63,928 nt of DNA from an uncultured Myxococcales bacterium. Its GTDB lineage: Bacteria; Myxococcota_A; Bradymonadia; UBA4248. A program made the position numbers and the translations under genes. The stretch spans positions 1 to 63,928 of the forward strand of contig CAMCLY010000002.1 in the NCBI GenBank assembly GCA_945875805.1, given 5' to 3'. The notes under the pieces were generated by a model. The model saw only the letters and a list, made by a program, of their open reading frames with translations. It was not told the DNA's origin and ran no database searches. Positions within the stretch are counted from its first letter, which is position 1. Every line of letters begins with the position of its first letter. This document shows positions 1-63,928 of this stretch, piece after piece.

Positions 1-115
1 TGCCGTGACCGACGGCAACGACGAAGTTGACGACGAAGCGGCGCATTTCGGCGAGTACGATGGAGGCCGGAGGCCGGGGTGAGCGCCCCGGCGAGGAAGT
101 TTCCAGCAAAAACAT

Positions 116-1627
116 TTATTGACGGAGCAAGGCGATCCAGCTGCTGGCGGGCATTTCGTCTTCGAACTGGGTCATGAGGGCGTCGGCTTGTTTGTGGAGG
201 TTGTCGGCGCGCAACGATCGAATGGAGGCGTAGAAGGCCATGGCCCTGGTTTGGGCGGGCCAGTTTTTGTGTTCGAGGATGACGGACCAGTATTGGCGGG
301 CCTGTGTGGTGTGGTGTTGTGCGGCCTGGGCGTTGCCCATGGCCATGAGGAGTTCGGCCTGGATGGCCGATGTGGAGGCGTCGCTGGACGTCTGGATGAG
401 GTCGTAGACGTCTTTGAGGGCGTCAGAGGCATCCGGGTGTGAAGTGAGGATGGCGAGGCGGGCCAGCCGGGCGCCGTATTGGTGGACGAAGGCGTCGCGC
501 GGGGTGCGTTCGAGGGTGGCAAAGGCGCGCGCGGTGGCCGAAATCCAGGTTTGGCTGTGCGTGCGCGTGAGGAGGTCGAACCATTCGTCGGCGAACGCGA
601 GCACGTCGGCGGCGTGCGCGTTGCGGGAAAAGATGCGTGCAAAGTGCTGGACGACGCGTTGCGGGGCGCATCGCGGGATCCATTGGGCGGCCTCCATTCT
701 GAGCAGCGTGACGGCGGCTTCGGCGTCCGTCTGGGTGAGGGCTTCGAGTCGCGCCTGTGCGGCGTGGTCGAGGTCGGGCAGGGGGTAGGTGTCAAAGCAG
801 GCGAGTTCGGCAAACGACGGGTGTCCGAAGATCGCCGTGGCGATGGCGCCGATTTTTTGGACGATGGGGGTACGCACCGAGGCGTCGAGTGCGGAGACGT
901 CGAGCCGGTCCCAGTGCGAGCGTGCCGAGGCGTAGCGGTGATGGGCGAGGTCGTCGAGGAGGAGAATGGCGCGGGCGGTCGGGGTGAGCCATGAGGCGTC
1001 CGAAAGCAAGGCCAGTTCTTCGAGGAACTGTGTGGTTTCGGGGGCGATGTCGGGGAGCAGGGTGACGGTTTCGTCCCGGGCCTGTTCGACGAACCGCCGC
1101 CCCTGTGGCGTGCCGAGGATCGCCGCAAATTCCGGGGATTTGGCGAGTTCGCGGGCGACGTGCTGTCGCTGTGCGGGGACGAGTTTGTCCGAGAGGGCGA
1201 TGATGTCGAGCCATCGAGCGCGGCGCGCGGATTCGTCAAAATCGTGGTCGAGTTCGAGAATTTCGAGGTCGAGCCCAACGGCAGCCATGGGGTCGCAGTA
1301 CGGCGGAAGTTTTTTTCGTGCGTCGATGCGGTATTGCTGCACGCGGTCCGGGGCTAGCTGGTGCGCGAGCGTGCCGATGCGGTCTCGGTATGTCATGGCG
1401 CACGTCCCAATGGCTATCCATTGCGAGCATGCGTCGGACTCGCCGGGTTCAAAGGCGTGGTCGAGGCATGCGGCGTAGGCGTCCTTTTCGGCCTGCAGTT
1501 CGGCGTCGCGTCCGGGGTATCGGTCGGTGGCGGGCTGGGCGAGGGCATTTTGTCCAAAAAACGAGATGAGGAGCGAGGTCGCGAGAAATTTCAATGAGGT
1601 CATGGCGTCGATGATGTGTGAGGGCAT
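116..1627 (-). CDS. Secreted hypothetical protein (signal peptide, helical repeat-like body)
   Basis: 503-aa ORF. The N-terminus MTSLKFLATSLLISFFGQNALAQP looks like a Sec signal peptide. I recognise no named family motif. Confidence 0.55.
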   Translation of the reverse strand: MPSHIIDAMTSLKFLATSLLISFFGQNALAQPATDRYPGRDAELQAEKDAYAACLDHAFEPGESDACSQWIAIGTCAMTYRDRIGTLAHQLAPDRVQQYRIDARKKLPPYCDPMAAVGLDLEILELDHDFDESARRARWLDIIALSDKLVPAQRQHVARELAKSPEFAAILGTPQGRRFVEQARDETVTLLPDIAPETTQFLEELALLSDASWLTPTARAILLLDDLAHHRYASARSHWDRLDVSALDASVRTPIVQKIGAIATAIFGHPSFAELACFDTYPLPDLDHAAQARLEALTQTDAEAAVTLLRMEAAQWIPRCAPQRVVQHFARIFSRNAHAADVLAFADEWFDLLTRTHSQTWISATARAFATLERTPRDAFVHQYGARLARLAILTSHPDASDALKDVYDLIQTSSDASTSAIQAELLMAMGNAQAAQHHTTQARQYWSVILEHKNWPAQTRAMAFYASIRSLRADNLHKQADALMTQFEDEMPASSWIALLRQ

Positions 1628-1668
1628 TTGGGGTTCGCGTGAGGTGGTCCGTGGAGGTGTTGGGCTGA

Positions 1669-1837
1669 GGGGGTAGCGGCGTATGCGCTTTGGCTATTTC
1701 GCCCGGCACTCCGGGCTCAATACGCCCGCGCAGCTCGCTATCTGCCCCTTTTGGGGCAGATACGCGAGCCCATCCATCTGGGTGGCTGTCGGCCCTAGCC
1801 AAAGCCATAGCCGCGTAGGGGGAGGCTTCCCCCACCC
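1669..1837. repeat. Composite copy of the GTAG-hairpin repeat family (three hairpin modules between GGGGGTAGCGGCGTATGCGC and CATAGCCGCGTAGGGGGAGGCTTCCCCC ends)
   Basis: The ends match the copies at 16892-16962 and 61343-61397, and match 31034-31093 and 46042-46116 in reverse complement. Internal hairpins include gcccgg-cact-ccgggc and gctatctgcccc-tttt-ggggcagatacgc. Confidence 0.8.
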
Positions 1838-1883
1838 AGAAAAAAAACAGGAGGTTTGCCAGAACGCCTGGGTGCGGAAGGAT

Positions 1884-3470
1884 TCAGAGCTCAAAGTTGA
1901 CGATGGCGTCGATCTGACGCTGTTTTTTGTTCAGGGCATCGAGGAGGGGGAGATCCGAGTCGTCGCCGTGGTTTTGCATGAAATGGAGGCACGGTTTGAC
2001 GAGGGTTTCCTGGAGGGGGTCGAAGGCGCAGAGGGATCGCATCATGCCGAGGGCGGCGGTATCGCGGTGGATTTCGTCGATTTTGAGGAAACGGGCGAGG
2101 GTGGAGACGAAGCGTCGGTCGAGTGGGGACTGGATTTGGAGCCACTGCCGGAGGGTTGGTCGTGTGTCGGGGTTGATTTCGTAGAGGCTTTCGGCGGCGG
2201 AGGCGACGAGTTCGAGGGACGGGTTTGGGGAGAGCTGGAGGGCGTTGAAATCGTCGATGGAGAGCTGGCGTGAGTGGGTCAAGTCTTGGAGTGCGCGCAT
2301 GCGGAGGGGGTGGGGGCGGAGGTCGTCCTTGAGGATGGAGCGGGCGAGGAGTGGGGAATTTTCGTGCTGGCGGATGGCGTCATAGAGTGGGAGTTGGATG
2401 TCGGGCCAGAGTTCGCGTTTGAAGGCGTCTTTGAGAAGGGAGATTTCGTCTTGGGAGAAGGCGCTGGAGGAGGCCAGGAGGGAGGCGGCTTCGAGGCGGA
2501 GGGTTTCGTCTCCGTCGGCGAGTGCGCTGAGGAGTCTTGGGCGCTGGTCTGGGTCGCCGAGCGCCTGGAGGGCGCGCAGGGCGTGGGCGCGGACGGTGGA
2601 GTTTTTGTCGTCGTAGGCGTGTCGTGCGGTGTCGCGTGCGGTGGTGGGGTCGAGGGCATGTGGGAAGGAGGCGATGAGGTCGAGGGCGACGATACGGCGT
2701 GACGGGGCGCTGGAGGTGGCGAGTGGGGAGACGAGACGGTCGAGGATTTGGGGGGCGTCGTCGGGCAGTGGTGCGGCGGCGTCGCGGCATTGGAGCAGGG
2801 CGCGGGCCAGGCGCAGGGTGGGGAGTTCGTCGGTGTGTTTGGTGAGACGCCTTAGGATGGTGTGGGTGCATCCGTCGTATGTGAGGCCGAATGCGGCGTG
2901 TGCTCCGAGGTCGGAGACTGGGGTTGAGGCGATATGCTGTGCCCAGAGGTCGAGGGCGTCGTCATGTCGGAGTGTCTCGAAAATGGCGAGCAGATCGAAG
3001 AATCGCGAGGGGTTGTCGATGTCCTGTTTGAGCCATGTGACGAGAACGGAGGCGTAGACGTCGGGGTATTGCCGGAGCCATCGTGTCCATGCGTTCTGGA
3101 GCTGGGGATCGCGTGTTTTTCGGGCCAGGGCGGTGAGGCGTGGCCCGGACGAGGCGGGAGGGAGGGCGGTGAGGGCGTCCTTTAGAATGAGGTTTTGCGG
3201 GTTGTCGATGGCGGTTTGTGTGATCCATGCGTCGACTTGGGGGAGGAAATCCGGGTCGGTGGAGAGGGTGGTGGCCAGTGGGCGGCGCTGTGGCGGTGTG
3301 GCTTGCAGGAGCTGGGTGACGAGGGGGAAATCGTCGTGACGCGGGGAGTCGTCATGGGATTCTTGGGATGAGGGTTGGGATTCAATGGGGGCTGGGGGAT
3401 TGGGCGTTTGGGCCACAAGTGTGGTGGGGAAAAGGAAGAAAGAGGCGAGCAAGGCGAGGGACTTGCGCAT
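1884..3470 (-). CDS. Secreted HEAT-repeat protein
   Basis: 528-aa ORF with signal peptide MRKSLALLASFFLFPTTLVAQ. HEAT/PBS-lyase-like repeats are visible, e.g. STVRAHALRALQALGDPDQRPRLLSALADGDETLRLEAASLL. Confidence 0.6.
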   Translation of the reverse strand: MRKSLALLASFFLFPTTLVAQTPNPPAPIESQPSSQESHDDSPRHDDFPLVTQLLQATPPQRRPLATTLSTDPDFLPQVDAWITQTAIDNPQNLILKDALTALPPASSGPRLTALARKTRDPQLQNAWTRWLRQYPDVYASVLVTWLKQDIDNPSRFFDLLAIFETLRHDDALDLWAQHIASTPVSDLGAHAAFGLTYDGCTHTILRRLTKHTDELPTLRLARALLQCRDAAAPLPDDAPQILDRLVSPLATSSAPSRRIVALDLIASFPHALDPTTARDTARHAYDDKNSTVRAHALRALQALGDPDQRPRLLSALADGDETLRLEAASLLASSSAFSQDEISLLKDAFKRELWPDIQLPLYDAIRQHENSPLLARSILKDDLRPHPLRMRALQDLTHSRQLSIDDFNALQLSPNPSLELVASAAESLYEINPDTRPTLRQWLQIQSPLDRRFVSTLARFLKIDEIHRDTAALGMMRSLCAFDPLQETLVKPCLHFMQNHGDDSDLPLLDALNKKQRQIDAIVNFEL

Positions 3471-3729
3471 GAAAAAAACTCCGTGGAAGTGAGTGAAGGG
3501 GCGGTGTGGAGGGGGGAAGAGGATTCAGAGAGTATAGGGAGAATGTGTGTGGGAATGGAAGCAAAAGCGGGCGTGAAGTGTGGAGGGAGTGTGCTGGCTG
3601 TGGGATGGAAAGAAAAGATCGGCGCACAAGAAAAAAAACTTGACGGAAAAGAATGCAGCGAGTAGAAGGCGCACCCGTTGCCCGCTTTGCGAAGTAGCGG
3701 CAACTTTTGAAAGGTCGCGGAACGTGAGC

Positions 3730-3802
3730 GCTGATGTGGCTCAATTGGCAGAGCACCTGATTTGTAATCAGGGGGTTGGGGGTTCGACTCCCTCCATCAG
3801 CA
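3730..3802 (+). tRNA. tRNA-Thr (anticodon UGU)
   Basis: Cloverleaf read by eye: acceptor GCTGATG/CATCAGC, anticodon stem CCTGA/TCAGG with loop TTTGTAA, T-loop GGTTCGACTCC. No encoded CCA. Confidence 0.9.
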
Positions 3803-3812
3803 ATCGAGTTTT

Positions 3813-3894
3813 GGAGAGGTACCTAAGCGGTCAACAGGGGCGGACTGTAAATCCGTTGGCTCAGCCTTCGTTGGTTCGAATCCAGCCCTCTCCA
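3813..3894 (+). tRNA. tRNA-Tyr (anticodon GUA), copy 1
   Basis: Acceptor GGAGAGG/CCTCTCC, anticodon loop CTGTAAA, long variable arm, T-loop GGTTCGAATCC. Confidence 0.9.
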
Positions 3895-3929
3895 TGGAGT
3901 GAAATTTCAAGAGCGGCGGGTGACGATAT

Positions 3930-4011
3930 GGAGAGGTACCTAAGCGGTCAACAGGGGCGGACTGTAAATCCGTTGGCTCAGCCTTCGTTGGTTCGAATCC
4001 AGCCCTCTCCA
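3930..4011 (+). tRNA. tRNA-Tyr (anticodon GUA), copy 2 (identical to copy 1)
   Basis: 82-nt sequence identical to 3813-3894, separated from it by a 35-nt spacer. Confidence 0.9.
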
Positions 4012-4016
4012 TTTAA

Positions 4017-4089
4017 GCGGGTGTAGCTCAGTTGGTAGAGCAATAGCCTTCCAAGCTATGGGTCGCGAGTTCGAACCTCGTCGCCCGCT
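4017..4089 (+). tRNA. tRNA-Gly (anticodon UCC)
   Basis: Acceptor GCGGGTG/CGCCCGC, anticodon stem ATAGC/GCTAT with loop CTTCCAA, T-loop AGTTCGAACCT. Confidence 0.9.
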
Positions 4090-4094
4090 TTTAT

Positions 4095-4167
4095 GCTTGT
4101 GTAGCTCAGCAGGTAGAGTACTTCCTTGGTAAGGAAGGGGTCACCGGTTCGAATCCGGTCACAAGCT
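4095..4167 (+). tRNA. tRNA-Thr (anticodon GGU)
   Basis: Acceptor GCTTGTG/CACAAGC, anticodon stem CTTCC/GGAAG with loop TTGGTAA, T-loop GGTTCGAATCC. Confidence 0.9.
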
Positions 4168-4257
4168 TTTTTTTTGTTTTGTCGCCTCACGGTGAGGCAA
4201 TTTTGTTTGTGCCATGGGCACACATTTCTTTTCCCCATAAATTGGAGGCGGGCTGCT

Positions 4258-5454
4258 ATGGCCAAGGAAACATTTCATCGCGATAAGCCACATGTGAACA
4301 TCGGAACGATCGGTCACGTCGATCATGGTAAGACGACGCTGACGGCCGCCATTACGACGGTTTTGGCGAAACATAATCCTAACATTCAGGTTATGAAGTT
4401 TGACGATATCGACAAAGCGCCTGAAGAGAAAGAGCGTGGTATTACGATCGCGACGGCTCACGTGGAATATCAGACGGCCAACCGCCACTATGCGCACGTC
4501 GACTGCCCGGGACATGCTGACTACATCAAGAACATGATCACGGGTGCCGCCCAGATGGACGGTGCGATTCTCGTTGTGAGTGCCTATGATGGCCCGATGC
4601 CCCAGACGCGTGAGCACATTCTTCTTGCCCGTCAGGTGGGCGTGCCCTACATCATCGTATATCTGAACAAGGCTGACCTTGTGGATGATGCCGAGCTTTT
4701 GGAACTGGTTGAGATGGAAGTTCGCGAACTTCTTTCGAGCTATGACTTCCCTGGCGACGACACGCCGGTTATCGTGGGTTCTGCTCTCCAGGCGTTGGAA
4801 GGCGTGGACAGCGAATATGGTACGCAGTCGATTGATCGCTTGATGGAGGCTGTGGACACGTACATTCCTACGCCGCAGCGTCCTATTGACAAGCCGTTCT
4901 TGATGCCTGTTGAAGACGTGTTCTCGATTTCGGGTCGTGGTACGGTGGCGACGGGCCGTGTGGAATCCGGCCAGATTCGCGTGAACGATGCGGTAGAAAT
5001 TGTCGGTATGAAAGAAGAGATCGACAAGACGGTCGTCACGGGTGTTGAGATGTTCCGCAAGCTTTTGGAATACGGCGAAGCCGGTGACAACATTGGTTGT
5101 CTGCTCCGTGGTACGAAGAAAGAGGAAATCCGTCGTGGTCAGGTTTTGGCCAAACCGGGTTCGATTCATCCTCACAAGTCCTTCAAGGGTCAGGTTTACG
5201 TTCTGTCCAAAGAAGAGGGTGGCCGTCACACGTTCTTCCGCAATGGTTATCGTCCTCAGTTCTATTTCCGCACGACGGACGTCACGGGTGTCGTCACGTT
5301 GGAAGGGATTGAGATGGTTATGCCTGGCGACAATGTCGATCTGAAGGTTGACCTGATTGAACCGATCGCCATGGACGAAGGTCTCCGCTTCTCGATTCGT
5401 GAAGGTGGCCGCACGGTGGGAGCCGGCGTCGTCTCGACGATTCTTGACAAGTAA
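4258..5454 (+). CDS. tuf: Elongation factor Tu
   Basis: [36 protein letters not shown] and NKAD G-motifs. GGAGG RBS at 4244-4248. The ORF-track start at 4126 overlaps the tRNA and is rejected. Confidence 0.98.
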
Positions 5455-5500
5455 GCAGAGTGACAAAAGTTTCACGGCATAGGGATATGCCGTGAAATGT

Positions 5501-5573
5501 AGGGGCGTAGCTCAGTTGGTAGAGCAACGGCCTCCAAAGCCGTGGGCCGAGGGTTCGAATCCTTCCACCCCTG
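5501..5573 (+). tRNA. tRNA-Trp (anticodon CCA)
   Basis: AGGGGCGTAGCTCAGTTGGTAGAGCA start, anticodon stem ACGGC/GCCGT with loop CTCCAAA, T-loop GGTTCGAATCC. One C-A mismatch in the acceptor stem. Confidence 0.88.
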
Positions 5574-5580
5574 TTGAGCA

Positions 5581-5612
5581 AGCCTTTTGTCGTATGACAA
5601 AAGGCTTTTTTG
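5581..5612 (+). terminator. Rho-independent terminator after tRNA-Trp
   Basis: 11-bp stem agccttttgtc/gacaaaaggct with loop gtat, followed by TTTTTTGTT. Confidence 0.7.
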
Positions 5613-5635
5613 TTATCCGGGAGCATTGGCATTCG

Positions 5636-6022
5636 ATGGATGAAGTCAAACGCTATGTGAACCTTGCGTTCATTTTTGCGGCGATTGTGATGGCGTGGTT
5701 TCTGATGAAGATATCTGCGTTGATCATGGGGCTGTTGCAGGTTGCGGATGTCCGTCTGATGGGCGAGTACGTGACGTATTCGACGATAGCGGGGATCATT
5801 CTTGGCGCGGTGGGAGCGTTTGCTCTTTGGCGCAGTCCGAAGGTCTATGAAGGCGCGCTGAATGTGGCCCGGGAGATGAAGAAGGTCACGTGGCCGACCA
5901 AGGATGAGACGGTATATGCGATGAGGGTCGTGATAGCGACGAGTCTGATCGTGGCAGGGATACTGTTTTGTTTTGATTTTGTGGCCAAAGAGATGACGGA
6001 CCTGATATTCGGCATCAAGTAA
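5636..6022 (+). CDS. secE: Preprotein translocase subunit SecE
   Basis: 128 aa with multiple TM helices. The C-terminal KVTWPTKDETVYAMRVVIATSLIVAGILFCFD segment is typical of SecE. It sits in the canonical position between tRNA-Trp and nusG. Confidence 0.85.
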   Translation: MDEVKRYVNLAFIFAAIVMAWFLMKISALIMGLLQVADVRLMGEYVTYSTIAGIILGAVGAFALWRSPKVYEGALNVAREMKKVTWPTKDETVYAMRVVIATSLIVAGILFCFDFVAKEMTDLIFGIK

Positions 6023-6153
6023 GGTGTTGACAGGCGAGTTAAAGGGCATTAGAAGGCGTGCGCCTTTTATGGACGTGAAAACCGGCTTGGGTTGGTTTTT
6101 TGTCTGAATTTGGGCGCTACGTGGCGTTGCGAACATTCGGAGAGGACGTCGGC

Positions 6154-6693
6154 ATGGGGATGAAGTGGTACATTGTGAATACGCATTCTGGCTGTGAGAA
6201 TCGGGCCAAGCTGTCGCTGGAGCAGCGTATCAGGACATCGGAATTGAAGGACAAGTTTGGCGAGGTGCTCGTGCCTGTCGAGACGACGGTGGAGACGAAG
6301 AAGGGAGGAGAGAAACGCCAGACGACGCGGAAATTTTTTCCGGGTTATATGATTGTCCAGATGGAGCTGACGGATGAGACGTGGCATCTTGTGAAGGGAA
6401 CGGACAAGGTGAGTGGTTTTGTGGGGGGTACGACGGAACCGCCGTCGATGAGCGACGAAGAGGTCGAGCGCATCATAGGCAAGATGAAGACGAGTGTGGA
6501 GAAGCCAGACATGGCTTCGACGCTTGAACTGAAGGAGACTGTCCGCGTGTTGGACGGTCCGTTTATGAATTTCTCTGGGAGTGTGGAGTCGATTGATCGA
6601 GAGAAGGGTCGTCTTTGCGTTCTCGTGAGCATATTGGGTCGCGTTGTACCTGTGGAACTTGAATTTTCGCAAGTTGAGAAGGTGAACGCCTAG
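6154..6693 (+). CDS. nusG: Transcription termination/antitermination factor NusG
   Basis: MKWYIVNTHSGCENRAK NGN start, FPGYMIVQM, and a C-terminal KOW (VRVLDGPFMNFSGSVESID). The start may be 6154 or 6160. Confidence 0.95.
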   Translation: MGMKWYIVNTHSGCENRAKLSLEQRIRTSELKDKFGEVLVPVETTVETKKGGEKRQTTRKFFPGYMIVQMELTDETWHLVKGTDKVSGFVGGTTEPPSMSDEEVERIIGKMKTSVEKPDMASTLELKETVRVLDGPFMNFSGSVESIDREKGRLCVLVSILGRVVPVELEFSQVEKVNA

Positions 6694-6707
6694 TATTGGA
6701 ATAGGAC

Positions 6708-7133
6708 ATGGCCAAGAAAATTGTAGGTTACGTAAAATTGCAGTGTCCTGCTGGGAAGGCGAATCCAGCGCCTCCTGTGGGACCGGCACTCGGTCAGCAC
6801 GGCGTGAACATCATGGAGTTCTGCAAGCAGTTTAATGCGAAGACGCAGAAGGGTGATGGGATTTTGACGCCGGTGGTGATCACGGTTTATGCGGATCACA
6901 GCTTTACGTTTGTGATCAAGACGCCGCCTGCGGCAGTGTTGATCATGAAGGAACTCGGTTTGAAGGGCGGCAGTGGCGTTCCGAACCGGGAGAAAGTTGG
7001 CAAGATCACGAAGGCTCAAATTCAGAAGATAGCTGAGATCAAGCTTCCTGATTTGAATACGGACAGCATCGAGTCAGCGATGCGCACGGTCGCCGGGACA
7101 TGCCGTAGCATGGGCGTCGATATCGTGGATTAA
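6708..7133 (+). CDS. rplK: 50S ribosomal protein L11
   Basis: [44 protein letters not shown] is a canonical L11 N-terminus. Confidence 0.97.
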
Positions 7134-7147
7134 GGAGGAGAAGTAAG

Positions 7148-7840
7148 ATGCCAGCTCGAGGTAAGAAGTACACAGACTCGATTAAGTTAGTCGATAGGCA
7201 GAAGCGTTACGACAACATCCAGGAAGCGATGGAACTCGTCAAAGCGATGACGAAGACGAAGTTTGACGCGAGCGTGGATGTGGCTGTTCGGCTCGGCGTT
7301 GATCCGCGTCATGCGGATCAAATGGTTCGCGGCGCGGTAGTACTGCCCCATGGAATTGGTAAAACGGTTCGCGTAGTGGTTTTCGCCAGTGGCGATAAAG
7401 AGAAGGAAGCGCGCGAGGCGGGAGCGGATTTTGTGGGTGCAGACGACCTCGTTCAGAAGATCCAGGAAGGGTGGCTTGAATTTGACAAGGCGATAGCGAC
7501 GCCTGACATGATGGGTAAGGTTGGCCGTCTCGGTCGCGTACTTGGCCCGCGCGGATTGATGCCCAACCCCAAAGTCGGAACGGTCACCACGGATGTGGCT
7601 CGCGCCGTGAAAGAAACGAAGGCCGGACGAGTGGAATTCCGCGTAGAACGTGCGGGTATCATCCATGCGCCCATCGGTCGTGCTTCTTTTGAGGCCAGCC
7701 AATTGGCAGAAAACTTCACCAGTCTGATGGAAGTTCTTTTGAAGCTGAAACCGGCTTCGACGAAAGGCACGTACGTTAAGAGCATCACCGTGAGTTCCAC
7801 GATGAGCCCTGGCGTAAAGATCGACACGTCAATTCTCTGA
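7148..7840 (+). CDS. rplA: 50S ribosomal protein L1
   Basis: 230 aa with [38 protein letters not shown] upstream. Confidence 0.97.
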
Positions 7841-7855
7841 TTGACAGAGCGTTTT

Positions 7856-7882
7856 GGGCGCTGTAAAAGGCGCCCGTTTTTT
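7856..7882 (+). terminator. Hairpin plus T-run after rplA (terminator/attenuator ahead of the rplJ leader)
   Basis: GGGCGC-tgtaaaag-GCGCCC followed by GTTTTTT. Confidence 0.5.
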
Positions 7883-8062
7883 AGACGGGCCATCGGGACC
7901 GTCGGAGATGTGGGTAGCTTGGAGCTTTAATATCCCCCGAGGATGCCTGCTAAGCCGGAACGATGGGTCAGCAGAAGATTTCTCTGATTCTTGCGAATTC
8001 TGGTTCAGTCCGATCTCGATTGACCCATGTTTACCCATCATTCGTGAAGTTTTAGAGGAATT
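7883..8062 (+). promoter_or_regulatory. Untranslated rplJ leader (possible L10-type autoregulatory leader)
   Basis: About 180 nt of non-coding sequence directly upstream of rplJ, in the position of the L10(L12)4-binding leader of other bacteria. I did not verify the structure. Confidence 0.35.
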
Positions 8063-8560
8063 ATGAACAGAAACGAAAAAGAAGCCGCAGTAGCTGCTTA
8101 TAAAGCGCTTTTTGACGGCATCGATTCCGTCGTACTTGCCGACACGAGCAGTGTAACGGTCAATACGATCAACGAAGTTCGCTCGAAATTCCGCGCCGAA
8201 GGTGTCACGTTCCGCGTACTCAAAAATACGCTTGCGAAGAAAGCCTTGGCCGGTACGGTACTCGAACCGGTTTGCTCGCTTTTCCACGGTCCCGTGGCCG
8301 TGGCGATGAAGCATGAGGATCCCATTTCGCCTGCTCGCATTGCGGTGGAATTTGCCAAGGCCAACCCCAGTTTCAAGATTACGGGCGGTCTTGTGTCGGG
8401 TTCCGTGCTCGATGCTAACGGCGTCGATGGTCTTTCCAAGATGAAGAATCGCGACGAGTCTCGCAGCGAATTGCTCTCCCTCTTCAAGGCTTCCGCCACG
8501 AAGTTTGCCGCCCTCATCAAGGCTCGCGCCGACAAATTGGACGAAAAAGCGGAAGCGTAA
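8063..8560 (+). CDS. rplJ: 50S ribosomal protein L10
   Basis: 165 aa, MNRNEKEAAVAAYKALFDG..., in the canonical position before rplL. Confidence 0.95.
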   Translation: MNRNEKEAAVAAYKALFDGIDSVVLADTSSVTVNTINEVRSKFRAEGVTFRVLKNTLAKKALAGTVLEPVCSLFHGPVAVAMKHEDPISPARIAVEFAKANPSFKITGGLVSGSVLDANGVDGLSKMKNRDESRSELLSLFKASATKFAALIKARADKLDEKAEA

Positions 8561-8667
8561 TGGTTCGCTTCTCCGTTTTCTTTTGAATCCGGTTCATCCC
8601 CGGTTGCTTTTATTTTTTCGCGCGCACAGCGCTTTAATCCCCAACGGGAATTTTGGAGTTTTGCATT

Positions 8668-9039
8668 ATGGTTACCGAAGAACAAGTTATTGAGTACCTT
8701 GAGTCCCTTACGATCATCCAGCTGAACGACCTCGTGAAAAAACTCGAGGAAAAATGGGATGTGAAAGCCGCTTGTGGCGGTGGTGTGGTTGTGGCTGCTG
8801 CCGCCGCGCCTGCTGCCGAAGAACCCACGGAATTCAAAGTCATCCTCGCCGACGTGGGTGCCAACAAGATCAACGTCATCAAGGAAATCCGTGGCATTAC
8901 GGGACTCGGCCTCAAGGAAGCCAAAGAACTCGTCGATGGCGCTCCCTCCACGGTCAAGGAAGGCATCGAAAAAGCCGAAGCCGAAGAGATCAAGAAGAAA
9001 CTCGAAGCGGCTGGCGCCAAAGTCGAAATCAAGGCCTAA
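8668..9039 (+). CDS. rplL: 50S ribosomal protein L7/L12
   Basis: Ala-rich hinge [14 protein letters not shown] and a C-terminal [27 protein letters not shown]...[19 protein letters not shown] at 8655-8658. Confidence 0.96.
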
Positions 9040-9053
9040 TCTTGCGCTTTGCT

Positions 9054-9087
9054 CAAAAAAAGCCCCACGTTTGTGGGGCTTTTTTTG
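9054..9087. terminator. Bidirectional rho-independent terminator shared by rplL (+) and dut (-)
   Basis: aaaaaaa-GCCCCAC-gttt-GTGGGGC-ttttttt, with an A-run and a T-run flanking the stem. Confidence 0.75.
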
Positions 9088-9089
9088 TA

Positions 9090-9569
9090 TCAGGTTTGGT
9101 TTCCGGTGCTTCCGAAGCCGTGTGTATCTCGCCGGGTGGTGTCAAAATGTGAGACGGTTTTCCATGTGACGTCGCAATGCCGCATGAGGACGGCCTGTGC
9201 GATGCGATCGCCTGTGTGCACGGTGTAGGGTGTGTCGGAGGTATTGAAGAGCAGGATCATCATTTCGCCGCGATAGTCCGGGTCGATGGTTCCCGGGGTA
9301 TTGAGGACGGTGATGCCGTGTTTGAGGGCGAGTCCGCTTCGTGGACGAATTTCGATATGGAGGCCTGGGGGGATTGAGACGCGCCATCCGGTGTGGACAA
9401 GGGCGCGTCCGTGCGGTGGAATTTCGAGGTCTTCGACGCTTGAGAGATCGTATCCCGCGGCCATGTCGGTCTGTCGAGCGGGGAGTAGGGCGCGTTCGTG
9501 GATGCGGATGAGGTTGACGGAATGTTTGAACTTTTCGAGGAAGTGGATGAGGTTGGTGATCATGATCAT
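9090..9569 (-). CDS. dut: dUTP diphosphatase
   Basis: AAGYDLSS, RSGLALKHGITVLNTPGTIDPDYRGE and GDRIAQ motifs of trimeric dUTPases. Confidence 0.93.
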   Translation of the reverse strand: MIMITNLIHFLEKFKHSVNLIRIHERALLPARQTDMAAGYDLSSVEDLEIPPHGRALVHTGWRVSIPPGLHIEIRPRSGLALKHGITVLNTPGTIDPDYRGEMMILLFNTSDTPYTVHTGDRIAQAVLMRHCDVTWKTVSHFDTTRRDTHGFGSTGNQT

Positions 9570-9688
9570 GGATGGGGGTGAAGGGTGAAGCCGGAACGCC
9601 GGCGTGCAGAAGACCGGATGTCGGTGGAAAATGGGCTGAGGTCCGGAAAAACATTGAGTTTATGAAAAAAAGATGGATTTTGGCGAGG

Positions 9689-9749
9689 AGGGGGGCGGCG
9701 CGTATTTGCCCGCAGGGCAAATAGCGACGTTGGGGGGAGACTTCCCCCC
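9689..9749. repeat. GTAG-hairpin family copy (single hairpin plus G/C palindrome)
   Basis: ggggggcggcgcgtat-ttgccc-gca-gggcaa-atagcgacg followed by tgggggg-agac-ttcccccc. Confidence 0.7.
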
Positions 9750-9809
9750 TCCAGAGAAAAAAAACGGGATGAACGCAGGGCCGTTTTTGAGAAAAGTGCA
9801 TATAAGGTC

Positions 9810-10733
9810 ATGGTAAGGCAGAGTATGGAATCGAATGGAATAGAGCCGAGGACATTGTATATTGTGGCGACGCCGATTGGCAATCTCGGGGATATGACGG
9901 AGCGTGCGTTGTATGTGTTGTCGCATGTGGATTTGGTGTTGTGCGAGGACACGCGTCACAGCGGTCAGTTGCTGGAACATTTTGGGATACGCGGTCGGCT
10001 GTTGAGTTATTTTGCGCACAACGAGGCGCTGAGGACGGATCAGATTCTGCCGAAACTTCGTGAGGGAGGGAGTGCGGCGGTGATAACGGATGCGGGGACG
10101 CCGGGGATATCGGATCCGGGGGCCCGGCTTGTGGACGCGAGTATAGAGGCTGGGGTGCGCGTGTGTCCGGTGCCTGGGGCATCGGCGGTGGTGTCGGCAG
10201 TATCGGCGAGTGGATTTTATCGCGAGACGGGTTTTGAATTTGTCGCATTTTTTCCGCGCAAAACGTCGGAGCGTCAGGCGTTGTTCCGTCGATGCTGTGA
10301 TCGTCCGGTCTTGCTGGTGGGTTATGAGTCGCCGCAACGGATAGAGAGTCTTCTGGCGGATTTGGAGTCAGTGGTGGGGGCGGGGCGTCGCGTCTGCATG
10401 TGCCGGGAGCTGACGAAGAAGTTTGAGACGATTGTGCGCGATACGGTGGGGGGATTGCGGTTGAGGCTTCGCGAGACGCCGGCACGTGGGGAAATCTGCC
10501 TTGTGATAGAGGGAGCGGATGCGGTGCGCGATGCGGGGGAAGGGTTGAGCGTTGAGGCACGGAAACTGGCGGATATTCTTGTGTCGAGGGGGCTTGGTGC
10601 GCGGGATGTCCGCGACATTGTGTCGGAGGTGTATGGGTGCCGTCCGAGGCTTGTGTATCAGTATGTGCTGGAGTCAGCGCCGAAGGCCGTGTCTGGGGAG
10701 AAAAGTGAGCAGGGAGTTGGGGAAGATGCCTAA
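9810..10733 (+). CDS. rsmI: 16S rRNA (cytidine1402-2'-O)-methyltransferase
   Basis: TLYIVATPIGNLGDMTERALYVLSHVDLVLCEDTRHSGQLL and ITDAGTPGISDPG are typical of RsmI tetrapyrrole-methylase-fold enzymes. Confidence 0.9.
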   Translation: MVRQSMESNGIEPRTLYIVATPIGNLGDMTERALYVLSHVDLVLCEDTRHSGQLLEHFGIRGRLLSYFAHNEALRTDQILPKLREGGSAAVITDAGTPGISDPGARLVDASIEAGVRVCPVPGASAVVSAVSASGFYRETGFEFVAFFPRKTSERQALFRRCCDRPVLLVGYESPQRIESLLADLESVVGAGRRVCMCRELTKKFETIVRDTVGGLRLRLRETPARGEICLVIEGADAVRDAGEGLSVEARKLADILVSRGLGARDVRDIVSEVYGCRPRLVYQYVLESAPKAVSGEKSEQGVGEDA

Positions 10734-10813
10734 AATGTTTGCCTGAAATAGGGGGCAACCTTTATACTATTGTGCCATTTGATCACGATGGGGAGAGAGT
10801 CAGGGGAATATTT

Positions 10814-11329
10814 ATGAAGATTTACAAGGGACGCATTCCGGTGATTGCTTCGGAAATCGCGAAAAAGCTGATCGACAACGAAGCGGTGGAAGTGCTCGAT
10901 GAGGAAAAGAGCGAGTTTTTGCTCGATATCGAAGCGGTGTTGCGATCGTATGTGGACACGGAGCGTCAGATACATGAAGAAGCGCAGGATCTTTTGTCGC
11001 GGCGCAATGCGGATTTTTCGTCCCTTCCTCGATTCAAGCGCGAGATAGCCAAGAAATACAATTTTGCGTTGGGCGACGATGCGCTGGACTGGATTCTCGA
11101 CCAACTGATCGAGATGCTGTTTCACACGTCGCATGTCGAGGAAGTCTGGGCAGAGAATTGTGAAATTTGCCGTCTTGCCCGTGAGGTATTGATCAAAAAC
11201 ACGCAGGTTGACGATGAACTCGACGTTGAGGTTCGCAAAAAGATCAAAAATCTCAGCGAGGGGTCGGTGGCCTGGGATATCAAATATCAGCAGGTTCTCG
11301 AAGATTTGCGTCGTCGCAAGGGACTTTAG
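10814..11329 (+). CDS. DUF507-family protein
   Basis: 171 aa, MKIYKGRIPVIASEIAKKLIDNEAVEV..., an acidic helical protein resembling DUF507 as I remember it. The start is chosen at the ATG behind the upstream non-coding stretch. Confidence 0.65.
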   Translation: MKIYKGRIPVIASEIAKKLIDNEAVEVLDEEKSEFLLDIEAVLRSYVDTERQIHEEAQDLLSRRNADFSSLPRFKREIAKKYNFALGDDALDWILDQLIEMLFHTSHVEEVWAENCEICRLAREVLIKNTQVDDELDVEVRKKIKNLSEGSVAWDIKYQQVLEDLRRRKGL

Positions 11330-11356
11330 TGTCGCCACGATTCGGGAGTGCTGGGG

Positions 11357-13150
11357 ATGACAATGTATCGACCGAACGTCGGTGATGTTCTTTTAAAGAA
11401 GTATGAGATTCTTTCCCTTGTGGGCGAGGGCGCGTTTGGGTGTGTCTATCGGGCGTGTGACAGCAAGCTCAATCGCGACGTGGCGATTAAGTTTATCAAC
11501 TCCTCGGATCGCATTTTGACGCGATTTATGGATGAACTCGAGGCGATCAAAAAGCTCGATCATCCCAACATTGTGCGGTTGTATGATTACGACATCCTCA
11601 AAGGCGGGGTGCCGTGTATCGTGATGGAGTACGTCAACGGTCGTGAGCTTGGGGATGTGCTGACCAGCGTGGGTGCCTTTTCGTGTGCCGAGATTTGCGA
11701 CATAGCCCTGCAGGTTTTGGACGGCCTGGTTGAAACGCACAAACAGGGCATTGTGCATTGCGATCTGAAGCCGGAAAACATCATGCTTGTCGACGTGGGT
11801 GCGCGCAAAAATGTCGTGAAACTCATCGATTTTGGCGTAGCCTCGCTGCTCAACAAGGCATCCGAAAACGAGCGTTCGCGCATGCTGGTGGGGACGCCCC
11901 AGTACATGGCTCCGGAGCAGATTCTGCACAAACCTCTGGGACCGTGGACGGATATTTATGCGCTGGGCCTCATTCTCATTGAGCTTTTTACGGGGCATTT
12001 TGTTTTTGATCACGAAGATCCGCGCGAAGTGTTGCGCATGCAGCTCTATTCTCCCGTGGTGTTGCCGCACAAACTCGCCTGTACCGAAATCGGGCCGATC
12101 ATTTCTCGTGCGGTCGAAAAAGACGTGGCCAACCGCTATCAGTCGACCCAGGAGCTTTACGACGAGTTCAAGGAGGCATCTTCCATGATGCGCACGGTGG
12201 CGCGCCATCGCCCGCGAGTGGATAGCGTGCGGACTCGTGCCATGCCCTCTCTGTTTAATGACATCGACGATTTTTTGTCTTCCAGCGCTCAGAAAATGGA
12301 GCGCAAAGCCTCGTCGTCCCGTCCCAACATTCCGCGCTCCGTGCACTCCCGGGAGTTCAGCGTGGAGGATCTGAATCTTGGTGCTCTCCAGAGTTCCCTG
12401 GATGTGATGAGCGTGGCATCGTTGGCGAAGGAGGACGCGCCGCGTCTCGTTCAGCATTCCGCAGACGTTCCCCTTCTTGCGCCGGCCTCTGTGCCGGAGC
12501 TTGAGCCCGCTGTCGAGCCGTCCGATCTGGATTCCAATGAAAAGCTGAAACGCATCGAACGCGCGTCCGTGTTGGCATCCGCCTCCAATAAACGCGTGAC
12601 GTCCATCGATTCCAATCTCGATGCCGTCACGAAAGTCAGCGGTCGCCGTCGTGCAAACGGCCAACGCAAGGTCAGTCACCGCAACCGCAATCTGGCGATG
12701 TTGGCGATTTTCGTGCTTCTTTTGATCGGTGTGTTTGGCTATGCCTACTCCTCAGGTCTTCTTGAGGCATGGGGTCTTTTTGCCAAACCTGCGCTCGAAG
12801 TCGTAGAGGAAGCCCCTGCACCTCCCAGCGTTTCCCGCGATTTTGTCAAATATTCCATTATTCGCGAAACGGCGACAAAAATGTCCTACCTCGCCTTTAT
12901 GTCTGGTTTTATCGGGGGCGAAATCCGGTCCGGCGATATCAAGACATACCGCGTCATTGGGACGCCCACGGATGCCGAAATCCATCTCAACGGGGATCTC
13001 GTTTGCAAGAGCACCCCATGTTCCGTGCATCTGTTTGGTTTGCCCGAGGGCAACGTGCTGGATATTCGCAAAAATGGCCATGACGTTCCCTTTACCATGC
13101 CTTCCAACCAGTCCTCCGACAATCCGATTATTCTCGTTTGGCATCCGTGA
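11357..13150 (+). CDS. Hanks-type Ser/Thr protein kinase with TM segment and C-terminal PEGA-like domain
   Basis: GEGAFGCVYRA, VAIK, HCDLKPENIM, DFG and GTPQYMAPE motifs. A hydrophobic NLAMLAIFVLLLIGVFGYAY segment. C-terminal YRVIGTPTDAEIHLNGDLVCKSTPCSVHL. The start could also be 11348 or 11363. Confidence 0.9.
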   Translation: MTMYRPNVGDVLLKKYEILSLVGEGAFGCVYRACDSKLNRDVAIKFINSSDRILTRFMDELEAIKKLDHPNIVRLYDYDILKGGVPCIVMEYVNGRELGDVLTSVGAFSCAEICDIALQVLDGLVETHKQGIVHCDLKPENIMLVDVGARKNVVKLIDFGVASLLNKASENERSRMLVGTPQYMAPEQILHKPLGPWTDIYALGLILIELFTGHFVFDHEDPREVLRMQLYSPVVLPHKLACTEIGPIISRAVEKDVANRYQSTQELYDEFKEASSMMRTVARHRPRVDSVRTRAMPSLFNDIDDFLSSSAQKMERKASSSRPNIPRSVHSREFSVEDLNLGALQSSLDVMSVASLAKEDAPRLVQHSADVPLLAPASVPELEPAVEPSDLDSNEKLKRIERASVLASASNKRVTSIDSNLDAVTKVSGRRRANGQRKVSHRNRNLAMLAIFVLLLIGVFGYAYSSGLLEAWGLFAKPALEVVEEAPAPPSVSRDFVKYSIIRETATKMSYLAFMSGFIGGEIRSGDIKTYRVIGTPTDAEIHLNGDLVCKSTPCSVHLFGLPEGNVLDIRKNGHDVPFTMPSNQSSDNPIILVWHP

Positions 13151-13176
13151 TTTGGCGGGAGTTTTTGTTTTTTTTT

Positions 13177-13239
13177 GGGGGGGGGAAGTGTCCCCCCAAC
13201 GCGGCTATTTCGGCGATGCCTCAATACGCCGCGCCCCCC
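13177..13239. repeat. GTAG-hairpin family copy
   Basis: gggggggggaagtgtcccccc-aac-gcggctat-ttcggcgatgcctca-atacgccgcg-cccccc. Confidence 0.75.
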
Positions 13240-13406
13240 TCTGTCTGGGTTGACGCATGGTTTCATCCCATTCGTCGAGGTGGGTGTCAGGCAGAGCTGA
13301 AGGTTTGGCGGAATGGGATGTTCTGTCTGTTTTGACCCATGCTTTTGTTGTAGGGCTTTGGTTTCGATGGGGTTTAGGCGGTTCCACGTTGGCGTGGTGC
13401 TTCCGA

Positions 13407-14093
13407 TTACCGGACGGGTTTTTTTCCGAGTTCGGCCATGGCCTTGCTTGAGAAACCGAAGCCGATGGAGACGACGTGCCAGCTGTGGGGATCGACCTGG
13501 TGGAAGGTGTATTCGAGTCGGATGTGGAGTTGCGAGACATCGAACCCGATTCCGCCCCGGAGTCTGAGTTCCCATGCCCAGTTAAACGGGACGAATGGGG
13601 TGGTTTTTCGGCTTCCGCCCCAGAAAGACCAGCTGGGTTCAGCCATCAAGTAGACGTAGAGTCCTGGCATGGGGTCGATCCACAATCCGATGAGGAGTGG
13701 GAGTCCGAGTCCAGGTGAGACGTCGTCTTTTTTGGAGGCGTCGTCGATGCTCTGGTAGGCGTCGGTCATGAGTCCTGTGGCGAGGAACAGGACGAGGTAA
13801 TCGGTGCCGAGTCCGACGCCGAGTTTTGCGCCGGCAGAGTACTGGACGATTTCGCCTTCGAGTCCGATGCCGAGGGAGAGGTAGAGCTCTGCAAAACGTC
13901 CGACGAGGGTTCCCGGGACGCGGTCAACGGCCATGGCGCGTGCGTGAATGCCGAGGACGTTTCGTTCGCCCATGCTCCGATGGTAGTCGATGCCGAAATC
14001 GAGCGCGCCGGAGGGTTTGTCCTGAGCGATGGCGGTGGAAGCCGTCATGGCCGTTAGGGCAAGGGTCATGGCCAAGACGAGTCGGCGGATCAT
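13407..14093 (-). CDS. Putative outer-membrane beta-barrel protein
   Basis: Signal peptide MIRRLVLAMTLALTAMTASTAIAQ, with alternating hydrophobic/Gly-rich strands throughout. Its start overlaps the stop of the upstream lipoprotein gene (ATGA). Confidence 0.55.
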   Translation of the reverse strand: MIRRLVLAMTLALTAMTASTAIAQDKPSGALDFGIDYHRSMGERNVLGIHARAMAVDRVPGTLVGRFAELYLSLGIGLEGEIVQYSAGAKLGVGLGTDYLVLFLATGLMTDAYQSIDDASKKDDVSPGLGLPLLIGLWIDPMPGLYVYLMAEPSWSFWGGSRKTTPFVPFNWAWELRLRGGIGFDVSQLHIRLEYTFHQVDPHSWHVVSIGFGFSSKAMAELGKKPVR

Positions 14094-14440
14094 GGTGTTT
14101 TCTCCGTGGCGGTGATGGATTCTCGCAACGTGGTAGAAAAATGCATCTGTTCGAGGAGGGGTTTGATTTCAGGGGTGTATCCGCATTGGGCGAGGATTTC
14201 TCGGATGGCGTGTTTGCATGGGAGGCATGCCGTGGAGGATTGGCAGACTTTGTTGTCGCGGATGGATTTGGCGTTTTTCAGTCGCGTATTGATTCGTTGA
14301 GCCATGTCGTCGCACTGTGAGGAGGTCTGGACGTCTTGGTCCATTCCCAGGCAGAATTCGGCCATGATGTCGGCCTGAGACTGACATGCCGTGAAGAGCG
14401 CAAAGAGGGAGACTCGTAAGAGGGTGCGAGGCAGGTTCAT
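14090..14440 (-). CDS. Small Cys-rich lipoprotein
   Basis: 116 aa with lipobox LFALFTAC and six further Cys residues. It overlaps the downstream barrel gene by 4 nt. Confidence 0.55.
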   Translation of the reverse strand: MNLPRTLLRVSLFALFTACQSQADIMAEFCLGMDQDVQTSSQCDDMAQRINTRLKNAKSIRDNKVCQSSTACLPCKHAIREILAQCGYTPEIKPLLEQMHFSTTLRESITATEKTP

Positions 14441-14457
14441 GGGGTGTCACAAAGGGT

Positions 14458-14533
14458 GGCGGCGCGTATGTGCCGTAGGCGCATAGCGCCGCGCGCATGG
14501 CGTATCCGCCTTTGGCGGATAGCCTGCGCCGCG
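14458..14533. repeat. Two tandem hairpin modules of the repeat family
   Basis: gcgtatgtgcc-gtag-gcgcatagcgc and gcgtatccgcc-tttg-ggcggatagcc. Confidence 0.75.
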
Positions 14534-14554
14534 GAGGAATATGATGGAACAGGG

Positions 14555-16489
14555 TTACTGGAATTTGGCGAGGGCGTCGTCGAGTTCGGCCTGAGCGAGC
14601 ATCCAATTTTCGAGGGTATCGTCGAGTAATTTTTGCGTGGCGGCTTTTGATGTGGTGAGTTCACGAATTTTCGCGCTGTCTTTGTAGGTTTCGGGGATGG
14701 CGAGTTGGGCGTCGATGTCGTGTATTTTGTTTTCGAGGTTGGCGGTCTCGGCCTCGAGTTTTTTGACGCGTTCGTCGAGATGTTTAGTGGCTTTTCGGAT
14801 GGCGTCACGTTGCTGGGCGGATTCTATACGTTTTCTTTTTTTTGAATTGATATTATCGGGGAGTGGATTTTTTTCCTGTTTGGGAATTTGCAGGGCTTGT
14901 CTTGTGGCGATGAAGTCTTCATGTTCGGAGTATGTCCCATCGAAGATATCAATGTTTCCGTGTTCGATAGATGCGATTTTATTACAAACTTTATCGACGA
15001 ACCATCGGTCATGCGAAATGACGACGAGTGTGCCTGGGTAATCGATGAGGGCTTGTTCGAGGGCTTCTCTGGAATCGAGGTCGAGGTGGTTTGTGGGTTC
15101 GTCGAGCAACAATAGATTGGGCGCACGGAGGAGGATTTTTGCGAGGGCGAGTTTATTTTTTTCTCCGCCGGAGAGGATGGAAACGGGTTTGTCGATATCT
15201 TCGTTTGTGAATAGAAAGGCGCCGAGCGCGGCGCGCAACATGGTCATGGTGACGTTTTGGGGGAGGTCGGCGGCGGCTTCTTGTAATAAAGTTTTAGAAA
15301 AGTCGAGCGCGTCGATTTGATGTTGTGCGAAGTGTGCGAGATGGACGCGATCGGAGACGAGTCGTTCGCCTTCAAAGGGAATGATGTTGGCGAGAATTTT
15401 GATGAGAGTGGATTTTCCGGCACCGTTGGGTGCGACGAGGGCGAGTTTGTCTCCTCGATAGATACGAAAGTCGAGGTTTTTATATACGATGTTGTCGTCG
15501 TAAGCTTTGGAAACGTGGCGCAGTTCGAGGAGGATTTGTGGGGGTCGTTCCGGTTCTGGAAAGTGGAAATGCAGTTTTTTTCGCGTTTGCAGTAATTGGA
15601 CGGTGTCGAGTTTTTCGAGTTGTTTGACGCGGCTTTGGACTTGTTTTGCCTTTGTAGCTTTATATCTAAATCGTTCTATAAAAGCCTGTTTTTCTGCGAT
15701 GAGTTGTTTTTGTTGTGCGGCGGTTTTTTCGAGCTGTGCTTCGAGTTCTTCTCGACATTGGAGGTAGTGATCGTAGTTCCCCGGGAACATGAGGAGGCCG
15801 TTGTCGTCGAGGGCGGCGACGCCGTCGACGACGTGGTTGAGGAAGGCGCGGTCGTGGCTGACGATGAGCAGGACGCCTGGATATCCGGCCAGAAAGGATT
15901 CGAGCCAGGCGAGGGATTCGATGTCGAGATGGTTGGTGGGTTCGTCGAGCAACAGAAGATCGGGTTTGGAGAGGAATAGGCGTGCCAGGAGGATGCGCAT
16001 CTGCCAACCGCCCGAAAACTCGGAGGTGATTTTTTTGAGTTCGTCCTGTTTGAAGCCCAAAGAGGCCATGATCGATTGTGCCTGTGCGCGCAGACTGTAT
16101 CCACCTGCCGTTTCGTACGCGTGCTGTTTTTCGCCCAGAAGGGCGATATTTTGTGCATTTGGGTGGCGATCGACGTCTTCTTGTAGCCGGTCGATTTCGG
16201 CTTCGAGATCGAGAATGTCCTGCTTACCGGATAGCACAAGGTCGATGGCAGGTTTTTCGTCGAGAAGGGTAATTTCCTGGGGCAGGTATCCGACCGTCAT
16301 TGTTTTTGGAATGATGACCGAGCCGGCATCGGCTTCGAGTTGCCCCGCGATAATTCTGAGAATGGTCGATTTTCCGGCACCATTGTGACCGACAAGCGCG
16401 GTACGTTGAAATCGATCGATCTGCCACGTAATGTCTTCAAATAACTTTTGAGGACCAAAATACTTCGTAAGTCCGGAAACCTGTATCAT
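14555..16489 (-). CDS. ABC-F family ATPase (Uup/YheS-like translation factor type)
   Basis: Two ABC cassettes (GHNGAGKST and APNGAGKST Walker A, FSGGWQMR and LSGGEKNK signatures, LLLLDEPTNHLD twice) with no TM domain. It also has an inter-domain linker and a C-terminal coiled-coil tail. Confidence 0.93.
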   Translation of the reverse strand: MIQVSGLTKYFGPQKLFEDITWQIDRFQRTALVGHNGAGKSTILRIIAGQLEADAGSVIIPKTMTVGYLPQEITLLDEKPAIDLVLSGKQDILDLEAEIDRLQEDVDRHPNAQNIALLGEKQHAYETAGGYSLRAQAQSIMASLGFKQDELKKITSEFSGGWQMRILLARLFLSKPDLLLLDEPTNHLDIESLAWLESFLAGYPGVLLIVSHDRAFLNHVVDGVAALDDNGLLMFPGNYDHYLQCREELEAQLEKTAAQQKQLIAEKQAFIERFRYKATKAKQVQSRVKQLEKLDTVQLLQTRKKLHFHFPEPERPPQILLELRHVSKAYDDNIVYKNLDFRIYRGDKLALVAPNGAGKSTLIKILANIIPFEGERLVSDRVHLAHFAQHQIDALDFSKTLLQEAAADLPQNVTMTMLRAALGAFLFTNEDIDKPVSILSGGEKNKLALAKILLRAPNLLLLDEPTNHLDLDSREALEQALIDYPGTLVVISHDRWFVDKVCNKIASIEHGNIDIFDGTYSEHEDFIATRQALQIPKQEKNPLPDNINSKKRKRIESAQQRDAIRKATKHLDERVKKLEAETANLENKIHDIDAQLAIPETYKDSAKIRELTTSKAATQKLLDDTLENWMLAQAELDDALAKFQ

Positions 16490-16620
16490 GACACCCTGTC
16501 AACTATGCTCGCACTCCATTCCAAATGCGCCCATTCGGGCGCGCCTCTTTTAGTTGGAATCCCATTAAAGTCAAGACACGGTGGTTTGTGCGGGGGGGAC
16601 GAAGTCCCCCCACGCCCCCC

Positions 16621-16669
16621 GAAATGCGAAAAGGGAACATGGCTACGCCATGTTCCCTTTTCGCATTTC
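16621..16669. repeat. Perfect 22-bp inverted repeat (5-nt loop)
   Basis: gaaatgcgaaaagggaacatgg-ctacg-ccatgttcccttttcgcatttc. Confidence 0.9.
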
Positions 16670-16700
16670 ATGAGGTGGTGAGGCTTGGTGTGTCGTGTGT

Positions 16701-16854
16701 GGCTAGGGCCTTTTGTGTGTGGCTAGGGCCTTTTGTGTGTGGCTGAGCCTTTTGTGTGTGGCTGAGCCTTTTGTGTTTGGTAGGGCCTTTTGTGTGTGGC
16801 TGGGCCTTTTGTGTTTGGTAGGGCTTTTTGTGTGTGGCTGAGCTTTTTGTTTTT
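16701..16854. repeat. Tandem array of eight 19-20 bp units (GGCTRRGGCCTTTTGTGTGT-like)
   Basis: Units start at 16701, 16721, 16741, 16760, 16779, 16798, 16817 and 16836. They are head to tail with no spacers and degenerate toward the 3' end. Confidence 0.9.
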
Positions 16855-16891
16855 GGATTTTTATCTTCCTACTTACGGTAAATCCCTAAGA

Positions 16892-16962
16892 GGGGGTAGC
16901 GGCGTATGCGCGCAAGACCGAAGGTCTGAGCACATAGCCGCGTAGGGGGAGGCTTCCCCCCC
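16892..16962. repeat. GTAG-hairpin family copy (same ends as 1669-1837)
   Basis: gggggtagcggcgtatgcgcgca-agacc-gaa-ggtct-gagcacatagccgcgtagggggaggcttccccccc. Confidence 0.85.
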
Positions 16963-16982
16963 GCAACACAAAGCCTCATCCA

Positions 16983-19562
16983 TTAGAGAGAAAACGTCAT
17001 GTGATCGTCGACCCAGTCGGCGTGGATGGTGACATTTTCCTCAAGAGGCGTGGCGAGCATGAATTTGGCGAGGGGATTTTCGAGGTCACGCTGTATGGCG
17101 CGTTTGAGGGGACGCGCGCCGTATGCGATGTCGCAACCGGCCGTGGCGAGTGCCTTGAGGGCGTTGGGGGTGAGGTCGAGTTGAACTTTACGATCGACGA
17201 GTCGGGATTGGAGACGGGCAAGTTGGATTTTGAGGATTTGTCCGATCTGGTCTGGGGAGAGGGGATCGAAGGTGATGATTTCGTCGATGCGGTTTAGGAA
17301 TTCGGGTTTGAACAAGCCACGGAGTCTTTCTTGGACGCGCGATTTGCGTTGTTCCGTGGTGAGTTCGGTTTGTTGCATGATGTCGCTGCCGACGTTGCTC
17401 GTCATGATGATGACGGTATTTTTGAAATCGACGGTTCGTCCTTTTGAATCGGTGAGGCGTCCGTCGTCGAGGATTTGGAGGAGCATGTTGAAGACGTCTG
17501 GGTGTGCCTTTTCGATTTCGTCGAAGAGGACGACGGAGTAGGGTTTACGTCTGACGGCTTCGGTGAGCTGTCCGCCTTCTTCGTACCCAACGTATCCTGG
17601 AGGCGAACCGACGAGTCGGCTGACGCTGTGTTTTTCCATGTACTCGCTCATGTCGAGTCGGATGATGGATTGTTCGTCATTGAAGAGGAGGTCGGCGAGG
17701 GCGCGAGCGAGTTCGGTTTTTCCGACGCCGGTGGGGCCGAGGAAGATGAAGCTGCCGATGGGGCGTTGCGGGTCTTGGAGTCCGGCTCTGGATCGTCGCA
17801 CGGCGTCGGAGACGCTTTTTACGGCTTCGTCCTGTCCGACGACGCGTTCGTGGAGTTTGGCTTCGAGTTCGAGGAGTTTTTCCTGTTCATTGGCGAGCAT
17901 TTTACTGACGGGGATGCCGGTCCATTTGGCGACGACGGCCGCGATGTCTTCGGCGCGTACCTCTTCGCGTAGGAAAGTTTCGTTTCCGTGGGATTCGGCG
18001 TAGGCCTTGAGTTCGTCCTGGAGAGAGGCAATTTTCTTTTCGACTTCAGGGATTTTTCCGTAGCGGAGTTCGGCGGTTTTGTTGAGGTCTCCCTGACGCT
18101 GAGTGGTTTCGACTTCGGTGCGGAGGGCATCGCGTTGAGCGCGGTATTCCTTGAGTTCCTGCATCATGTCGCGTTCATGTTTCCATGCGGATTTCATGGC
18201 TGAGGATTTTTCGCGCAAGTTTGCGATATCGGCTTCGGTCTGAGCGAGTCTTGTCTTGGAGGCGTCGTCAGTTTCTTTGAGGAGTGCTTGTCGTTGGATT
18301 TCGAGTTCGATGAGGTCGCGTTCGACTTTGTCGATGGGTTGTGGGAGGCTTTCAAACTCCATTTTGAGTTTTGCGGCGGCTTCGTCGACGAGGTCGATGG
18401 CTTTGTCGGGGAGGAATCTGTCGGCGATGTAGCGCTTGCTGAGGTTGACGGCGGCGATGATGGCGGCGTCAGTGATGTGGATGCCGTGATGGGTTTCGTA
18501 TCGTTCTTTGATGCCTCGGAGGATGGTGATGGCGTCTTGTACGGAGGGTTCGTCGACCATGACGGGCTGGAATCGACGTTCGAGTGCGGCATCTTTTTCG
18601 ATGATTCTGTATTCTTTGAGGGTGGTGGCGCCGACACATCTCAACTCACCGCGCGCGAGCGCGGGTTTGAGCATGTTACCGGCATCCATGGCGCCCTCGC
18701 CGCCGCCGGCGTGGACGAGGGTATGGAGTTCGTCGATGAAGAGGATGATTTGTCCTTCGCTGGCGGCGATTTCCTGTAGGACGCTTTTGAGACGTTCTTC
18801 AAATTCGCCACGGTATTTGGCGCCGGCGACGAGGAGTCCGAGGTCGAGTGCGAGGACGCGTTTGTTTTTGAGGGATTCTGGGACGTCTCCGGCGGCGATG
18901 CGTTGTGCGATGCCTTCGGCGATGGCGGTTTTTCCGACGCCAGGTTCCCCGATGAGGACGGGATTATTTTTTGTTTTTCGAGAGAGGACTTGCAGGGTTC
19001 GTCGGATTTCTTCGTTGCGTCCGATGATGGGGTCGATTTTTCCTTTTCGCGCATCATCGGTGAGGTCGCGGGTGTACTGTTTGAGTGCCTCGAAGGTGGA
19101 TTCCGGGTTTTCGCTGGTGACGCGCTGGTTTCCGCGGACATCGGCGAGAGCGTGCAGGAGGTCGTCGTATTTGACGCCGAGCTGGGTGAGCACGTCGTGT
19201 GCTTTGGAGGCTTCACGGGCCATGGCGAGGATAAAATGTTCGGTGGAGACATAATCGTCGCGCATGGTCTGTGCGATATCTTGTGAGGCGTTGAGGACGT
19301 CGTTGAGTTCTCTTGACATGGCCTCGTTTGCGCCGCGCACGACGGGGAGGCGTGCGAGCGCGTCCTGAGTGGTCTGTGTGGCCTGTGTGGGTTTGATTCC
19401 GATGCGTTCGAGCAGGGAATTGACGACGGACCCCTGTCCCTGGTCGAGGAGGGCCTTGAGCAGGTGGAGGGAGGTGCATTCGGCGTGGTGCAACGACTGA
19501 TAAATGTGTTGCATGGACTCGATGGCTTCGCGTGATTTGATGGTCAGATTGTCAAATCTCAT
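16983..19562 (-). CDS. clpB: ATP-dependent chaperone/disaggregase ClpB
   Basis: 859 aa with an N-domain, two AAA+ modules ([10 protein letters not shown] and [11 protein letters not shown] Walker A) and a long coiled-coil middle domain. Confidence 0.98.
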
Positions 19563-19622
19563 AAATCCTCCTGTGATTGGATATGATATATAGTTTAGAT
19601 AGCAACATTATATATATGATTT

Positions 19623-19648
19623 GGATGGGGCGGAGTCTGTCTTTCAAG
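19623..19648 (-). promoter_or_regulatory. Candidate sigma32-type heat-shock promoter of clpB
   Basis: The minus strand reads CTTGAAA-gacagactccg-CCCCATCC about 60 nt upstream of the clpB ATG. This resembles the CTTGAAA/CCCCATnT consensus. Confidence 0.4.
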
Positions 19649-20031
19649 TAGAAGCATGTGGTGCGGCCTCATTCAAACGATGTGGGATCGTAGGCACCTT
19701 TTGATGACGTCAAGGAGTTTTTTTTTGAGGCATGTTTTTAGGAAAAACTGCGTTTGGATGAGCGGACGAGGCGCGTGAAAATGGCGAAGTCGAGGGATGG
19801 AGCGAGTTTGCGCGTTATAAAATCGCGCTTGCGTTGCGCGTGCTATATCGCATACAAGGAGCGACGGTTTATCGTCGCACTGGGCAAAAAGCTCGATGGC
19901 GATAACGCTTTGAAATATTCAAATGTGTCTTTTTGAATCCACACGTCATGTGTGAATTGAAACAGTGGGTAAGCAGAGGAAATTCCCCAGAGTGGGGAGA
20001 AATCCTCGTCTTTTTAGGAGAAAAAAGGAAA

Positions 20032-21960
20032 ATGATTCAGATGTCGAACACGAATCGCGTGCTCATGGTGATGGCCAGCGTGGCGTTGTTTGGTCTTGTG
20101 GGGTGCAAGCAAGCGCCCAAGGCTGGAGCAGTAGATACAGCTCCCGTGCCTGCGGCCCTGACCGCGGAACAGGCTCCTGCGGTGGATCCCTCGCTTCCGA
20201 TTCCGCTCAATGTCGGTTTGCTTCCGCTTCGTGGCAACGTCAATGCGAAGGTGACGATTGTCGAGTTCAGCGATTACGAATGCCCGTTCTGCAGTAGAGT
20301 GGAACCCACCATTGATCAGATCCTCAAAGACTATCCCAATGATGTCCGTGTGGCGTTTGTGAACAATCCGCTTCCGTTCCACAAAAATGCGATGCCTGCG
20401 GCCAAGGCAGCGGTGGCCGCCCAGCGTCAGGGCAAATTCTGGGAAATGCACAAGGAACTCTTTGCCAACCAGAAACAACTGAATGAAGCCTTTTATAAAG
20501 AGACAGCCAAGAAACTCGGTCTTGATCTGGCGCGTTTTGAAGCGGACATGAACAGCCAAGAAACGGCCGACTTCATTGCCAAGGGGATGAAGGATGGCGC
20601 TGCCTATGGCGTTCAAGGGACTCCTGGTTTCCTCATCAACGGCGTGCTTTTTGTCGGCGCTCAGCCGATTGCCGCCTTCAAGAAAGAGGTCGATGCCGCA
20701 CTTGCGCGTGCGAACAAAGTGGCTTCCGAGAAGAATCTCTCCGGCGAGGATCTGTATCGTGAACTCGTCAAAACCGCGCCGAAGCCCGCTCCCGAGCCCG
20801 AAGAAGCCGCTCCCGCCGGTCGTGTCCTCGTCGATGTGGGCAACGCTCCTGTGCTCGGCGATGTCAACGCGCCCGTCACGATTGTCGAGTTCACCGACTT
20901 TGAATGCCCGTTCTGCAGCCGCGGCAACACCACGTTGCATCAGCTCCTCGACGCCAACCCCGGCAAGGCTCGCGTCATCTTCAAACACTATCCGCTTCCG
21001 TTCCACAAAAATGCGAAACTTGCCCATCAGGCTGCAGAAGCTGCCAAGATTCAGGGTAAATTCTGGGAAATGTACGATCTGATTTTTGCCAATCAGAAAG
21101 CCATGTCCCGTGACGATCTCATTGGCTATGCCAAACAGATCGGTCTCGATGAAGCGAAATTTGTGGCCGATCTCGACAGCGATGCCGTGATCAAAGCGGT
21201 CGAGGCCGGCATTGCCGAAGGCAGCAAAGCCGGCGTGCGCGGCACCCCCCACTTCTTCTTCAATGGCACCCTTCTCAGCGGCGCCCAGCCCCTTCCCGCG
21301 TTCCAAGCTGCTTTGGACAAGGAACTCGAAGTCGCCAAGGATCCCAAGTACGCAGGTCTCACGGGCAATGCCCTCTATGAGAAAATCGTCAAAGACAACG
21401 CGGCTCCCGCGCCTGCGCCCAAAGCGCCCGCCGCTCCGATCGTCATCGACACCACCGGCGCGCCGTTCCGTGGTGCGGCCGATGCTCCCGTCACCATCGT
21501 TCAGTTCTCCGAATTCCAGTGCCCGTTCTGCAGCCGCGTAGAACCCACCCTCGACGAACTCCTCAAATCATATGAAGGCAAAGTCAAGATCGTCTTCAAA
21601 CAGATGCCCTTGCCTTTCCACAACAACGCTCAGAAAGCCGCCGAGGCCTCCCTCTTCGCGCATGCCAATGGCAAGTTCTGGGAGCTCCACAAGCTCATGT
21701 TTGCCAATCAGGGCGCTCTTGATGTCGAAAACCTCAAGAAATATGCGACCGAAGTGGGTCTTGATGCCGCCGCTCTGGAAGCCGCCCTCACGAGCAATCA
21801 ATACGAAGCCGCCGTCAAGGCGGACGTCGAAGCCGCTCAGAAAGCCGGCATTAGCGGAACGCCGACATTCGTGATCAACGGCAAACTTCTCGTCGGTGCG
21901 CAACCGATCGATGCCTTCAAGAAAGCCGTCGACGAAGCCCTCGCCGCTGCGGCGAAGTAA
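20032..21960 (+). CDS. Lipoprotein with three tandem DsbA-like thioredoxin domains
   Basis: Lipobox LFGLVGC. Three repeats of VTIVEF(S/T)D(Y/F)ECPFCSR ... PLPFHKNA ... GKFWEMH ... GTP(G/H/T)F. The start is at an ATG preceded by AGGAG; the ORF-track start at 19933 is rejected. Confidence 0.9.
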   Translation: MIQMSNTNRVLMVMASVALFGLVGCKQAPKAGAVDTAPVPAALTAEQAPAVDPSLPIPLNVGLLPLRGNVNAKVTIVEFSDYECPFCSRVEPTIDQILKDYPNDVRVAFVNNPLPFHKNAMPAAKAAVAAQRQGKFWEMHKELFANQKQLNEAFYKETAKKLGLDLARFEADMNSQETADFIAKGMKDGAAYGVQGTPGFLINGVLFVGAQPIAAFKKEVDAALARANKVASEKNLSGEDLYRELVKTAPKPAPEPEEAAPAGRVLVDVGNAPVLGDVNAPVTIVEFTDFECPFCSRGNTTLHQLLDANPGKARVIFKHYPLPFHKNAKLAHQAAEAAKIQGKFWEMYDLIFANQKAMSRDDLIGYAKQIGLDEAKFVADLDSDAVIKAVEAGIAEGSKAGVRGTPHFFFNGTLLSGAQPLPAFQAALDKELEVAKDPKYAGLTGNALYEKIVKDNAAPAPAPKAPAAPIVIDTTGAPFRGAADAPVTIVQFSEFQCPFCSRVEPTLDELLKSYEGKVKIVFKQMPLPFHNNAQKAAEASLFAHANGKFWELHKLMFANQGALDVENLKKYATEVGLDAAALEAALTSNQYEAAVKADVEAAQKAGISGTPTFVINGKLLVGAQPIDAFKKAVDEALAAAAK

Positions 21961-21987
21961 GCCGGAACGCATCGCTTGTGTTTTCGC

Positions 21988-22017
21988 AAACCGCCCTTTC
22001 GGGGGCGGTTTTTTTTT
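21988..22017 (+). terminator. Rho-independent terminator after the DsbA-like gene
   Basis: aaaCCGCCC-tttcg-GGGCGGttttttttt. Confidence 0.75.
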
Positions 22018-22122
22018 GTAGTTTTTTTGTATCTGTTCGCCCGTCTATGGGCGCTGGGCGCCCATACGACGGGCCTTGGCGCGGGCTATTCGCCATGGGC
22101 GAATACGCCCGCGCGATGCATT

Positions 22123-22755
22123 TTATCCAAGCGTCATCCAGGACGTGGGGGCCCAGGTTTGGTCCGGCGAGTTTTGGATGGACACGCCGCATTTGGAGGC
22201 AAAATAACGGTGAAATGAGAGCGAGGATGAGAGTTCCGGGTGAAAACTGGTGATGAGTACATCGTCGTTTTCGGCAGCCGTGATGATGTCTCGCGTGACG
22301 TGAAGCACGCGCGTTTTACCCCACACGCGGCGTATTCCTGGGGCGCGGATAAAGACAAAGCGTTCTGGGGTATCGCAGACGCCTGGGATTGCCGTATCTT
22401 CTGTAAAACTGGCCAGTTGTGCGCCGAACAGGTTGCGTTCGACGGAGGCTTCGATGAGCGAGAGGCATGGCGTTTCCCCGATGATTTCGTCGGCACACAG
22501 GATGGCCCCGGCGCACGTCCCCCAGACGCGCATTTGGCGCGAGTGGACGGCGTCGATGATGGCCGAATCGAGTGCAAAACCTTTCATCAGGCGTCGAAGA
22601 CAACTCGACTCTCCGCCGGGAATGATGAGTCCTCGACATGGCGCCAGGTCGTCTGGATCTTTGACGTAAACCGGCTCGATTCCGCATTGGCGCAGGTGGG
22701 CGCCATGTTCGCGGAACCCGCCCTGGAGGGCCAGCACACCTATGGTTTCCTTCAC
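22123..22755 (-). CDS. pdxT: Pyridoxal 5'-phosphate synthase glutaminase subunit PdxT
   Basis: IGVLALQGGFREH, IIPGGESS and GTCAG (catalytic Cys) motifs. It lies directly downstream of pdxS. Confidence 0.93.
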   Translation of the reverse strand: MKETIGVLALQGGFREHGAHLRQCGIEPVYVKDPDDLAPCRGLIIPGGESSCLRRLMKGFALDSAIIDAVHSRQMRVWGTCAGAILCADEIIGETPCLSLIEASVERNLFGAQLASFTEDTAIPGVCDTPERFVFIRAPGIRRVWGKTRVLHVTRDIITAAENDDVLITSFHPELSSSLSFHRYFASKCGVSIQNSPDQTWAPTSWMTLG

Positions 22756-22756
22756 G

Positions 22757-23635
22757 CTAGATCCCTCTTTTGGCGAGTCGGTCGTCCTCGATGAGGTGAT
22801 CGCAGTTGATGCCGACCATGGGCTGACCGAGGTTGGCCGAGACGTCGGCCAGGAGTTTTGGGTCGTTGTAGTGCGCGGTGGCCAAGACGATGGCGCGGGC
22901 CCGTTTGGCCGGGTTTCCGGACTTGAAGATACCGGAACCGACGAAGATGCCGTCGCATCCGAGTTGCATCATGAGAGCGGCGTCGGCGGGGGTGGCAATG
23001 CCACCGGCGGCAAAGTTGACGACGGGAAGGCGTTTGAGTTCGCGGATTTTGAAGGCGAGTTCAAACGAAATGCCGTGATCTTTTGAGAAACGGTAGACCT
23101 CGGCGTCGGTCAGGGCGCAGAGTTGGGCGATTTCTCGGTTCATGGTGCGCATATGGCGGACGGCTTCGACGACGTCACCGGTACCGGCTTCGCCTTTGGT
23201 TCGAATCATGGCGGCGCCTTCCTGGATACGGCGGCAGGCTTCGCCCAGGTCGCGGGCGCCGCAGACAAACGGGATTTTGAACTGGTGTTTGTCGATATGG
23301 TTGTCTTCGTCGGCCATGGTAAGGACTTCGGATTCGTCGATGTAGTCGATGTCGAGGGCTTCGAGGATCTGGGCTTCGACGAAGTGGCCGATTCGGGCTT
23401 TGGCCATGACGGGAATGGAGACGGCGGCCTTGATTTCGCGGATAAGGGCGGGATCGCTCATCCGGGCGACGCCGCCTTCCTTGCGAATGTCGGCGGGGAC
23501 GCGTTCCAGCGCCATGACGGCCACGGCGCCCGCTTCCTGGGCAATTTTGGCCTGTTCTGCATTGACGACGTCCATGATGACGCCGCCTTTGAGCATTTGT
23601 GCGAGATTGACGTTAATTTCGTATCGTTCGTTCAT
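22757..23635 (-). CDS. pdxS: Pyridoxal 5'-phosphate synthase lyase subunit PdxS
   Basis: [27 protein letters not shown]-type N-terminus, TKGEAGTG and [19 protein letters not shown]. Confidence 0.97.
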
Positions 23636-23727
23636 GGTAATCGTGAAAAAAAGAGAAAAGAAACCCCGTCTGCGAGTGCAGACGGTTTAGAAACATAGCG
23701 CTTTTTGCGCGGAGTTTCGCAAAAAAT

Positions 23728-24762
23728 CTATGGGGAAATTGTAGTGCGAGTGGAGACGTTGAACTTGACCTCGCGCACGCGTTTGGGGAAATCGATGAGA
23801 ATTTCGACAACGGGGGTTTCCGGGGTTCCCCAGGAGGCGGTTTCGGCGTCGCATCGCACGTGGTATTTTCGGATATAGCCTTTGTCGCGGGCATGTATGA
23901 GTTCGGCGGTGACGGTGCGCGCGAGGGCTGCCCAGAGGTTTGCGTCGTTCTTGGGATGTGCGTGAATGACCTCAGCGCAGCGCGTTTCGAGGGCGGCGAG
24001 GAGTTCGCGTTCAAAGGCCGCTTCGTCGCATTCTGGGGCTGAGGTGTCGGGGACAAAAAGTCCGGGAGGAACCTCGACGTCGGCAAATGCGTGGGTGGAG
24101 GGGAGGGCATCGCGCGAGGGCGGCGTCATGAGACCGATGACCGGGCGCCGGGCGACAATTTTCTGTCGCAACACAAGGACGCCCGCCTCGTCGAGCGTCG
24201 CGGCATCGTCGGCGGACAGGGAGGCCGGTTCGTGTACTCCGCGCAGATGGGGGGCTGTTTTCAGCAGCAATGGTGCCGCGACGCAACTCGCCGGGAGCCA
24301 TTCGGGACTGCGGCGGCCGGGCGTCACGGTCGAAATATAGGGCCAGCAGAGCGTCGCAAAACGCGGAAGTACGCGTTGACGTCGCACGAGTTCGGCGACA
24401 GGGGTGTCGCGGGGGGCGTCAAAAATGATTTTGAACGCGTGGGTATCCTGTTCGCGCTGACAACGCGTGGATACGGCGTGTTGAATGGAAGGGTCGGTGA
24501 GACCTGGGAGGACGAGGGCGTCAAAGGGGTCGGTTTGGAAAGCCGTATCGAGGGCGTGCAAGACGTCGGTTTCGTCTGAAATGTCGGTATCGACGGCAAG
24601 GGTGCGCGGGATGCCGTTCATGGTGGCGTGACATGCGGCATGGGCTGCGAGGAAACTTTGTTGTTCGATCATCCCGCATAGATGTTGAAACTTGGCAAAG
24701 GTGTCGGTTTGGACTGGATGTCGCGGGTGTGTGGGAATGGACTGTAAAATGGCGAGTTTCAT
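23728..24762 (-). CDS. Divergent phage-tail-sheath-family protein (orphan)
   Basis: 344 aa. FATLCWPYISTV...LPASCVAAPLL, LDEAGVLVLRQ and the C-terminal NDANLWAALARTVTAELIHARDKGYIRKYHVRCDAETASWG...PVVEILIDFPKRVREVKFNV resemble the conserved core and C-terminal domain of contractile sheath proteins. The start is at the ATG behind a GGAG; the ORF-track start lies inside a repeat element. Confidence 0.55.
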   Translation of the reverse strand: MKLAILQSIPTHPRHPVQTDTFAKFQHLCGMIEQQSFLAAHAACHATMNGIPRTLAVDTDISDETDVLHALDTAFQTDPFDALVLPGLTDPSIQHAVSTRCQREQDTHAFKIIFDAPRDTPVAELVRRQRVLPRFATLCWPYISTVTPGRRSPEWLPASCVAAPLLLKTAPHLRGVHEPASLSADDAATLDEAGVLVLRQKIVARRPVIGLMTPPSRDALPSTHAFADVEVPPGLFVPDTSAPECDEAAFERELLAALETRCAEVIHAHPKNDANLWAALARTVTAELIHARDKGYIRKYHVRCDAETASWGTPETPVVEILIDFPKRVREVKFNVSTRTTISP

Positions 24763-24788
24763 GGTGGAACTCCAGGTAAATGGGAAGA

Positions 24789-24862
24789 GGGGGGTGCGGC
24801 GTATGGAGCGAAGCGAGATAGCCGCCGCCCTGAGGGCGTATCCGCCGGAGGGCGGATAGCCC
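24789..24862. repeat. Hairpin repeat family copy (two modules)
   Basis: ggggggtgcggcgtatggagcgaagcgagatagccgcc and gcgtatccgcc-ggag-ggcggatagcc. Confidence 0.75.
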
Positions 24863-24940
24863 GAAAAAAAGCCTCGCGTATCGTCACCGCAGGGGACGAT
24901 AGCGAGGCCACCCAAAGCACAACCGACTTATGAGGTTCGG

Positions 24941-27928
24941 TTAGTTGACCTGCGAGTGCTCGCTGTAGCCGGGGACGATGATGTAGACCTGGCGAGTACC
25001 GAAAACGAGGCCGGTGGTGGGGTTAATGACGTCGATATACGCCATGAATGTCTGGGCTTCGGCCTTGTAGGGGGCGCAGGTGTCGTTTTGAGCGTAGACG
25101 GTGAAGGCCAGATTGGCGCCTTCGACGCGGGAAGAAGCGGTGCCGGTGGCGAAGTTGACGAAGCCGTTGTTGTATTCGGGGGTGACGCCGTCGATTTCGA
25201 TTTGGGCGGGTGTGGCGGTGGGGTTACATGAGGCTTCGGGTTCCTGCGCCGGGGCGATGTAGCGCGTGGCGACGACCTGTTTGATGAAACAGCTCGTGTT
25301 GTTGCCGTTCTCCATTTCGAGTCCGCGGACGCGGGTGGCGACTTCGTAGGTACCGTATTTGACGAGGGCGTCGATGCCGTCGACGACGGTGTCACTCAGG
25401 GCGGTGCCGCTGGTGAGGCCGTAACTGAGGATGCACTGATTGTCGATGGGATCGACGCTTCCTTCGGCGGTGGTGACGGTGCAGCATTTATTTTCGCCGC
25501 ATTTCCAGTTGGAGGCGTCTTTTTTGAAGGCGCAGGCGGGGACGAGGGCGGAGGTTTCGAGGGAGGAGTTGCGCAGGACGGGGTGCTGTGCGCCGGCGGT
25601 GATGCCTTCCTTGTCCTTGTTCTCCTTGGCTTCGGTGGCGCTTCGTCGGTAGACGGTCAGCAGGCGGATGCCGTGTTCCTGATAGGCTTTGTGGACGTCG
25701 GCGTCGGTGTGGGCGTTGAGGATGTAGTTGGCGTCGTAGATGTATTCCTGGAGGGTTGCCGCGACGGTTTTGGCGGTGGAGGAACCGTGGGAGGGGGCGT
25801 CGGTGATGTGGACGACGACGGGGAGGGTGCCGTTTCGGAAACTGACGCCGCCCCAGTGTGCGTCGTCATTGGTGATGATGGGCATCCGGACGAGTTTGCC
25901 GGCGGTGGGTGACGTCAGGTCTTTGCCCTCGTAGTAGGCCGTCTGGGTTTCGTTGGTCATCTGGTCGGCCATGGCGATTTGGTAGAGCGACTCGTAACCG
26001 GATTCGGGGTAGTCGTAACCGTCGGTGAGTCGGAAGTTTTTGACGGCGTCGTTGAGGGCGTTTTTGGACGACGTGATTTTGCTCAGCAGTTGCCATGGGT
26101 TGTCTTTGGTAAATGGTTCGCGATCAACGGCCGCACCGTATCGGGCGGTGCCGTTGGCATTGCTGACGGGGAAGTCGGCGAATGCGGAGATGGCGAAGGC
26201 CCAGTCGCTGACGCGCTCCTGGACGCCGGGGATGATGGTGGTCTCAAGTTTTTGCGTGACGTTGGTGATTTCGTTTTGCATCGATCCGGTGACGTCGAGG
26301 TTGATGACGACGTCGAGCTTGGAGACGGCGGGTTTGAAGAGGAGTTCGTCGTCCTTCTGGTCGCCTTCATAGGGGAGTTCAAAGTAGAAGTCGAAGACGC
26401 CGTTGACGCCGAGTCCTGCGTTGCAGATGAGGTCTTCGGGGCGCGAAATGGTGGCGCGCAGGCCCGTGATGGGATCGTCAAACGAGCACCAGTCCTGGTG
26501 ATCCGTCTTGCAATGTTCGATGGCGTATTGGGCGGCGGCATGTTCGGCCGCATCGGCATAGCCATCGTTGTCGGTATTTTTGGTCAGCATGGCGGAATGC
26601 GCGTTCAGGGAGGTGAGCTTGCCGGAGGCGTCGACCACGGAGTAGTCGGTGCAGTCGATGTGGAACTCTATGCCGTCGGAAAGCCCGTCGCCGTCGCAGT
26701 CGCTTGAGACGATGCACTTGGTCGTGTTTCCGTCTTCGATGTAGACCAGTCCATATTCGTCTTTGTCGGGAATCGTGTCGTTGTCGGAATCGAGGTCGTA
26801 ACGGTCGATGGTGCCGTCGCCATCGGTATCCAGGGGGGATTCTTCGTTATCGGGGACGGTGTCGCCGTCGGAGTCGGTATCCATGTAGTCGGGGACGGTG
26901 TCTCCGTCGGTGTCCCACGGGGATTCTGGGGTGCCGGCGGCGCATGGCGATTCACCGCACATGCGGCCGGGCACGTACCCGGCCTCGGTGGTCAGCGTGA
27001 GGCCGACGATTTCGATCGTGTCCGAAACCGCGTCATTGTCGTTGTCGTCGTCGATATAGTCGGGGAGGCCGTCGTCGTCGGTGTCGAGGCAGGTGTATTT
27101 GGGATGTCCATTTTCGAGCACGGGGTTGCCGTCTTCGCCGAGCACCTGGGTGCACTGGCCTTCGGCGGAATCGGGAATTCCGTTGTTATCGGAATCGGTG
27201 TCGATAAAATCATAGAGGCCGTCGTCGTCGCTGTCGGCGGGGGTCAGAAGGGTCAGGCGCGCCTCGACGTAATCGGGAATGGTGTCATTGTCGGAGTCCT
27301 CGTCCTGGCAGTTGGGAAGGGTATCATCGTCGGAATCGACGTCGCAACGATCGTAATAATCGGAGATGCCGTCGCCATCGGTGTCGTTGGATTTGAGTTT
27401 GTCGTCCTCCGTTTTGGCGATACACACGCCGCCCTCGCATTCGCCCACGATGCACACCGTGTCGGCGGCCGAACACGACTGCCCGACGACCGCGCCGATT
27501 TTGCACGTCTTGGTTTCCGTGATGCAGCTGTATCCCGTGATGCACGGCGTGGACGCGCACGATTCGTTGGCGCCGGCCGTTATCGTGCACTTGCCGTTGA
27601 GGCATGTGCCCTGTTTGCACGCCTTATCTGACTGGCAATTCCCGCCCAAGTCGGATTTCTGTTCCTCGCTGCTGAGCTGGCACGTTCCGTTGATGCACGA
27701 ACCTTCGGTGCAAATCGTTTTGATGCCGCACGCGTCGTCAAGCGAGACCTTGAGAAAACACGTGCCTGCATTGCACAAATATCCCTCAATGCAGGGATTG
27801 TTTTCGTCACACACCGATGGATTGGGATCCTCCGGGCCGTCCGAAGAACTGTCGTCCGAACAGGCCCCCGCAAATGCCAGGGCGGTAATCATGAGGCTTA
27901 GCAAACCGTATTTCGATGGATTTTTCAT
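24941..27928 (-). CDS. Giant lipoprotein: Cys-rich repeats, thrombospondin type-3 Ca-binding repeats and a VWA-like domain
   Basis: Lipobox ALAFAGAC. N-terminal CxxGxC-type repeats. Many DxDxDGxxDxxD repeats (DTDGDGISDYYD, DTDDDGLPDYID, DTDSDGDTVPD). Then VVINLDVTGSM (a MIDAS-like DxTGS) and a large C-terminal region. AGGAG RBS. Confidence 0.85.
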   Translation of the reverse strand: MKNPSKYGLLSLMITALAFAGACSDDSSSDGPEDPNPSVCDENNPCIEGYLCNAGTCFLKVSLDDACGIKTICTEGSCINGTCQLSSEEQKSDLGGNCQSDKACKQGTCLNGKCTITAGANESCASTPCITGYSCITETKTCKIGAVVGQSCSAADTVCIVGECEGGVCIAKTEDDKLKSNDTDGDGISDYYDRCDVDSDDDTLPNCQDEDSDNDTIPDYVEARLTLLTPADSDDDGLYDFIDTDSDNNGIPDSAEGQCTQVLGEDGNPVLENGHPKYTCLDTDDDGLPDYIDDDNDNDAVSDTIEIVGLTLTTEAGYVPGRMCGESPCAAGTPESPWDTDGDTVPDYMDTDSDGDTVPDNEESPLDTDGDGTIDRYDLDSDNDTIPDKDEYGLVYIEDGNTTKCIVSSDCDGDGLSDGIEFHIDCTDYSVVDASGKLTSLNAHSAMLTKNTDNDGYADAAEHAAAQYAIEHCKTDHQDWCSFDDPITGLRATISRPEDLICNAGLGVNGVFDFYFELPYEGDQKDDELLFKPAVSKLDVVINLDVTGSMQNEITNVTQKLETTIIPGVQERVSDWAFAISAFADFPVSNANGTARYGAAVDREPFTKDNPWQLLSKITSSKNALNDAVKNFRLTDGYDYPESGYESLYQIAMADQMTNETQTAYYEGKDLTSPTAGKLVRMPIITNDDAHWGGVSFRNGTLPVVVHITDAPSHGSSTAKTVAATLQEYIYDANYILNAHTDADVHKAYQEHGIRLLTVYRRSATEAKENKDKEGITAGAQHPVLRNSSLETSALVPACAFKKDASNWKCGENKCCTVTTAEGSVDPIDNQCILSYGLTSGTALSDTVVDGIDALVKYGTYEVATRVRGLEMENGNNTSCFIKQVVATRYIAPAQEPEASCNPTATPAQIEIDGVTPEYNNGFVNFATGTASSRVEGANLAFTVYAQNDTCAPYKAEAQTFMAYIDVINPTTGLVFGTRQVYIIVPGYSEHSQVN

Positions 27929-28207
27929 GGGCGAACTCCTGAATAAAATGACACAACGCATGCCGCTCCATAACCACGGCACCACGTCAGCCGAACCTTA
28001 CAAAAATTTTGCATTATACTGTGACAAGCGTTCCAACTCAACCGCTGTCGCAGGATTCTGGATTTCTATGTTCCGCTTTATGCCTTGATTTGAGCCCGAA
28101 GAATAGCGTAGAAGCATCGCATTTTTCCGTGCCCTGCGGCGTTTTTTGCCGTGGCGGCGTTTCGTGCCAAAGACGGTCTTTTCTTCTTTTTTCGGATGTG
28201 CATCGCC

Positions 28208-28552
28208 ATGCAATCGGGTCTCATACAAAAACTCAGTTCCAATTTACAGGGATGGCAACGGCGGCAACTGCGCGGAATGGCGCACGCCCTCAAGCCCATC
28301 GTTCAGGTCGGTCATGCTGGAGTCTCCGATCAGCTCGTCGAACAGCTCAACACTGCCCTCTACGACCACGAACTCGTCAAGGTCAAAATCGTCAATACAT
28401 GCGAAGACGCCATCGAAGACGTCGCCACCGCCCTGACCCAGGCCACTCAAAGCGCCTGCGTCCAGCAAATCGGCCATATCCTGCTCTTCTATAAGGCAAA
28501 TCCGGACGAGCCTCGCATCGTATTTGTAAAACATCCCACCCCCTCCAGATAG
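28208..28552 (+). CDS. yhbY: CRM-domain RNA-binding protein YhbY
   Basis: LRGMAHALKPIVQVGHAGVSDQLVEQLNTALYDHELVKVKI...IGHILLFYK matches the YhbY/CRS1 fold pattern. The start is uncertain (28151 or 28208). Confidence 0.8.
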   Translation: MQSGLIQKLSSNLQGWQRRQLRGMAHALKPIVQVGHAGVSDQLVEQLNTALYDHELVKVKIVNTCEDAIEDVATALTQATQSACVQQIGHILLFYKANPDEPRIVFVKHPTPSR

Positions 28553-28803
28553 TCGGGTTCCCGCCACGTATTCAGGCCTTTTTATGCCCTCGTCGGGGCG
28601 GCGGCTGCCTCGGCCTTCGGCCTCCACACGCCCGCCGCGCGCGGCTATTTCACTGGCGTTCAATACGCCGCGCCCCTTCTCGCAGGGGCCCCTTCCCCCT
28701 GCCCGCTCAACCACAAGGTACTCGCCGGACGCGCGCGTCTTTGCGCAGTCCACGATGATGAAAAGATGCTCGAAATACTCATAGATATAACCACAGGTGC
28801 GAC

Positions 28804-29430
28804 ATGCTTCAGGTGACTCTCGATGCACGATGGCCCAACGCACGACAAATCGCGCGCGTCGCCGATATCATTCGCGAAGGCGGACTCGTCGTCTATCCCA
28901 CCGACACCATCTACGGACTCGGGTGCGACATGATGCAGAAAAAATCCGTCGAACGCGTCTATCAGATGAAGGGAAAAGATAGAAAACATCCCCTCTCTTT
29001 TATATGTCCAGACCTCAAAAATATCGCCCGATACGCCGTCGTTTCCAATACAAATTATAGAATCATGAAACGACTCCTGCCCGGCGCATACACCCTAATC
29101 CTGCCCGCGTCCAGAGAGGTGCCGCGCCTGCTCATCAGCAAATCCGCCACCGTCGGGATCCGAATCCCCGATCATCCCGTCACAAAAATGCTCGTCGAAC
29201 AGCTCGACAATCCCATCATCACCACCTCCATCCATACCCCAGAAAAAGATCAGTTCGCCGACCCCCAGGAAATCGCAAAACGCCTGCCCTTCCTCGACGC
29301 CATCATCGACTGCGGGCTCATCGCCCCACAGCCGTCCACTGTCATCGACATGACCGGAGATGTCCCAAAACTCATTCGACAGGGAAAGGGAAGTATCGAG
29401 GCCATTCCAGACATTCTCGTCGACGGATAG
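28804..29430 (+). CDS. tsaC: L-threonylcarbamoyladenylate synthase (YrdC/TsaC family)
   Basis: GGLVVYPTDTIYGLGCD, KGKDRKHPLSFI and the SATVGIRIPDHPV signature blocks of YrdC/Sua5. Confidence 0.85.
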   Translation: MLQVTLDARWPNARQIARVADIIREGGLVVYPTDTIYGLGCDMMQKKSVERVYQMKGKDRKHPLSFICPDLKNIARYAVVSNTNYRIMKRLLPGAYTLILPASREVPRLLISKSATVGIRIPDHPVTKMLVEQLDNPIITTSIHTPEKDQFADPQEIAKRLPFLDAIIDCGLIAPQPSTVIDMTGDVPKLIRQGKGSIEAIPDILVDG

Positions 29431-29609
29431 CCAAAAACCTCAAATCCCCCTGTCCTCTGTGCCGGACATGACGCGCGCTTTTCTCGGCGTGCGGAATAGG
29501 AACTCAAAACTTTCAGTTCTCTCCCGCGTCGACACATCTTGCTCGTGCGCGCATTGCTCGTGCGCGCACGCCGAAGGATAACGCTGACTTTTTTTTGATA
29601 GGATCAAAT

Positions 29610-31004
29610 ATGTATCGAATTGAACACGACTTGTTGGGAGAACATCAGGTGCCGGCGGACGCCCTCTACGGCGTGCATACCGTGAGAAGCCTCGAAAACT
29701 TCGCCCTGACCGGAAAACACGTCCACCCCGCATGGATTCACGCCATGGGCGATGTCAAACTCGCCTGCGCCAAAACCTCGCACGAACTCGGCGCATGGAA
29801 GGATAACGCGCCCAAAGCCGACGCCATCCTCGACGCGGCACAGGAACTCGCCGACGGCAAACTCGACGACGCCGTCGTCGTCGATCCCCTCCAGGGCGGC
29901 GCCGGAACCTCCCTCAATATGAACGTCAACGAGGTCATCGCAAACAGAGCCCTCGAACGACTCGGACTCGAAAAAGGCTCCTACGCAACAATTTCTCCCC
30001 TCGACGACATCAACTACCAGCAGTCCACCAACGACGTCTGCCCAACCGCCGCCAAAATCGCCGTCATCCGACAAATCGACGCCTTCCTCCCGGCTCTCAA
30101 AACCCTCGAACTCGCCCTGAGACGAAAGGCCGAGCAGACCATGGAGGTCGTCAAGGTCGGACGAACCCAATACCAGGACGCCGTCCTCACCACCCTCGGA
30201 TTCGAGTTCAAGGCTTACGCCGAAGCTCTCGCCCGCGATTTCGCCCGCTTCGTCCGCGCTCGAAAATCTTTCCTCTCCGTCAATCTGGGCGGAACCGCCA
30301 TCGGCACATGCGTCAGCGCATCCCGGGAATATGTCGCCGCCGTCGTCCCAACCCTCGCCAAAATCACAGGCATCGACCTCTCACAGGACGACGATCTCAT
30401 CGACGGCACCCAGAATCTCGACGTCTTCGCACAATTCTCCGGAACCATGAAAACCCTCGCCGTCTCGCTGCTCAAAATGTCCACCGACCTGAGATTCATG
30501 TCCTCCGGACCACAGACCGGCATCGCCGAAATCGCCCTCCCCGCCCGACAGGCCGGCAGCTCCATCATGCCCGGAAAGGTCAACCCCGTCATCCCCGAAG
30601 CCATGTCGCAGGCCTGTTTCACCGTCATCGGACACGACACCTCCATCACTTACGCCACGAGTCAGGGAAACCTCGAACTCAACGCCTTCCTCCCCCTCAT
30701 CGCCGACTGCCTCCTCAATGATCTCGACCTCCTGCGCCGCGCCTGCACCATGATGACCGAACGTTGTATCCACGGCATCGAGCCCAACATCGACAAATGC
30801 CGCGCCGGCGTCGCCTCCTCCACCGCCCTAATCACCGCCATGGTCGCACGCATCGGATACGACCGCGCCTGCCAAATCGGCATCGACGCCATGGCCGAGG
30901 GCAAATCCATCCGCGACAAACTCCTCGAACTCCGCCTCCTCACCGTCGAAGAGATCGAAGAACTCACCAGCGCCAACGCCGTCCGAAAAACCATGAAGGG
31001 CTAG
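29610..31004 (+). CDS. aspA: Aspartate ammonia-lyase (class II fumarase/aspartase family)
   Basis: MYRIEHDLLGEHQVPADALYGVHTVRSLENF is an aspartase-like N-terminus, with the GSSIMPGKVNPVIPE signature. Confidence 0.85.
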   Translation: MYRIEHDLLGEHQVPADALYGVHTVRSLENFALTGKHVHPAWIHAMGDVKLACAKTSHELGAWKDNAPKADAILDAAQELADGKLDDAVVVDPLQGGAGTSLNMNVNEVIANRALERLGLEKGSYATISPLDDINYQQSTNDVCPTAAKIAVIRQIDAFLPALKTLELALRRKAEQTMEVVKVGRTQYQDAVLTTLGFEFKAYAEALARDFARFVRARKSFLSVNLGGTAIGTCVSASREYVAAVVPTLAKITGIDLSQDDDLIDGTQNLDVFAQFSGTMKTLAVSLLKMSTDLRFMSSGPQTGIAEIALPARQAGSSIMPGKVNPVIPEAMSQACFTVIGHDTSITYATSQGNLELNAFLPLIADCLLNDLDLLRRACTMMTERCIHGIEPNIDKCRAGVASSTALITAMVARIGYDRACQIGIDAMAEGKSIRDKLLELRLLTVEEIEELTSANAVRKTMKG

Positions 31005-31033
31005 AAAATCTCCGGCCTCTTGCTTTTGGGGGA

Positions 31034-31093
31034 GGGGGAAGTCTCCCCCTGAGCGGCTATTTCGCCCGTTGGGCTCAATACGCCGCTACCCCC
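31034..31093. repeat. GTAG-hairpin family copy (canonical short form, opposite orientation to 16892-16962)
   Basis: gggggaagtctccccc-tga-gcggctat-ttcgcccgttgggctca-atacgccgc-taccccc. Confidence 0.85.
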
Positions 31094-31264
31094 TCTTCAA
31101 ATGTTTACGCCGCGTTCTCCCCGGGCACGTCATTGTCCACCTCCATTCGTGCCCCTTTTGCACGAAAGAACGGGAAATCCCTCCGCATTTTTGCCTCGTA
31201 TCGACCATGAGAGATGTCAGAACTTTCGCGATCGTCGCGAAAAGTTCGGCGTTTCGTGTCGGCA

Positions 31265-31297
31265 TAAAAAAAAGCCACCGGCCGATGGCCGGTGGCT
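31265..31297 (-). terminator. Rho-independent terminator of the long amidase gene
   Basis: 11-bp stem agccaccggcc/ggccggtggct. On the minus strand it is followed by a T-run (the plus-strand A-run at 31265-31272). Confidence 0.7.
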
Positions 31298-31323
31298 TTT
31301 GGGGATCGCCCGAAATCTGGCGG

Positions 31324-33294
31324 CTAGAGATTCTTGAAATTCTCCTCGGCCTTGTTTTGACGCTCCGGATTGCTGGGCACGGCACAACGTTCGTACTTGG
31401 CGGCAATGACGTAGGCGGCGTTGCGCGCATCGGCCACGGTGTCGGCCGAAACCGACTTGATCATGGCATTGTAGGCCGCCTTCTCGCTGCCATCGAGTTC
31501 CTTCTTGATAAAGGTGAGCTGTTTGTCGAGGACGGCCCATTGGCTCTTCTGGCTGTAGGTGGCACCGCAGTGACTGTAAAGGTTGTATTTGCGGTCGTCC
31601 CACTGGCAGATGCCCTTGCCGCCGCGGGATTCACTTCCGGGAACCTGTTCGGCGTCCGGCTGATAGTGGCTCTCGGTGTAGATGTTTCCAAGAAATCCAC
31701 AGGCGAGGGCCTTTTTGTAGGGATGGCTGGAGAAGCATTCGTTGGTGAGATACTTGTAGATGGTGGGGATGTTGTGCGTCCCGATGGCGGGATAACCGGG
31801 ACCGCTGGGGTTGGAATAACTGCCTCCGGTGCCCGTGTCGGTCGTGGTCGTGGGGGTGGTGCTGCCGGTCGTCGAACCGCTGGGAATCTTGATGACCTGG
31901 CCCACGCTGATGACGTTGGGGTTGGAGATCCCGTTGTATGCGGCGAGTGCCTGATAACCACCAGGAACGTTGAACATCGACGCAATTTTGGAGAGGGTGT
32001 CGCCGCTCTTGATGGTATACGTCTGCACGGTTCCCGTGGAGGTCGAGCCGGACGAGGGTTTGGAGTCCGCACCACCGCTACCTTTGATGTCCCTTTCGAT
32101 CTCGCCGCTCTGGAGCTTGCCCTTGAGGTAGGGGCCGGGACAGGCCGTGCTGGAGAACATGTAGTGCGCGGTCAGAGACCCCGAGGCGCTGCCGTCAAAG
32201 TGAGGCGTGATGCCATAACGCGAGCAGATGTCGCGGCAGAGCGCGATGGTCGAGTTGTACGCCGCTTTGGACACCGTCCAGTTGGGTTCGTAGCTGTCGT
32301 TGGCCACCTCAAACGTGAGGGCCTGATGATCGTTGGAGGGACTGCTGGATGTCCAGGCACGGCGCGTTTCGGCGACGCCTGCACAAATGGTCCCGTCGCT
32401 TCCGATATAATAGTTGGCACTTGCGCCGTTGCCATTTTTGTGCATGTTCGCGCAATCCTTGGCACCCATGTTTCCGGCCATGTGATGGATGGTGATCTTG
32501 CTGACCTTGTTCTGGCGAGCATTGCTGTTTTTGGTTCCAAAATCGACGCTTTGAGAGGCCAGTGAGGATGACGTGCCGCCGGTGGCGGTCGGTGTCCAGT
32601 CGCTGTCTGGATCCGAGGAACCGGCCGAACCCGTATCCGTGGACGGATTGGACGTCGTGCCGCCCGAGACGAGTTGGAGATCCTTGGTATAGACCCAGCT
32701 TACGATTTCCTTGATCAGCGCCTTGCTGCCGCTGATTTGCTGCACGGTGTAATTCTTGGCCTTGACCCAGCTCGGGATCGTCTGTCCTGTCGCATACGTC
32801 GTGCCCGTGATTTTGACCGTCGAGCCCACGCCGATAGATCCCGACGAGGCCGTGGTGGCCCCCGTGCTGGTCGTGGCCCCCGTGCTGCCCGTGGTCGTGG
32901 TCGGCGTGCTCGTGCCGCCGGATACAAGCTGCACGTCTTTGGCATAGACCCAGCTCATAATTTCCTTGAGCAACAGCTTGCCGCCGCTCCCCACTTCGGA
33001 CACCGTGTACGTGTTCTGCTTGACCCACCCGGGCACCGTCTGGCCCGTGGCATACTTTGATCCCGTGACCTTGACTTTTGAGCCGACCCCGATACTCCCG
33101 GACGTGCTGCTCCCTCCCGAGGTCGCGCCGCCCGTCGTCGAAGTGGGAATCTGGATTGTCTGTCCCACGCTAATCATGTTCGGGTTCGAGATCCCGTTGT
33201 ACTTTGCCAACGCCTGATAGCCGCCGCTCACATTGTAGCGGTCGGCAATCCCTGACAGCGTGTCGCCCGATTTGACCACATACGTTGTACTCAT
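31324..33294 (-). CDS. Multidomain cell-wall hydrolase: LysM, two SH3b-like repeats, Amidase_2-type N-acetylmuramoyl-L-alanine amidase, LysM, phage-tail-lysozyme-like domain. No signal peptide.
   Basis: [20 protein letters not shown]...VGQTIQIP (LysM). Two GSIGVGS(K/T)VK(V/I)TG..YATGQ..P.WVK..NYTV repeats. [20 protein letters not shown]...[11 protein letters not shown]...TFEVAN (amidase). A second LysM. ACGFLGNIYTESHYQPD...GKGICQWDDRK (tail-lysozyme-like). ATG with GGTGGAGGA RBS. Confidence 0.88.
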   Translation of the reverse strand: MSTTYVVKSGDTLSGIADRYNVSGGYQALAKYNGISNPNMISVGQTIQIPTSTTGGATSGGSSTSGSIGVGSKVKVTGSKYATGQTVPGWVKQNTYTVSEVGSGGKLLLKEIMSWVYAKDVQLVSGGTSTPTTTTGSTGATTSTGATTASSGSIGVGSTVKITGTTYATGQTIPSWVKAKNYTVQQISGSKALIKEIVSWVYTKDLQLVSGGTTSNPSTDTGSAGSSDPDSDWTPTATGGTSSSLASQSVDFGTKNSNARQNKVSKITIHHMAGNMGAKDCANMHKNGNGASANYYIGSDGTICAGVAETRRAWTSSSPSNDHQALTFEVANDSYEPNWTVSKAAYNSTIALCRDICSRYGITPHFDGSASGSLTAHYMFSSTACPGPYLKGKLQSGEIERDIKGSGGADSKPSSGSTSTGTVQTYTIKSGDTLSKIASMFNVPGGYQALAAYNGISNPNVISVGQVIKIPSGSTTGSTTPTTTTDTGTGGSYSNPSGPGYPAIGTHNIPTIYKYLTNECFSSHPYKKALACGFLGNIYTESHYQPDAEQVPGSESRGGKGICQWDDRKYNLYSHCGATYSQKSQWAVLDKQLTFIKKELDGSEKAAYNAMIKSVSADTVADARNAAYVIAAKYERCAVPSNPERQNKAEENFKNL

Positions 33295-33474
33295 GACGGA
33301 TTCCTCCACCTGCGTAGCATCCGGTAACCGCGCACATGGCGTTCACTAGGTGCTAAATTCCTATCTTTAAGAGTACCACCGCACCTCCAAAAATAAAAAA
33401 TTAAAAAATATTCTGCCGCAGACCAAACCATTTCAAACCGCAGAGAATGCCGCAGGCACGGGGGGGGGAAGGTC

Positions 33475-33518
33475 AAAACGCGAAAGGGCCGCGCGGTGAT
33501 GCCGCGCGGCCCTTTCGC
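33475..33518 (-). terminator. Rho-independent terminator of the short amidase gene
   Basis: Perfect 17-bp stem gcgaaagggccgcgcgg/ccgcgcggccctttcgc. On the minus strand it is followed by GTTTTG. Confidence 0.7.
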
Positions 33519-33557
33519 ATGTCGGGCGCTGCGGGGACAGGGCCCCGCGAGAAAGAA

Positions 33558-34778
33558 TCAGCTGCCCTTGATGTCTTTTTCGAGCTGGCCGCTCTTGAGT
33601 TTGTTCTTGAGGTAGGGGCCGGGGCAGGCGGTGCTGGCAAACATATAGTGCGCGGTGAGCGAACCCGAGGCGCTCCCATTGAAGTGGGGCGTGATGCCGT
33701 AACGCGAGCAGATGTCGCGGCAGAGCGCGATGGTCGAGTTGTAGGCGGCTTTGGACACCGTCCAGTCGGGCGCGCCGGAATTGTTGGCCACTTCAAACGT
33801 GATGGCCTGGTGATCGTTGGTGCCGTTGCTCGAGGTCCAGGCACGGCGTGTCTCGGCGACACCCGAGCAAATCGTGCCGTCGCTGCCGATATAATAGTTG
33901 GCGCTCGCGCTGCCATTCTTGTGCATGTTGGCGCAGGCTTTGGCGCCCATGTTGCCGGCCATGTGATGGATCGTAATCTTGCTGACCTTGCTGGTTCGGG
34001 CGTTGCTGTTCTTGTTTCCAAAATCGACGGATTCGGTGGCCAGCGAGGACTTGGTCCCGCCCGTGGCCGGTTTGGAGGTCGAACCCGAGCCGGACGAGCC
34101 GGAACCACTCGACGAGGTGCCGCCCGAGACAAGCTGGAGATCCTTTATATAAACCCAGCTCACGATCTCCTTGATCAGCGCCTTGGAACCGCTGATTTGG
34201 GACACGGTGTAATTCTTTGCCTTGACCCAGCTGGGAATTGACTGTCCTGTGGCATACGTCGAACCGGTGATCTTGACGGTCGAACCGACGCCAATCGACC
34301 CGGAGGTCGTGCTTGAAGAGGAAGAACTCGACGAGCCGCTGGAACTCGACGGCTTCGACGTCGAGGTGCTCGAACTCGACGACGGCTTGGACGTCGTGCC
34401 GCCCGAAATCAGCTGCACGTCCTTGGCATAAACCCAGCTCACGATCTCCTTGAGAAGCAACTTGCCGCCGCTCCCCACTTCGGACACCGTGTACGTGTTC
34501 TGCTTGACCCAGCCAGGCACCGTCTGGCCCGTGGCATATTTGGATCCCGTGATTTTCACCTTCGAGCCAACCCCAATCGACCCCGACGAACTCGAACTGC
34601 TCGACGTCGAGCCGCCCGTCGAAGAGTCGGGAATCTGGATTTTCTGACCCACGCTGATCTTGTTCGGATTCGTGATCCCGTTGTACTTGGCCAGCGCCTG
34701 ATAGCCGCCGCTCACCTTGTAGCGATCGGCAATCCCTGACAGCGTGTCGCCCGATTTGACCACATACGTTGTACTCAT
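33558..34778 (-). CDS. Cell-wall hydrolase paralog: LysM, two SH3b-like repeats, Amidase_2 domain. No signal peptide.
   Basis: Same architecture as 31324-33294 but ends after the amidase domain. The first ~100 nt and the 5' leader are near-identical to the paralog. Confidence 0.88.
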
Positions 34779-35454
34779 GACGGATTCCTCCACCTGCGTA
34801 GCACCCGTAAACCGCGCACATGGCGGATCCCAGATGCTAAATTTTTCTCACACTACCACCTCCAGACGAAAAAATAAAAAATATTTTATGCGTTTGTCCG
34901 TTCGTTTCCTATCCGTTTTGTTTCTTTATAAATCCATACTGTGTCTTTTTTTTGAGGCGACGCTTTGCCGTGCGGCATACGCGTCGCCCGTGCGGCTATT
35001 TCGTGCCTCAATACGCCGCACGTTCCCTGTGATCGCTCGCCATTCCAAAATGTATAAATGATGAAATATATTATTCTCAAAAATAGATGTGTGATTTTAT
35101 ACAATAGATGGATGGCAAATATAGATGTATTTCATCCGCATCTTGCATGACGCCGGAGCCCGCCCGACGCGCGTCAGCGCGGGCCGGCGTATGAAATAGC
35201 CGGCCCAAATGCGCCGCCGTGTGAAACAGGCGGCGGCAGGACGGCGTATCCCGCGCCCGCGCGCGGGACAGCCGGCCCATCAAAGACCACGGAATGCACC
35301 GAAGCCGTCCGGGCCGCATAATCGCTTTTTTTTTCACACAAAAACGGGTAAATCCCGGGCGTTTTACGGGGCGCCAAATCGGCGCATCCGGTTCTATCCT
35401 GGGCCGGCAGATGCACTCGGAGTCCGGCCTGTTTCCTTACCTCAGGGACTTGAT

Positions 35455-38400
35455 ATGACACAAAAAAAAGCTTCCTATCAAAAGGTCGATACCTGGATCG
35501 ACATCGTCAAAAATGAACACGAAATTCTCGATTTCTGGAAATCGTCCGACATATTCAACAAGCTGCGCGCACAAAATAAGGGCGGCAAAAAATGGTCATT
35601 TCTCGACGGACCCATGACCGCCAACAATCCCATGGGCGTCCATCACGCATGGGGGCGGTCGCTCAAGGACGCCCTGCAGCGATACCACGCCATGAACGGA
35701 TGCGAACTGCGCTACCAGAACGGGTTTGACTGTCAGGGACTCTGGGTCGAGGTCGAGGTCGAGAAGGAACACGGGTTCGCCAGCAAGCAGGAAATCCGCG
35801 AGTACGGCATCGACAGGTTCGTCCAGGACTGCAAGGATCGCGTCCACAAATGCGCCAGGCGCATCACCGATCAGTCGATCCGGCTCGGATACTGGATGGA
35901 CTGGGACAATTCATACTTCACGATGAGTGAGGAAAATAATTATACAATCTGGTCGTTTTTGAAGAAATGTCATGAAAAAGGCCTGATTTACCGCGGACAC
36001 GATGTCATGCCGTGGTCCGGACGAAGCGGATCCGCCTACTCGCAGATGGAAGTCATCGAGGGCCGTAAATATATTGCGTCGCTCTCCCTGTTCGTCAAAT
36101 TCCCGCTCATCGATCCGGGACACGAGGGCGAAAACCTCGTCGCATGGACCACCACGCCGTGGACGCTCTCCTGTAATATCGCCGCCGCAGTCAACGCCGA
36201 TCTCGATTATATTAAAATCCGTTCCAATCAGGACGGCGAAATTTATATATTCGCGGCCGAAAACCTCAAATTTCAGCGCCTCGAAAAACAATACAAGGAG
36301 AATTGGATCGAAGGCGTGCCCAAACTCAAAACCCTCGATCAGATCTTCAAAGAACGCGGCGGATACGAAATCGTCGGCACCGTCAAGGGCGCGGATCTCG
36401 TGGGCTTGCGATATCGTGGGCCGTTCGATGAACTCGAGGCACAGCAGATCGCCGGCGGTTATCCCTTCACCGACGCCAAAATAAAGGAATCCGCCATCGA
36501 CGCCCACCGCGTCATCGACGGCGGCCGCGACGAACGCGGAAATGCCGTCGTCACCATCGGAGAGGGCACAGGCATCGTCCATATCGCCCCCGGATGCGGC
36601 GATGTCGACCACGTCCTCGGCGTCAAGCTCGGCCTCCCCATGCTCGCCCCGCTCGACGAGGCCGCATGTTTCCTCCCCAAATTCGGCTTCCTCACCGGCA
36701 TGAATGCCACCAAGGACGACACCCGTCAGGCCGTCGTCGCCGAACTCAAAAAGAAAAATATCCTGATCGCACAGGAGCTTTACCCCCACGTCTATCCCCA
36801 CTGCTGGCGCACCGGAGAGGAGCTCGTCTTCCGCATGGTCGACGAGTGGTACATCAATATGAACTGGCGCGACCGGATCATCAAAGTCGCCAAGGACATC
36901 GAGTGGATCCCCGCTTTCGGAAAGGATCGCGAGGTCGAATGGCTCACCAACATGCGCGACTGGATGATCTCAAAAAAACGTTTCTGGGGACTCGCCCTCC
37001 CCATCTGGGTCTGCGACGACTGCAAGAAATTCGACGTCATCGGCGGCCGCGACGAACTCAAGGCGCGCTGCATTGAGGGATGGGACGCGTTTGAGGGACA
37101 CACCCCGCACAAACCCTGGATCGACAAGGTCGTGCTGCAGTGCCCGCACTGCGGCGGAAAAATGCACCGCGTCGAGGACGTCGGAAACCCGTGGCTCGAC
37201 GCGGGCATCGTTCCCTACAGCACCGTCAAATACAACTCCGACCGCGACTACTGGAAACAATGGATGCCCGCCGACCTCGTCCTGGAATGCTTCCCCGGAC
37301 AGTTCCGAAACTGGTTCTACAGCCTCCTCGCCATGTCCACCATGATGGAGGACACAAAGCCGTTCAAGACGCTCCTCGGACACGCCCTCGTCCGCGACGA
37401 ACACGGCCAGCAGATGCACAAGTCGACCGGAAACGCCATCTGGTTTGACGACGCCGCCGAACAGGCCGGCGCCGACACCATGCGCTGGCTCTACGCGCGC
37501 CAGGATCCGGAGGTCAATCTCAACTTCGGCTACGGCCCCCTGCGCGAGGTCCGCGGCGGTTTTATCAACACCCTCTGGAACACCTACGCCTTCTTCACAA
37601 ACTACGCCCGGCTCGAAAACTGGACGCCGGGGGAGGTCCCCACACCGTTTGCCGACCGCACCCTCTTCGACCAGTGGATCCTCACCGAACTGCAGCTTCT
37701 CATCAAGGAATGTCGCGCCGGGTTTGAGTCCGTCGATGTCCGGAAGGCCGCGCTGGCTATCGAAAAATTCGTCGAAAACCTCTCCAACTGGTACGTCCGG
37801 CACAACCGGAAACGGTTCTGGAAAATCGAAGAGAACGACACCATCAAGGCCCGCGCCGCCTTTGAAACCCTCTTTGAATGCCTCGAAACCCTCACCCGGC
37901 TCGTCGCCCCGATCCTGCCGTTCCTCGCCGAAACGATGTACCAGAACCTCGTCAGAGGCGCGCGCGACAACGCCAGGGAGTCCGTCCACCTCGAAAGCTA
38001 CCCCGAGGCCGATGACGCCAAAATCGACATGCTTCTCCTCGACGAGATGCACGCCGTCGAGGCCTTCACCAGACTCGCCCTCTCGGCCCGCGAAGCCCAG
38101 AAACTCAAAATCCGCCAGCCGCTGAGCAAAATGATTCTCGGCCCGGCCGACGACATCGGCCTCAAGGCCGCACGGCGTTTCCAGGACATCCTCAAGGATG
38201 ACCTCAACGTCAAGGCCGTCGACATCCTCGATCCCGGCACCCCGAGCCCGCTCGACTATGAGATCAAGCTCAACTTCCGCGCCGCCGGCCCCAAGTTCGG
38301 CAAGCAGATCAAAGAGGTCACGGCCGCCATCGCCGCAAACCACGCCGAAATCCTCAAAAAGGCGCGCGCGGGCGAACCCGTCGAGCTCCCCGTCTCGACC

Positions 38401-38778
38401 GGATCCGTCACCATTACCCCGGATCTCCTCATCATGCAGGCCCTCCCCAACGACAAGCTCGCCATCGCCGAGGAAGCCGGCTACTGGATCGCCTTTGACA
38501 CCGAAATCACCGAAGATCTCCGCATCGAGGCGTTCATGCGCGACGCCATGCGCAAGTTCCAGCTCACGCGCAAGGAAATCGGCCTCGAAATCGAGGACCG
38601 CATCACCATGACCTGGCAGTCCGACTCCCCGACCCTCGTCGCCATGTTCGACACCTGGGGCGCCAAAATGGCCGAAGGTCTCCTCTGCCTCCGCCTCGAA
38701 CGCTCCCACGACAGACAGCCCGTCGAGGCCAAGTTTGAAGGCGAGGAAATGACGTTTAAAATTGTCAAGGCATCGTGA
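35455..38778 (+). CDS. ileS: Isoleucine--tRNA ligase
   Basis: 1107 aa with a HIGH-type PMGVHHAWG, a KMSKS-type QMHKSTGN, an editing domain and Zn-type CDDC...CPHCGG. The ORF-track start at 35209 lies in repeat DNA and is rejected. Confidence 0.97.
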   Translation: MTQKKASYQKVDTWIDIVKNEHEILDFWKSSDIFNKLRAQNKGGKKWSFLDGPMTANNPMGVHHAWGRSLKDALQRYHAMNGCELRYQNGFDCQGLWVEVEVEKEHGFASKQEIREYGIDRFVQDCKDRVHKCARRITDQSIRLGYWMDWDNSYFTMSEENNYTIWSFLKKCHEKGLIYRGHDVMPWSGRSGSAYSQMEVIEGRKYIASLSLFVKFPLIDPGHEGENLVAWTTTPWTLSCNIAAAVNADLDYIKIRSNQDGEIYIFAAENLKFQRLEKQYKENWIEGVPKLKTLDQIFKERGGYEIVGTVKGADLVGLRYRGPFDELEAQQIAGGYPFTDAKIKESAIDAHRVIDGGRDERGNAVVTIGEGTGIVHIAPGCGDVDHVLGVKLGLPMLAPLDEAACFLPKFGFLTGMNATKDDTRQAVVAELKKKNILIAQELYPHVYPHCWRTGEELVFRMVDEWYINMNWRDRIIKVAKDIEWIPAFGKDREVEWLTNMRDWMISKKRFWGLALPIWVCDDCKKFDVIGGRDELKARCIEGWDAFEGHTPHKPWIDKVVLQCPHCGGKMHRVEDVGNPWLDAGIVPYSTVKYNSDRDYWKQWMPADLVLECFPGQFRNWFYSLLAMSTMMEDTKPFKTLLGHALVRDEHGQQMHKSTGNAIWFDDAAEQAGADTMRWLYARQDPEVNLNFGYGPLREVRGGFINTLWNTYAFFTNYARLENWTPGEVPTPFADRTLFDQWILTELQLLIKECRAGFESVDVRKAALAIEKFVENLSNWYVRHNRKRFWKIEENDTIKARAAFETLFECLETLTRLVAPILPFLAETMYQNLVRGARDNARESVHLESYPEADDAKIDMLLLDEMHAVEAFTRLALSAREAQKLKIRQPLSKMILGPADDIGLKAARRFQDILKDDLNVKAVDILDPGTPSPLDYEIKLNFRAAGPKFGKQIKEVTAAIAANHAEILKKARAGEPVELPVSTGSVTITPDLLIMQALPNDKLAIAEEAGYWIAFDTEITEDLRIEAFMRDAMRKFQLTRKEIGLEIEDRITMTWQSDSPTLVAMFDTWGAKMAEGLLCLRLERSHDRQPVEAKFEGEEMTFKIVKAS

Positions 38779-38968
38779 GTTTGGGTCGGCCCGGCTGTTC
38801 GGCAAGGCCGAACACGCCGGGGCCACCGCGCCTGTGCCTTCGGCACACGGCGCGGGCGCCTCGCTATGTGCTCGGGGGCCGTCGCCGGCACCCCTGCGCG
38901 CATACGCGAGGCGCGACATCCTTCTGCGGGGAAAAGCGAGGAATCACCACGACAGGAAATTTGAAAAA

Positions 38969-39982
38969 ATGATTGGCAGTGTCACATTGAAAAACTACGG
39001 TCCGATTCGTTCGCTTTTCTGGGAACATATGGGACAAATGAACTTGGTTTTGGGAACGAACGGGCAGGGGAAGACTTTTTTGTTAAAAGCCCTCTATACC
39101 GCGACGCGTACGTTGGAGGAATACAAACGGGGGAATGATAATAGAAATGTTTCCGACATTTTAGCAGATAAATTGTATTGGACATTTCAGGTGGATAGGC
39201 TCGGGGAACTTGTGACAAAGGGAGAGGCCGATCCGCTTTCTTTTAAGATGAATGTGGACAACCGGGAATTTGCTTATAGATTTGGAAAAGACACAACGAA
39301 ACAGATTTCAATTCTTGAAAACGCGGTTGCACCAAGGGCGAATAATTCAATATTTATTCCGGCAAAAGAGGTCTTGTCATTGCATCAAATTATTCTCAAG
39401 TCCAGAGAGCAAGATAAGGTATTTGGATTTGACGATACATATTATGATCTTGCTCGGGCCATTCGGCAAATGCCGCAGCGCGGGAAAAATTACAAAGCAT
39501 TTTCGGAGTCAAGAAAGAAACTTGAAAATTTGCTTGGTGGTAAGGTGGAGTTTGTTGAAGGGAATGGGCGCTGGCAATTTAAGGCTCACAATCAAAGATA
39601 TTCGATCGGGGCCACATCGGAAGGCATTAAGAAAATTTCAATTTTGGATACTTTGCTGAGCAATCGATATTTGGATAATAAATCTATTGTTTTTATTGAT
39701 GAACCGGAATCGGCGCTTCATCCGACGGCAATATCAAGTTTTTTGGATATTGTTGCGGAATTGTCAAAATGCGGAATACAATTCTTTTTTGCGACGCACT
39801 CCTATTTTGTTGTAAAGAAATTATATTTATTAGCACTGGAGACTGGGCAGAGCGTTCCCGTGATTTCTGCTGATGGAGATGGATGGAATATAAACGATTT
39901 GCAGGACGGCTTGCCTGAAAATCCAATCATTGACGAATCTGTCCGACTTTATGAACGGGAGGTGGAATTATCATTAAAATGA
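38969..39982 (+). CDS. ABC-type (AAA_15/AAA_21-like) ATPase with no TM or substrate domain
   Basis: 337 aa. Walker A GTNGQGKT near the N-terminus, signature-like SEGIKKI, Walker B IVFIDEPESALHP and H-loop FFATHS. Low-GC gene. The stop overlaps the start of the next gene (ATGA). Confidence 0.85.
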   Translation: MIGSVTLKNYGPIRSLFWEHMGQMNLVLGTNGQGKTFLLKALYTATRTLEEYKRGNDNRNVSDILADKLYWTFQVDRLGELVTKGEADPLSFKMNVDNREFAYRFGKDTTKQISILENAVAPRANNSIFIPAKEVLSLHQIILKSREQDKVFGFDDTYYDLARAIRQMPQRGKNYKAFSESRKKLENLLGGKVEFVEGNGRWQFKAHNQRYSIGATSEGIKKISILDTLLSNRYLDNKSIVFIDEPESALHPTAISSFLDIVAELSKCGIQFFFATHSYFVVKKLYLLALETGQSVPVISADGDGWNINDLQDGLPENPIIDESVRLYEREVELSLK

Positions 39983-40515
39983 TGAAACCCATTGTTGAGT
40001 CTGGAATGCCGTTTGGACCTTATGATGAAAGTGAATGCTTTTATGTCGAAAAAAGCGATATTTATCAACGTGTGCGTGAAGGTGTTTCCATGGTGGAGTT
40101 TTGTTTGCTCAGAAAACAGAAAGGAAAACCTGTAGTTTGGTTTGTTGAGGCAAAATCTAGCGCGCCCAATCCCAATGGGACTAAATTTGACGATTACACG
40201 AATCAAATAAAAGATAAATTCGTGAACGCACTTGCGCTTGTCATGTCCATGATTCTTAAAAGACATTCAGTGCATGGTAATGAATTTCCCGACACTTTTA
40301 AATCATTGTCATTGTCTGGATTGGAAGTCAGATTTGTTTTGGTGGTTCGTGAACATCCTGAGTCATGGTTGCCACCTCTTGCGGATGCTTTAAAACGCCG
40401 ATTAAATGCGACGCTCAAAGTATGGGCATTCAGTCCTAATTCGGTTGTTGTGCTTAATGACAAAATGGCGTTAAAATATGGTCTGATTCGAACGTTTGTG
40501 CCAGACGCTGTGTGA
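39979..40515 (+). CDS. Small protein with a PD-(D/E)xK nuclease-like motif, translationally coupled to the ATPase
   Basis: 178 aa. E40 (SMVEFCLL) then E57-A-K59 (VWFVEAKSS) 17 residues later fits the restriction-endonuclease-like core pattern. I recognise no named family. Confidence 0.6.
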   Translation: MMKPIVESGMPFGPYDESECFYVEKSDIYQRVREGVSMVEFCLLRKQKGKPVVWFVEAKSSAPNPNGTKFDDYTNQIKDKFVNALALVMSMILKRHSVHGNEFPDTFKSLSLSGLEVRFVLVVREHPESWLPPLADALKRRLNATLKVWAFSPNSVVVLNDKMALKYGLIRTFVPDAV

Positions 40516-40678
40516 GTCTGAAAATATCCATTGGCGAGGATGGGACTGATAGAATGTCTGCCAAAATCCTCGACGTGATGTCATAGGTGTTGTACAAAGC
40601 CCCCGGATGTTATTTTGCCTTTGCGGCAAATGGCTTTTTGTCAGAAGGCGATGGCCAGTTTATAGCAGGAATGACGTC

Positions 40679-41137
40679 ATGAGAGACAGCAGACATTGGC
40701 GCGTATGGGTGACTTTGATGGGGTTGCTCTTGGGGGGGGCCCTTTGCGGATGCTTGGGGAAGACGGAGGATGATGAAAAAACTCAACTAGAGCAGGAGAA
40801 TTTCCCAGACCCAAAAGTCAGGTTAAGTGGGCCTTTATTTTCGGATAGACTCGACAAACGCATCATCCATAATATCGTTCGAGAACATAAAGATGAACTC
40901 ATGGCATGTTACGCCAAGGCGCTTAAAAAAGACCAGAAATTGGCGGGAAGTCTTACGATTGAATGGAAGATTACTTCGGATGGCATGACGAAAGATGTCG
41001 AGATATATGAAAGTAAGTTTCATGGCAATCCCATCGAAGATTGTGTCATGAATTCGATTAAAGAGTGGAAATTTATATCTCCAGAAGATGGTGAAGATGC
41101 AAGTGTTATGTATCTTTTTACGTTTTTGGTGGAATGA
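40679..41137 (+). CDS. Lipoprotein with an AgmX/PglI-type (TonB-C-like) C-terminal domain
   Basis: Lipobox GALCGC. IIHNIVREHKDELMACYAKALKKDQKLAGSLTIEWKITSDGMTKDVEIYESKF.NPIEDCVMNSIKEWKF matches the CY...G.v...f.I..dG.v...Cv...i..w.F pattern. Confidence 0.7.
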   Translation: MRDSRHWRVWVTLMGLLLGGALCGCLGKTEDDEKTQLEQENFPDPKVRLSGPLFSDRLDKRIIHNIVREHKDELMACYAKALKKDQKLAGSLTIEWKITSDGMTKDVEIYESKFHGNPIEDCVMNSIKEWKFISPEDGEDASVMYLFTFLVE

Positions 41138-41336
41138 GGTTTCGTGAACCACTGGAGAGAGCGCCACGTTGTCCCTGTAAGAGGGGGGTGAGAGGGGGGG
41201 GCTGATGTGAGAACAGTCTAAAAATTGGAAATTTCTGTCTCCCCAAAAAGGGGGGATGTTTTGAGGTGTGTTAAACGTCATCCCAAAGCGGCATTGGATG
41301 TGGTGTCGCTTCGGGGTATTTTCTTGGAAATTGCGG

Positions 41337-42875
41337 ATGGAAGGAGCAAAAGTGTCGTTGGGGGCTACGGTGAAATCGCTGTCGCCTTCGTTTTGGGTTG
41401 CCAATGTCATGGAAATTGTGGAGCGCATGGCATGGTATGGATTTTATGCGCTCTCGTCGATTTATATGTGTGATGCGGTGTCGGATGGCGGTCTTGGGTT
41501 GACGTCGTCGGATCGCGGTATCATTCAGGGGGCGGTATCCTTTTTGATTTATTTGTTCCCGTTTGTCACGGGGGCGCTTGGGGATCGGTACGGGTATAAA
41601 AAGATGCTCCTGATCTCGTATCTCATTTTGGCGCCATCGTATTTTCTTCTCGGGCTGGCGGAGACGATGCCGACATTTTTTGCGGCATTTTTGTGTGTAG
41701 GGATTGGTGCCTCGATATTCAAGCCGCTCGTCGTCGGTACCGTGGGCCGTTGTTCGGATGAGAAGAATGGTTCGCTGGCCTTTGGCATTTTTTACATGAT
41801 GGTCAACATTGGCGGATTTGTCGGTCCATTGATAGCGACGACGCTCCGTTCTCAGGGATGGGAATACGTCTTTTATGCGTCGTCTGCATGGATATTGCTC
41901 AACATTCCCATTTTGCTCTTGTTTTATAAAGAGCCTCCGCGGGATGCGAAAGCGCAGGATGCGAAATCGTTTAAACAGGTCATGCAGGAAGTGCTTGAGG
42001 TGATTGGGAATGGACGATTCTTTGCGATGTTCTTTGGTACACTCGTGATATTTGTCATGGGGTGCAAATGGTTTTCGATCGGCGAGGTGTCTTTGGTGGC
42101 GCTGGGGTGGATAGCCTTGAATGTCGTGATGGATGGGATATTCCGTAAAACGCATAAACTGAGTTGGTGTATGCGTGTCGGGCATAAACGGTTTTTATTA
42201 TTTTTGCTTTTGTTGTCGAGCTTTTGGGTTGCGTACAATCAATTGTTTATTACACTTCCGCTTTATATTGGCGATTCCATCGATACAAAACCCGTGATGG
42301 ATGTCCTCGTGAGTATTGCGGGCACGCTTGGGTTTGACACGGGCAGTGACAGCGCTCTGGCGATGGTGTTTATGGACAAAACCGGTGGCTTGAAGCCGGA
42401 ACACTTCGTCAATATCAATGCGTTTTGTATTATATGTTTTCAGGTTATCGTTTCGATTCTCAATGAACGGATTAAACCGCTTATCGGCATCATGATCGGC
42501 ATTATGTTGACAGCGGTCAGTTTCATCCTGATTGGCCTTGGCGCGAATGCATGGCTTATCGTCATTGGCGTGGCCATGTTTAGTTTTGGGGAAATGATGG
42601 CATCGCCGAGAGCGAAAGAATACACTGCGCACGCCGTGGCCCCCAAGGACAAGGTCGGCATGTACATGGGCTATTACATGTGGAGTAATGCCATCGGTTC
42701 ATTGTTTGGCGGGTTGCTTTCGGGAATGTTGTATAAACAGATTGCCCAGGAGATGCACAATCCCACGTTGATGTGGTTGATTTTTGCGGGGTTGTCGCTC
42801 GTATGTTGCGGACTCATTTATGGGTATCACGTCCGGGTTGGCCGGAATGTCGCGGCCGAACGTGCGGTGGACTGA
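41337..42875 (+). CDS. POT/PTR2-family (MFS) peptide transporter
   Basis: EIVERMAWYGFYALSSIYM and FPFVTGALGDRYGYKKMLLISYL are PTR2-type motifs, with about 12-14 TM helices. The start could be the ATG at 41337 or the GTG at 41352 behind AAGGAG. Confidence 0.85.
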   Translation: MEGAKVSLGATVKSLSPSFWVANVMEIVERMAWYGFYALSSIYMCDAVSDGGLGLTSSDRGIIQGAVSFLIYLFPFVTGALGDRYGYKKMLLISYLILAPSYFLLGLAETMPTFFAAFLCVGIGASIFKPLVVGTVGRCSDEKNGSLAFGIFYMMVNIGGFVGPLIATTLRSQGWEYVFYASSAWILLNIPILLLFYKEPPRDAKAQDAKSFKQVMQEVLEVIGNGRFFAMFFGTLVIFVMGCKWFSIGEVSLVALGWIALNVVMDGIFRKTHKLSWCMRVGHKRFLLFLLLLSSFWVAYNQLFITLPLYIGDSIDTKPVMDVLVSIAGTLGFDTGSDSALAMVFMDKTGGLKPEHFVNINAFCIICFQVIVSILNERIKPLIGIMIGIMLTAVSFILIGLGANAWLIVIGVAMFSFGEMMASPRAKEYTAHAVAPKDKVGMYMGYYMWSNAIGSLFGGLLSGMLYKQIAQEMHNPTLMWLIFAGLSLVCCGLIYGYHVRVGRNVAAERAVD

Positions 42876-42901
42876 TTTTCGCGATGCATGAATAAAATGA
42901 G

Positions 42902-42935
42902 AGCCCACGCGCCGAAAGGCGGTGGGCTTTTTTTT
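42902..42935 (+). terminator. Rho-independent terminator after the POT transporter
   Basis: agcccacgcgcc-gaaa-ggcggtgggct followed by TTTTTTTT. Confidence 0.7.
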
Positions 42936-43028
42936 GTGTGGATATCCAAAAAAAGGCGCGGCGTATTGACCGAGCGTAGCGAGGGAGAAGCCGCGCGGGC
43001 CGGGCGTATCGCGACGCGATAGCCGGGC

Positions 43029-44255
43029 CTACCCGAACCCGTCGCTGAGTTGCATGATGGGCAGGAGGATGGCGAAGACGACGAACCCGATGGTACCGCC
43101 CATGACGACGATCATGAGGGGTTCGAGCATGGCGGTGAGGGCGTCGACTTTGACGCTGACCTGATTTTCGTATTCTTCGGCGACGGAATTGAGCATGTCT
43201 TCGAGTCGTCCTGCGCGCTCGCCCACGCTGATCATGTGTGTCATGAGTGGAGGGAACTCGCCCGATCGTTTGAGGGGGGCGGCGAGGGTTTCGCCTTCTT
43301 TGATGTTGTCGTGTGCCTGTTCGACGACTTTTCCGAGGACGGCGTTTCCGAGGACGGATTTGACGATGTCGAGGGCTTTGAGGAGGGGGACGCCGCTGGC
43401 GAGGAGGGTGGCGAGGGTTTTGGCGAAACGGGAGATGGAGACCATGCGGATGACGCCGCCAAAGATGGGGAGTTTGAGGAGGATGGTGTCCCAGGTCATG
43501 CGGCCTTTGGGGGTGGCCGTCCATTTTTTGAAGGCGTAGAAGGCGCCGACGGCGAGGAGGATGACGAGCCACCAGAAATGGGTGACGAAATCGGAGGTGG
43601 CGAGGAGGAGTTTGGTGATGCCGGGGAGTTCTTTTCGTTGCTGTTCGAAGAGTTTGGTGACTCTTGGGATGACGAAGACGAAGAGGAGCATCATGAGGAG
43701 GACGCCGATGACGATCATGATCATGGGGTAGACCATGGCGCCGGTGATTCTGGATTTGAGTCGGAGCTGGGATTCGAGGAATCCGGTGAGGCGTTCGAGG
43801 ACGATGTCGAGGCTTCCGGAGGATTCGCCTGCGCGGATCATGCTGATGTAGAGGGTGTCGAAGAGTTTGGGGTATTCGGCCATGGCGGCGGCGAGGGTGG
43901 AGCCTTCGCTGACCTTTGATTTGATGTCGGTGAGGGCGGCCTTGAGGGTTTCCTTTTCGGCCTGATCGGCGAGGGCATTGAGGCATTCGACGAGGGGAAT
44001 GGCGGCTTTTTGCAGGGTGCAGAACTGGCTTGTGAAGTCCTTGATGTCCTGTTTGGAAACGTGGTCGCCGAATTTGATGGCGGCGTGGGATTTTTCGCCG
44101 GCGGCGGATTTTCCGCCTGTTTTTTCTTTGGCCTCGGAGAGGTAGATGCCGTTTTTGAGGAGGGCATCTCTGAGAGCGGCCTTATTTGGAGCGTCTTTGG
44201 TTCCTTTTGCGGGTTTTCCGGAGGTGGTGAGACCTTTGTATTCGTATAGAGGCAT
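43029..44255 (-). CDS. gspF: Type II secretion system inner-membrane platform protein GspF
   Basis: 408 aa with the duplicated T2SF domain architecture (two cytoplasmic helical domains and three TM segments). It lies directly downstream of gspE. Confidence 0.93.
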   Translation of the reverse strand: MPLYEYKGLTTSGKPAKGTKDAPNKAALRDALLKNGIYLSEAKEKTGGKSAAGEKSHAAIKFGDHVSKQDIKDFTSQFCTLQKAAIPLVECLNALADQAEKETLKAALTDIKSKVSEGSTLAAAMAEYPKLFDTLYISMIRAGESSGSLDIVLERLTGFLESQLRLKSRITGAMVYPMIMIVIGVLLMMLLFVFVIPRVTKLFEQQRKELPGITKLLLATSDFVTHFWWLVILLAVGAFYAFKKWTATPKGRMTWDTILLKLPIFGGVIRMVSISRFAKTLATLLASGVPLLKALDIVKSVLGNAVLGKVVEQAHDNIKEGETLAAPLKRSGEFPPLMTHMISVGERAGRLEDMLNSVAEEYENQVSVKVDALTAMLEPLMIVVMGGTIGFVVFAILLPIMQLSDGFG

Positions 44256-44258
44256 GGC

Positions 44259-45980
44259 TTATCCTGCGGAATCCTGTGTGACGCGCAGGACTTCTGGAAT
44301 GCTGGTGAGTCCGGCGATAATTTTTTCGACGCCGTCCTGACGCAGGTTTGTCATGCCCTGTTTTTCGGCTTCATTTTTGATGGTGCCCGCGTCGGCGCGT
44401 TGCATGACGAGTCTTCGGATACTGTCGGTGATGACCATCATTTCGTAGATGGCGAGTCGGCCTTTGTATCCTGAGTTATTGCATTCCTTGCATCCTGTGG
44501 GTTTGTAGAAGATGCCCTGAGCCTGGTCGAGGTGTGCTTGTGTGGCGCCGATTTCGCGGAGTTCTTCGGGGGAGGGTTCAAACGGCTGTTTGCAGACGGG
44601 GCACAATTTTCGGACGAGGCGCTGGGCCATGGCGAGTTCGAGCGAGGAGCTGACGAGAAAAGGCTCGACGCCCATGTCGATGAGTCGTGTGAAGGCGCCT
44701 GCGGCGTCGTTGGTGTGGAGTGTGGAGAAGACGAGGTGGCCGGTGAGTGCGGACTGGATGGCGATTTCGGCGGTTTCCTGGTCACGGATTTCGCCGACCA
44801 TCATGACGTCGGGGTCGTGGCGCAGATAACTGCGCAGTCCGCTTGCGAAGGTGAGGTCGATTTTGGGGTTGACCTGCATCTGGCTGATGCCGGCGAGCTG
44901 GTATTCGACCGGGTCTTCGACGGTGAGGATATTTTTGTCCGGGGTGTTGATGCGGTTGAGGCAGGCGTAAAGGGTGGTCGTTTTACCGGATCCGGTAGGC
45001 CCTGTGACGAGGATGATGCCGTGCGGCTGGGTGATGGCGTGCGTGATGACGCGGTAGTGTCGTTCGTTGAAGCCGAGATCCTTGAGGTCGAGGAGGATGG
45101 CTTTCTGGTCGAGGATACGCATGGTGATGCGCTCGCCATAGTAGGCGGGCGCGGTGGCGACACGGACGTCGATGTCGCGTCCGGCGATTTTGAACCGGAT
45201 GCGTCCGTCCTGCGGGATGCGTTTTTCGGCGATGTTGAGGTTGGCCATGATTTTGACGCGGACGACGATGGCGCTGTGGAATCGCTTGGGTGCGCTCGCG
45301 AGTTCCTTGAGGACGCCGTCGATTCGGAACCTGAAGACGACGCGGTCTTCGGCGGCCTCGATGTGGATGTCGGACGCCCTTTCGCGCATGGCCTCCTGAA
45401 AGACCATGTTCATGAGCTGAATGATGGGGCCTTCGTCGTCGCTTGCCGCGCGGTTGAGGATGTCTTCAATTTTTTCGGCTTCCTCTTCCTCGCCGGCGGG
45501 TTTTGTCTGGTCGAGCTGTCCCGCCATGTTGGCGAGGTCGCCCCGTTTGTCGAAAATCCCGGTGACGAGGTTTTTGACGGCGTCGCGCGGGGCGAGAATG
45601 GGGATGGGCTCACAACCGGTCAGCCCGCGGATGAAGTCGAGCCCGTCGATGTCGAGGGGATCGATGATGGCGGTGAGGACGTAGTCGTTGCGCTTCTGAA
45701 ACGGCATGATCTGCTGTTTCATGGCGACGGCGTAGTTGTAATGGTCGGAGAGACTGACGTCGACGGCGTCGAGGTCGAACGCCTCCCACACCTCGATGCC
45801 GAGCTGGAAACCGAGTGCGCGCAGGACGTCGATTTCCTTGGCGCTTCCCTGTTCGATGAGGATTTCGCCGAGTCGCCGCCCGGGCTCGGCCTGCTGCAAC
45901 TGCAACGCGTCATTGAGCTGCTGGGCCGTGATGTAACCATGATTGAGGAGAACTTCACCGATGGGGCTTCGACCAAACAT
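44259..45980 (-). CDS. gspE: Type II secretion system ATPase GspE
   Basis: N-terminal T2SSE_N-type domain, Walker A GPTGSGKTTT, Asp/His boxes (VGEIRD, TGHLVFSTLHT) and a tetracysteine CPVC...CKEC. Confidence 0.95.
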   Translation of the reverse strand: MFGRSPIGEVLLNHGYITAQQLNDALQLQQAEPGRRLGEILIEQGSAKEIDVLRALGFQLGIEVWEAFDLDAVDVSLSDHYNYAVAMKQQIMPFQKRNDYVLTAIIDPLDIDGLDFIRGLTGCEPIPILAPRDAVKNLVTGIFDKRGDLANMAGQLDQTKPAGEEEEAEKIEDILNRAASDDEGPIIQLMNMVFQEAMRERASDIHIEAAEDRVVFRFRIDGVLKELASAPKRFHSAIVVRVKIMANLNIAEKRIPQDGRIRFKIAGRDIDVRVATAPAYYGERITMRILDQKAILLDLKDLGFNERHYRVITHAITQPHGIILVTGPTGSGKTTTLYACLNRINTPDKNILTVEDPVEYQLAGISQMQVNPKIDLTFASGLRSYLRHDPDVMMVGEIRDQETAEIAIQSALTGHLVFSTLHTNDAAGAFTRLIDMGVEPFLVSSSLELAMAQRLVRKLCPVCKQPFEPSPEELREIGATQAHLDQAQGIFYKPTGCKECNNSGYKGRLAIYEMMVITDSIRRLVMQRADAGTIKNEAEKQGMTNLRQDGVEKIIAGLTSIPEVLRVTQDSAG

Positions 45981-46041
45981 ATCCGGACTTCTCGGGGTTA
46001 GGGGACTTCTGATCCCTTGTGATTTCTGTTTTTTGGGGTGG

Positions 46042-46116
46042 GGGGGAAGCCTCCCCCTGAGCGGCTATTGAACGCAAGGGGGCAGGCCCCCTTGTGTTCA
46101 ATACGCCGCTACCCCC
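46042..46116. repeat. GTAG-hairpin family copy
   Basis: ggggggaagcctccccc-tga-gcggctat-tgaacgcaaggggg-cag-gcccccttgtgttca-atacgccgc-taccccc. Confidence 0.85.
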
Positions 46117-46212
46117 TCTGCCACGGTTGACCCAAAGTTTTGGTGAAAAAAGTGAGGCGCGGGGGGAATTTTTGTGTGTGTTCTGGCTGGAGCCGGGCGG
46201 CGTGCGCCGGGA

Positions 46213-48789
46213 TCAGTTTCCCTGTGGTGGCGGTGGATTGCCGCCGCCTCTTTGCCCGCGCCCGCCTCTCTGCCCGCGCCCGGCGCTGTTGCCGCCTCCG
46301 GCGTTTCGCGTGGGCATGGTGGCGGGACCCGTGGAGGTATTCCCCGAACTTCCCGCGCTGCCGCCCGAGGACGAATAGCCGTCGCTAAACCCGACCGGGA
46401 GATCGATGCCGTCGTCATCGGCGTTGATTTCGACGATGTTCTGCGCCTCGCGGATGGCGTTGAGCTCGGCTTCTTTGGCGTCGATGGATTGCCGGATTTC
46501 TTCGAGGAGCCCGTGTTTTTTGTCATAATCGACGCTTCGGACGTAGTTGAGGTCCTTGTGTCCAAAGAAGGCCACGAACTCGTCGTGTTCGGCCTGTTTA
46601 CGCTTGCTGATTTTGTCGAGGTCGGCGCTGCTCTCGATGATGTAGGGGGTCAGCATGAGCAGGAGATTTTGTTTCTGAATGGTCTTTTCGGTCGACCGGA
46701 AGAGGTAGCCCAGCACGGGAATATCGCCGAGCAACGGGACTTTGGAGACGGATTCGGATTCGGAATCGCGCACGAGTCCGCCCAGGACGACGGTCTGCTG
46801 ATCGGGCACGACGACGACGGTTTTGAGGTTACGCATCCGGGTGGAAGGGCCGCCCAGGTCGGAACCGCCGGGTTTGACCTCTTCGATTTCTTCCTGGATG
46901 TCGAGCCGGACGGTACCGCCTTCGTTGATTTGAGGCTTGATCGTGAGGGTGAGGGCGACGTCGACGCGTTCGATGGTCGTGCCGTATCCGGAGAGGAGAC
47001 TGTTGAGATTGTTGGTCGCCGCATCCGTCCCGTTGAGCGCTCCAAGAAGTGAAGAATAGTTGGACGACGTGCTCGACACATAGGGGATGCGCTCGCCAAC
47101 GCTGATTTCGGCTTCCTGATTGTCGAGAGTGAGGATCGTCGGGGTGGAGAGGACGTTGACGTCCGTGTTCGTCTGGAGTGCGTTGACGACCGCACCAATG
47201 CTCGGGATGCTGAGCCCGGCGATTTCGATGGAGGGGCCGGCCAGGGCCATGAGGAACCCGGGCGAGCTGCCGGAACCGAGAAACATGGCGGCCGGGGAAA
47301 GGCTTTGCAGGGAGTTGAGTTCGGTACGGCCGGCAAAATAGCCGTCGCCGGCCCCCGTATCAAAGACGTTTCCGCCGTGCATGGCTATCCCAAGGTCGCG
47401 CGTGCGCTCGAGACTGACCTCGAGAATGGCGGCTTCGACAAACACCTGACGTCGCGGGCGATCGAGTTCCTTGATCACGTTTTTAATCGCCAGAAAGTCC
47501 CGCGGACTCGCCACTACAATGAGGTCATTTGTCGATTCGCTCGCCACGACGCTGATGTCTTCACCCTGGAGCGTGCGTTGGGCGCTGTTGTTGGTGTTGT
47601 TGTTACGCGAGTTCCCGTTTTTGGTCGTCAGATCGGAGATGATCTGGTTGAGGGCGGTGTAGATTTCGGTGGCCTCGGAGTTCTGGAGGTGTACGACGTT
47701 GATCTTGCCGGAGTCGGGAATCTCGACGTCGAGCTTGAGGATGAGACGCTTGATCTTTTCGTAACTTCGCTCGTCGGCGACGATGATGAGTTTGTTGGTG
47801 CGCTCGTCGCCGACGATCTGGCTGACGCGGACTTCGGAGGTGGCTTCGGATTTGTTGGCGTTGTTGTTCCGGTTGTTTCGGTTCCCGCTGGAGGACGTCT
47901 GGAAAACCTGGCCCAACATTTTTTCGAGATCGGTGACCGAGGCGTATTGGACGGGATAGACCCATATTTTCTCGCTGTCGCTGTTGTCGTTGTCCATCTT
48001 TTTGATGAACGAGAGCATGCGCTTGACGGAATTTCCGGTGTCCGTGATGATGAGCGAGTTGGCCCCGGGGTATTCAATGATGTTGCCGTTGGCGGTTTTG
48101 AGCTGATCGAGGACGGTTTTGATCTGGGCGGTATCGACGTATTTCAGCTGGACGATATGCGTGACGAGGGCGTCGTTTCCTGGGACAGAGGTGTCGCCGT
48201 ACGTGGCGGGCAGGGGCTCTTTGGCCCCGTTGGCGAGTTCGACGATTTTGTAAAATTTTCCGCTCTGGACGACGGTGAGGCCGTTCATGTGAAGGGCGGA
48301 AAGGAAGGCCTGATACGCCTCGGACTGCGAGACGGGATTGGGGCTGATGATGGTGATTTTTTTACCGGCGCGCAGGGAATCGGCGACGATGAAATTGCGC
48401 CCGGTCTGCGCGCTCATGAGCTTGACGACGTCGCTGAGTTCGGCGTCGCGAAAATCCAGGGTGATACGGAGGTTTTCCGGGGCGGATTTGACTCCGAAGT
48501 CTTTTCCAAAATTCTGCTCAAAATCGAGGGATTCGCCAAAGATGACGCCGCCTTCGACCCCGGCACCGGGCGCGTTTTCCGCGGGCGTGTTGACGGGCGT
48601 GCCTTCGGTGCCGTCGTCTTGCGGCGTTTCCCTTTTGACGACGCCCGGTTGTGAACGACGCGCATCGGGTTGAACGACTTGTGGGGCGTCCTCTTCCTGG
48701 GCCTGGAGGGTGCCCGGCATCAGCCCCATCGAACCCATCGCCAGCGTCATGGTCGCAAGGATTGTCCATCTTTTCAACGTATTGTGCAT
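46213..48789 (-). CDS. gspD: Type II secretion system secretin GspD with a Gly/Arg-rich C-terminal tail
   Basis: Signal peptide MHNTLKRWTILATMTLAMGSMGLMPGTLQA, N0-N3 repeats and a secretin core (VPLLGDIPVLGYLFRS). The tail is GGNSAGRGQRGGRGQRGGGNPPPPQGN. Confidence 0.93.
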   Translation of the reverse strand: MHNTLKRWTILATMTLAMGSMGLMPGTLQAQEEDAPQVVQPDARRSQPGVVKRETPQDDGTEGTPVNTPAENAPGAGVEGGVIFGESLDFEQNFGKDFGVKSAPENLRITLDFRDAELSDVVKLMSAQTGRNFIVADSLRAGKKITIISPNPVSQSEAYQAFLSALHMNGLTVVQSGKFYKIVELANGAKEPLPATYGDTSVPGNDALVTHIVQLKYVDTAQIKTVLDQLKTANGNIIEYPGANSLIITDTGNSVKRMLSFIKKMDNDNSDSEKIWVYPVQYASVTDLEKMLGQVFQTSSSGNRNNRNNNANKSEATSEVRVSQIVGDERTNKLIIVADERSYEKIKRLILKLDVEIPDSGKINVVHLQNSEATEIYTALNQIISDLTTKNGNSRNNNTNNSAQRTLQGEDISVVASESTNDLIVVASPRDFLAIKNVIKELDRPRRQVFVEAAILEVSLERTRDLGIAMHGGNVFDTGAGDGYFAGRTELNSLQSLSPAAMFLGSGSSPGFLMALAGPSIEIAGLSIPSIGAVVNALQTNTDVNVLSTPTILTLDNQEAEISVGERIPYVSSTSSNYSSLLGALNGTDAATNNLNSLLSGYGTTIERVDVALTLTIKPQINEGGTVRLDIQEEIEEVKPGGSDLGGPSTRMRNLKTVVVVPDQQTVVLGGLVRDSESESVSKVPLLGDIPVLGYLFRSTEKTIQKQNLLLMLTPYIIESSADLDKISKRKQAEHDEFVAFFGHKDLNYVRSVDYDKKHGLLEEIRQSIDAKEAELNAIREAQNIVEINADDDGIDLPVGFSDGYSSSGGSAGSSGNTSTGPATMPTRNAGGGNSAGRGQRGGRGQRGGGNPPPPQGN

Positions 48790-48884
48790 CGTTCTTATAT
48801 CTCTTGGTGTGCCGCAGCCGCGCGCAAAATGCTCATACGATTTGCGTGGGTGTGTTTTCAATAAGTCGTGGTCCTGATTGATGA

Positions 48885-49913
48885 TTACTTAAACGAAAAG
48901 GTCAGCGTTTTTTCCTGTCCGGCGCGATTGATCTTCAGCCCCACGTTCTGATCGGGCTTGAGGGCGTCGAGCAACGCCATGGCCGTCTGCGGTCCGTCGA
49001 TCGTCTGTCCGTTGACATCAATGATGGTGTCGCCCGACTTGAGGCCGAGCTGGGCATAAACGGAATTGCTGTCCACGCCGAGGAGGCGGAAGCCGCCGAT
49101 GTTTCCGCCTTTATACACCGGCTGGACTTTCGGCATTTTTCCGAACTGGGCGTTATTTTTGAGGGAGTTGGGATTTTTTCGGATCGCGTCGACGACTTCC
49201 CGCGAGACCTCGTAGGAATCGGTGCCGATTTTTTTGACGAGTTCCGTGCCGCCGCCCGTTTTTTCTTTCCCTTTTTCGGCCGCCTTTTCGGCGGCTTTTT
49301 CGGCGACTTTCTGACTTTCGGCGGCTTTTTCTAAGGCTTTTTTGGCTTCGGCCAGTTCCTCTTCGGTGGTGCGCGTGTCGAGATATTCGAGCCGATCCCC
49401 CTGCGTGGTGCGCACCATATAAATCCGATTTCTCACGATCCTGACGATCCTTCCCTCGCCCAAGACCATGCCGCCCTCGCCGAGATACTGCATGCGCGCG
49501 TCGGCACCGTCGTCGAGGGGCATGATGAGGGCCAGGGAATACGCCGGATCGCTGGCCACCTGCGTCCCCTTGAGGCTGACGCGCAAATCGGTCAGGACGG
49601 GGCGGGAACCGTCGACGGCAATTTCCTCGACCAGCGCGTCGTCGTCAGAAGTGGGCTCGGGTTCCGGTTCGGCTTCATCCTGCACGCTCTTTTGATTGAA
49701 GAGATTCCGGTTGTAGACGAGGACATCATAGGCGTCGTCCGGCGATTTCTGGGCCTCATCGTCCTGGGATTTGACCGGTGGAACGTCATAGGGCGTCATG
49801 GCGACGACTTTCTGGGCAATGATGTTGCCTACGCCGCGTGCACCACACACGGCGGTCAAAAGCAACATGGCCACCACGCCCAAGGCTATCGCCAGTCGAA
49901 TGCGAGAATTCAT
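48885..49913 (-). CDS. gspC: GspC-like T2SS protein (N-terminal TM anchor, C-terminal PDZ)
   Basis: TM IRLAIALGVVAMLLLTAV and a PDZ-like GFRLLGVDSNSVYAQLGLKSGDTIIDVNGQTIDG. It sits immediately upstream of gspD. Confidence 0.7.
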   Translation of the reverse strand: MNSRIRLAIALGVVAMLLLTAVCGARGVGNIIAQKVVAMTPYDVPPVKSQDDEAQKSPDDAYDVLVYNRNLFNQKSVQDEAEPEPEPTSDDDALVEEIAVDGSRPVLTDLRVSLKGTQVASDPAYSLALIMPLDDGADARMQYLGEGGMVLGEGRIVRIVRNRIYMVRTTQGDRLEYLDTRTTEEELAEAKKALEKAAESQKVAEKAAEKAAEKGKEKTGGGTELVKKIGTDSYEVSREVVDAIRKNPNSLKNNAQFGKMPKVQPVYKGGNIGGFRLLGVDSNSVYAQLGLKSGDTIIDVNGQTIDGPQTAMALLDALKPDQNVGLKINRAGQEKTLTFSFK

Positions 49914-49916
49914 GCG

Positions 49917-50627
49917 TCACTCCGCTGCGCGCAATTCCACGGTGCGCCTGACGCCCCGGTGTTCGATGACCACCGTGCTCGCGCCGCGTTGACCTGCGAC
50001 CATGTTGACAAACATCAGTGCCATCGGTTCCATGTCGGGCATACCGCCGTTTATCGAAACGATGACATCTCCGGACTCCATCCCCATCTTTGAAAAAAGA
50101 GTGTTCTCCGGGATTTCGACGAGTCGGTATCCCGTCGTTTTTTCGTATTCGACGCGCGGCGAGACGCTCAGGGCAATCGATGCCTCCTGGATGTGCCGCG
50201 CCTGGGCCTGCATGGCGTCGCGTTTGACGATAAACCCGCCCTTGCCGTCCGGTCGAATCATATCGTCCGTAAACTCGATAAGCGGAGACTGCGGCAAATA
50301 GTTGTACTTGGAATCGGCATACACCATTGGCTCCCGGGTCACCAGCGCCCCATCAAGCGAGCCCTGCTCCCCAAGTTGTTGCGTGGGCACATTCCCCTCG
50401 CGCAATGCCTCCAAAAACAACGCATCGTCGGGTTTTGCAGCCGGCTTTTGGTGGGCCAGAATCTCGGTGGCCGGTGGAACAGGATCGCGCTCAGATGCGC
50501 CAGATTGCTCCGTTTGCGCCTCAATTTTCGTTGCCGGTTCGTCTTCTGGCACCACGGCCCACACGGCGAGTCCAAGACACGCCGCCGCCATCGCACAAAA
50601 AACGTAAAAACTCCGCCCCTTTTTCAT
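49917..50627 (-). CDS. Second membrane-anchored PDZ-domain protein at the head of the gsp cluster
   Basis: TM SFYVFCAMAAACLGLAVWAVV and a C-terminal PDZ-like FSKMGMESGDVIVSINGGMPD. Confidence 0.65.
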   Translation of the reverse strand: MKKGRSFYVFCAMAAACLGLAVWAVVPEDEPATKIEAQTEQSGASERDPVPPATEILAHQKPAAKPDDALFLEALREGNVPTQQLGEQGSLDGALVTREPMVYADSKYNYLPQSPLIEFTDDMIRPDGKGGFIVKRDAMQAQARHIQEASIALSVSPRVEYEKTTGYRLVEIPENTLFSKMGMESGDVIVSINGGMPDMEPMALMFVNMVAGQRGASTVVIEHRGVRRTVELRAAE

Positions 50628-50771
50628 CCCACTCCTGCATGATGCGCCAGATGCACAAAAAAGCGCCCTTTCCTAATGCCATTTAAGGGTTTTGGCAAGT
50701 TTGGGCACATCGATTCCTCGCCAAATTGCAACGCCAGGTCTGCCGGCCGACTCGGGCGTGTGGTTTGGTGG

Positions 50772-50848
50772 GCCGCGCTATCCGCCCCGTCGGGCGGATA
50801 CGCGCTGCCGCCGTCGCTATCCGCCCCGCAGGGCGGATACGCGCCGCC
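50772..50848. repeat. Two tandem hairpin modules of the repeat family
   Basis: gcgctatccgccc-cgtc-gggcggatacgcgc and gtcgctatccgccc-cgca-gggcggatacgcgcc. Confidence 0.8.
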
Positions 50849-50855
50849 TTTTTGT

Positions 50856-52022
50856 TTAGTGCCGGACAAACGCGGCCACCCCGCGCGCCAGTCGTCGGAG
50901 GCCTTCGTTCACAACGGAACCCGGGCACGCAAGATTCCAGCGCAAAAACGATTTTCCGGCGAATCCGTATTGGCCTCCCTCCGACACCATGAGCCCCGCT
51001 TCATCGAGAAGCGTCTGGGCCAGGCGCGAGGCGTCCGGGGTGATCCGTGACACGTCAATCCAGAGCAGATACGTCGCCTGCGAGTCCACCGCGCGCAACC
51101 CCGGAATATCCCGGGCGATCACATCGGCCGCGTGGCGCTTGTGGGTGTCGATCACTTCCCTCAGGGCGTCGAGCCATTTTTCGCCGTGATTGAACGCCGC
51201 TTCTGCCGCCGTCACCGCCAGCACGTTGGGCTCTGCCACTTCGTCCGTGTTGAGCGCGCGCCAGACCTTGTGCCGCAACACTTCGTCCGGCACATAGACG
51301 GCCGCCGTCTGTAGTCCCGCAAGGTTAAAGGCTTTGGTCGGCGCAATACACGTGATGCTGCACCGGCGGCAGTCCTCATTCACCGAGGCAAACGGAACAT
51401 AACTCACCCCCGGTGTCGTCAGATCACAGTGGATTTCGTCCGAGATGACCGTGACGTGATGTTTGGTGCACAGACGCCCAATGCGGGCCAGTTCGTCCCG
51501 GCTCCAAATCCTCCCGACCGGATTGTGTGGGTTGCATACGATCATCAGCGTCGTTTGCGGATCGGCCAGTTTGACCTCCAGATCGCCAAAATCCATGCTG
51601 TACCTTGTGCCATCATACACCAGCGGACACTCGCTCACGCGGCAGCCATTGTTCAGAATGGAGTTGAAGAAAATATTGTAAACTGGCGTCTGAATGAGGA
51701 CGTTTTCGTTGGGCGTCGTCAGTTTTCGCACGATACTCGATATCGCAGGGACGACACCGGTGCAAAAGATGAGACCGTCAGGATCCATCTCAAAATGATG
51801 ACGCTTCCGCCACCAGTCCGCATAAGCCCGGTGCCAGGACTCAGGTATCGTCGAATAACCATACACAGGATGGGCCATTCGTGCAGCCAGCGCCTCGCGT
51901 ATTTCAGGCGCAACCGGAAAATCCATGTCCGCCACCCACATGGGTAATACCCCTTCGGGCACGTCCCACTTCATCGAATGCGTGTGGCGTCGGTCAATGA
52001 CGGTTTCAAAATCATAGGCCAT
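50856..52022 (-). CDS. MalY/PatB-type PLP-dependent C-S lyase (class I/II aminotransferase fold)
   Basis: MAYDFETVIDRRHTHSMKWDV is the hallmark N-terminus of this family. CNPHNPVGR and IAPTKAFNLAG (PLP Lys) are also present. Confidence 0.88.
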   Translation of the reverse strand: MAYDFETVIDRRHTHSMKWDVPEGVLPMWVADMDFPVAPEIREALAARMAHPVYGYSTIPESWHRAYADWWRKRHHFEMDPDGLIFCTGVVPAISSIVRKLTTPNENVLIQTPVYNIFFNSILNNGCRVSECPLVYDGTRYSMDFGDLEVKLADPQTTLMIVCNPHNPVGRIWSRDELARIGRLCTKHHVTVISDEIHCDLTTPGVSYVPFASVNEDCRRCSITCIAPTKAFNLAGLQTAAVYVPDEVLRHKVWRALNTDEVAEPNVLAVTAAEAAFNHGEKWLDALREVIDTHKRHAADVIARDIPGLRAVDSQATYLLWIDVSRITPDASRLAQTLLDEAGLMVSEGGQYGFAGKSFLRWNLACPGSVVNEGLRRLARGVAAFVRH

Positions 52023-52090
52023 TTTTTTTCCCTTATTTTTTTGAGTTTTTATTTGTGTGTGGGGGGGGACCAGTCCCCCAAAAAGAAAAA

Positions 52091-52942
52091 CTAAGTCGCT
52101 GTGTTTCGGCAAATGATTTTGGTTTTGGACGGGTCGATTTTGTCGCGTTCCATGATGAGTTCGCCGATGGAATCGGCGCGGATGATGCCGGAAGCTGGAT
52201 TGAGAACGCTGTCGATGGGGCTTGAGATGTCGGCATCGACGCTGGAGTATTCAAAAGCAAGGGTCGTGTTGAGGAGTTTGCAATTCTTCATCGTCAAGCC
52301 GTCGATGTAGCACATGCCCTGCAGGCTTTCGATGGTGCAGTCGATGAGGGTGAGGTTTTTGGCATTCCAGCCGAGGTATTCGCCGGAGATGAAGGCGTGG
52401 GTGACGGTGATGTTTTCGCTGTTCCAGAAGGCGTCTTTAGAGAGGAGTCTGGCGTTGGAGATCTGGACATTTTTGCATCCGTCGAAAGAATAATCGCCGA
52501 CGAGTTCAAGACCGTCGATGACCATGTTTTCGCTTCCCATGGCGAAATAGGTTCCGCGGGCGCTGACGTGTCTCATTTCGACGTCGGAGCAGTTCCAGAG
52601 GGTTTCGGCGGCGTTTGAAAACGAGACGTGGTCGAGGAGGACATGGCGACAGCGACGGAAATTTTTGGGCGCCTCAATGAGGGTATCGTGCACGTCGATG
52701 TTTTGGGTGTACCAGATGCCGGCGCGCGCCATTTCAAACAGCGAGCAGTGTTCGAGGTGGATATTTTGGGCGTACCACAGGGGGTATTTCCACTTGAACA
52801 TGGAGTTGTAGAGGGCGATGTCATGGCTTTCTTTGAGGGGGGATTCGCCGTCCTCGAAGATCGAATCCCGGATTTCCCGGTGTTCGGCTTTGAATAAAGC
52901 GCGTTCCCCTTTAAAAATTTTAAACTGATCGACGTTTGTCAT
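52091..52942 (-). CDS. Right-handed beta-helix repeat protein (DUF3737-like)
   Basis: 283 aa with periodic ~22-residue repeats containing N/C/H ladders (NIHLEHCSLF, NIDVHDTLI, SDVEMRHVS, VQISNARLL, ITVTHAFIS, LTLIDCTIE, LTMKNCKLL). The family name is from memory. Confidence 0.6.
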   Translation of the reverse strand: MTNVDQFKIFKGERALFKAEHREIRDSIFEDGESPLKESHDIALYNSMFKWKYPLWYAQNIHLEHCSLFEMARAGIWYTQNIDVHDTLIEAPKNFRRCRHVLLDHVSFSNAAETLWNCSDVEMRHVSARGTYFAMGSENMVIDGLELVGDYSFDGCKNVQISNARLLSKDAFWNSENITVTHAFISGEYLGWNAKNLTLIDCTIESLQGMCYIDGLTMKNCKLLNTTLAFEYSSVDADISSPIDSVLNPASGIIRADSIGELIMERDKIDPSKTKIICRNTAT

Positions 52943-53208
52943 GGCGTTTTTTCCCTTTTGAGCGTGGTTGGACAACGTGGAAACACTGGGGTCTCCGTGT
53001 GATGTGAAGTAGCACTTCTCCATGACTGTCGTTAGGACAGGACTTCACATATCTTGCCCAATCCTGCATGGGCGTGTGAACATGTGAACGGTTTGTGCCG
53101 ACTGAGGTCGTGGAGGGAGACGTTAGCGTTGGGGGGAATCCGTCCCTGACGTTTGTCGCAACCGCGAATCGTCGCCAGAGTGAAGACGGCAATTTGCGAA
53201 GGATGGGA

Positions 53209-53748
53209 TTATCGAGCGAGATTGAGGCCCATGGCGTAGGCGTTCTCGAGTTCGGGGCGTCCCTGAATGTCGTTTTCGGCGGTGAGGCTGTGCGCGCGGA
53301 CGACGCCTTTGACATTCCAGTCGAGGTATTGGCAGAACGCGCGGACATGGGTCTCGGATGCGTCGGCGGTGGAGAGTGCGGTGTCGGCGTAGGAGAGCAG
53401 GAGATAGACGTGTTTGTGGCCGTGGATTTTTTCGTCAATGGCATAAAAGCGGTCAATGACGGCTTTGAGTTGCGCCGAGAGTCCATAATAATAGATTGGC
53501 GAGGCAAAGACGATGACGTCGGCATCGAGAATGTCTTGTCTCACGAGGGCGAAATCGTCTTTTTGACAGCATGAGCCGTCACCTTTTTTGCAGAAATTGC
53601 ACCCCAGGCAACCGCCGATATTGTGCAGGGCACAGTCAAAGCGTTTGACCTGGTGTCCGGCGGTAGTGGCGCCTTCGATGAATTTTTCGGCCAGGGCTGA
53701 AGAGTTGCTGTGACGTCGGTGACTTCCGGTCAGTACGAGAACGTGCAT
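53209..53748 (-). CDS. Flavodoxin-like FMN-dependent NAD(P)H oxidoreductase
   Basis: MHVLVLTGSHRRHSNSSALA and ADVIVFASPIYYYGLSAQLKAVIDR. AAGGAGGA RBS. Confidence 0.85.
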   Translation of the reverse strand: MHVLVLTGSHRRHSNSSALAEKFIEGATTAGHQVKRFDCALHNIGGCLGCNFCKKGDGSCCQKDDFALVRQDILDADVIVFASPIYYYGLSAQLKAVIDRFYAIDEKIHGHKHVYLLLSYADTALSTADASETHVRAFCQYLDWNVKGVVRAHSLTAENDIQGRPELENAYAMGLNLAR

Positions 53749-54398
53749 TTTTTCCTCCTTGCAGGGGTGTGGGCAGGCCATGAAAAGTCATGGCGATGAA
53801 GGTCGCTCAGCTTAGTCACGGCCTCTTAATGGACAAGTGCTCGTTTTTGGGGTGGAAGGCTGACTTCTGGTCAGTTTGGGGGGAGAGGTATTTGCCCATC
53901 TCATGATGGTGTTTGACTTGGTATTTCGGGGCGGTGGGATTTTTTTTGGAAAAAAATGTCACAAAATCGCCGACCACGCATCATTCGCGAGAAGCCTCAC
54001 GTGGGGTGGGGTGTGGATGATGGCGAGGGAGGAAGTCGATGAACCTCAGGATACTTTTGTAAACATGCGTACATAACCGCCGATGCGCGATCGCACTCGC
54101 ACGTCGTGTTCTGTTCATTGACGAATGACTGGCGCGACACATTGGTTGGGCACCGGACGAGTCCATTTTGGCCGCAAGGGGTAGCGCAATTCAGGCGTCA
54201 GTCCCCGCCGCCGAGGTGTGTTTCGTCTATGACACAAATGGTCAGGTGGCGGCGGGGGAGGGCCCAAAAATTTGGGTATAGGTTGGATCTGTATAGGGGG
54301 TATTCCCCGTGTCCCTTTTGTGTGGCGTTTAACCTGGTGTGTGCGTCGTTGAGAGTGTCGGGCTCAGTCATAGGTGGAGCCTGGATGTGGAAAAAAAA

Positions 54399-54470
54399 GC
54401 GGCGCGTATCGGCGGGATGCCGATAGCGCCGCGCGTCGGGCGTATCCGCCGTATGGCGGATAGCCCGCGC
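54399..54470. repeat. Two tandem hairpin modules of the repeat family
   Basis: gcgtatcggcgg-gatg-ccgatagcgcc and gcgtatccgcc-gtat-ggcggatagccc. Confidence 0.8.
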
Positions 54471-54483
54471 TCCGAGGGGAGAT

Positions 54484-55584
54484 TTAGTACTGGAACGTCG
54501 CCCCCAGGATGAATTTTGTGTAGTTTTTGGAGGGGCTGACGGTGTCGAACCATGGGAAACGGATGGTTTTGTTGTCGGCGGTTTTCCAGGGTTGAGTGCT
54601 GACCATGGAGAGGGAGATGGTGGCGTATTTGATGGGGGTGTAGGCGAGGGAGAGGATGCCCTGACTGTGTTGGGAATGGCCGCGACCGACTTTGGCGTGT
54701 TGGGCGACGAATTCGTCGTCGGAGGTGATGGTGCCGTTGTCGTAGGACCATGCGTCGGCGAATCCGAGGCCGATGTTGAGGACGAGCATGTCTTTGATGC
54801 AGTCGATGCCGAGGACGAAGGCGTTGCTGAGTTCGTGTTCGACGAGGACGCCGCCGATGGCGATGTTGTTTGAGTCGATGACTTCGTTTCCTGTGGAGCG
54901 CGAAAGGGCGTCGACTTCGCTGGGATCGACGGTGGCGCTGGTGTATTCGTGGGCGTTGTATCCGTATGTGATGGCGTAGGTGAGGCTGAGCCGGTGGAAT
55001 TTGATGGAGGCGGAGAGGGTGGGGGCGATGGTGGTGTAGAGGTTTGCGTTCCAGGAGGCTTTGGAGGTTGGGATGGTGAAGCTGAGGTCGGCGTCAAAGG
55101 AGACGGCGAAGGTTTTGTCGGAATTTTTGTAAGCCCAGATGTTTCGGGAGAGTCCGAGGGAGGTGTCGGCCCATCGGAATTCGTATTTTCCGTTGCTTCC
55201 GCCGGCTTTGCTCATCCACTGGCTGAAGCCGGTTTCGGCGTGAATGCTGACGTCGATGACGGGGATGGTGTAGAATGCGTTGATGGAGAAGAGGAATCGC
55301 GAACGAATTTTTCGGGCGTGTTCGTCTTTTGTGAATGCACCGAGACCGAGGTCGAAGCCGATGTCGGCACCGACGCCCCATGATTTGTCATCGTCGGTTT
55401 CGGCCTTTTCGATGGCGGCGATTTCGCCGGCCGCTTTGACGGAATTGACCTCATCGGGGGAGGTTTCGACGATGTCCGGGGCGGCGGGAAGGGCGTCGTT
55501 GGGCGCGACATCCTGTGCGTGCGCCTGTAAAGGCACAATCAGCATGCCCAGGAGCGCCAAAGTGGGGAGAAAACGGGCTTTCAT
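54484..55584 (-). CDS. Outer-membrane beta-barrel protein
   Basis: Signal peptide MKARFLPTLALLGMLIVPLQAHA, amphipathic strand pattern and a C-terminal ...ILGATFQY aromatic terminus. Confidence 0.72.
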   Translation of the reverse strand: MKARFLPTLALLGMLIVPLQAHAQDVAPNDALPAAPDIVETSPDEVNSVKAAGEIAAIEKAETDDDKSWGVGADIGFDLGLGAFTKDEHARKIRSRFLFSINAFYTIPVIDVSIHAETGFSQWMSKAGGSNGKYEFRWADTSLGLSRNIWAYKNSDKTFAVSFDADLSFTIPTSKASWNANLYTTIAPTLSASIKFHRLSLTYAITYGYNAHEYTSATVDPSEVDALSRSTGNEVIDSNNIAIGGVLVEHELSNAFVLGIDCIKDMLVLNIGLGFADAWSYDNGTITSDDEFVAQHAKVGRGHSQHSQGILSLAYTPIKYATISLSMVSTQPWKTADNKTIRFPWFDTVSPSKNYTKFILGATFQY

Positions 55585-55831
55585 GATAGTCATCCTTATG
55601 GAGTCCCCGCGACACCAGGCCGAGGAGTGTGTGGTCAATGTGTTTCCTACATTATCATCCAAAATAGCCCATGGCCGGGATTAATGTAGGTGTTTGTCGC
55701 TTTTATAAATAACACCGAAGTGTTGTCAAGGGGAATAGGCAATAATATACAAACAAGACACAAAAAAATGGGATTGGCGTGTATTTAATTCACGCGACCC
55801 CATGAGTTTTTATAAGATCTTCAAAGAATGG

Positions 55832-55860
55832 CGTCATCAGGCGCGATGGGCCTGATGACG
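55832..55860 (-). terminator. Hairpin downstream of the peptidase gene (possible terminator)
   Basis: 11-bp perfect stem cgtcatcaggc/gcctgatgacg. There is a T-run on the plus side and only a weak T-rich tail on the minus side. Confidence 0.45.
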
Positions 55861-55874
55861 TTTTATGAGCGACA

Positions 55875-57977
55875 TCAGTGGGTTTGTACGCTGTAGACGA
55901 AGCTGGTTTTGGGGAGTCTGAGCATGCGTTCCCGGATGAGGCTGAATGGAATGGCGGAGCCCTGGACGTGTTCTTTTTGGAGTGCGTTGAGCGCGGCAGC
56001 GTCGCCTTTTGCTTTGATCTGTGCGATTTGTGTCATGATGTGGTCGACGCATTTAGGCATTTTGTCCATGTGTATGACAAAGGCGCCCTTGTCGGTGCCG
56101 TTGCTTGCGGTGGCGTCAGGGTCGAAGGAGAGTGCGCCGTCTTTGAGCATCATGCCGATCTGGATGGCGGCGAGTTGTGAGTATGGCTGGATGCGTCCGG
56201 AGGCGTCTGTCATGCCTCTTGAGATGTGTCCGAAAGCCCAGTAGACGGAATCGGCGTAGCTTTTGTGGGCGAGTTCCTGGGTAATGACGCCTTTTTCGAC
56301 GAGGAATGGGAGGTACCAGAGTGCGGCGGTTTGCGCTTTAAATTCCTCGGCGAGAGAAGCCATGCTACCGCCGAAGATGGCGTCGTCGACTTTTCCGTTG
56401 ACTTTGTATTCGTGTGCGGGTCCGAGGTTGTGAGCGGCTTCATGCAGGATGGTACTGAGGAGTCCTGGTCCGGATGCGTCTTTGAGGAGCTCCATATCGG
56501 CGTCGGTGAAGAGGGAGGAAGCGAGGGTCTGTCGGTCGCGCAGGCTGTCTGGGTCGGTGTAGAGGTTGCTCATGGCGACGGTGCGTCCGCGTCCTTCGTT
56601 GGCGACGGGACCCCAGTTTGGGAGGGACTGTCCGATGGTGGCGCCGAAGGCGTCGCGGTCGTCGCCGCTATTGGTGACGATGTCGATGAAGTCGGGGAGA
56701 TGGAAACTGACGGTTCTGGCTGTGTAGGGTTTTCCGGCAATTTTGGCGAGATTTTGTTCCATTTCCTGCTGCAACGGGGTGAGTTTTTCCTGCCATGAGA
56801 GGGCGTCCGGATTGATGCGTGCGAAGGTCATGTGGAATCCGGCTTTTCTTGAGCAAGGGTCCCAGTAGACTTCGTCCGGGGCGACGCGGACGTACCATTT
56901 GGAGTTGGTGGAGTTCATGGAGGCCCATGCCTCGTCGGCGGGGTTCCAGTCGTTGGTGAGGAAGGCTTCGGCGGCGACGTTGAGGTAGTTCATCAGGGCG
57001 ACTTCGTCTTCGTTTCCGATGAGGGTTTTGGCGGCATTTTTGAGGAGGTTGCTGATGGTGCGCATTTCATCGCCGAAGGCGCGGTTGTAGGGCACGGCCT
57101 TGAGGGCGCCGCCTTCCTCGACGACGACGGTGAATGGGGTGAGGAGCGTTTCGGCGTCGGGGCGTGCACTGATCTTGTCGCAAAAATCTTTGGAGCGCTG
57201 GAGTGAAGCGGGGTAAATGCCGACCGGGGTGAAGGCATCTCCGGCGAGTGCGCGGCATTCGGGGTCGTTTTTCATTTTTGGGCTTTGTGGCATGACGCCC
57301 CAGTTTCTGCGCGCCATGCTTTGGGAGATGATGTCGTCGGCGGGGATGCGCGCCATGATTTTGTCGAGTCCGACTTGTCTTGCGTAGAGGGTGTCGATGG
57401 CTTCTCCGACCTGAAGCATGGCGCGTACGAAATCGCGTTCGTTTTCGTCAGAAAAGTCGGAGGCGACGAGGGTGATGGCGGCCTGATCGAGTTCCTGTGC
57501 AACTTTTTCGCGTCGGGTGCGTTCGGCCGGGTCCTCGATGGGGGTGCCCAGGGTTGGGTCTTTCATGACATCGACCATGAGGGCGTAGGCGTCTCTGAAT
57601 GCCTTGGTGAAGTTTCCGTCGGCGTCTTTCCAGACGAACGAAGCGGACGTGGGGTAGAAGTTGAGGGTTCTCAGGACTTCGGGGCGCACGGTTTTGCTGG
57701 GGGTGTCTTCATAGGTCCAGAAGATGGGGAGATTGAGTCTTTGTGCGGCGTGGTTGAAGTCGTCCCGGGAGAGCTGTGAGAGGGTTTCGTCGACGGCGGG
57801 TGCCTCAGGAGCGGCCTCAGGAGCGGCCTCAGGAGCGGCCGGTGCGGGCGCCTCCGGTGCGGCGGCGGCCGGTGTGGGCTGGGGTTGTGTGTTCACGGGT
57901 TCTTCCTTTTTGCAGGCCGGGGCGCATGTCATGAGGACGAGCGCGAGGACAGAGGCGAGTTTTTGGGTGTGAGTCAT
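55875..57977 (-). CDS. Zinc metallopeptidase lipoprotein, M49 (DPP III)-like with a pentapeptide HEAAH motif
   Basis: Lipobox LVLMTCAPAC with an Ala/Pro/Glu linker. HEAAHNLGP is followed about 29 residues later by EEFKAQ, resembling the HExxH/EExxAx pair of atypical DPP III enzymes. AAGGAG RBS. The ORF-track start at 58502 is rejected. Confidence 0.7.
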   Translation of the reverse strand: MTHTQKLASVLALVLMTCAPACKKEEPVNTQPQPTPAAAAPEAPAPAAPEAAPEAAPEAPAVDETLSQLSRDDFNHAAQRLNLPIFWTYEDTPSKTVRPEVLRTLNFYPTSASFVWKDADGNFTKAFRDAYALMVDVMKDPTLGTPIEDPAERTRREKVAQELDQAAITLVASDFSDENERDFVRAMLQVGEAIDTLYARQVGLDKIMARIPADDIISQSMARRNWGVMPQSPKMKNDPECRALAGDAFTPVGIYPASLQRSKDFCDKISARPDAETLLTPFTVVVEEGGALKAVPYNRAFGDEMRTISNLLKNAAKTLIGNEDEVALMNYLNVAAEAFLTNDWNPADEAWASMNSTNSKWYVRVAPDEVYWDPCSRKAGFHMTFARINPDALSWQEKLTPLQQEMEQNLAKIAGKPYTARTVSFHLPDFIDIVTNSGDDRDAFGATIGQSLPNWGPVANEGRGRTVAMSNLYTDPDSLRDRQTLASSLFTDADMELLKDASGPGLLSTILHEAAHNLGPAHEYKVNGKVDDAIFGGSMASLAEEFKAQTAALWYLPFLVEKGVITQELAHKSYADSVYWAFGHISRGMTDASGRIQPYSQLAAIQIGMMLKDGALSFDPDATASNGTDKGAFVIHMDKMPKCVDHIMTQIAQIKAKGDAAALNALQKEHVQGSAIPFSLIRERMLRLPKTSFVYSVQTH

Positions 57978-58036
57978 GGAAATCTCCTTGTGAGAAGGGG
58001 GATAGGGTGTGGGCACGTGAGGTGTTGGGCGTTTTT

Positions 58037-58600
58037 TTACCGTTTGGGCGGTTTCCAATGCGGATCGTTGGGGGAAATGAGGGTTCCGATGGGGGGAGGA
58101 GGGGGGAGTTTTCGGATCATCTGGACGACGAAACGCCCCGAACCGGCGGCATAGAAGACGCGGTATTTCCGGAAACCGAGTTTGGTAAAACATCGCTGTG
58201 CGCGTGTGTTGTTGGCATAGGTTTCGAGGACGATGAGTGCGAAGCCCTCGCGGGCCAGGAAGTCGAGAAAGAGCCTCAGGGCTTCGCTGCCGTATCCGTG
58301 GCTCCAGTGTTGTGGGCTGGCGATGACGATGCCCAGGGTGCACTGACATGTTTTTTTGACGAAGTCGCGGGCGGTAATCGTCCCGATGGGCTCTCCGTCC
58401 AGAACGATGATGCGTTCGATGATCTCGCCCATGCCCTGAGCCAGGAGCCTTCCGCCCGCGTATTCTTCGAGGGGGATGGTGTGGGGTGCATCGTCGGCCC
58501 AATAGACGACGCCCGGTTCAAAACGTTGCGCATAGAAGTGCGCGTAGTCGTCGAATTCGGGCGTTTTGAGGGTGATTTTTCTTTGGGGTGCTTTGGTCAC
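58037..58600 (-). CDS. GNAT-family N-acetyltransferase
   Basis: IVIASPQHWSHGYGSEALRLFLDFLAREGFALIVLETYANNTRAQRCFTKLGF is a GNAT motif A/B region. The preferred start is the GTG at 58600, one nt after the metG stop; the ATG at 58651 would overlap metG. Confidence 0.78.
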   Translation of the reverse strand: MTKAPQRKITLKTPEFDDYAHFYAQRFEPGVVYWADDAPHTIPLEEYAGGRLLAQGMGEIIERIIVLDGEPIGTITARDFVKKTCQCTLGIVIASPQHWSHGYGSEALRLFLDFLAREGFALIVLETYANNTRAQRCFTKLGFRKYRVFYAAGSGRFVVQMIRKLPPPPPIGTLISPNDPHWKPPKR

Positions 58601-58601
58601 G

Positions 58602-60677
58602 TTATCGAACCGTGGCGCCAGGCGCGCGCAGAAGGGTGCCTGGAAGTTCAAGTCCCGCGTCGTCGCTGGCCGCGAGAATCATACCGCGCGATTCGAGGCC
58701 GAAGAGCTGACGCGGCTTAAGGTTGGTGAGGACGAGCACGTTCCGGTTGATCAGGGCTTCGGGTTCGTAGTGTTTGGCAATGCCCGCGACGATTTGCACC
58801 GGGCCGTCTGGATGTCCGATTTCGACTTGACAGCAGACGAGTTTGTTGGACTTTTTGACTTTTTCGCACGCGAGGATTTTTCCGACGCGGATGTCGAGTT
58901 TTTCAAAATCTTCGTAATCGATGGCGTCTTTGAGTGGGGCACGGACGATTTCCGGGGCTGTGTTCAGTGGCGTTTTTTCGTCACCGGGAAGCACGGTGGT
59001 TTGCGCCGTTTCTTGAGCGTTTTCCTGGACGGACTCGGCGGGCATGGTGAGGGCGTCGAACGTTTCGCGTTCCGGTCGAATGTACGTTTTTTCGACGTTT
59101 TGGACGGAATTATGGTCGTTCAGGTGCGCGTCGAGATCGGCGAGGTTCTGGTCATGGAGTCCGAGCTGGGCAAAGATCTTGGCGGAAAAATCGGGGACGA
59201 CGGGTTTGATGGCGATGGCGATCATGCGCACGACATCGGCGCATGCGGTGACGATGGCGCGTGCTGCATCCTGGCGTCCTTCTTTGAGATGCGTCCAGGG
59301 GGCCTGTTCCTGATAGAAGAGGTTGGCGGCGTTTCCGATTTCGCAGATCACCTTGATGGCGGTTGCCGTGTCGAGGGATTCGTAGGCCGGGATGATCTCG
59401 TTTTGAATGCGCTTTTTTGTCTCGTCGAGGAGTGTCCTGCAGGCTTCGTCGTAGTGCGAGGAAGCGAGTCGGCCGTCGAGTTTGGTCGCCGCAAAACTGA
59501 ACGATCGGTTGTGAAGATTGGCCAGGTTGTCGATGAGTCCGGAGCGGACGCGGTAGTAAAAATCCTCAATATTGAGGTCGATATCCTCGACGCCCGTGGA
59601 GAGTTTGGCGGCAAAGTAAAAGCGCAGGTATGCGGCGGGAAGGACTTCGAGGTATTTGGAAGCCAGAATGAACGTCCCTCGGGACTTGCTCATCTTCTTG
59701 CCGTTGACGGTGAGGAATCCGTGGGCGTGGATGCGGTGCGGCATTTCGTAGCCCGCGACCTTGAGCATGGCCGGCCAGAAAAGGGTGTGGAAATAAATGA
59801 TGTCCTTGCCGATGAAGTGCCAGATCTCGGTATCTTTGCTGCGCCAGTACGTGTCGAGGCTGGCGCCGTGCTGTTTGCACCACGAAAGCGTCGTGGCGAT
59901 GTAGCCCACGGGGGCGTCGAGCCATACGTAGAAAAATTTGTCGGGATAGCCCGGGATTTCGAATCCAAAGTAGGGCTTGTCGCGCGAGATGTTCCAGTCC
60001 TGGAGGCCTTCGTTGATCCATGTCATGACGAAGTTTCGGACTTCGTCGGACAGGGCGTCCGATTTGGCAAATTCGCGGAGTTCGTCGACGAGATTGCTCA
60101 GCGAGATGAAGAGATGGCGGGATTCGCGGACGACAGGCGTTGAACCGTCGAGGACGCAGTGCGGATCGACGAGTTCCATGGCGTCATAGCGGCTCTTGCA
60201 GACCTCGCACACGTCGCCATACTGGTCGGGTGCCCCGCACTTCGGGCATCCTCCCTTGACATATCTGTCCGGCAAAAACCTTCCCAAGGACTCGCTGTAC
60301 AGCTGTTTGACGACTTCCTCGCGGATGTGTCCGGCAGCCTGAAGTTTTGCAAAAATATCATAGGCGAGGGTTTTGTTTTCTTCGCTATGGGTGGTGTAGT
60401 AGTTGGCAAAATCGATGTCGAAGCCTTTAAAATCGGCGGTATGACTTGCCCATGCTTCCTTGATGAGGGCTTCGGGGGTGATGCCGCGTTTGGTGGCGTT
60501 GATCTCGATGGGGGTGCCGTGGGTGTCGTCGGCGCACATGTAGAGGGCTTCGTGTCCCATCATGCGCATGGCTCGCGCAAACACGTCGGTCTGTATCGCT
60601 TCGACCATGTGGCCCAGATGGATGGCTCCGTTGGCATAGGGTAGCCCACTCGTAATCAGCAAACGCCTCTTTGTCAT
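58602..60677 (-). CDS. metG: Methionine--tRNA ligase with a C-terminal tRNA-binding (EMAP/Trbp111-like) domain
   Basis: LITSGLPYANGAIHLGH (HIGH), KMSKSRGT (KMSKS), Zn knuckles CPKCGA...CEVC and a C-terminal VGKILACEKVKKSNKLVCCQVEIG. Confidence 0.97.
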   Translation of the reverse strand: MTKRRLLITSGLPYANGAIHLGHMVEAIQTDVFARAMRMMGHEALYMCADDTHGTPIEINATKRGITPEALIKEAWASHTADFKGFDIDFANYYTTHSEENKTLAYDIFAKLQAAGHIREEVVKQLYSESLGRFLPDRYVKGGCPKCGAPDQYGDVCEVCKSRYDAMELVDPHCVLDGSTPVVRESRHLFISLSNLVDELREFAKSDALSDEVRNFVMTWINEGLQDWNISRDKPYFGFEIPGYPDKFFYVWLDAPVGYIATTLSWCKQHGASLDTYWRSKDTEIWHFIGKDIIYFHTLFWPAMLKVAGYEMPHRIHAHGFLTVNGKKMSKSRGTFILASKYLEVLPAAYLRFYFAAKLSTGVEDIDLNIEDFYYRVRSGLIDNLANLHNRSFSFAATKLDGRLASSHYDEACRTLLDETKKRIQNEIIPAYESLDTATAIKVICEIGNAANLFYQEQAPWTHLKEGRQDAARAIVTACADVVRMIAIAIKPVVPDFSAKIFAQLGLHDQNLADLDAHLNDHNSVQNVEKTYIRPERETFDALTMPAESVQENAQETAQTTVLPGDEKTPLNTAPEIVRAPLKDAIDYEDFEKLDIRVGKILACEKVKKSNKLVCCQVEIGHPDGPVQIVAGIAKHYEPEALINRNVLVLTNLKPRQLFGLESRGMILAASDDAGLELPGTLLRAPGATVR

Positions 60678-60778
60678 TCTTCAAATCTCCTGTGAAGATC
60701 CGCCAAAAAACAGCGCAAAACCGCGCCGACGGCGGTCTATACCACGATGTAGGTGTGTGGCGGTATGATTAATTTTTG

Positions 60779-61753
60779 TCAGGATTGGACGTGTGATAGG
60801 ACAAAATCGACGTTGGCGTAGGGGTGTGGGTCTCCCTGGATGCGCGCACAGAACGCGTCGTCGATGCCTTCAAAGATGCCCGATGCGACGAAGCGCGCGG
60901 ATCGCGCGTCGCGCAGGGCGATGTGTCTTCCGACAAACGCCAGGTCGCGACGGTAATCGCTGAGAAGGGCGATGGGATCCTGCACGACCTGGGCGACGCG
61001 CAGGGCCAGACGTGAGACTGCGGTCATCAGGACGGCACCGACGCGCACGCGTTCGGGATCGCAGAGCGCAGGCGCCACAGACGCAGGCAACAGGAGGTTG
61101 GTGTCGTCGGGATCAGGGGCTTTGACGAGGTTGATGCCGATCCCGTAACACACGCCCGTGGCGGTGAGCGCCGTGAGGATTCCGCCCAGTTTGCGCGGCG
61201 GGGTTTCGGTCACAAGGTCGTTGGGCCATTTGATGCGCGTGCCCGGCGGCAGGCTTTCGGCCAGGGCCACACACGGGGCCGCCTGATACCACGGCAGGCA
61301 CGCGCCAGGATCGGGGTCGCGCACGCCGCCGCAGGCGGCAGAGGGGGTAGACGCGTATGGCGTAGCCATAGCGGCGTAGGGGGAGGCTTCCCCCACCCGC
61401 GCCAAACCCTTCTGAAATGGAAAAAAACACGTCAGATAGAAATTCCCAGGGTATGTGTGCCACGTGCGACCGTATTTTCCATGAAATCCGCGCCCGTCTA
61501 TGGCAATAGCAACGACAGGGTGATCGAATGAACAATGTAACATTCGGTCGTATTGCGATGTTTGTGAATATGCTTCGATGATAATATCAGCCGGGAACGC
61601 GGGCATGTCGGCATCATAAAGGAGGCCGGGGCCGGCGTCGTCCTGAAACTCGAAACCCGGGAACACGTCCGGGGACGCGGCGTCGAGCGAGTTCAGCGGA
61701 ATATCACCAAAAAGTTGAAACGCGAGGTCAGGGGAGGAGGTTTGTATTTTCAT
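60779..61753 (-). CDS. birA: Biotin--[acetyl-CoA-carboxylase] ligase (group I, no HTH) carrying an in-frame repeat-element insertion
   Basis: GRGFHGKYGRTWHTYPGNFYLT (GRGRxGRxW-type biotin loop) and IKWPNDLV. The segment between them includes the repeat-derived ARVGEASPYAAMATPYASTPSAA. Confidence 0.82.
   Translation of the reverse strand: MKIQTSSPDLAFQLFGDIPLNSLDAASPDVFPGFEFQDDAGPGLLYDADMPAFPADIIIEAYSQTSQYDRMLHCSFDHPVVAIAIDGRGFHGKYGRTWHTYPGNFYLTCFFPFQKGLARVGEASPYAAMATPYASTPSAACGGVRDPDPGACLPWYQAAPCVALAESLPPGTRIKWPNDLVTETPPRKLGGILTALTATGVCYGIGINLVKAPDPDDTNLLLPASVAPALCDPERVRVGAVLMTAVSRLALRVAQVVQDPIALLSDYRRDLAFVGRHIALRDARSARFVASGIFEGIDDAFCARIQGDPHPYANVDFVLSHVQS
61343..61397. repeat. GTAG-hairpin family copy located inside the birA-like ORF
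   Basis: gggggtagacgcgtatggcgtagccatagcggcgtagggggaggcttcccccaccc has the same ends as 1669-1837 and 16892-16962. Confidence 0.85.
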
Positions 61754-61861
61754 GGTGGGGGCTTGTCAGAAAAAAAATGTGATTACGCTTGCACGCCGGT
61801 GATTTGGCGGAAATCCCGTCGAAGTGTCAATTATAGTCAATTATAAATGTGAGAGGGAATC

Positions 61862-63862
61862 ATGGCTCAGGAACGCTTTGAATTTCGTTCGGAAACTAAG
61901 GAATTGCTTCAACTGATGGCGAAATCGCTCTACTCGAGCAAGGACGTCTTTTTGCGCGAACTCGTGTCGAACGCTTCGGATGCGCTCGATCGTCGCCGTT
62001 TTGAGGCGGTGACCGACCCGTCCAAACTGAGCGCGGATGAGACGCTCGAAATCCGGATTCATGCGGACAAGGACGCCAAAACGCTCACGATTGAGGACAA
62101 CGGCGACGGGATGACTCGCGACGACATGATCGCCAACCTGGGGACGATTGCGCATTCTGGGACCAAGGCGTTTGTCGAAAAACTCAAGTCTGCCGAAAAC
62201 GCCGATCAGGCTAACTCGCTCATCGGGCAGTTCGGCGTTGGGTTCTATTCGGCCTTTATCGTGTCGGACGATGTCACCGTGACGAGCCGCCGCGTCGGGC
62301 AGGATAAAGCCTACACCTTCCGTTCCTCCGGCGATGGTTCCTACACGATCGAGGACGCCCAGAAAGATTCGTGCGGCACGACAATCGTCCTCAAACTGCG
62401 TCCCGAGGACCTCGAAGATCAGCTGTCCGATTTTACCGACGCCTACGTCATCAAAAACACGATTAAGAAATACAGCGATTTCGTCCAGTACCCGGTCATG
62501 GTCGAGTGCGAGACGCAGCACCACCGCGAGGGCGTCGAGGAAGCCGAGGGGCACGACGCGTCCACATGCCACGATCCCACCCACATGGTGACCGAAAAAG
62601 TGTGGGAACAGGCCAACTCCATGAAGGCGATATGGCTCAAAAAAGCCGACGAGGTCACGGACGAGGAATACAACGAGTTCTACAAAAACATCACGTTCGA
62701 CTGGTCGGATCCGATGTTCCGCCTCAATCTCAAGGCCGAAGGGACCGTCGAATATCGCGGCCTGGTCTTCATTCCGGCTCGCGCGCCCTATGACATGAAC
62801 TATCGCGACGCCAAATTCGGTCTGCGCCTCCATGCCCAGCACGTCCTCATCATGGAAAAATGCGCCGAACTCCTCCCCGATTACCTCCGCTTCGTCAAGG
62901 GGGTCATCGATTCCTCCGACCTCAGCCTCAACATCTCCCGCGAGATTCTCCAGAAAGACCGCAGCATCTCGACCATCCGCAAGCACATTGTCAAAAAAGT
63001 CCTCGATCTCCTCGACGACGCCGCCCAAAACGACAAGGACAAATACAACACCTTCTGGGAACAGTACTCGCGCTACATCAAAGAAGGCGCGGCCAGCGAT
63101 TACGACAACAAGGATCGCCTCCTCAAACTCATGCGTTTCGTGACGAGCACCACCGTCGCCGAGGACGAAAAATCTGAGTCCAAAAAATCGTCGACGACCT
63201 CCTTCGCCGATTACATCGCCCGCATGCCCTCCGATCAGGATGCCATCTATGCCATCGCCGGCGAGTCCCTCGAAGTCGTCCGAAACAGCCCGCACCTTGA
63301 GGCGTTCCAGCAGAAAGGATACGAAGTTCTCTACCTCACCGATCCCTACGACGAAATTCTGTTCTCACAGATCCCCGAAGTCCAAGGCAAAAAAATCACC
63401 TTCATCGGTCGCGGCGAGGTAGAACTCGGAAGCGAAGAGGAAAAGAAGGAAAAACGCGAAAAACTCGAGAGCCAGAAAAAGGATTTCGACGCCCTCCTGC
63501 AGAAGCTCCAGTCCTCCCTTTCCAACGACGTCGAATCCGTGCGCCTCTCCACTCGCCTTACCACCTCCCCGGCCTGCCTCGTGGGCCGCGACGGCGACGT
63601 CAGCCCCCACCTCCAGCGCCTCCTCTCCAAAATGGGCAACGGCAACGGCCTCCCCGAGTCCAAGCGCATCCTCGAAATCAACCCCAACCACCCCCTGCTC
63701 GAAAAACTCCAGTCGCGCTTTGCCGCCAACGCTGACGACGCCATCATCCCCAAATACGCCCAGCTTCTCTATGGTCAGTCCCTGCTCGCCGAAGGTTCCC
63801 CACTTCCCGATCCCGTCGAGTACACCAAACTCGTCACCGAACTCATGGTCGAAACGCTTTAG
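61862..63862 (+). CDS. htpG: Molecular chaperone HtpG (Hsp90 family)
   Basis: FRSETKELLQLMAKSLYSSKDVFLRELVSNASDALD, IGQFGVGFYSAF and SREILQ motifs. 666 aa. Confidence 0.97.
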   Translation: MAQERFEFRSETKELLQLMAKSLYSSKDVFLRELVSNASDALDRRRFEAVTDPSKLSADETLEIRIHADKDAKTLTIEDNGDGMTRDDMIANLGTIAHSGTKAFVEKLKSAENADQANSLIGQFGVGFYSAFIVSDDVTVTSRRVGQDKAYTFRSSGDGSYTIEDAQKDSCGTTIVLKLRPEDLEDQLSDFTDAYVIKNTIKKYSDFVQYPVMVECETQHHREGVEEAEGHDASTCHDPTHMVTEKVWEQANSMKAIWLKKADEVTDEEYNEFYKNITFDWSDPMFRLNLKAEGTVEYRGLVFIPARAPYDMNYRDAKFGLRLHAQHVLIMEKCAELLPDYLRFVKGVIDSSDLSLNISREILQKDRSISTIRKHIVKKVLDLLDDAAQNDKDKYNTFWEQYSRYIKEGAASDYDNKDRLLKLMRFVTSTTVAEDEKSESKKSSTTSFADYIARMPSDQDAIYAIAGESLEVVRNSPHLEAFQQKGYEVLYLTDPYDEILFSQIPEVQGKKITFIGRGEVELGSEEEKKEKREKLESQKKDFDALLQKLQSSLSNDVESVRLSTRLTTSPACLVGRDGDVSPHLQRLLSKMGNGNGLPESKRILEINPNHPLLEKLQSRFAANADDAIIPKYAQLLYGQSLLAEGSPLPDPVEYTKLVTELMVETL

Positions 63863-63867
63863 GGCTT

Positions 63868-63928
63868 TGCTTCTTCTGGGCGCGGGCTATCCGCCATCGG
63901 CGGATACGCCCCGCGCACGGCGGCTATG
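63868..63928. repeat. Hairpin repeat family copy (runs off the window edge)
   Basis: gggcgcgggctatccgcc-atcg-gcggatacgccccgcgc then ggcggctatg. Confidence 0.7.

Follow-up and report, generated by a model that had tools for sequence, protein, structure and literature searches.

Downstream of ileS in the genome of an uncultured gut bacterium, labelled Bradymonadia in one public source, a 337-aa ATPase gene is followed by a small gene whose start codon overlaps its stop codon. Does this pair constitute an anti-phage defence module, and if so, a new one? The original prediction, made within a window of 63,928 nucleotides (the whole stretch of DNA that was analysed), suggested that both may be so and proposed a candidate undescribed, horizontally acquired system of an ATPase sensor and a PD-(D/E)xK-like nuclease. 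Our results support the functional part of this proposal; the claim of novelty fails. In our assessment, the locus is very probably a two-gene HEC-02 anti-phage defence operon that lies on a horizontally acquired cassette of 2.3 kb.

The gene pair and its products

The features of the locus, in window coordinates, are the following.

38788..38913, plus strand: three consecutive GC-rich hairpins 3' of ileS, from RNA folding, present in both cassette variants
38914..41200, no strand assigned: variable low-GC cassette of 2287 bp with the ATPase gene, the nuclease gene and a third small gene, from blastn against sibling strains
38969..39982, plus strand: HEC-02A-type ABC ATPase, ATG start, 337 aa, from the ORF call and a PADLOC match
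39979..39982, plus strand: ATGA stop/start overlap, the ATPase TGA overlapping the ATG of the small gene, read directly
39979..40515, plus strand: predicted HEC-02B-type small PD-(D/E)xK-like nuclease, ATG start, 178 aa, from a PADLOC match
40614..40640, plus strand: terminator-like hairpin and T-run, from a consensus scan alone
40679..41137, plus strand: small AgmX/PglI C-terminal (TonB_C-like) domain protein, third gene in the cassette, from NCBIfam

Both reading frames were recovered as predicted, and the ATPase motifs lie where they had been placed. In the 337-aa translation, the Walker A motif GTNGQGKT occupies residues 29-36 and includes K35, the signature-like SEGIKKI spans residues 217-223 (signature-like stretch T216-K222), the Walker B stretch IVFIDEPESALHP covers residues 240-252 with D244/E245, and a D-loop ALHP is present together with the H-loop ATHS (residues 275-278, H277). 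Across 41-71 homologs, G29, N31, G34, K35, T36, T216, E218, G219, K221, K222, D244, E245, A249-P252 and H277 are invariant or nearly so. Profile searches matched the ATPase to Pfam AAA_21 (1e-18) and AAA_15 (5e-16). Its AF2 model (pLDDT 84.4) is nearest to the solved folds of PtuA from Septu and retrons, the retron Eco8 ATPase and Rad50/SMC heads, with E-values of about 1e-10 to 1e-9 and TMq of about 0.5. All homologs align from the first residue of the 337-aa protein, and for this reason a longer ORF of 406 aa, opening at TTG 38762, was set aside.

The claimed overlap of the ATPase TGA with the ATG of the small gene is present. Of 77 related loci, 73 have a start codon at the equivalent site, -3 counted from the final base of the stop, and in 63 it is the sole candidate start. 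The annotation of a Comamonas plasmid shows this overlap as well. From its sequence, we read the ATGA overlap as translational coupling of the ATPase and the small gene. The terminator-like hairpin, situated about 100 nt 3' of the small gene, likely marks the end of a two-gene operon. When co-occurrence was checked across genomes, the small gene was immediately preceded by the ATPase gene, in the same orientation, in 79 of 80 loci; the remaining locus has no room upstream. Conservation of the pair, 4-nt overlap included, extends to many phyla in a patchy distribution, and the small protein forms about 1270 representative clusters at 50% identity.

The small protein had been recognised by an E40...E57-x-K59 arrangement alone, which proved to be present and invariant: E40, E57, A58 and K59, as well as E7, S8 and E24, are unchanged in 41 homologs, and the family also shares an invariant N-terminal ESGMxFGP hairpin. 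A start giving 169 aa, used in some public gene calls, was rejected because E7 and S8 would be removed. In the AF2 model (pLDDT 94.8), E40 opens one strand and E57/K59 lie inside the following strand. Fold searches placed PD-(D/E)xK nucleases at the top, led by the FokI cleavage domain as the best PDB match (prob 0.99, E=1.8e-3, TMq 0.40) and followed in order by HamA, LmuA, MUS81, BsmI, EcoO109I, Avs3/4 and the Shedu nuclease. These matches to solved nucleases are modest, none having E <1e-3, and a Foldseek search against viral structures likewise gave weak REase-like matches, none with E <1e-3. Profile searches of the small protein against Pfam and NCBIfam returned no match, and Pfam searches over the 41 aligned homologs gave scattered chance matches and no nuclease family. 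The predicted structure is of the PD-(D/E)xK type and contains the (D/E/Q)xK signature, at modest fold scores.

Assignment to HEC-02 and relation to other systems

Against the PADLOC-DB v2 models, the ATPase matches HEC-02A (PDLC04214) with E=6.1e-158, its residues 1-336 aligning to positions 1-337 of 338, and the small protein matches HEC-02B (PDLC04221) with E=9e-64, residues 1-170 aligning to positions 1-169 of 171. The next systems are far weaker for the ATPase: AriA (3.5e-19), NsnB (1e-17) and PtuA (1e-14). Each protein belongs over its full length to its model family, HEC-02A or HEC-02B, and the gene pair is an ordinary instance of an already named system, described by Payne et al. in 2024. 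The claim of an undescribed, unclassified system fails because of this assignment, an outcome named beforehand as counting against it. What is gained in annotation is that two genes labelled 'AAA family ATPase' and 'hypothetical protein' in public records can be relabelled HEC-02, and little beyond that.

HEC-02, for Hma-embedded candidate 02, was found embedded in Hma systems and consists of an ABC ATPase and a NERD-like PD-(D/E)xK protein (Payne, Hughes, Fineran & Jackson, bioRxiv 10.1101/2024.01.29.577857). In that study, a pair from Dickeya defended E. coli K-12 MG1655 deltaRM, a host without restriction systems, and lowered the plaquing of several coliphages, both genes being required for defence. 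The NERD label rests on structural similarity. Pfam NERD (PF08378) had no match at E<=10 in the window small protein and 40 homologs, and the Dickeya HEC-02B likewise lacks a Pfam NERD match. Literature searches under the name spellings HEC02 and HEC_02 returned irrelevant papers only.

In the window pair as in HEC-02, an ABC ATPase gene (~340 aa) precedes, on the same strand, the gene for a PD-(D/E)xK-type protein (~170 aa) with the (D/E)...ExK motif, and the family is embedded in other defence systems. The window and Dickeya pairs differ in subfamily: the window pair belongs to PDLC04214/PDLC04221, whereas the Dickeya pair scores best on the seed models PDLC04146/PDLC04145. The window ATPase is 27% identical to that of Dickeya dianthicola (E=4e-33), and the latter matches PDLC04214 at 4e-60. 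The two small proteins do not match each other in BLASTP. Their hhalign comparison gave E=4.6e-5 and a probability of 68.6% over 156 collinear columns with the ExK aligned, and the Dickeya small protein matches PDLC04221 at 8.9e-6; this sequence link to the Dickeya HEC-02B appears weak but consistent. By sequence, the window pair is placed in a sister subfamily of the tested Dickeya HEC-02, and for this sister subfamily phage defence is predicted. A PDB sequence search with either protein gave no meaningful match; the subfamily is well conserved and widespread, and structural studies of the HEC-02 mechanism could reasonably take it up.

Comparison with better-known two-gene systems agrees with the view that the pair is none of PARIS, Septu, Gabija or AbiL, the partner having no TOPRIM, HNH or RloB-like (AbiLii) match. 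Like PARIS, which consists of AriA and AriB, it combines an ABC-ATPase sensor with a nuclease effector, and the ATPase matches the AriA models weakly. The effector in the window, however, is of the PD-(D/E)xK type, whereas AriB is a TOPRIM/DUF4435 protein with no counterpart in PADLOC or Pfam searches of the window partner, and the HEC-02A match of the ATPase is ~140 orders of magnitude stronger than its AriA match. Septu and retron PtuA-PtuB share the architecture of an ATPase with a small nuclease and provide the closest solved ATPase folds (8eea, 8sux, 9e91, 9n6c). In contrast, PtuB is an HNH nuclease, and the partner has neither an HNH nor a PtuB match; the PtuA HMM matches of the window ATPase are partial and weak, with NCBIfam PtuA reaching 25 bits where the cutoff is 500. 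Gabija/OLD was rejected as well: the 337-aa ATPase has no C-terminal TOPRIM, Old and GajA matches are confined to the ATPase motifs, and no helicase gene adjoins the pair. AbiLi matches are similarly weak (2e-15). OLD-type ABC ATPases with PD-(D/E)xK nucleases embedded in BREX have been catalogued computationally (PMC12839542), a study that cites Krishnan et al. 2020 for OLD-ABC and REase dyads, or ABC-anchored RM-like systems. These dyads are of the same general class as the window pair, whose family lies between PglX and PglZ in 7 loci, an arrangement that agrees with the one described in the catalogue.

A variable cassette between ileS and an MFS transporter gene

The pair lies on a cassette located between ileS and an MFS transporter gene. 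In blastn comparisons with four sibling strains (L089, L093, L099 and L105), identity of 99.1-99.8% extends through 38913 and resumes at 41201, with no match in between. In sibling strains whose IleS and GspF are identical, the very same slot is occupied by an AbiD gene, identified as Abi_2 by Pfam (E=1.6e-43) and as AbiD by PADLOC (E=4e-54). A 1.1-kb AbiD cassette thus alternates with the 2.3-kb HEC-02 cassette between identical flanks. AbiD/AbiF (Abi_2), one protein of 345 aa, is unrelated to the pair and resembles neither of its genes in sequence, but it occupies the same chromosomal position, and it is therefore a functional alternative at this hotspot. The site is a clean natural case of a defence hotspot reduced to a minimum, and could serve for following strain-level phage resistance in gut metagenomes.

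The predicted low-GC islet was confirmed in composition, at 0.38-0.43 GC over 38950-40600 against 0.58-0.65 in ileS; its extent is larger than the 38969-40515 originally given, taking in the third small gene and the MFS transporter gene to about 42875. The 2287-bp cassette has a GC content of 0.425 compared with 0.385 for the sibling AbiD variant and with 0.563 averaged over the window; of all stretches of its size, only 0.26% have a GC content this low, and the islet is where GC falls lowest in the window. In the ATPase gene GC3 is 0.41 and in the small gene 0.36, compared with 0.79 in ileS. This foreign composition marks the 2.3-kb cassette, as judged from sequence, as horizontally acquired.

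The left boundary coincides in the junction alignment with the 3' end of the post-ileS hairpins. RNA folding of 38776-38970 gave an MFE of -113.4 kcal/mol (z = -6.6 vs shuffles), and the GC-rich hairpin sequence is unique in the window, where it is not a dispersed repeat. A search for a target-site duplication or att-like sequence found no repeat of >=7 nt common to both junction regions, no integrase or repeat accompanies the cassettes that alternate between the identical flanks, and the cassette has no tRNA or Rfam element nearby. Close to the right boundary there is a weak two-copy repeat of 33 nt (76%), which may be due to chance.

Proposed mechanism and competing explanations

For the HEC-02 defence operon, we propose a scheme modelled on the logic of PARIS (AriA/AriB) and Septu/retron PtuA/PtuB. 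Translational coupling would yield both proteins in a fixed ratio, and the two would form a complex. The ABC ATPase heads would dimerise on ATP, with variable inserts sensing a phage cue, and the ATPase would keep the small PD-(D/E)xK nuclease inactive until that cue appears. Once released, the nuclease, with E40/E57/K59 as the putative catalytic residues and E24 helping, would cleave nucleic acid, with DNA the likeliest substrate, and phage replication would be halted, possibly with loss of the cell. PARIS is the likely model for such sequestration and release. By this analogy we infer that the ATPase is a sensor gating the nuclease; the association of the two proteins, the cue that sets them off, what the nuclease cuts and the choice between abortive and direct immunity would similarly be read from these related systems.

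A narrower version of the defence explanation holds that the ATPase acts as a PARIS-like guard, which specifically senses phage anti-restriction proteins (Ocr-like DNA mimics or similar) or the failure of RM or BREX and frees a suicidal back-up nuclease. The genomic context gives this idea some appeal, since 22 of the 80 related pairs are embedded in or adjoin type I RM or BREX operons: 15 loci adjoin or sit within type I RM (HsdM/HsdS...pair...HsdR) and 7 have the pair between PglX and PglZ of BREX, the neighbour identities being backed by PADLOC (E=0 to 1e-83). HEC-02 was itself discovered within Hma systems, and the OLD-ABC and nuclease dyads in BREX have been interpreted as a back-up layer against counter-defence (PMC12839542). 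However, most of the 80 loci contain the pair alone, with neither RM nor BREX nearby, and so does this window, where no RM, BREX or other defence gene adjoins the pair and the flanks are housekeeping genes. Moreover, the Dickeya pair protected a deltaRM strain, and a partner system is therefore not needed. We consider the guard function a rather unlikely refinement.

Two explanations would place the pair outside phage defence. Tight coupling of the genes is also what a toxin-antitoxin-like addiction module would exhibit, in which the nuclease is the toxin, the ATPase neutralises it, and the host DNA is stabilised with no anti-phage role; the Pfam name AAA_21 refers to an AbiEii/type IV TA toxin context, and the homologous pair on the Comamonas plasmid adjoins a recombinase, IS26 and TA genes. 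That plasmid is nevertheless the only positive among 72,556 in tblastn searches with the small protein, and no phage record was found, for which reason phages, satellites and plasmids were no longer considered its usual carriers. Repeated embedding in RM and BREX, allelic replacement by AbiD, and the measurable phage protection given by a relative all point to defence, leaving addiction a very improbable account. A housekeeping role in DNA repair or chromosome maintenance, pairing a RecF/RecN/SMC-like ATPase with a structure-specific nuclease, draws on the fold likeness to Rad50 and SMC heads and on SMC_N and RecF matches. These scores are far below the cutoffs, though, and the patchy distribution across phyla, the foreign composition and the siblings that carry AbiD between identical flanking proteins all speak against it. 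The pair is also absent from some genomes of the lineage, so it is not universal in one conserved context, and we regard a housekeeping function as hardly credible.

Within the favoured reading of an HEC-02 defence operon, the window subfamily might differ from the Dickeya system in trigger or substrate (e.g. RNA/tRNA), because the ATPase is only distantly identical at 27%, the nuclease is unrecognisable by BLAST, and the ESGMxFGP hairpin is invariant; alternatively, the AgmX/PglI protein might be a third component. We judge either departure to be unlikely. If true, an AgmX/PglI-domain third component would connect the ATPase and nuclease in the cytoplasm with events at the envelope. The product of the third gene has no PADLOC match, no homolog of the gene adjoins the pair in the 80 related loci, and it is probably not part of the defence system. 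It matches NCBIfam NF033768 with E=5.3e-23 (81 bits, cutoff 40) and Pfam TonB_C below threshold, and has a hydrophobic, signal-peptide-like N-terminus; its start codon is ambiguous between 40607, 40679 and 40900.

Architecture and predicted folds of the gene pair

The two genes lie on the forward strand, and direct reading of the ORFs places an ATGA tetranucleotide where the ATPase stop overlaps the start of the small-protein gene. The coordinates and lengths of both ORFs, their overlap and the four ATPase motifs all agree with the original prediction.

38969..39982, forward strand: ATPase ORF, 337 aa (direct ORF reading)
ATPase residues 29-36: Walker A GTNGQGKT, with K35 (translation)
ATPase residues 217-223: signature-like SEGIKKI (translation)
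ATPase residues 240-252: Walker B IVFIDEPESALHP (translation)
ATPase residues 275-278: H-loop ATHS (translation)
39979-39982, forward strand: ATGA stop/start overlap (direct reading)
39979..40515, forward strand: small protein ORF, 178 aa (direct ORF reading)

The ATPase residues G29, N31, G34, K35, T36, T216, E218, G219, K221, K222, D244, E245, A249-L-H-P252 and H277 show no or almost no variation in two homolog alignments, of 71 and 41 sequences. Across 41 homologs of the small protein, E40, E57, A58 and K59 never vary, so that the predicted E40...E57-x-K59 arrangement is present and invariant, and the same holds for E7, S8, F12, E24 and K80. Judged from these alignments, the ATP-binding and hydrolysis motifs and the putative nuclease residues are all strongly constrained.

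Most public assemblies of the ileS-MFS locus (contigs L081-L106) annotate a shorter small protein of 169 aa that begins at M10 (40006), 24 nt past the ATPase stop. We rejected this start, since relative to 39979 it drops the invariant E7 and S8 and masks the overlap. A start codon yielding the same 4-nt overlap occurs in 73 of 77 related loci and is the sole candidate in 63; together with the conservation in 41 homologs, this supports the 178-aa overlapping start.

In Pfam the ATPase matches AAA_21 and AAA_15 alone and the small protein has no match, NCBIfam has a model for neither, and sequence searches against solved structures matched neither. The predicted ATPase model (pLDDT 84.4) lies nearest to PtuA (Septu, retron), the retron Eco8 ATPase and the Rad50 and SMC heads (E ~1e-10 to 1e-9, TMq ~0.5), and on the basis of these neighbors it is confirmed as an ABC-type head, not an AAA+ fold. 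The ATPase has 2922 relatives at E<=1e-10 in a 90%-clustered database, and the small protein has 1270 representatives at 50% identity and E<=1e-3.

PD-(D/E)xK cores consist, in order, of a Glu-bearing helix, a strand with an acidic residue and a strand with ExK. The AF2 model of the small protein (pLDDT 94.8, pTM 0.90) comprises an N-terminal beta-hairpin (residues 5-12) bearing the invariant ESGMxFGP, a short helix directly past E24, a strand starting straight after E40, a strand holding E57-A-K59, and then helices and strands in alternation; the order of these modeled elements is that of the PD-(D/E)xK core. Foldseek against the PDB ranked FokI first (2fok_A, prob 0.99, E=1.8e-3, TMq 0.40), followed by HamA (Hachiman), LmuA (Lamassu), MUS81, BsmI, EcoO109I, the Avs3/Avs4 nuclease domains and the Shedu nuclease. 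Every match has a restriction-endonuclease fold, as originally predicted, but the scores are modest and none is strong. The catalytic residues of FokI are D450, D467 and K469, and the D450-D467 spacing is 17 residues, equal to that of E40-E57. Pfam NERD was matched by none of the 41 window-family small proteins searched, nor by the small protein of the Dickeya pair described below, and the protein is therefore best termed PD-(D/E)xK-like, not NERD.

Assignment to HEC-02 and proposed mode of action

When both proteins were scanned against PADLOC-DB v2, the ATPase matched HEC-02A (PDLC04214, E=6.1e-158) and the small protein HEC-02B (PDLC04221, E=9e-64), each over its full length. The next named systems were far weaker (AriA 3.5e-19, NsnB 1e-17, PD-T4-4_A 6e-17, AbiLi 2e-15, PtuA 1e-14). 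Payne, Hughes, Fineran and Jackson (bioRxiv 10.1101/2024.01.29.577857) list HEC-02 among nine 'Hma-embedded candidates' and describe it as an ABC ATPase whose NERD-like PD-(D/E)xK partner bears a (D/E/Q)xK motif. When expressed in E. coli K-12 MG1655 deltaRM, their representative from Dickeya dianthicola NCPPB 3534 (WP_024108366.1, 342 aa; WP_024108365.1, 169 aa) lowered the plaquing of several phages by orders of magnitude, and protection needed both genes (10.1101/2024.01.29.577857).

The Dickeya ATPase is 27% identical to the window ATPase over 301 residues (E=4e-33). BLASTP between the two small proteins found nothing, while the Dickeya protein aligned to the window-family profile over 156 collinear columns (hhalign E=4.6e-5, prob 68.6%), with E7, E24, E40 (D in Dickeya) and E57-x-K59 in register. 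The Dickeya ATPase and small protein also match the window's PADLOC models, at 4e-60 and 8.9e-6. From these sequence comparisons, the window pair is by every feature tested a member of HEC-02, in a sister subfamily to that of Dickeya. The proposed biology of a defense pair joining an ATPase to a nuclease-like protein was right, as was its separation from PARIS, Septu, Gabija/OLD and AbiL, since the defining effectors of each are absent. The separate claim of an undescribed, unclassified system does not stand: HEC-02 is already named, HMMs exist for precisely the window subfamily, and a relative has been validated experimentally.

Two database labels deserve mention. The PADLOC seed models PDLC04145 and PDLC04146 have swapped labels: the Dickeya ATPase best matches 'HEC-02B' PDLC04146 (E=8e-183), which the window ATPase also matches (1.6e-42), and the Dickeya small protein best matches 'HEC-02A' PDLC04145 (E=1e-85), while in the expanded models A is the ATPase and B the small protein. 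The RefSeq name 'cysteinyl-tRNA synthetase' of the 169-aa PD-(D/E)xK-like WP_024108365.1 (supplementary table 2 of 10.1101/2024.01.29.577857) appears to be a misannotation.

A scan with one genome per species yielded 211 relatives for the small protein; the best 80 loci were analyzed. These span Gammaproteobacteria, Betaproteobacteria, Desulfobacterota, Cyanobacteria, Verrucomicrobiota, Lentisphaeria, Acidobacteriota, Chloroflexota, Bacteroidota, Fibrobacter, Planctomycetota and Synergistota. The expected co-occurrence was borne out, with an ATPase homolog (55-71% identity) immediately upstream on the same strand in 79 of the 80; at the remaining locus, the upstream space was too short. No other flanking family is common to more than 13 of these loci, so a conserved housekeeping context is absent, and the recurrent neighbors are defense genes. 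HsdM, HsdS and HsdR of type I restriction-modification adjoin the pair in 15 loci (between HsdS and HsdR in 10), BREX PglX, PglZ and BrxL occur in 7, with the pair placed between PglX and PglZ, and a HEC-01A-type ATPase is a neighbor in 5; PADLOC confirmed these identities (E from 0 to 1e-83). The BREX placement agrees with a catalogue of OLD-ABC ATPases paired with PD-(D/E)xK nucleases within BREX (PMC12839542). The family is seldom carried on mobile elements: searches for the small protein found one plasmid and no phage record.

Translational coupling would imply co-production of the two proteins at a fixed ratio. By analogy with PARIS and Septu/retron PtuAB, an ATPase oligomer may keep the nuclease inactive until its variable inserts detect a phage-derived cue, upon which the ATPase would license cleavage. 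The frequent embedding of the pair in RM and BREX among the best 80 of 211 loci suggests that this cue is perhaps tied to anti-restriction. A strict dependence on RM or BREX is, however, disfavored by the activity of the Dickeya pair in a restriction-free E. coli host and by the window pair, which has no such neighbor.

Alternative cassettes between ileS and the MFS transporter

The predicted low-GC islet (0.38-0.43 GC vs 0.58-0.65 in ileS) is real: within the 64-kb window, no stretch of 2.3 kb is poorer in GC than the cassette (0.425 vs a mean of 0.563), only 0.26% of equal-sized windows being as low, and GC3 is 0.41 in the ATPase and 0.36 in the small protein vs 0.79 in ileS. The identical ATPase protein is recorded in at least 90 metagenome-assembly blocks, some from human and pig gut samples, and in an NCBI MAG labelled 'Bradymonadia bacterium'. 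Every record with it has the order ileS, ATPase, nuclease, small gene, MFS transporter, GspF, GspE.

In four sibling contigs with identical IleS and GspF, the slot is filled by a single 345-aa gene, identified as Abi_2 (Pfam E=1.6e-43) and AbiD (PADLOC E=4e-54).

L089:11460-12586 (also L093, L099 and L105): AbiD cassette, corresponding to window 38914-41200 (blastn)

The blastn breakpoints fall at window 38913/38914 and 41200/41201, outside of which identity is 99.1-99.8%; the window cassette measures 2287 bp (GC 0.425) and the AbiD cassette 1127 bp (GC 0.385). Because the AbiD cassette replaces the HEC-02 cassette between identical-IleS/GspF flanks, the ileS-MFS gap is a small defense hotspot whose cargo differs between strains and whose breakpoints are sharp. 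Neither an integrase, a tRNA or an Rfam element nor a direct repeat in the flanks was found at the cassette, and the exchange is most simply read as homologous recombination within the flanking sequence. The right boundary is bracketed by the two copies of a 33-nt direct repeat with 76% identity: the first (41059-41091) sits at the 3' terminus of the third cassette gene, and the second (41219-41251) falls in conserved flanking DNA. This repeat may have arisen by chance or be left over from recombination.

Other features of the locus

38788-38913, forward strand: three consecutive GC-rich hairpins directly past the ileS stop (MFE -113 kcal/mol over 38776-38970, z = -6.6)
40679-41137, forward strand: third cassette gene, hydrophobic N-terminus and AgmX/PglI C-terminal (TonB_C-like) domain (NF033768 E=5e-23)
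41297-42875, forward strand: MFS/POT-family transporter, outside the swapped cassette and in both variants (GC3 0.395)
L100:9425-13145: extra ~3.9-kb insertion between the MFS and gspF genes in one strain variant

The hairpins are kept in both cassette variants, have no second copy elsewhere in the window and end, 3', at the left breakpoint; they may form a terminator stack or a recombination boundary. The third cassette gene has alternative starts at 40607 and 40900, and public gene calls conflict (78, 152 or 176 aa). Its C-terminal domain is of a type typical of myxobacteria, and although the gene travels with the window pair, it adjoins none of the best 80 of 211 related pairs. As GC3 of the transporter is likewise low (vs 0.76-0.79 in ileS and gspF), DNA of foreign composition extends over ~4 kb, beyond the islet first described, and is possibly an older acquisition. 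The L100 insertion is a second variable spot adjoining the first. It encodes proteins of 257 and 768 aa, with weak or faint matches of Sel1 and Dickkopf-like type, and has two short stretches 80-82% identical to the third cassette gene (window 40612-40769 and 40849-40913).

The remaining window is housekeeping (including ClpB, ABC-F, DsbA-like, Ser/Thr kinase, MetRS, secretin, GspE/F, fumarase, LysM amidases), so the pair stands as a lone islet and does not belong to a large defense island. Three long predicted ORFs have no Pfam match at E<=1e-5, and a tRNA cluster, unrelated to the cassette, lies far away from it.

24941-27985, reverse strand: predicted ORF, 1014 aa
55875-58502, reverse strand: predicted ORF, 875 aa
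61841-63295, reverse strand: predicted ORF, 484 aa
3730-5574, forward strand: six-tRNA cluster (Thr-TGT, Tyr-GTA twice, Gly-TCC, Thr-GGT, Trp-CCA)
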